Source: an uncultured virus (IMG/VR IMGVR_UViG_3300012988_000018) (Duplodnaviria > Heunggongvirae > Uroviricota > Caudoviricetes). Taken from it: a stretch of DNA of 20,000 bases. The stretch lies in IMG/VR virus record IMGVR_UViG_3300012988_000018; one strand, given 5' to 3'. Made by a program: the position numbers and the translations under genes. Each line of letters begins with the position of its first letter. Position 1 is the stretch's first letter. The notes beneath the pieces are model-generated. The model was not told the origin of the DNA. It did not search any database and saw only the letters and a program-made list of their open reading frames with translations. Positions 1-20,000 of the stretch are shown one piece after another.

Positions 1-230
1 GTGACACGTGTCGTCAGCGTCTTAGAGATCGCTGTCTTGGCACATTCCATCCCACAGGTCTTCTGGCCCCTGAAACGATAGGCGACGGTGAACGTCTTGC
101 TGCACGTTTCACACGTCAGGGTAACAGGATCGAAGCGTTTCGCGAAGCAATCGTGTGAACAGTACTTCTTGTCCTTCTTGTGTGACTTGAAGCTGATCCC
201 ACATTTTTGACAAGTGTAGTCATGCACCAT
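1..230 (-). CDS. Partial gene (runs off left edge): N-terminal zinc-finger repeats, probably of a free-standing homing endonuclease
   Basis: Not in ORF track. My translation from ATG at 230: MVHDYTCQKCGISFKSHKKDKKYCSHDCFAKRFDPVTLTCETCSKTFTVAYRFRGQKTCGMECAKTAISKTLTTRV. It has two CxxC...CxxxC units like the N-terminus of the endonuclease at 1515-2408. The nuclease domain is not visible. Confidence 0.7.
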   Translation of the reverse strand, partial: MVHDYTCQKCGISFKSHKKDKKYCSHDCFAKRFDPVTLTCETCSKTFTVAYRFRGQKTCGMECAKTAISKTLTTRV

Positions 231-236
231 CAAGTA

Positions 237-265
237 ATGATACAACGCTTTGTTAAGATGTTTAC
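237..265 (-). promoter_or_regulatory. Candidate promoter for a leaderless transcript of the zinc-finger gene
   Basis: -10-like TATCAT (242-237) ends 6 nt before the ATG at 230, with no SD. The -35 position reads GTAAAC (weak). Confidence 0.35.
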
Positions 266-280
266 CAGTAGAAAATCGTC

Positions 281-1552
281 CTAGAAGTCTAACCTGACGC
301 GGAACGTGAGGTCCCTCTCTGGTGACTTCTCCACGGGCCGAGACAGCTTCGCAACCGCGAGTAAGTTGTCGTTTGCGTCATACATGCCGACGCTGGTCAC
401 GAAGGTGAACGACTGTTGCGTGTCCTCCTGACCGATGTCGATGACCTGGATCCTGTTGTCAGTGTCCGTGTACGTTGGGTTCGACGAGTAGTTAAACTCG
501 TCTGCCTGTGAGCGACAGAAGATCAGGGTGCTGTTGATGTTAGTGACGTTTTGGAACGTGATGGCTGTCTGTGAGCCCGATCCGAACCGACATGACGCGA
601 TGTGATCGATGATGTTGTCGATCGAGGCACTGGTCACGAAGTCCGGGATCATCACTGACGAGGTCTGGGTCTGGGTGCCTGGGCCGCCTAAGGTTATCCT
701 TCCAAGCGGGTGCATGGCGTCGATCGTTCCCGACATGTACTGGCTCGCGCTGGTCACCTTCGACATGTCGAGGATGACGATGCCACGATCGTAGAACATC
801 AGGCCGACGTTACGTGCCGTGTTCGCTGAGTCGACGATGTTTCCGACCTGGCCACCGAACGACGTCAGTTTATTGGTCGCTGCTCCGATGTCCGTGTAGA
901 TAGCTGAGCCTGACGTCGAGGTGACGTAAAGATTTGGTGGTTGTAGCTGCGACTCAGCGGGAGCTGTGCCAGTAGCGTTGTAGTTGATCGACGCCGTCTG
1001 AAAGAACTTCATGGCAAACGTCTCTCGTTTGATCTGATCACGAGCAAAGAGACGCTTGAATGCGATGAACAGGCCCACGTCGATCTGGTCCGCGACGTCA
1101 GACGAGTCAAAGGGCGCCGTGAAGGCCTGCGTTGAATCTCCCAACAACGTGGCAGCGAACTGGCGATACACTTCCATCTTCTCACGCATCATCAACGATG
1201 ACGATGGAAACAGTTCCTTGCCTGCGGCATCAGTTCCCGTCTTGGTCACTGCAACAGTGTTACCATCTGGGAACAGGCCAACCGTCATGTCAAGGACAGG
1301 GTTAGCGGTCTGCAGCGTGAAATCCTGATCAAAGATCGTCTGGAACAACGAGCTCGTCACACCAGGACCGACACCTCCTGTCACGAAAACCTGGTACTTG
1401 CGACGGGAGACTGAACTGCTAACGTCTTCCTGGAGAACGTCTATAAGCTGATTCAGAAAACTCCTCGCTGTCTTAATGTCCGACGGCAAAATTTCTTTGA
1501 AGATTGCGATTTTTCTACCCTCCGAGTTTGACAACGATTCCGGAGTAATCAT
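281..1552 (-). CDS. Putative virion structural protein (baseplate/tail-collar-like C-terminus); start uncertain (ATG 1552 or ATC 1510)
   Basis: 423-aa ORF. The C-terminus FVTSVGMYDANDNLLAVAKLSRPVEKSPERDLTFRVRLDF resembles the hGh(F/Y)DxxxxLhAV motif of phage tail-collar/baseplate proteins. It is the last intact gene of the structural block in this window. Confidence 0.65.
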   Translation of the reverse strand: MITPESLSNSEGRKIAIFKEILPSDIKTARSFLNQLIDVLQEDVSSSVSRRKYQVFVTGGVGPGVTSSLFQTIFDQDFTLQTANPVLDMTVGLFPDGNTVAVTKTGTDAAGKELFPSSSLMMREKMEVYRQFAATLLGDSTQAFTAPFDSSDVADQIDVGLFIAFKRLFARDQIKRETFAMKFFQTASINYNATGTAPAESQLQPPNLYVTSTSGSAIYTDIGAATNKLTSFGGQVGNIVDSANTARNVGLMFYDRGIVILDMSKVTSASQYMSGTIDAMHPLGRITLGGPGTQTQTSSVMIPDFVTSASIDNIIDHIASCRFGSGSQTAITFQNVTNINSTLIFCRSQADEFNYSSNPTYTDTDNRIQVIDIGQEDTQQSFTFVTSVGMYDANDNLLAVAKLSRPVEKSPERDLTFRVRLDF

Positions 1553-2408
1553 TACTCTTGTGGCTCGCCAGGAACTCTTTATCAGTGATTCTAACTAACT
1601 TCTTACCTTGAGAAAGGAACCATTCGTCTTTTCTGCGATCAATATCGTACGAACTTTTTCCATTGGGATGCAACTGATCGTAAGGTTTGTCTAGACCGTG
1701 CCAAAACTCACCATCAAGTTCAACGTATACGTCAAGTGTTTTGACATAAGCGTCAATCAACCAAGGCTTTTTTCCGCCATGATCGATTTTTACTTGTTGA
1801 TCAATGTTGTCATGACCGTAACGCAATCGTAACCACTCAAGCAACAGCATCTCTGGTTTTGAAATGATCCAAGAACCAACTCGGCTTGCTGTCGTTCTGT
1901 ATCCCTTTTGACCTGCTTCACTTAAATTCGTTCGATTCTCAGGCAACGCCAGAGGATCCTTACCGAAACGCTTTATCACTGTCGCCTTTCTCTTTGCCTT
2001 CGGTCCGCGTGCTTTCAGCGGATGTTCTGCACCGTGACGCTCTATCATCGTTCGCTTGAACCTAGCATTCGATAATGACGTTGGCATCGATGGAGAGCTG
2101 GCCCCTGTGGTAACCAACCTAGAAGCAATCATCTTCTCGCTTGCGCCGGCGACCTGCGATGAGAACTCGACGCCGTAACGAGCGAGCTTTGTTTGCTTCC
2201 ACTGCTGTGCCAGTTTTCCGTTCGATCGACTCTTCTTGTTGCACGCTTTCGAACAAAACGTGAGCGCTCCGTTAGTTGAGTGAGCGAGCTTGTGACCATG
2301 CACGAACTCTTTTCCGCACTCATCACAGTTGAACACGTCACGACGGCGAACCTGTTGGGTGTTCCAACGCTTATGAAGATATGTCTCATCAATCGTCTTA
2401 ACGAACAT
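1515..2408 (-). CDS. Free-standing homing endonuclease, Vsr/DUF559-like PD-(D/E)XK nuclease with N-terminal zinc finger
   Basis: CDECGKEF...FCSKAC zinc finger; three K-x-T-x-x-x-R-(Y/H/F)-G repeats; C-terminal SKPE...LIDAYV...VELDGEFWHG...D..KD...LVRI. Start moved from 2438 to ATG 2408 (297 aa) on promoter geometry. DNA looks more AT-rich than its neighbours by eye. Confidence 0.85.
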   Translation of the reverse strand: MFVKTIDETYLHKRWNTQQVRRRDVFNCDECGKEFVHGHKLAHSTNGALTFCSKACNKKSRSNGKLAQQWKQTKLARYGVEFSSQVAGASEKMIASRLVTTGASSPSMPTSLSNARFKRTMIERHGAEHPLKARGPKAKRKATVIKRFGKDPLALPENRTNLSEAGQKGYRTTASRVGSWIISKPEMLLLEWLRLRYGHDNIDQQVKIDHGGKKPWLIDAYVKTLDVYVELDGEFWHGLDKPYDQLHPNGKSSYDIDRRKDEWFLSQGKKLVRITDKEFLASHKSNDYSGIVVKLGG

Positions 2409-2415
2409 CAAACAG

Positions 2416-2444
2416 AAGGTAACACTTCTTTGATGCATCGTAAA
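2416..2444 (-). promoter_or_regulatory. Sigma70-like promoter of the endonuclease gene (probably leaderless)
   Basis: TTTACG (2444-2439), 17-nt spacer ending TGT (extended -10 TGn), TACCTT (2421-2416), then 7 nt to ATG 2408. Confidence 0.55.
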
Positions 2445-3161
2445 TTACAGATTCTTGTCAATGATGACGCCGATGTCCTTGACGGCTCCTGATTGGACGC
2501 CGGTCACCTTGACGAAGACCTTGATGCGAGACTTGTTGGCCGTCGTCCCATAGACCGTGAACAGCGCGTCCGTCAGGCTCTTCACTGACAGAGTGAACTG
2601 TACCGAGCTGCCACCAAAGCTGTTCTCAGCAGGCGACCTGGTCAGGATGTAGGTGGCGCGCTGTTGTCCATCGATGTTTTCTGGCGTTTGGCTCAAAACT
2701 TGCATGAAGAGGTTCGGAACCTCGATGATGAACGTCTGATCGCGAAGCTCTACGTCGATCGTCGTCTCGTTCTTGATCGTCTGCTCGACAGTGGCAGTCG
2801 CCGTCTTTTGTTGGTTACGACCCAGGGTGATGACACCATTCAGGCTGTCGACGTTAGCGTCACCTGATAGCGACATCGTCGGCAGGCGAAGCAGGTTTGG
2901 GTTTGACACGCTGATCAGCTTGTACTTCTGCGAGTGTTGTTGGTTGGTCAACGCCTCAAAGATCGGAGTGTTCTTCTCGATCTTCTCCTTGCCGACAGTA
3001 CGACCGTACTTGCTGATGACGTTGTAGTTGACCTCATCATCGCCCAGAGCGAACTTGTGAATTGAGAACGAGCCGTCGTTGCGAGCCAAGAACTGACGTC
3101 CAATGTCTGTCAACACGGCATCAAGGACGATATTATTACTCGAGTGATCAAGAAATCCCAT
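2445..3161 (-). CDS. Putative virion structural protein with tail-collar/baseplate-like N-terminus
   Basis: 238-aa ORF with SD AAGGA upstream. N-terminus MGFLDHSSNNIVLDAVLTDIGRQFLA...IHKFALGDDEVNY; beta-strand-rich C-terminal part. Confidence 0.7.
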   Translation of the reverse strand: MGFLDHSSNNIVLDAVLTDIGRQFLARNDGSFSIHKFALGDDEVNYNVISKYGRTVGKEKIEKNTPIFEALTNQQHSQKYKLISVSNPNLLRLPTMSLSGDANVDSLNGVITLGRNQQKTATATVEQTIKNETTIDVELRDQTFIIEVPNLFMQVLSQTPENIDGQQRATYILTRSPAENSFGGSSVQFTLSVKSLTDALFTVYGTTANKSRIKVFVKVTGVQSGAVKDIGVIIDKNL

Positions 3162-3305
3162 GCGATTTTTCCTTAGCGTTCAGTCTTTGCCCGGGGCATG
3201 ATGACGCAGCGTACTTCCAAATATATCCCCTACGTGTAATCCGATGACCGCATAAGTTTGGCCTGTCGAACAACATCGTACCATGCTCAGCGTCTACGTT
3301 AAACG

Positions 3306-5330
3306 TCACTGGCTGATGACCTTTCGAGCCTGTGATCGACGGCGGGTGCCGAACCTAACCTCAGGGAACGACATGACCCTCGCCGCCAGACGAATCTGGT
3401 CGTTGATCGTGATCGTTGCAGTGGCACTCTTTTGGCTGTCAGTATTGATGAACTGCAGCTTGTAGCTTCCTCCCGTCTGTTTGGTCGCGATGACGCGTTG
3501 GTTTCTCTCCTCGTCATCATAGAGGTAATAGTACTCGGGATTGAAGTACAGCTTCAGTTGCTTGCTGTTTGGCCCTGACACGCGGATGGTGTCGACGAAC
3601 GTGTCTGCTTCGAGGTACAGGTTCGGGTATGGTTTCGGAGCACCGGTGTGGCTGATCAGCCTCTTCTGAAGCTGGTTCTTGAAAGGGTCGAACCAGACCT
3701 CATACTGAGCTGAGAAGTTTGACGTGTAACCATGAGCATCGATGGCAGCGATGGCATAGATGAACGTTGACGAGAATGGGCTACGTTCGTGGCTGCCACG
3801 TTGCGTCTGTTGGTCCTCATGAAAATTGTGAAGACCGACCTGAAAGTCATCATCGTAAAAGAACGAACACGGTGACGTCAGGTGTTCGACCAAGGTGGGA
3901 TCTGGGTTCTCACCGTTCTCAAACTTCACCAAAGAATCATCGAAATCGTACATCTTGATCAACTCAAACGGGTGATCGACGTCTCGGCGGCGAAACACCT
4001 GAAATTTCTTGATGTCACGCTGTGAGTTTGGTGGGAACGTCCAGTGAACCAACAGGCTACCCGGGACACCCGTTCCTGGCAGCGGCAGGCCTGTCAGTTG
4101 GTCATGTTCTTGCGTTGCTGGGTTAACACGTTCATAGTTCCACGTGAAGTTTAGGTCAGTAGGAGCTGGTGGTGCGGTCGTCTCGATGGTGTTGATGAAG
4201 ACCTGGTTTGATGGCTTAGAGCTGACGAGGATCTTTAGCATCGCTACGTCACCTGTGTCATCATCGATGCCCGGGATGGTGAACTGAGCGACGGTCCTGA
4301 TCGCGTACATGTACCTTGCATTGTACTTGATCTGAAAGTCTGCTGTCAGGTTTACGTTTGGGTTATCGATGATGATGGGACTGAGGCTCTTGGAACTTCC
4401 ATCAACAGTGATCTCAGTCTTGTCAATGATGTAACCCACGATCTCGGGACCCTGTTGGTCAGCTTGAAACGCTGTGGTCCGGACCTTTATGTCGATGAAC
4501 GGTACGAACGTCTTGAAGTCATCTTCGGAAACGCTCACTGACGAGCGCTGCACGACCTGGTGTTGCAGCTTCTTCGTGTACTTGTGCATGTTGCTGAGGT
4601 CGGTCGTGAAGGGCGAATGCGGGTCACGGATCGTCCTGTTCGTGATGTCATGAAACAGCTTGCTGTTTATCTGAGCGTTGACAGCAACGTTCTTCAGTCT
4701 CTGAAAGTAGGAATCGAAGATCCTTTGACCGTTGTCATTGAAGAACCTAGACCCATGCGCCCTTGAGGGCATCGTCAACGCCTTGAAGAGAAAGTGGGGT
4801 TTGATGTGCTTTGGTGTCAAGGCTGACAGCTGCTGTGCTGCCTTATAGTGACTGACGTTGGTGTCCGTGCTCTGTTCGAGGGTATGCAAGGCGTATGAAC
4901 CTGACACGAAATAGTGGATCTTGTCATCGATCTCGGCGTCGTGAAAGTTAACAGCGACGTAATTGTCAGTCGCAAACTGGTCTTCTGTCACGACCTTGTC
5001 GATGTTGTCAGCGATCAATGACCCGTTTTGAGCGTTTGTCTTAAAGACGTTGTTCCTCTGCTGGAGATCCGTTACCTGGTTGCCAGGGTCAACTAGCTTC
5101 GGAAGCTTCCATGAGAACGTCACCGAACGGGGCGCTCGAGTCACAGAATACTGAATGAAAGCTGCATCGATCTCATCAGCCTGTCGCTGCAGGACCTTTA
5201 CTGGCACGCCCCCTGTTTCAGAAACGCTTTCGTCAGGTGTGAAAAAGTTGTAGTTGAACGTGCCTTCGAACCTCTGAATCTCTGGGACGTCGACAGCGTA
5301 AATCTCTCTTGAAGGTAACGAGACGCTCAT
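3306..5330 (-). CDS. Large hypothetical (probable structural) protein with FnIII-like domain(s)
   Basis: 674-aa ORF starting 3 nt after the upstream stop. PPAPTDLNFTW...LLVHWTFP...FQVFRR...FIYAIAAIDAHGYTSNFS matches the FnIII strand pattern. Confidence 0.65.
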   Translation of the reverse strand: MSVSLPSREIYAVDVPEIQRFEGTFNYNFFTPDESVSETGGVPVKVLQRQADEIDAAFIQYSVTRAPRSVTFSWKLPKLVDPGNQVTDLQQRNNVFKTNAQNGSLIADNIDKVVTEDQFATDNYVAVNFHDAEIDDKIHYFVSGSYALHTLEQSTDTNVSHYKAAQQLSALTPKHIKPHFLFKALTMPSRAHGSRFFNDNGQRIFDSYFQRLKNVAVNAQINSKLFHDITNRTIRDPHSPFTTDLSNMHKYTKKLQHQVVQRSSVSVSEDDFKTFVPFIDIKVRTTAFQADQQGPEIVGYIIDKTEITVDGSSKSLSPIIIDNPNVNLTADFQIKYNARYMYAIRTVAQFTIPGIDDDTGDVAMLKILVSSKPSNQVFINTIETTAPPAPTDLNFTWNYERVNPATQEHDQLTGLPLPGTGVPGSLLVHWTFPPNSQRDIKKFQVFRRRDVDHPFELIKMYDFDDSLVKFENGENPDPTLVEHLTSPCSFFYDDDFQVGLHNFHEDQQTQRGSHERSPFSSTFIYAIAAIDAHGYTSNFSAQYEVWFDPFKNQLQKRLISHTGAPKPYPNLYLEADTFVDTIRVSGPNSKQLKLYFNPEYYYLYDDEERNQRVIATKQTGGSYKLQFINTDSQKSATATITINDQIRLAARVMSFPEVRFGTRRRSQARKVISQ

Positions 5331-5333
5331 CTG

Positions 5334-8300
5334 TCAGACCTGGTCCTCTCCGTACGTTTCGATTGTCACGAAATACTTTTCAAACGTAAGATCGCCTTGG
5401 TTCTTATCACGATCTCGAAAGCGAAACGCAGCATGGTTTGGCGCAGCCCGACCTTGGACGAACGGACGACCAGACGGATAGTTGTTCAGGTTGAGCATGG
5501 CAAAGCGAACCATGTTACGAGACGTGTAATTCTCTGTCGCTGGGATGATGTCACCCTTGAGGATCATTTGCTTGAGCGCCGCGGTTCCCTGTGGGGTTTG
5601 AACCGTCTTATCGTAATCAATCTCAAACTCATCTGGATCGACGATAACGTTAAAGACACGATCGAACGTTTTGGGCGACACTATTCTCTTAGAGACAGCA
5701 ACGGGATCTGCTAGAGGCGTTACCATGTGTGTTAGATTGCTTATCGTTCTCAATCCATGTAACATCACCGGAATGTTACGATGTGACACTGACGATAGGT
5801 TAGACTCTAGCGTGCCGATCGACTGCTGTGCAGCGAGCGTCTTGACGATGGGTTGGGCTTGGATCTTGCTAAACTGAGTGCTTGGTCCTATTGAACCTGC
5901 GATGCCCGAAGCGTTGCTTAGCTGAGGATACGTCGATGCTTTCGGTGATGTCGTCTTAGAAGGCGTGTAACCAACCTTTCGAGGCGACGTAGTGCTAAAT
6001 AAGACCCCTCCCGTGGGAGCGTGAGTCTCTGGGCTCGAGACGTTTTGGACGGTGAAGAGATTGGTCGTATACGCAACGTAGTGTTCCGTCAACGTCTTTG
6101 TGAAATCAATGTCCATGGGCTTGTCTTGCTCGACCAGATCAAAGTGGTGATCACCGAGATCGATCCCGGTCGTGAGCTTGGCATAAACCTCTAACATGTA
6201 GCTCATCACGTGATTGTTGATGATCTCGTTTTTTTCCTGTTGGGTCAAGAAGTCATACGTCTCATCTGCAAACGCTGCCTTACGTCCATTGTTGATGTCG
6301 TCAGTATTGAGTGACCAGTAGGTGATCTCAGTAGCCGTCGCTTGGCTCTGGCCAAAGTCTCTCGTCGGTATGGCGTGGGCGATGTCTGACATCGATGGCC
6401 TCTCGGGAATCTGCAAGAACCAATGGTCATTTCGAACTGGAAACCTTGACAGCTCGAACAACATCCTCTTTGGCTTGTATATGATGTCGCTGTTCTCCAG
6501 GTCGACCTTGTACACGACCACCGACACGATGTCACTTTGCTTATCAATGAAGGTTGACTTTTTCAGGTTGTTCAGGCTGACGCGTTGTTTCAAGCGGCGT
6601 GTAAAGCCCAACGGGATCCCAACAGTGATGATCTTCTTGTTGTAACCTTTCTTTGACGCAAAATCGTCTGTCCCAAACGTGCTGTAAACTGCGTTCCTCA
6701 GCCTTGGTGACACGACGGAATCATCAAGTATCTTCAGTTCGTCGTCAGCGTCAAAGTCTCCGTCGCCATCAACGTCACCGTTGTCTGGTAACGCATCACG
6801 TTGTGAGATCCGATCGTTCAAATCATGAACCGTCGAGGCCAACAACATGATTTGTTGCTCGCTCATCAACATCTTCACCAGGTCTGGGTTGTTGATGATT
6901 GTGACGAGTTCGTTCAGCTTTGAGATCGCTGGCGGACTTTTCAGGTAATTCGAGTAGTTCTTAAACGCGCCAGACAGTTTCTGAAGCGTGTTCATCGCAG
7001 TGTAAATCAGCTTGTGATTTAACGCGACCTCTTTCTCCATGCGAGTGGTTAAGTCGCTAGCCGAAGCCTTGTGATTGGTCGTCGTCTTCGTGATATTGAA
7101 CGTCAAGACGCTACGAATGTAATTCGTCGACACCAGCTTTTGGTCGTTGTAACAAGAGACCATTTGGATGATCGTGTCAAAGACGGCCATCATGATCGAG
7201 GTGTCTAGGTCACCGCTGAAGCGTGTTCGACCGTCGACCATCGCGCTATCGTTGGTCCTGAACGACGAAAGGATCTGTTGCATCAAGCCCTCAACGAATT
7301 TCGTCAACACTGTGCCTTGCTTGAACGACGCTGTCATGACGTCTGATGACATGGTAGACGACAGCTTGCCTGGCGCACTAAGCCTCGGAGGTTGAGGTTT
7401 GTTGGTCACGAGCATCTGTGGGATCGATTTTTCGATCTCAGAAACGATGTCCTTTATCAACGCATCAGTCAAGGGAGTGTTATCGCTTGACAGCGAATTC
7501 AAGTTGAAAAACGGGAGGCTGATGATCGGAAAGTACGATCGAGTGATCTTTGCGATCGTGTATATGAACAATGCTGACTTAACGTGGGGGTTGGTCGCAG
7601 CGAAGTTATACACAGAACCTAGGTTGTCATTCAGGACTGCGGGTAACGTGTTTCCCGTCTTAGGATCCAACAAGTTCTTCATCGACGTTTGAATGAAATC
7701 TGACGGACTAGACAATATCGATGAGAACTGTGACTGTGTGCGGTCGTACGGGTCGTACGTTCTGACGCCCAACAGGTTCATTCCATTGACAACGATGCTA
7801 AAAGAGTTGAAAGCCTTCTCAAACAGGTCACCACCTTCGTCAAGGTTAGCTGTGTTAAATCCTATCGCATTCGCTCCGTCAAGGACGCTATCAACGTAAT
7901 ACGTTCCCCCTGGCGTCAGCGTACCCGTGTCGCCGTCAACGTACTTTGATTCGAACGTCAGCACAGCGGCGCCAGACGTCGTCTGGCGCTGGGCGATGTT
8001 TGCGAGAGAGTTGGTCTGTGTCGCAGGAAAATCGCTGATGTTGTTTCCGAACTTTCCAACGATCGATTCAAACACACCGACATTGTCTGAGGGAGAAACC
8101 TGGTAATTGAACCCACTGGACAACGCGTCCTGAACGTCACGCTGTGACATGCCGTGAGAATAACGAAATTCTTTCGAGATCAGGTTGGTCAGCGCCGCGA
8201 TTTGGGCTTCCTGGCTCTTGAAGTGTACGTTCTGGTACAAGACGCTGTATGCTTGTGATATCGTGCTGACGGCTTTGTTGATCTGATTCGGTTTGATGGT

Positions 8301-9443
8301 GCTCAATTCATCCAATGGAGGCAACGCTGGAAGCTTCTGTGACAAGCCAAAGTGTGGAACCGTCTTACGAACGATGCGAGTGGCATTGGTGTCATTTCGT
8401 TGGGTGACAGTGTCGATGTCGATAAACTCTGACGAGTGGTACTTCAACATGTCAGACATCTCAAGCAAGAACTGTAGCCAGATCTTTGTTGACGAGAATT
8501 TGTGTCTGACGATGTCAGAATTGTAGCCCAACCTAACTAACGTGTCCGGGATCGAGTACGTCACAGGCAGGTAACGCCTGACTAAGTCGAACAACACGTT
8601 CGACGTTAGAACAGAGTTCAGTTTAGTGAAGTTCAAGTAGTGATAGTTGACGACAGCGCTTGGGTCGACAGTGTGGATGTCATCACGTAGATCCAACTGT
8701 GACTTCAGGCGTTCTAGGCTCCTGACAAGCTCAAGCAGGAAATTTGCCTGATCACGTAATGAGTCAACGTTGCTCTCGAAGCTACGGCGCCTGGTCGTGA
8801 AAGAGTCTGCTATGAAAGGATACTGTGACCTCAGACCCCTCAATGCTTGGGTGACATTGATCTGTCGCAGGTTACGTGCTTGCAGGTGTGTATCAACGAA
8901 ACGACCTGCGTCAGTCATATCAGAGTAGATGCCGCTGTTTTCGACCTGGTTAGCGAACGATTGTTGCCCAGATCCGATGTTTTTCGTGAACAAGGGCAAG
9001 AAATTCGTCAACATGACGATCTCAGGACGCTCGTGAGCGATTCCAGTCAATTGTTCGTAAGGTTCAAACTTCTTAGAAGTGACGACCAACCTGTCTGTCA
9101 CCGGGTGGTTTGCCACCGCTGGTTCTAGGTGTAAGGCAAAGCTGGGCATGATGATGTTCATCATGCCGTGATAAGGTGGTAACAAGAAGGTCTTGCTGCC
9201 TCCGAGGTTGGCTGCGATCGATTGGATCGACATGTTCGTCTGGATCTTCAGGTTCGTTGAAGTCACTGACAAGGTGGGGGTAGCAATGGGAGCTTGTGAC
9301 GCTGGGACCACGGAGGCCTTGATCGTTCCAGGTGTCGACACTGCTTTTTTCACGCCAGCGCCAAGATCGCTAGTCACTGGTTGAACTTGCACGTTACCCA
9401 CGGAGACGAAAGAGCCGTTGGCACCCTTAAGCGATACGATCAT
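5334..9443 (-). CDS. Very large hypothetical protein (probable virion component)
   Basis: 1369-aa uninterrupted ORF with ATGA overlap with the upstream gene; contains a DxDxDG loop. No enzyme motif recognised. Confidence 0.65.
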   Translation of the reverse strand: MIVSLKGANGSFVSVGNVQVQPVTSDLGAGVKKAVSTPGTIKASVVPASQAPIATPTLSVTSTNLKIQTNMSIQSIAANLGGSKTFLLPPYHGMMNIIMPSFALHLEPAVANHPVTDRLVVTSKKFEPYEQLTGIAHERPEIVMLTNFLPLFTKNIGSGQQSFANQVENSGIYSDMTDAGRFVDTHLQARNLRQINVTQALRGLRSQYPFIADSFTTRRRSFESNVDSLRDQANFLLELVRSLERLKSQLDLRDDIHTVDPSAVVNYHYLNFTKLNSVLTSNVLFDLVRRYLPVTYSIPDTLVRLGYNSDIVRHKFSSTKIWLQFLLEMSDMLKYHSSEFIDIDTVTQRNDTNATRIVRKTVPHFGLSQKLPALPPLDELSTIKPNQINKAVSTISQAYSVLYQNVHFKSQEAQIAALTNLISKEFRYSHGMSQRDVQDALSSGFNYQVSPSDNVGVFESIVGKFGNNISDFPATQTNSLANIAQRQTTSGAAVLTFESKYVDGDTGTLTPGGTYYVDSVLDGANAIGFNTANLDEGGDLFEKAFNSFSIVVNGMNLLGVRTYDPYDRTQSQFSSILSSPSDFIQTSMKNLLDPKTGNTLPAVLNDNLGSVYNFAATNPHVKSALFIYTIAKITRSYFPIISLPFFNLNSLSSDNTPLTDALIKDIVSEIEKSIPQMLVTNKPQPPRLSAPGKLSSTMSSDVMTASFKQGTVLTKFVEGLMQQILSSFRTNDSAMVDGRTRFSGDLDTSIMMAVFDTIIQMVSCYNDQKLVSTNYIRSVLTFNITKTTTNHKASASDLTTRMEKEVALNHKLIYTAMNTLQKLSGAFKNYSNYLKSPPAISKLNELVTIINNPDLVKMLMSEQQIMLLASTVHDLNDRISQRDALPDNGDVDGDGDFDADDELKILDDSVVSPRLRNAVYSTFGTDDFASKKGYNKKIITVGIPLGFTRRLKQRVSLNNLKKSTFIDKQSDIVSVVVYKVDLENSDIIYKPKRMLFELSRFPVRNDHWFLQIPERPSMSDIAHAIPTRDFGQSQATATEITYWSLNTDDINNGRKAAFADETYDFLTQQEKNEIINNHVMSYMLEVYAKLTTGIDLGDHHFDLVEQDKPMDIDFTKTLTEHYVAYTTNLFTVQNVSSPETHAPTGGVLFSTTSPRKVGYTPSKTTSPKASTYPQLSNASGIAGSIGPSTQFSKIQAQPIVKTLAAQQSIGTLESNLSSVSHRNIPVMLHGLRTISNLTHMVTPLADPVAVSKRIVSPKTFDRVFNVIVDPDEFEIDYDKTVQTPQGTAALKQMILKGDIIPATENYTSRNMVRFAMLNLNNYPSGRPFVQGRAAPNHAAFRFRDRDKNQGDLTFEKYFVTIETYGEDQV

Positions 9444-11932
9444 CTTGCTGGCAATCCATTGTTAAACTGTTCTACGATCACTGCGTTTGTTGCGACTTGT
9501 GTTCCTGTCTTGTACGTGTTGAAGACCGGGACTATGACGTAATTGAACGAGCCTTCGTCACGTCTAGACACTGGATGTAAGTACTGACAGTTCCCATAGG
9601 TAAACTCTGAGTGAGCCTTTCCGACCAACGTTCGAACGCCATGGACGTCTTTCATGATGATGAAATGATCGACAGCTGAGAGCGAACCTTGAACCTTCCA
9701 GGTGATGATGTTCAGAAACTTGTCAAACCTGCTAGCTGAGGCATCGACGACTCGTGCTGGTTCGTCATCAAATGACACGTCAACCGATTGCATGAAACCT
9801 ATCGCGCCATGGGCCATCGGTTCTTTTGCAAACCGGGTTTTCAGGCCAGCCGCTGAAACCAAGGTTCCTTGTGTCAGGGCGATCGGATGCAAGAACTTTG
9901 CTGGGCTAAACGTGTACGTCTTCTTGGTAACCGGATCGACCTTCTTCTTGTTAAGGCTGTCGAACATCGTCTCAGGTTCACGAAGCAAGGCAGAAACTTC
10001 ATAACGGTAACGATGGCCTAGCTTTAAAGGCTGAATCGCCTGATTTTTTCTAAGGTCAACGTCGGAAAACTGATCGGCTGTCACGACCCCGAAGTCCTCT
10101 CGGATACCAGTCGTCAGATCGACACGTTGGATGTTGTGTGCGATCAGGTTTTTCAAGAACTCACGTTCCTTATCAACGTCACCCTTGAACTGATCGTAGA
10201 TGTCCTGTTGTTGCAACAACCTCTTCACGACATCGATGTTGTTATCGATGATGGTCGTTGAGATAGAAAACGTAACGTTCAAGTCACCCGTTTGATCGAC
10301 GATCAGATCGTCGATCTTGGTGTCAACCTTACCCGGTGAAGGCTGTAAAAACTCGATCGACGCTGTTCCAGCAAGCTCTGACGTGCCTGATTCATAGACC
10401 AAACGCGCTACGTACTCGTAAATGTTGTTGGGATTGACGTCCTTGTCAACGATTGTCAGGTAATCTGACGTTCTCACGGTGTCATCGATCAATGACACCG
10501 TCCCGCCAACGTTCCTGTAACTGGTCTCAAACGTCGTCAGGTTCCGAACCTTGAACTCTATCGAGACAACGTGTTGGGGTATTTGTCGCGCCTCGATCTT
10601 GATGCCGATGTCAACAGGGATTACACTCAACGCAAGTGACTTGATCTGCCTATAACGAGAAGGCCTGATGACGACGTTGGTAAACTCATAGCCTTGGGTT
10701 CCTTGGTTTCCCATTGGAACGACCCGGTATAGGATCGGAGAGTTTTGCGGTGAATCGACCTGAACTAATAGCGACTGTTCGTTACGCTTAACGTCATACG
10801 TTCCTATCAAGGAGTACGAATCGACGTCCGTGACAGCACGAAAAAACTGCTTCTTGTAGATCTGAACTGACGTCGCGCCTGGATCGATCTGCTTTATCTC
10901 TAGGTTAGCGCGGGTCGACACCTCTGACTTTGTCAGCTTGACAACCGGGGGTCGGCGAGGGGTGTAATACAGTTGCATGTGTCGTGCTACGTCCAAGGAT
11001 TTTGAGACTGAGTCGACGGCAACCCTCGATCGACCGTTGATCAGATCAAACTTAACGAAAAAGTGAGAGTTATCACTACCGTCCTGCGTTAACGCAGACC
11101 TAGGGATGATCAACGTAAGAGCGATCTCAACGGTCGTCTGTGGTTCGTATGTCAGAACCTGAACGACCGTGTCATCGCTGACCTGTGACGTGTACGTCGG
11201 ACGATTGTGGGTCTCCGGAGGAAAGATGTGATAGTTCAAAAGGCGAGTTGAGGGACTGGTCTCGATTTCTATCGCGTTGCTTGGTCTCAAGATCCCGCCC
11301 AGGGCGTCGACAGAGGCGACGCTGCGATCCGTTAAGTCAAAGATATGTGTCGGATCTATTCCCTGGCGAGCGATCAGGTCATGCATCAACCTGGTCGGAT
11401 TCTCGTTGATAGACGCTGAGTTAACTGTCGTTATGTCTGTCGTAAAAGCATGTGCAATTTGTGTCAGCAAGGGCTTGATGTCCGCTCCCTCCTTAACGTC
11501 AGACGATGGCATCAAGGTTAGGATCGGTTTGACGAGCTGCTGGATGTTACGAGCGGGGATCTTTGCCCGCAACTGTGGGATGATCTCGTTATTGATTTTT
11601 GTCGAGATGTCACTGTTCCGAGAGGCGACGGTGTAGTCCTGCTGCTGTTTGATTGCGCTTTTCGCGTTAGGCATCTGTTGCAACACGTTATTGATCAGCG
11701 CACGAGTGTTGATGAAACCAAGCTGCGTGTTCTCTAGGATGGGCTTGACTTTGATCGTTCGAGACAGCACGGACACGTTGACAGTCAACGCTTCGTTGGC
11801 AACCGCATCGTGAGGCTTGATGTTATAGAAGAACTCAAACTCCAGATCGCCGTTCGGATGGATCCTGCGCAAGTGCGCAAAGTCATCAGCAACGTCTAGA
11901 AAGTTATAGCGACGGTTGAACCTAAAGAACAT
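9440..11932 (-). CDS. Large hypothetical (probable structural) protein with repeated FnIII/Ig-like modules
   Basis: 830-aa ORF. Repeated motifs ILYRVVPMG, DKDVNPNNIYEYVARL, GHRYRYEVSAL and GSFNYVIVPV resemble FnIII C-terminal strands. Confidence 0.65.
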   Translation of the reverse strand: MFFRFNRRYNFLDVADDFAHLRRIHPNGDLEFEFFYNIKPHDAVANEALTVNVSVLSRTIKVKPILENTQLGFINTRALINNVLQQMPNAKSAIKQQQDYTVASRNSDISTKINNEIIPQLRAKIPARNIQQLVKPILTLMPSSDVKEGADIKPLLTQIAHAFTTDITTVNSASINENPTRLMHDLIARQGIDPTHIFDLTDRSVASVDALGGILRPSNAIEIETSPSTRLLNYHIFPPETHNRPTYTSQVSDDTVVQVLTYEPQTTVEIALTLIIPRSALTQDGSDNSHFFVKFDLINGRSRVAVDSVSKSLDVARHMQLYYTPRRPPVVKLTKSEVSTRANLEIKQIDPGATSVQIYKKQFFRAVTDVDSYSLIGTYDVKRNEQSLLVQVDSPQNSPILYRVVPMGNQGTQGYEFTNVVIRPSRYRQIKSLALSVIPVDIGIKIEARQIPQHVVSIEFKVRNLTTFETSYRNVGGTVSLIDDTVRTSDYLTIVDKDVNPNNIYEYVARLVYESGTSELAGTASIEFLQPSPGKVDTKIDDLIVDQTGDLNVTFSISTTIIDNNIDVVKRLLQQQDIYDQFKGDVDKEREFLKNLIAHNIQRVDLTTGIREDFGVVTADQFSDVDLRKNQAIQPLKLGHRYRYEVSALLREPETMFDSLNKKKVDPVTKKTYTFSPAKFLHPIALTQGTLVSAAGLKTRFAKEPMAHGAIGFMQSVDVSFDDEPARVVDASASRFDKFLNIITWKVQGSLSAVDHFIIMKDVHGVRTLVGKAHSEFTYGNCQYLHPVSRRDEGSFNYVIVPVFNTYKTGTQVATNAVIVEQFNNGLPAR

Positions 11933-11938
11933 TGCGCA

Positions 11939-12949
11939 TCACCCAAAGACTAACGTGAAGAGATGGACGAAAATGTTGGTGCCGTTGTCGTCAGTCAACA
12001 CTTTACCTGCGAAAAAAGCGTGTTTTCGGCGCCCTTGCCACGTATACAAACCGTAATCAATGACGTCTAGCTTTTTCATGACGTTAAAATTGACCTCGAA
12101 AAACTGTCCGACCAGGTTGTTCTTCAACGACGTTGGATCAAAATTGATAGTTCGAGCATAACCCATTCGACCGTAGTGATCGAGCTCGTGTTCTAATTGC
12201 CAAGGAGTCAAGCCTTGGGTGTGAGGACGACCCCAAGGCTTATAGTAGCCCAGGTGCGATTGCCAGGTCAGACGATGGTCCCTCTTGTCAATCGACTTGT
12301 CATCGAGCTTGTTGATGGGTGGCAGGTACTTAAAGTTTCTGACCTTGCTAAACCTAACGTCTTGAAACAAGCTCTCCAGGCTGGAGATATGTGTGATGTG
12401 GGTCGTGGCATCAGGTATGGGTTTGTCATTGTGAATGACGTACTCGATCTGCTTGTTTCCCATCTCAAAACCATCGTCTTCAAAGACGGGATCCTTCGTT
12501 CCGATCAGTTGCAACTTTGTAAAGTTGTCGATCGATGAAGCCAAAAGCGTCGCTGCCGTTGAGTTGAATTGCTCGCCGCTCAGGATGCTTACGCTTTGAG
12601 ACGAGCCTGTCAGCACTGACGATGACAACGCAGTGTATGAATACGTCAATGAATAGTCAAGGATCTGACCGTCCTTGACGTTGATGCCATTGCTGTTTTG
12701 AAATGCGCTTAGACGACCAGCGTCAGACGCCTCAAGCGTGATCTGATCTTGGGGTAGGTGAGCTTGCTCGAAGTAGATTCGAGACGTCGCGTCAGCAGAC
12801 CCAGACGCTATGTCACCACGATAGTACGTTCCCGTATCAGTAAAAGAAACGTACTCAATCTTCAGCTTGGCGCTGGCGATCTGACGCCTGCCCTCAAGGG
12901 TGACGATCGTGTCCATGACACGAGACTTCGAATCCAAAATTCCCGACAT
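11939..12949 (-). CDS. Putative virion structural protein, N-terminus paralogous to the 238-aa protein
   Basis: 336-aa ORF. MSGILDSKSRVMDTIVTLEGRRQIA aligns by eye with MGFLDHSSNNIVLDAVLTDIGRQFLA. Confidence 0.65.
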   Translation of the reverse strand: MSGILDSKSRVMDTIVTLEGRRQIASAKLKIEYVSFTDTGTYYRGDIASGSADATSRIYFEQAHLPQDQITLEASDAGRLSAFQNSNGINVKDGQILDYSLTYSYTALSSSVLTGSSQSVSILSGEQFNSTAATLLASSIDNFTKLQLIGTKDPVFEDDGFEMGNKQIEYVIHNDKPIPDATTHITHISSLESLFQDVRFSKVRNFKYLPPINKLDDKSIDKRDHRLTWQSHLGYYKPWGRPHTQGLTPWQLEHELDHYGRMGYARTINFDPTSLKNNLVGQFFEVNFNVMKKLDVIDYGLYTWQGRRKHAFFAGKVLTDDNGTNIFVHLFTLVFG

Positions 12950-12956
12950 GCAATAG

Positions 12957-12964
12957 CAATTATA
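12957..12964 (-). promoter_or_regulatory. Candidate promoter element at the head of the structural operon
   Basis: TATAATTG ends 7 nt upstream of ATG 12949; no SD and no clear -35. Confidence 0.4.
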
Positions 12965-12988
12965 CGCCAGGACATGAGAGCAAGCTAC

Positions 12989-13183
12989 CTACATGCGACG
13001 AAGACGAATTCGTACTGGTTGTTGACGCATAAATGAATACGTCCTCTTGAAACGTGTCAGATCTCTCACCTGCTCGTCTTGTTCAGGATCGTCTGACTCA
13101 ACCGTCGACTCTACCTTGTGTTGCCTGTAGTACGAGTATGTCTTCTGGAAACGGGTGGCGTCTTTGACGGTTGAGCTTGGCAC
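12989..13183 (-). CDS. 64-aa microprotein with two copies of a 16-aa repeat
   Basis: VKDATRFQKTYSYYRQ and VRDLTRFKRTYSFMRQ (10/16 identical), conserved at protein level but with different synonymous codons. GTG start; fills the intergenic gap. Confidence 0.75.
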   Translation of the reverse strand: MPSSTVKDATRFQKTYSYYRQHKVESTVESDDPEQDEQVRDLTRFKRTYSFMRQQPVRIRLRRM

Positions 13184-13201
13184 TAAACTAGGTAGTCCGT
13201 G

Positions 13202-14593
13202 CTACAGAATTTGAGAGGCTAACGTAGCTAGTTGACTGCGTTCGCCTTTCATGAGCGTCACGTGGCCCGCGATCGGATAGTCCTTGAAGCGCTCGACCGC
13301 GCAGGTCAGACCGTTAGTGTACGCATCAACGTGAATGTTATCGATCTGTTCGATGTCACCAGTCAACACGATCTTTGTCCCATCACCGACCCGGGTGATG
13401 ATCGTCTTCAATTCATGCATCGACAAGTTTTGTGCCTCATCGATGATGATCATTGCGTTTGGAATCGAACGACCTCTGATGAAAGTGATCGCTTCAATCT
13501 CGATCAGGCCTCTTTCCTGTAGCATCGACAGATACATTCCGTCATCGTGTTCAGGTTTGCCTGCGTTGTTCGCTGATTTCTTCCGAGCTCGTCCAGGACG
13601 CTTGTTGTTGACGAGAAAGTTGAGATTGTCACGAATGGGAGCGATCCAAGGTTCCATCTTCTCTTCGAGGGTGCCTGGCAAGAACCCGACTTCTTTTCCG
13701 ACTGGTTGGATCGGGCGAGTCACGATCAGCTTTTCATAGCGGGCCGTCGCCTCATTTCCCAAACCTTTCAATTGCTCTAAGCCTGCCGCAACAGCAAGTA
13801 AGGTCTTACCCGTTCCCGACGGGCCAACAAGCGTCAATAGCTTGATCTCTGGATCGAACAAGAGGTCAAGCGAAAAGCTTTGCTCTTTGTTCCGGGGCTT
13901 TAGACCGAATGCGTTATCGATCTTTGCGACCGGAACGAGGATTGAACCGACACCAATAAACTTCGTGATAGCTGATTTGGCAGTATGCCCACCGATCACG
14001 TGTTTGATGACAACGATCTGGTTCGGACAGAGGTTTCGCTCCTTGATCAGATCAGCTGACACGTCAAGCTTTCCTGTCTTGTAAAAGAGATCAACATCTG
14101 CCTCAGGTAGCTCGAGTACCTCGACGCCGCGATAGAATTTTTGAGGATCGTTAGCGACCCTCATCTTGAGGTAGTCCTCACACTTGATTCCGAGGCTGTC
14201 ACACTTGATGCGTACGTTGATGTCCTTCGACACCAAGACGCCTTCGGTGCCTTTCAACGAAAGCATGAAGGCGATGATCAGGTTGTCAACTTTGTCGGCT
14301 TGAAGCTCTGTCGGAACGTCCTTCAAGGTGCCCTTGTCGATGGACACGATCTTTAACGTTCCACCTTCACGAAGAGGCACCCCACTCACTAGACTGTTGC
14401 CACTCGAGCGCATGTCATCTAGTGTTCTGCTTACCTGTCTGGCGTTACGCCCCACCTCGTCTGACCTGCTCTTATGGCGATCTAGCTCTTCTAGGACAGC
14501 CATGGGAATGATCAGATCGTTCTCTTGAAACGAAAAGATCGAGTTTGGGTCGCTCAAGAGCACATTCGTATCTAAGACGTACGTCTTCTTCAT
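13202..14593 (-). CDS. phoH: PIN-domain PhoH-family ATPase (PhoH2/YlaK-like PIN-PhoH fusion)
   Basis: N-terminal PIN motifs YVLDTNVLL...VLEELD...DNLII...VSKDINVRIK; Walker A GPSGTGKT; GFLPG; RGRS; IIDEAQN; GDIEQID; SD GGAG upstream. Confidence 0.95.
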   Translation of the reverse strand: MKKTYVLDTNVLLSDPNSIFSFQENDLIIPMAVLEELDRHKSRSDEVGRNARQVSRTLDDMRSSGNSLVSGVPLREGGTLKIVSIDKGTLKDVPTELQADKVDNLIIAFMLSLKGTEGVLVSKDINVRIKCDSLGIKCEDYLKMRVANDPQKFYRGVEVLELPEADVDLFYKTGKLDVSADLIKERNLCPNQIVVIKHVIGGHTAKSAITKFIGVGSILVPVAKIDNAFGLKPRNKEQSFSLDLLFDPEIKLLTLVGPSGTGKTLLAVAAGLEQLKGLGNEATARYEKLIVTRPIQPVGKEVGFLPGTLEEKMEPWIAPIRDNLNFLVNNKRPGRARKKSANNAGKPEHDDGMYLSMLQERGLIEIEAITFIRGRSIPNAMIIIDEAQNLSMHELKTIITRVGDGTKIVLTGDIEQIDNIHVDAYTNGLTCAVERFKDYPIAGHVTLMKGERSQLATLASQIL

Positions 14594-14638
14594 GTAATCG
14601 TGACTCCGGTTTTCAAAGAGAGGGTTCTAGTTGATTTC

Positions 14639-14667
14639 TTGTACATGAACGCCGCTGTTACTACCTT
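14639..14667 (+). promoter_or_regulatory. Sigma70-like promoter for the divergent HTH gene
   Basis: TTGTAC (14639-14644), 17 nt, TACCTT (14662-14667), then an SD-like AGGTAGGA before ATG 14692. Confidence 0.45.
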
Positions 14668-14691
14668 ATACCAGGTAGGACCAAACAGGCA

Positions 14692-14979
14692 ATGCAAGAG
14701 AGTAAAAGACGCCTCACAGTCATCCAAGGGAAGACTGAAGGTAAGCGTATCGTTGAAGGAACTACGTGCTTTGCTGCACAGTCCAAACACAACGTTGACT
14801 GTCAACGAAACAACTGTCCTCAGTGGATCAGTCATTCCCAGAGTCACAACTGTGTGTTGCTCGCTGCTCAGGAAGGTCCTCACACGTTACAAAAGATAGG
14901 TCAAATCTACGGTCTGACACGGATGAGAATCTGTCAGATTGAGAAGGGGATCTTCGAGAAGATTAGAGAAATCAGCTAG
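14692..14979 (+). CDS. Small Cys-rich protein with C-terminal sigma70 region 4-like helix-turn-helix
   Basis: 95 aa. HTLQKIGQIYGLTRMRICQIEKGIFEKIR matches the region 4.2 pattern (TLEEVGxxFxVTRERIRQIExKALxKLR). Four Cys upstream (CF, DC, NC, NC); SD present. Confidence 0.85.
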   Translation: MQESKRRLTVIQGKTEGKRIVEGTTCFAAQSKHNVDCQRNNCPQWISHSQSHNCVLLAAQEGPHTLQKIGQIYGLTRMRICQIEKGIFEKIREIS

Positions 14980-15358
14980 CAGCTGGTTCTTCTGCTTTCT
15001 TTTCGTCCTTCTCTTCTTTCTTGACTGCAGCCTTCACAGGCGGGGTCTTATCATCCTTCTTCGCTTCGACCTTGGGCTCTGATTTTTCTGGCTCAGGTCT
15101 GACCTCTGTCTTCATTGGCTCATCATCTTTTTTAGCCGGGGGAGACTTTGGAGGGTCAACCTTCACGGGTTTCTTGACGTCAGCTTCGACAACAGGGACC
15201 TTGGGTTCTTCAACGTGTCGTGGGACAACGAGCGCTGGGGCGGGCACGCTGGTTGCGACGTGCTTCAAGCGACCAGCGCGAGCAATCTCTCGGTGGTGTG
15301 TCTTGGGATCGAGCTTCAGGTCGTGGATGTCTCTTAGCACAGCTTTGGGTGACGGCAT
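14972..15358 (-). CDS. Hypothetical protein with a Pro/Lys/Glu-rich low-complexity tail
   Basis: 128 aa, SD GAGGA; overlaps the convergent HTH gene by 8 nt. Confidence 0.75.
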   Translation of the reverse strand: MPSPKAVLRDIHDLKLDPKTHHREIARAGRLKHVATSVPAPALVVPRHVEEPKVPVVEADVKKPVKVDPPKSPPAKKDDEPMKTEVRPEPEKSEPKVEAKKDDKTPPVKAAVKKEEKDEKKAEEPAAS

Positions 15359-15403
15359 GTCTCTTGTTCCTCAATGAGTAAGTAGGTCTCTAGAGACGAC
15401 GAA

Positions 15404-15423
15404 GCCCTGACAATTGCCAGGGC
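15404..15423 (-). terminator. Probable intrinsic terminator downstream of the Hc1-like gene
   Basis: Minus-strand RNA GCCCUGGC-AAUU-GUCAGGGC (8-bp stem, one G-U) followed by UUCGUCGUCUCU (imperfect U tract). Confidence 0.55.
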
Positions 15424-15455
15424 CACTTGTGTCGTTCAGTTTTGAAGCGCTGAAA

Positions 15456-15680
15456 TCAGGCCTTGGGAGCCTTCGGCGGCTTGGCCGCTTTCTTGGCCTT
15501 GTCGAGTTCGACGGTCGTCTTGACGAGATCGGCAGCGCGACCCTTCAGGTCGCGAAGGCCCTTGCGAACCCTGACGCCAGCGGCGGCGACGCCGCGTGCG
15601 CTCTTCTGCAGGTCGAGCTCCAGAGTCTCAACGAGCGTCTTCAGTTCACCCCATTTTGCTAGCACTGTATTGTCATCCAT
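15456..15680 (-). CDS. Histone H1-like nucleoid protein (Hc1 family)
   Basis: 74 aa. The helical hairpin with RGVAAAGVRVRKGLRDLK resembles the Hc1 signature (GNKAAxxRxRK); Lys/Ala/Pro-rich tail KAKKAAKPPKAPKA; strong SD GGAGGT. Confidence 0.8.
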   Translation of the reverse strand: MDDNTVLAKWGELKTLVETLELDLQKSARGVAAAGVRVRKGLRDLKGRAADLVKTTVELDKAKKAAKPPKAPKA

Positions 15681-15701
15681 TGGTCATTACCTCCGAGCAT
15701 A

Positions 15702-15730
15702 AGTATACACACCAGGGTGGGTGAGTAAAC
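15702..15730 (-). promoter_or_regulatory. Sigma70-like promoter of the Hc1-like gene
   Basis: GTTTACT (15730-15724), 16 nt, TATACT (15707-15702), then SD. Confidence 0.55.
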
Positions 15731-15751
15731 TAAAAGCTCTGCTAACGCACG

Positions 15752-17431
15752 TCAGGGACTAGAAAGCGACTTCGAAAAGTCTGATGGAAACAGCGACTTG
15801 TTGCGCTGGTAGAAGTAGTCCCAATCCTCATCGAGGATGTATGAAGTGGCGTGATCCGTGTCGTTTCTGATGCTACGACCCATCGCCTGGATGACAGACT
15901 TGACCGTCTGGAACGGGTACCACTTTGGGTCTCGTGACTTTCTCTTCTTGACAACCTTGTCTCCCAGGTAAGGAAACGGGACCTTGCAAAGTATCTGGAA
16001 ACGGCTTGCGTCGTCAGCCAGGTCGACTCCTTCCATCATGCTCGGTGACAGCAACACAGTCGGCTTCGTTCCGTTGACATGGTTCTTGAGGACCTGATCC
16101 CTGTTCTCTGAGTTATGAATCAGCAACCTGTCTGACTTCACGTTCTCATACAGGTACTGAGCGATCTTGAAATTGACACAATGAACGATCCCCTTGTCGT
16201 TAGCATGCTGTTCCATGAGCATCTTGACGACCTCTGTCATCTTGGGTAGCGTCGACTGTATGTTGTCCATCGACATCTTACCGGTCGGCAAGAAGTGTAT
16301 GGGTCTGTTCTCGACCGGAAACGGTGACGGGATCCTGAGAAACGCAACGTCAGACGGGTTTAAGCCTATCGTCCTGCAGAACACGTCGCGGTCGACGACG
16401 GTCGCTGACATCAGCAACACTCGCGATCCGAACCCATACAACATGTCGTACCCGTAGCTCGAGACGTCGATCGGTTTGAACTCATACCGGCGCTGGGCGC
16501 GAGCTCCAGCTGGTGGCTCGACGACGTTCATCACCCAGTTCTCAGCATTGAACGATGTGATGAACCGATTGACCTTACAGATGTGCTTGTCAAGCATCTC
16601 GTATTGTTTGCTGTACTCTCCGAACCCAGCCATGCCCGAGCTAAAACGACTCTCGAGTGCCTTTTCGAGTCTCTGGAGGTGCTTCGCCAGCGTAGGTTGG
16701 TATGTCTTCCTGATCCATTCGAACACGATCAGCGCTCGCTTCTCTTCGTCGCCCTTCAGGGTCGGCAGCTTGCATTTCAGGACCTCCTTTGCGAACTTTT
16801 CAGAGAAGGTTACTTCGATGAACTTGCCGAGCTCGGCCTCGATGTTGTGACACTCGTCGATGACTAACATCTGTCGAGGCTTGATCGTTTTAGCGTACAT
16901 CGTTTCAGCCAAGAAGTACGAGAAGTTCGTGATGCTGATCATCGATTGCATGAAAGCATCTTTCTCAATCTTGTACGGGCACTGTTGTTGACAACACTTC
17001 CAAAAGTCAGTGCCGACTAATTGCTTGCCCAGTTTGCTCAGGATCCTTCGTGACTCACCGCAATTTTGGTCCTTGTAAAAGTTGCACGTGAAATTGCTGC
17101 TCGACTTGATGCTGCACAGCAGGTTTTTCCTGCCAGGGCCAAAGTCGTTAACGTACTGCTCTTGAAGGACTTTTTGGGTCGTCAACACGTACGCGCCAGC
17201 GGCGTTGCTTGCCTCTTCCGTGCTCATGAGATCCGGACGAGGGTTTGCAGCTAGGTATCGCGCGATCGTTATCCCTGTTGCTGACTTCCCACAGCCGGTT
17301 CCCATCTCAAGGATGACGAACCTCTTTCCTTCGACAAGATACGCGTCAAGAGCAAACTCGATAGCCTGTCGTTGTTCGTCTCTGATTTTTGAGAACGGAA
17401 AGAAACCATCGTAGCTGTGCTTTGACACCAT
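15752..17431 (-). CDS. DinG/YoaA/XPD-family SF2 ATP-dependent DNA helicase
   Basis: 559 aa. Q motif RDEQ, Walker A GTGCGKS, Cys cluster (FTC...NCG...KCC..CPY) at the Fe-S position, DECH, MSAT, EGVD, KVPFP, QAMGRSIR. Confidence 0.92.
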   Translation of the reverse strand: MVSKHSYDGFFPFSKIRDEQRQAIEFALDAYLVEGKRFVILEMGTGCGKSATGITIARYLAANPRPDLMSTEEASNAAGAYVLTTQKVLQEQYVNDFGPGRKNLLCSIKSSSNFTCNFYKDQNCGESRRILSKLGKQLVGTDFWKCCQQQCPYKIEKDAFMQSMISITNFSYFLAETMYAKTIKPRQMLVIDECHNIEAELGKFIEVTFSEKFAKEVLKCKLPTLKGDEEKRALIVFEWIRKTYQPTLAKHLQRLEKALESRFSSGMAGFGEYSKQYEMLDKHICKVNRFITSFNAENWVMNVVEPPAGARAQRRYEFKPIDVSSYGYDMLYGFGSRVLLMSATVVDRDVFCRTIGLNPSDVAFLRIPSPFPVENRPIHFLPTGKMSMDNIQSTLPKMTEVVKMLMEQHANDKGIVHCVNFKIAQYLYENVKSDRLLIHNSENRDQVLKNHVNGTKPTVLLSPSMMEGVDLADDASRFQILCKVPFPYLGDKVVKKRKSRDPKWYPFQTVKSVIQAMGRSIRNDTDHATSYILDEDWDYFYQRNKSLFPSDFSKSLSSP

Positions 17432-17466
17432 GCAGTCACACTACATCACGTCAAGGCGGTACTACA

Positions 17467-18087
17467 CTACTTCTTTAGCTTGACATCGCCGATAATGCGA
17501 TCGACGATTCCCATCCGAATTGCTTCATCGGCGGTGATGTAATAATCGTGACCAGCTTTCATGATATCTTCGATCTCTTCGAGCTTTAGGTTCGTCTCCG
17601 CGGCGAGCGAGTTGACCATCAGATCATGAAGTCGACGGTGTTCTTTCGTCTCATGCATCACTTCAAAGACGTTTCCGATCGCACCACCAGAAACTGGGTG
17701 CATCATGATGCGAGCAGACTTTCCGATCATTCGCTTACCTTTTTCGCCAGCTGCGAGCAACAGGACTCCTGCAGACATCACCTTGCCCAGGGCGATCGTG
17801 TGAACCTGGCACGGTAGGAATTTCACCGTGTCATAAAGGCTGAACATCTCATCGACGGAACCTCCGTACGTTGACACGACCATGTATATCGGATCCCTGC
17901 TGATGTTAGCGAGGTGTAGAAGTTGGGCGATGACCGCAGAGATCGTATGTTCGTTAACGTCACCATGCAACACGACGATCCTTGAGTTGTCGGGCTGCTG
18001 GGCCATCATGAACTGTTCTAACGCATCAGGACCGTTTGCGCTAGGAACGTTTCGTTTCGTGGCGCTCTCAAGTGTTGGACGACCCAT
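17467..18087 (-). CDS. clpP: ATP-dependent Clp protease proteolytic subunit
   Basis: 206 aa. RIVVLHGDV, STYGGSV, catalytic Ser in VMSAG, His in IMMHP, Asp in HDYYITADEAIRMGIVD; SD GAGGGAG. Confidence 0.92.
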   Translation of the reverse strand: MGRPTLESATKRNVPSANGPDALEQFMMAQQPDNSRIVVLHGDVNEHTISAVIAQLLHLANISRDPIYMVVSTYGGSVDEMFSLYDTVKFLPCQVHTIALGKVMSAGVLLLAAGEKGKRMIGKSARIMMHPVSGGAIGNVFEVMHETKEHRRLHDLMVNSLAAETNLKLEEIEDIMKAGHDYYITADEAIRMGIVDRIIGDVKLKK

Positions 18088-18328
18088 TTAACTCTCCCTC
18101 TTCGACTTGACCTGACAGGAAGATCCTCTTTCCAGTTACGTCATTGACGACTGACGTTATCGCTTGTGCGTGTTCGTGATTTTCAAGCTCCTGTGCTAGG
18201 AGATATATGATGAACGTCTTCTGGCGTTCAGTGATTCCAAGCAACGAGATCTCTCTGACCAGTTGTCGACAGATCAAGTTTTCTTCAGCTAGCTTTTCAG
18301 AGTTTAGCTTACCATACATCGTTGTCAT
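18068..18328 (-). CDS. Hypothetical helical protein
   Basis: 86-aa ORF; ATGA overlap with the upstream gene and a 20-nt overlap with clpP. Confidence 0.75.
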   Translation of the reverse strand: MTTMYGKLNSEKLAEENLICRQLVREISLLGITERQKTFIIYLLAQELENHEHAQAITSVVNDVTGKRIFLSGQVEEGELNGSSNT

Positions 18329-18792
18329 TTGACGACCTCGGCTCGTTCGTATGTTTCGATCTTGAACATCTTTTCTCCCAGCAAACGAATGTACTTTCCT
18401 TGCTTCGTGTCGCCTTCAGTGTCTGACGTTAACACGACAAAGTTGCCCCATTGTTGGGTCTCAAAAATGAACTGCACGGCCTCCCAAGTGGGAAGGTCAG
18501 CATGATTGTTTTCCAGCACGGCAACAAGTTGTTCGGGCAGTGATGACTTGATGTCATCGACTGACAGTATGGAACCCATCGCTTCACGACCTTGGATGAT
18601 CTCAGAGCGACCTATTTCCGTGACTCGGTGTATCACGCCGCAGTTTGTGCATTGGGCAAATTTGGGTTTGACGACGTTGTCGTCGCCAATGACAGAGAAA
18701 ACAGTGAACTGGTGTTGCAAGGGATGGACGGCATGTTTGAACTGTGGCAACACACACCGACACTTGACCAGATGTTTTTGACCCGAACTCAC
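18325..18792 (-). CDS. Hypothetical protein with putative zinc ribbon
   Basis: 155 aa, GTG start with SD GAGG; KHLVKCRC ... AQCTNCGVIH. Confidence 0.8.
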   Translation of the reverse strand: MSSGQKHLVKCRCVLPQFKHAVHPLQHQFTVFSVIGDDNVVKPKFAQCTNCGVIHRVTEIGRSEIIQGREAMGSILSVDDIKSSLPEQLVAVLENNHADLPTWEAVQFIFETQQWGNFVVLTSDTEGDTKQGKYIRLLGEKMFKIETYERAEVVK

Positions 18793-18825
18793 GTTCGTAC
18801 CTCTACTGTTTCAGAAACGCAAAGA

Positions 18826-18841
18826 GACCCTTGAAGGGTTT
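18826..18841. terminator. Short hairpin, possible weak terminator/attenuator
   Basis: ACCCT-TGA-AGGGT just past the stop at 18847, followed on the minus strand by CUCUUUGCGUUU. Confidence 0.3.
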
Positions 18842-18846
18842 GAAGG

Positions 18847-19116
18847 TCACTTTTTTTTCGCGGTCAGCGGAGGCAACTCTGCCTCAGACACGGCCTCAGA
18901 GATGCACGTGTTGACGCTATTCATGAAGTTCTTGTGACCGCGATGGTAGCCTTCGTCTGCAGACGCTGCGATGAGTGACAGCAGTTTTTCGACGCTGGCA
19001 GCTTCGATCTTCAGCTGACCCCCGCGAATCGCGTTGACCAGATTTTGAGCCACGGTGTCCTTGACGCTCTCGTGGAGTGTCCATGATGTTTTACCGATCT
19101 TGTCTCGAGGTTGCAT
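18847..19116 (-). CDS. Hypothetical protein (89 aa; start corrected from 19227)
   Basis: ATG 19116 (MQPRDKIGK...) has SD AAGGGA and a promoter directly upstream. The longer track version would overlap the divergent gene. Confidence 0.75.
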   Translation of the reverse strand: MQPRDKIGKTSWTLHESVKDTVAQNLVNAIRGGQLKIEAASVEKLLSLIAASADEGYHRGHKNFMNSVNTCISEAVSEAELPPLTAKKK

Positions 19117-19136
19117 GTTGGATCCCTTACTGTCTG

Positions 19137-19166
19137 ATAGTACCTGCCTACTTAGAAGAAGTAAAC
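19137..19166 (-). promoter_or_regulatory. Sigma70-like promoter for the leftward operon leading to clpP
   Basis: GTTTACT (19166-19160), 17 nt, TACTAT (19142-19137). Confidence 0.6.
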
Positions 19167-19182
19167 ACTCGGAGAACCGTTG

Positions 19183-20000
19183 ATGGCAAGAACGCTCAAA
19201 GAACAGTACGAAATCAAGAAGCTTCAACAGCGACTGAGGCCAATCGATCAGAAACTGATGATCGAGCTGAGCATGTCAGACAACGATATGCTGATCTTTG
19301 AGGCATTCAACAAGCAACAGATGAGTGACGCAATCAAGATCGTCAAGCAGCTGAAAGCGATTAACTTCGGTCCCCTGACGACGCTTTCACAGGCACGGGA
19401 CGCCGCAGTCAATGACGTGACCAAGGCGCTGGCTGGTAGTAAGGATCAAGGAATCATTCGAAAGATCGTCAACCTTTTCAAGGGAGGAAAAGAGAACCCT
19501 CTCGTCGATGCGTTAGCATTTTGTGACGCGCTCAACAACTTCTTTGGCCAGTTCTCACAGTACGTCACCGCTTTGGGTAGTGACAAAGCAGACCAACCCC
19601 TGTCGACCATCGTCACAGGCAAAGATCCTGAGGAGCTCGCAGACCTTACAGCTGTTAATAGCCTCGGTGGAAAAGAGAAGGGTAATCTCAGGAACATGCA
19701 AAAGGTCATCGTCAACGGTTTGAAGCCGAATGGCGCGATCGGCAAACTTAGTAAAAACTGGATCGACAAATACCTTAAGGGAAAGAAGGGGCTTCAGACC
19801 CTAGCACGGGATCTACTCAAGATGTCACCTAACGACATCAACAAGATCAGCGAGACGGTGACAAGCAATCTAAAAAACGCAGAAGCGATCGGACAGGCGG
19901 CAGCAGGCGCGTCCCAACAAGCGACCGTCGGCTCGAACCCTACCACTGGTAGCAACGCATCAGGAGCATCACAGCCTGAGCAAGGAAGCGTCAGCAGCAA
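19183..20000 (+). CDS. Partial hypothetical protein (runs off right edge), helical with an Ala/Ser/Gly/Gln-rich linker
   Basis: Not in ORF track because it has no stop in the window. SD GGAG at 19171-19174. My translation is open for 272 codons: MARTLKEQYEIKKLQQRLRPIDQKLMIELSMSDNDMLIFEAFNKQQ...GASQQATVGSNPTTGSNASGASQPEQGSVSS. Confidence 0.85.
   Translation, partial: MARTLKEQYEIKKLQQRLRPIDQKLMIELSMSDNDMLIFEAFNKQQMSDAIKIVKQLKAINFGPLTTLSQARDAAVNDVTKALAGSKDQGIIRKIVNLFKGGKENPLVDALAFCDALNNFFGQFSQYVTALGSDKADQPLSTIVTGKDPEELADLTAVNSLGGKEKGNLRNMQKVIVNGLKPNGAIGKLSKNWIDKYLKGKKGLQTLARDLLKMSPNDINKISETVTSNLKNAEAIGQAAAGASQQATVGSNPTTGSNASGASQPEQGSVSS

Follow-up and report, generated by a model that had tools for sequence, protein, structure and literature searches.

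Among bacterial genes that begin with a codon other than AUG, GUG or UUG, a natural example is infC, which starts at AUU. In E. coli, near-cognate codons initiate only weakly: in reporters, AUC initiated at 1-2% of AUG, and mass spectrometry detected an N-terminal Met on the products of the AUC and ACG constructs (10.1101/063800). E. coli IF3 discriminates against such codons, and the same source describes termination-reinitiation coupling, with a very short stop-to-start gap and a Shine-Dalgarno within the upstream ORF (PMC2268962). Among mobile genes, I-Bth0305I of the EDxHD family is described as having a Vsr-like fold and as a phage gene occurring as a present/absent insertion (PMC3239194). 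T4-like free-standing homing endonucleases (seg, mob; 'intronless homing') are inserted between two conserved genes, and several T4 nuclease genes lack a Shine-Dalgarno and start near the upstream stop, for which coupling was proposed (PMC2988022).

We analysed a stretch of 20,000 nucleotides from an uncultured virus of the Caudoviricetes, referred to here as the window. The source phage is a soil jumbo phage. The features of the locus, all on the minus strand, are as follows.

3..245, minus strand: beginning of another Cys-rich-finger nuclease gene, distinct from the first, directly downstream of the 409-codon gene
281..1510, minus strand: conserved gene of the phage, 409 codons when counted from ATC and ended by TAG at 283-281; the ORF is intact and conserved throughout
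1508..1510, minus strand: ATC, putative near-cognate start, where homologs place ATG/GTG/TTG
1511..1514, minus strand: spacer AAAA, 4 nt from nuclease stop to ATC
1517-1515, minus strand: nuclease stop TAG, read from the sequence
1518..1523, minus strand: Shine-Dalgarno GGAGGG, the nuclease's final two codons (Gly-Gly), 7 nt ahead of ATC
1550..1552, minus strand: in-frame upstream ATG, inside the nuclease ORF (1515-2438), rejected as start
1515..2438, minus strand: homing endonuclease gene of the free-standing type, encoding 307 aa if read from ATG 2438, assigned by homology and fold
2413..2444, minus strand: probable relic of the 409-codon gene's 5' end, ahead of the nuclease, TTTACG-ATG-CA-TCAAAGAAGTGTTACC-TTCTG
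2445..3161, minus strand: conserved gene upstream of the nuclease (P0003), encoding 238 aa and ended by TAA at 2447-2445

Nuclease genes stand on both sides, and the 409-codon gene is therefore bracketed by two of them. No nucleotide match to this region of the window was found in the phage collection.

The locus resembles the T4 genes in its insertion between two conserved genes and in the nuclease's own start, which lacks a Shine-Dalgarno and follows the upstream gene's stop by 6 nt. Unlike in the T4-like systems, for which the available text describes translation of the nuclease itself (PMC2988022), it is the ribosome-binding site of the downstream host gene that lies inside the nuclease here, and the start is near-cognate. 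The window nuclease differs from I-Bth0305I in that it is free-standing, not in an intron or intein, and in that its N-terminus consists of a Cys-rich finger and DUF7487 repeats, not NUMOD motifs. Like infC, the 409-codon gene has a one-mismatch neighbour of AUG behind a Shine-Dalgarno; unlike in infC, this codon is linked to a selfish gene that is mobile, is AUC or ACG depending on lineage, stands 4 nt after a stop, and has no known autoregulatory logic. The known examples of termination-reinitiation coupling start canonically, whereas coupling in the window, at a near-cognate codon, is putative.

The minus strand across the junction reads AAA CTC GGA GGG TAG AAAA ATC GCA ATC TTC AAA GAA, exactly as the first-pass annotation had described, and the ATC at 1510-1508 shares its frame with the ORF 281-1552. 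Logan contigs from three runs (X1-X3, word depth 10-12), which may include the window's source sample, spanned 900-2700 with 0, 0 and 1 differences from the window. The sole mismatch was at 1746; the junction letters were the same and position 1508 was unchanged in all three run assemblies, speaking against the G>C error that had been raised for this position. One such G-to-C change would be enough in a single genome, but the three assemblies concur on ATC, ATC or ACG recurs in contigs of many samples with diverged flanks, and the ORF is intact and conserved along its 409 codons, so that a sequencing or assembly error, or a decaying pseudogene, is extremely improbable. No RNA run was listed as containing the stretch. 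The case that the junction is not a product of chance rests on the comparative data below, not on this single sequence.

We compared the start codon in relatives of the 409-codon gene at 68 assessable viral loci among L001-L070. A canonical start was present at the ATC position or within 5 codons of it in 60 of the 68. It stood exactly at that position in 51 (ATG in 40, GTG in 10 and TTG in 1), and the other nine had diverged N-termini with an ATG no more than 5 codons away. The remaining eight loci carried a near-cognate codon at the start position, ATC in seven and ACG in one. The expected N-terminal motif, M-A-x-F-K, was borne out as M/V/L-A-x-F-K-E in 51/68 loci. Database searching gave 4162 relatives, and of the top 120, 106 started at this motif (101 with M and 5 with V), 8 were extended through the nuclease end and 6 were shortened.

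Gene callers annotate the window gene from the ATG at 1552, the sole in-frame ATG upstream of the ATC, and extended calls of this kind exist in public databases (including P0005, P0018, P0021, P0093 and P0105). This start would add 14 residues, MITPESLSNSEGRK, and among the closest variants, four (the window, L001, L155 and L076) do have ATG or GTG in frame at this distance of 14 codons, so that an extended form could be made in them. The 14-residue extension is, however, nuclease C-terminal coding sequence read in another frame, and no good Shine-Dalgarno lies ahead of 1552, as the first-pass annotation had noted. Nor is it conserved: an extension is impossible in five of ten distinct upstream contexts because, after the last in-frame stop, the reading frame reaches the near-cognate codon without passing an ATG, GTG or TTG (L004, the L018 group, L028/L082/L083, L154 and L160). 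Together with the 106 of the best 120 relatives that start at the motif, these data make initiation at 1552 highly unlikely. Judged by these comparisons, the public gene calls for nuclease-bearing alleles appear to be wrong.

Further in-frame TTG codons lie 8 codons 5' and 7 codons 3' of the ATC, the latter at 1489-1487. A start at a downstream canonical codon such as TTG 1489 would yield a shortened protein and make the ATC an ordinary Ile codon of the leader, and database entries including P0096 and P0113 are called from a downstream codon. This position, however, is CTC, TTA and CTC in L001, L004 and L018, and no Shine-Dalgarno precedes TTG 1489. Furthermore, codons 2-40 of nuclease-bearing alleles show purifying selection (pN/pS 0.08-0.34, pS about 0.5-1), indicating that they are translated in this frame. 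We therefore give a downstream start as little weight as the one at 1552.

Shine-Dalgarno pairing in the window was -10.0 kcal/mol, calculated with a generic anti-Shine-Dalgarno that may differ from the 16S rRNA end of the host. Near-cognate alleles had a median of -9.9 (n=10) versus -6.1 kcal/mol (n=37), the strongest in the family and at 7-8 nt spacing (Mann-Whitney p 1.6e-6, with rows that are not independent). The proposal that the invading gene replaced the initiation region also fits the sequence, in which the native intergenic region and its weaker Shine-Dalgarno are gone and GGAGG is supplied by the nuclease's last two codons. The first codons are AT-rich, as the first-pass annotation had noticed: GC was 0.40 over the first 60 nt versus 0.54 for the whole gene. 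GC3 climbs along the gene (0.55, 0.60, 0.65, 0.73), and that of the nuclease is 0.49; such a gradient of composition in a gene next to the nuclease is consistent with co-conversion. RNA structure was considered as a regulator and rejected: the junction RNA folded no better than shuffled sequence (z -0.09), and the consensus structure of nine junction sequences had 5 pairs and zero compensatory changes.

The near-cognate codons were associated with the nuclease at all eight loci: seven carried a close nuclease homolog (45-64% identity), and L004 carried the nuclease's 3' junction behind a GIY-YIG gene, versus 0/60 canonical-start loci with a close homolog; these counts share ancestry, and independent events are fewer than loci. 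Relatives of the nuclease, none of which was found by single-protein search, were recovered by alignment-based searches, and these nuclease-side searches yielded nine distinct junction variants, seven with ATC, two with ACG and none with a canonical codon. In eight of the nine, the stop, a 4-nt spacer and a strong Shine-Dalgarno 7-8 nt upstream were retained, with differing spacer sequences (AAAA, ACCC, AAAC, GAAA, TCCC, GTTT, ACCA). The exception was L160, whose nuclease ORF extends 15 nt beyond the ATC. The distance from stop to start is thus the few nucleotides that termination-reinitiation needs, 4 nt in eight variants and a 15-nt overlap in L160.

In the host-gene tree, nuclease-bearing alleles were scattered, requiring at least 6 changes, with L160 in a distant clade, and a tree grouping these alleles together was rejected (p-AU 0.002). 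The nuclease therefore shows the two marks of a mobile element: close relatives differ in whether they carry it at this site, and its distribution does not follow the tree of the host gene. On the nuclease tree, one or two changes between ATC and ACG suffice. ATC or ACG recurs wherever this nuclease family occupies the site, which makes the codon part of a mobile cassette and not a one-off accident or a mutation private to this phage.

The constancy of the junction also bears on a fusion of nuclease and downstream gene through prfB-like +1 ribosomal frameshifting on the Gly codon that directly precedes the stop. The 4-nt spacer always places the gene +1 relative to the nuclease frame, and a GGG or GGA codon precedes the stop along with a Shine-Dalgarno-like run. 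But +1 re-pairing is impossible in the GGA-TAA variants (GAT), and the Shine-Dalgarno overlaps the would-be P-site/shift codon; prfB has it 3 nt before the P-site codon of the shift. A stop is missing from this position in L160, whose nuclease ORF runs past the ATC, and in L004 the fusion partner would be the unrelated GIY-YIG gene. Frameshifting also leaves unexplained why the codon is always one mismatch from ATG. We consider this fusion very unlikely, though slightly less so than either alternative start codon.

The nuclease combines a Cys-rich finger at its N-terminus and a Vsr-like (EDxHD-type) domain at its C-terminus with DUF7487 repeats. The model of the C-terminal domain (pLDDT 89.8) matched 3r3p as the top Foldseek hit (probability 0.99, E 0.011, TM 0.49-0.61) and Vsr 1cw0 as the second (probability 0.96), and a profile of 45 nuclease homologs matched 3r3p_A at E 0.026; both fold E-values are modest. 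Across the 45 homologs, D229, H247 and D267 were invariant and E196 nearly invariant. The nuclease is thus predicted to have a Vsr-like fold closest to I-Bth0305I, in the EDxHD family, with putative cleavage activity. Its true start is probably ATG 2408, to judge from homologs.

Residence of the nuclease in a self-splicing intron, with splicing joining an upstream ATG to GCA 1507, has to be weighed, since the family prototype is intron-encoded (PMC3239194). An ATG-bearing segment like the 5' end of the 409-codon gene also lies ahead of the nuclease. Read by eye, this segment (2413..2444) gives I-K-E-V-L-P-S in one frame, and its 16-nt core (2433-2418) is identical in L076. The nucleotide match is 10-11 nt and marginal against shuffles (1 and 4 of 200; 36 comparisons). 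We noticed the segment and read it as a probable remnant of the 409-codon gene's 5' end. It is, however, out of frame and weak or absent in three of five assessable cassettes, the whole insert is filled by the nuclease ORF, the upstream gene has its own stop, and the junction has no conserved structure. Rfam gave no match within 1200-2800 at E up to 1, although absence of a match is not proof. Splicing is accordingly as improbable as an assembly error. Lying between two genes with a start and a stop of its own, the nuclease gene does not reside in a group I intron or intein; together with the lack of an Rfam intron match, this makes it a free-standing EDxHD relative, unlike the prototype's arrangement. 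In nuclease-free relatives, the upstream gene's stop lies about 20 nt before the next gene's ATG.

The function of the 409-codon gene was approached by several routes. The first-pass annotation had called it structural, and a distant relative carried by a Flavobacterium phage does lie between baseplate and tail-fibre genes, but the label found no family behind it: the protein had no Pfam, PHROG or NCBIfam family, and its 33-sequence profile had no PDB match. The AlphaFold model was poor (pLDDT 59.1), and Foldseek returned no match to it at E up to 0.001. The best VIA-align rows were phage baseplate, tail and neck pieces at Z 4.6-5.1, the tool's stated noise range. The protein atlas labels it only 'hypothetical protein, Viruses', and phage records contained no tblastn match to the two neighbouring proteins of 830 and 674 aa. 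The gene is possibly part of a baseplate/tail-fibre module, which weakly hints at a structural product.

We propose that the 409-codon gene is translated from the ATC as a near-cognate start within a mobile nuclease cassette, and we regard this as likely. The ATC at 1510-1508 would presumably be read by initiator tRNA, the protein still beginning Met-Ala-Ile-Phe-Lys-Glu. The GGAGGG formed by the endonuclease's last two codons, 7 nt upstream, would drive initiation, and ribosomes ending the endonuclease ORF 4 nt before the ATC would probably help. The cassette would comprise the EDxHD-type (I-Bth0305I-like) gene, the embedded Shine-Dalgarno, the stop, 4 nt and ATC or ACG, and would, in several lineages of the 409-codon gene, have taken the place of the native intergenic region. 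An initiator-like tRNA reading AUC or ACG was sought among the 8 tRNA genes in 130 kb (about 38% of the genome), and none was found.

A near-cognate start would be costly for an abundant virion protein, should the product be one, and two explanations for the avoidance of ATG were considered. Self-immunity, in which the G-to-C change would shield the allele from its own nuclease, is a minor possibility. It is kept minor because few single substitutions lower I-Bth0305I cleavage (PMC3239194) and because, start codon aside, no consistent first-codon difference was found between nuclease-bearing and nuclease-free alleles. A more speculative and rather doubtful idea is that the cassette holds an essential phage gene 'hostage', a translational addiction that would prolong the nuclease gene after fixation. 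With the native ribosome-binding site removed, the only Shine-Dalgarno would be the nuclease's last codons, and the weak ATC or ACG would work well only with this strong site and ribosomes delivered by the nuclease ORF, so that deleting the selfish gene would cripple the host gene. If true, this would explain the zero ATG revertants among nine junction variants, and also why the GIY-YIG gene of L004, which displaced the nuclease, kept the old junction.

No description of a nuclease-linked near-cognate start was found in the full-text literature searched, subscription journals being outside its coverage. If initiation is confirmed, the near-cognate junctions would provide natural, repeatedly conserved AUC and ACG starts in bacterial viruses. 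The family contains built-in comparisons, the same gene occurring with ATG, GTG, TTG, ATC or ACG and with a weak or strong Shine-Dalgarno, and a trade-off between start codon and Shine-Dalgarno strength is therefore directly testable. A homing endonuclease gene could then rewire the translation of its neighbour, beyond merely avoiding its disturbance.

The gene in question lies on the minus strand, where the features are ordered as follows.

3161-2445, minus strand: conserved 238-aa gene, first in minus-strand order
2438-1515, minus strand: nuclease gene, 307 aa, second
Longest ORF from ATG 1552, minus strand: conserved gene, 409 codons when counted from ATC, third
245-3, minus strand: second, different nuclease gene, beginning only, after the 409-codon gene

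The minus strand at the junction reads AAA CTC GGA GGG TAG AAAA ATC GCA ATC TTC AAA GAA, exactly as in the first-pass annotation, and ATC 1510-1508 is in frame, 7 nt past GGAGGG and 4 nt past the nuclease stop. Logan contigs spanning 900-2700 from the three runs with the full stretch, which are labelled as soil metagenome, showed 0, 0 and 1 differences. None was at 1508, the place of the G>C error to be excluded, and all three read ATC. This agreement rules out an assembly slip and adds no independent populations, since the source sample may be among the runs.

A viral-contig search for relatives of the 409-codon (downstream) gene yielded 70 loci, two of them cut at the 5' end, and the remaining 68 were assessed. 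We refer to ATC or ACG at the start position as near-cognate and to ATG, GTG or TTG as canonical.

Codon at the position of the window's ATC
ATG: 40/68 loci
GTG: 10/68 loci
TTG: 1/68 loci
ATC: 7/68 loci
ACG: 1/68 loci
N-terminus diverged, ATG at most 5 codons away: 9/68 loci

Homologs had been expected to begin M-A-x-F-K at the ATC position, and they do: the typical N-terminus is M-A-T/I-F-K-E-I-L-P-S-D-I-K, with ATG, GTG or TTG there in 51/68 loci. Usually the 238-aa gene stops ~20 nt before the ATG, and GGAG lies ~10 nt upstream of it. GTG starts (L005, L009, L010, L020, L023, L025, L026, L029, L030 and L058) were common and were enriched in some clades; even where the nuclease is absent, this gene's start codon appears to vary unusually readily. 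Among 5.8 billion proteins, 4162 were relatives with E no higher than 1e-10, none of them carrying a name other than "hypothetical". The first residue at the motif was M in 101 and V in 5 of the best 120 of these 4162; eight calls were longer, with I in five, T in two and L in one where the start falls, and in all seven I or T cases the residues ahead of it are S/W-E-G, which is how the Shine-Dalgarno translates in frame with the gene. Another six calls were shortened. Public calls of alleles of the cassette type (nuclease plus junction) were extended upstream through the nuclease end or given an internal start, and none of these entries (P0005, P0018, P0021, P0049, P0093, P0094, P0096, P0100, P0105, P0106, P0109, P0113, P0115 and P0118) had the near-cognate codon called as start.

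L004, the L018 group, L028/L082/L083, L154 and L160 cannot use an upstream canonical start, because no ATG, GTG or TTG occurs from the last in-frame stop to the near-cognate codon. ATG 1552 originates from the nuclease's Asn/Gly-Asp codons in another reading frame and has counterparts in the nearest relatives only; with five other upstream contexts free of canonical starts, it was rejected, as was the downstream TTG (1489), a codon that is not conserved. Codons 2-40 of the nuclease-bearing alleles differ mostly synonymously (pN/pS 0.08-0.34, pS about 0.5-1), indicating that they are translated. Nearby ordinary Ile codons are ATC, ATT and ATA; the start position was ATC in 7/7 Ile-type junctions, a constancy for which shared descent may partly account.

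Within the family, predicted Shine-Dalgarno pairing was strongest for the near-cognate alleles, with a spacing of 7-8 nt in every case. Calculated with a generic anti-Shine-Dalgarno, their median over 10 distinct upstream sequences was -9.9 kcal/mol versus -6.1 (n = 37) for the others, with a Mann-Whitney p of 1.6e-6 for rows that are related. If the codon is used, a strong ribosome-binding site would be expected to make up for its weakness as a start. No conserved RNA structure was found at the junction, and no Rfam families, introns included, in 1200-2800. AUC is reported among four near-cognates initiating at 1-2% of AUG in E. coli reporters, and AUC and ACG constructs gave protein with an N-terminal Met (10.1101/063800). 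Non-canonical starts are described as counteracted by IF3, and re-initiation as using initiator tRNA, IF2 and IF3 (PMC2268962). So far as it can be judged from sequence, the earlier reading of an ATC start holds, and we infer initiation at this codon.

All 8 near-cognate loci carry an insert in front of the downstream gene, and in 7/8 it includes a nuclease closely homologous to the window's (45-64% identity). No such close homolog occurs in the 60 canonical loci, these counts being for loci related by ancestry. L004 has a GIY-YIG gene and then the same final letters, GGGTAGAAAA-ATC. A distant nuclease homolog (26-27%) was present in 3/60 canonical loci, with a GTG or ATG start, and L007 has a GIY-YIG gene ahead of an intact native leader and an ATG. 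A nuclease-side search of viral and metagenome contigs added L076, L082/L083, L084, L154, L155 and L160. Every close nuclease homolog with its 3' end on the contig (it is absent in L159) was followed by the downstream gene with ATC or ACG at its start, and the nine junction variants by DNA comprised 7 ATC, 2 ACG and 0 ATG/GTG/TTG.

Junction variants (order: Shine-Dalgarno, stop, spacer, start)
GGAGGG-TAG-AAAA-ATC: window, L001
GGAGGG-TAG-ACCC-ATC: L155
GGAGGG-TGA-AAAC-ATC: L076
GGAGGG-TGA-GAAA-ATC: L154
GGAGGGG-TAA-TCCC-ATC: L018 group
GGAGGGA-TAA-GTTT-ACG: L084
GGAGGA-TAA-ACCA-ACG: L028, L082, L083
AGGGGA-AGAGAAA-ATC: L160; shortened nuclease, ORF extends 15 nt beyond ATC
GGTAGGG-TAG-AAAA-ATC: L004

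The shortened L160 nuclease (154 aa; L160:662-1123, a marine-type contig) lacks the DUF7487 repeats and retains the nuclease domain along with a remnant of the finger. The ORF enters the next gene by 15 nt, and that gene still starts at ATC. Among more distant nuclease-family members at other genomic sites, three (L085, L090 and L095, junctions read by eye) are followed by genes that start at an ordinary ATG, so the near-cognate start is apparently a trait of this cassette and not one shared by all of the nuclease family. For two distant members at another site, the genes that follow align as P-R-E-I-D-F-I-T-D (ATC, L101:2855-2930) versus P-R-E-M-N-F-I-S-D (ATG, L092:2900-2960); the L101 case may be ordinary, because a GTG lies 5 codons upstream.

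PHROGs assigned the nuclease to homing or HNH endonucleases with modest E-values, and Pfam returned only DUF7487 repeats, present in 7/7 aligned homologs. The C-terminal 123 residues were modelled with AlphaFold (45 homologs, pLDDT 89.8), and the model's best Foldseek match was 3r3p, the catalytic domain of I-Bth0305I (probability 0.99, E 0.011), followed by Vsr 1cw0 (probability 0.96) and other PD-(D/E)XK nucleases; the sequence profile also matched 3r3p_A (E 0.026). Three residues never vary (Asp229, His247 and Asp267) and Glu196 hardly does, a set that resembles the composite EDxHD motif reported for the I-Bth0305I family (PMC3239194); unlike the prototype, the window's nuclease is free-standing. 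The first ATG of its ORF (2438) lies 6 nt past the upstream stop without a Shine-Dalgarno. The true start is probably 2408, because homologs align from this second ATG, or from a GTG at the same place in L018 and L076.

In the downstream-gene tree (42 rows), cassette alleles were interspersed at several positions with ATG alleles that lack the nuclease, which takes at least 6 changes. Forcing them together was 95.8 log-likelihood units worse (p-AU 0.002), the constrained group being defined by the nuclease, though after sight of a first tree. The L160 fragment is closest (72%) to clades otherwise without the nuclease, and identity between the window and L001 is 91% for the downstream protein and only 64% for the nuclease. 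GC3 of the downstream gene is 0.55 over its first 20 codons and climbs to 0.73 beyond codon 80, with 0.49 in the nuclease and 0.80 in the upstream gene's last 40 codons, a pattern from short segments that fits a conversion tract reaching downstream only. In the nuclease tree, ATC cassettes grouped (SH-aLRT 89), and the branching of L160 and the ACG lineages at the group's base was not resolved; one or two ACG/ATC switches are therefore enough. Between the upstream stop and the nuclease's probable start, the window reads TTTACG-ATG-CA-TCAAAGAAGTGTTACC-TTCTG (2413-2444, minus strand), and L076:1960-2000 reads GTTTACG-TCT-TTCAAAGAAGTGTTACC at the equivalent place. The 16 nt common to both read K-E-V-L-P, residues 5-9 of the downstream gene, and GTTT-ACG in L076 is the same as the functional ACG junction of L084. 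An older ACG-type junction may have left this stretch behind, which would hint that the site was invaded serially.

The phage is probably a jumbo phage, since its record of 129,880 bases is estimated to be 38% complete. The second nuclease gene (~320 aa, window 3-245, running on to G000:C1:51008) encodes several Cys-rich fingers and a C-terminal PDF...VEVKP motif (PD-(D/E)XK type), and the gene after it has an ordinary ATG. Different nuclease genes thus flank the 409-codon gene on both sides, a bracketing that resembles the "HEG islands" described in PMC10055350. Outside the window, an 865-aa protein (G000:C1:47761-50358) has ends, M-S-F-F-K-V-E and ...KIKHDF, that resemble the 409-codon gene's N-terminal motif and ...RVRLDF end, and is probably its paralog in the same module; in several related loci, residues 331-423 also have another weak match lying a few kilobases further downstream. 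A "structural" role for the 409-codon gene is weakly supported; its fold matches to tail or baseplate pieces are weak, and in Flavobacterium phage immuto a distant relative is flanked by baseplate-wedge and tail-fibre genes. Also outside the window, ARAGORN called a tmRNA gene and two tandem tRNA-like genes (G000:C1:95499-95647 and 25321-25688), the latter with an odd anticodon loop (Glu|SeC, "tc") that could present UCA, as well as tRNA-Ile(TAT), two Gly tRNAs and three Ser tRNAs.

The proposal that the invading gene replaced the initiation region agrees with these junctions: the cassette stands in place of the native leader, no Shine-Dalgarno is present other than the one within the nuclease's last codons, and a one-mismatch neighbour of ATG occupies the start position in every variant. 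The strong Shine-Dalgarno would hold 30S subunits, or ribosomes just terminated 4 nt upstream, which would start at AUC or ACG with initiator tRNA, leaving the protein N-terminus unchanged. Of three possible readings of why ATG is avoided, dosage seems the most likely: ATG behind so strong a site would cause overproduction, and a weak codon travelling with the cassette would restore the level. Another is that the whole arrangement makes nuclease loss costly, favouring the selfish gene, which L004, with another nuclease gene and the old junction retained, fits. The third, self-immunity of the bearing allele, is weakened because I-Bth0305I is reported to tolerate single substitutions (PMC3239194). 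Judged from these alignments, the predicted near-cognate start is a conserved trait tied to a mobile EDxHD-type nuclease cassette, and is wider than the first-pass annotation saw.
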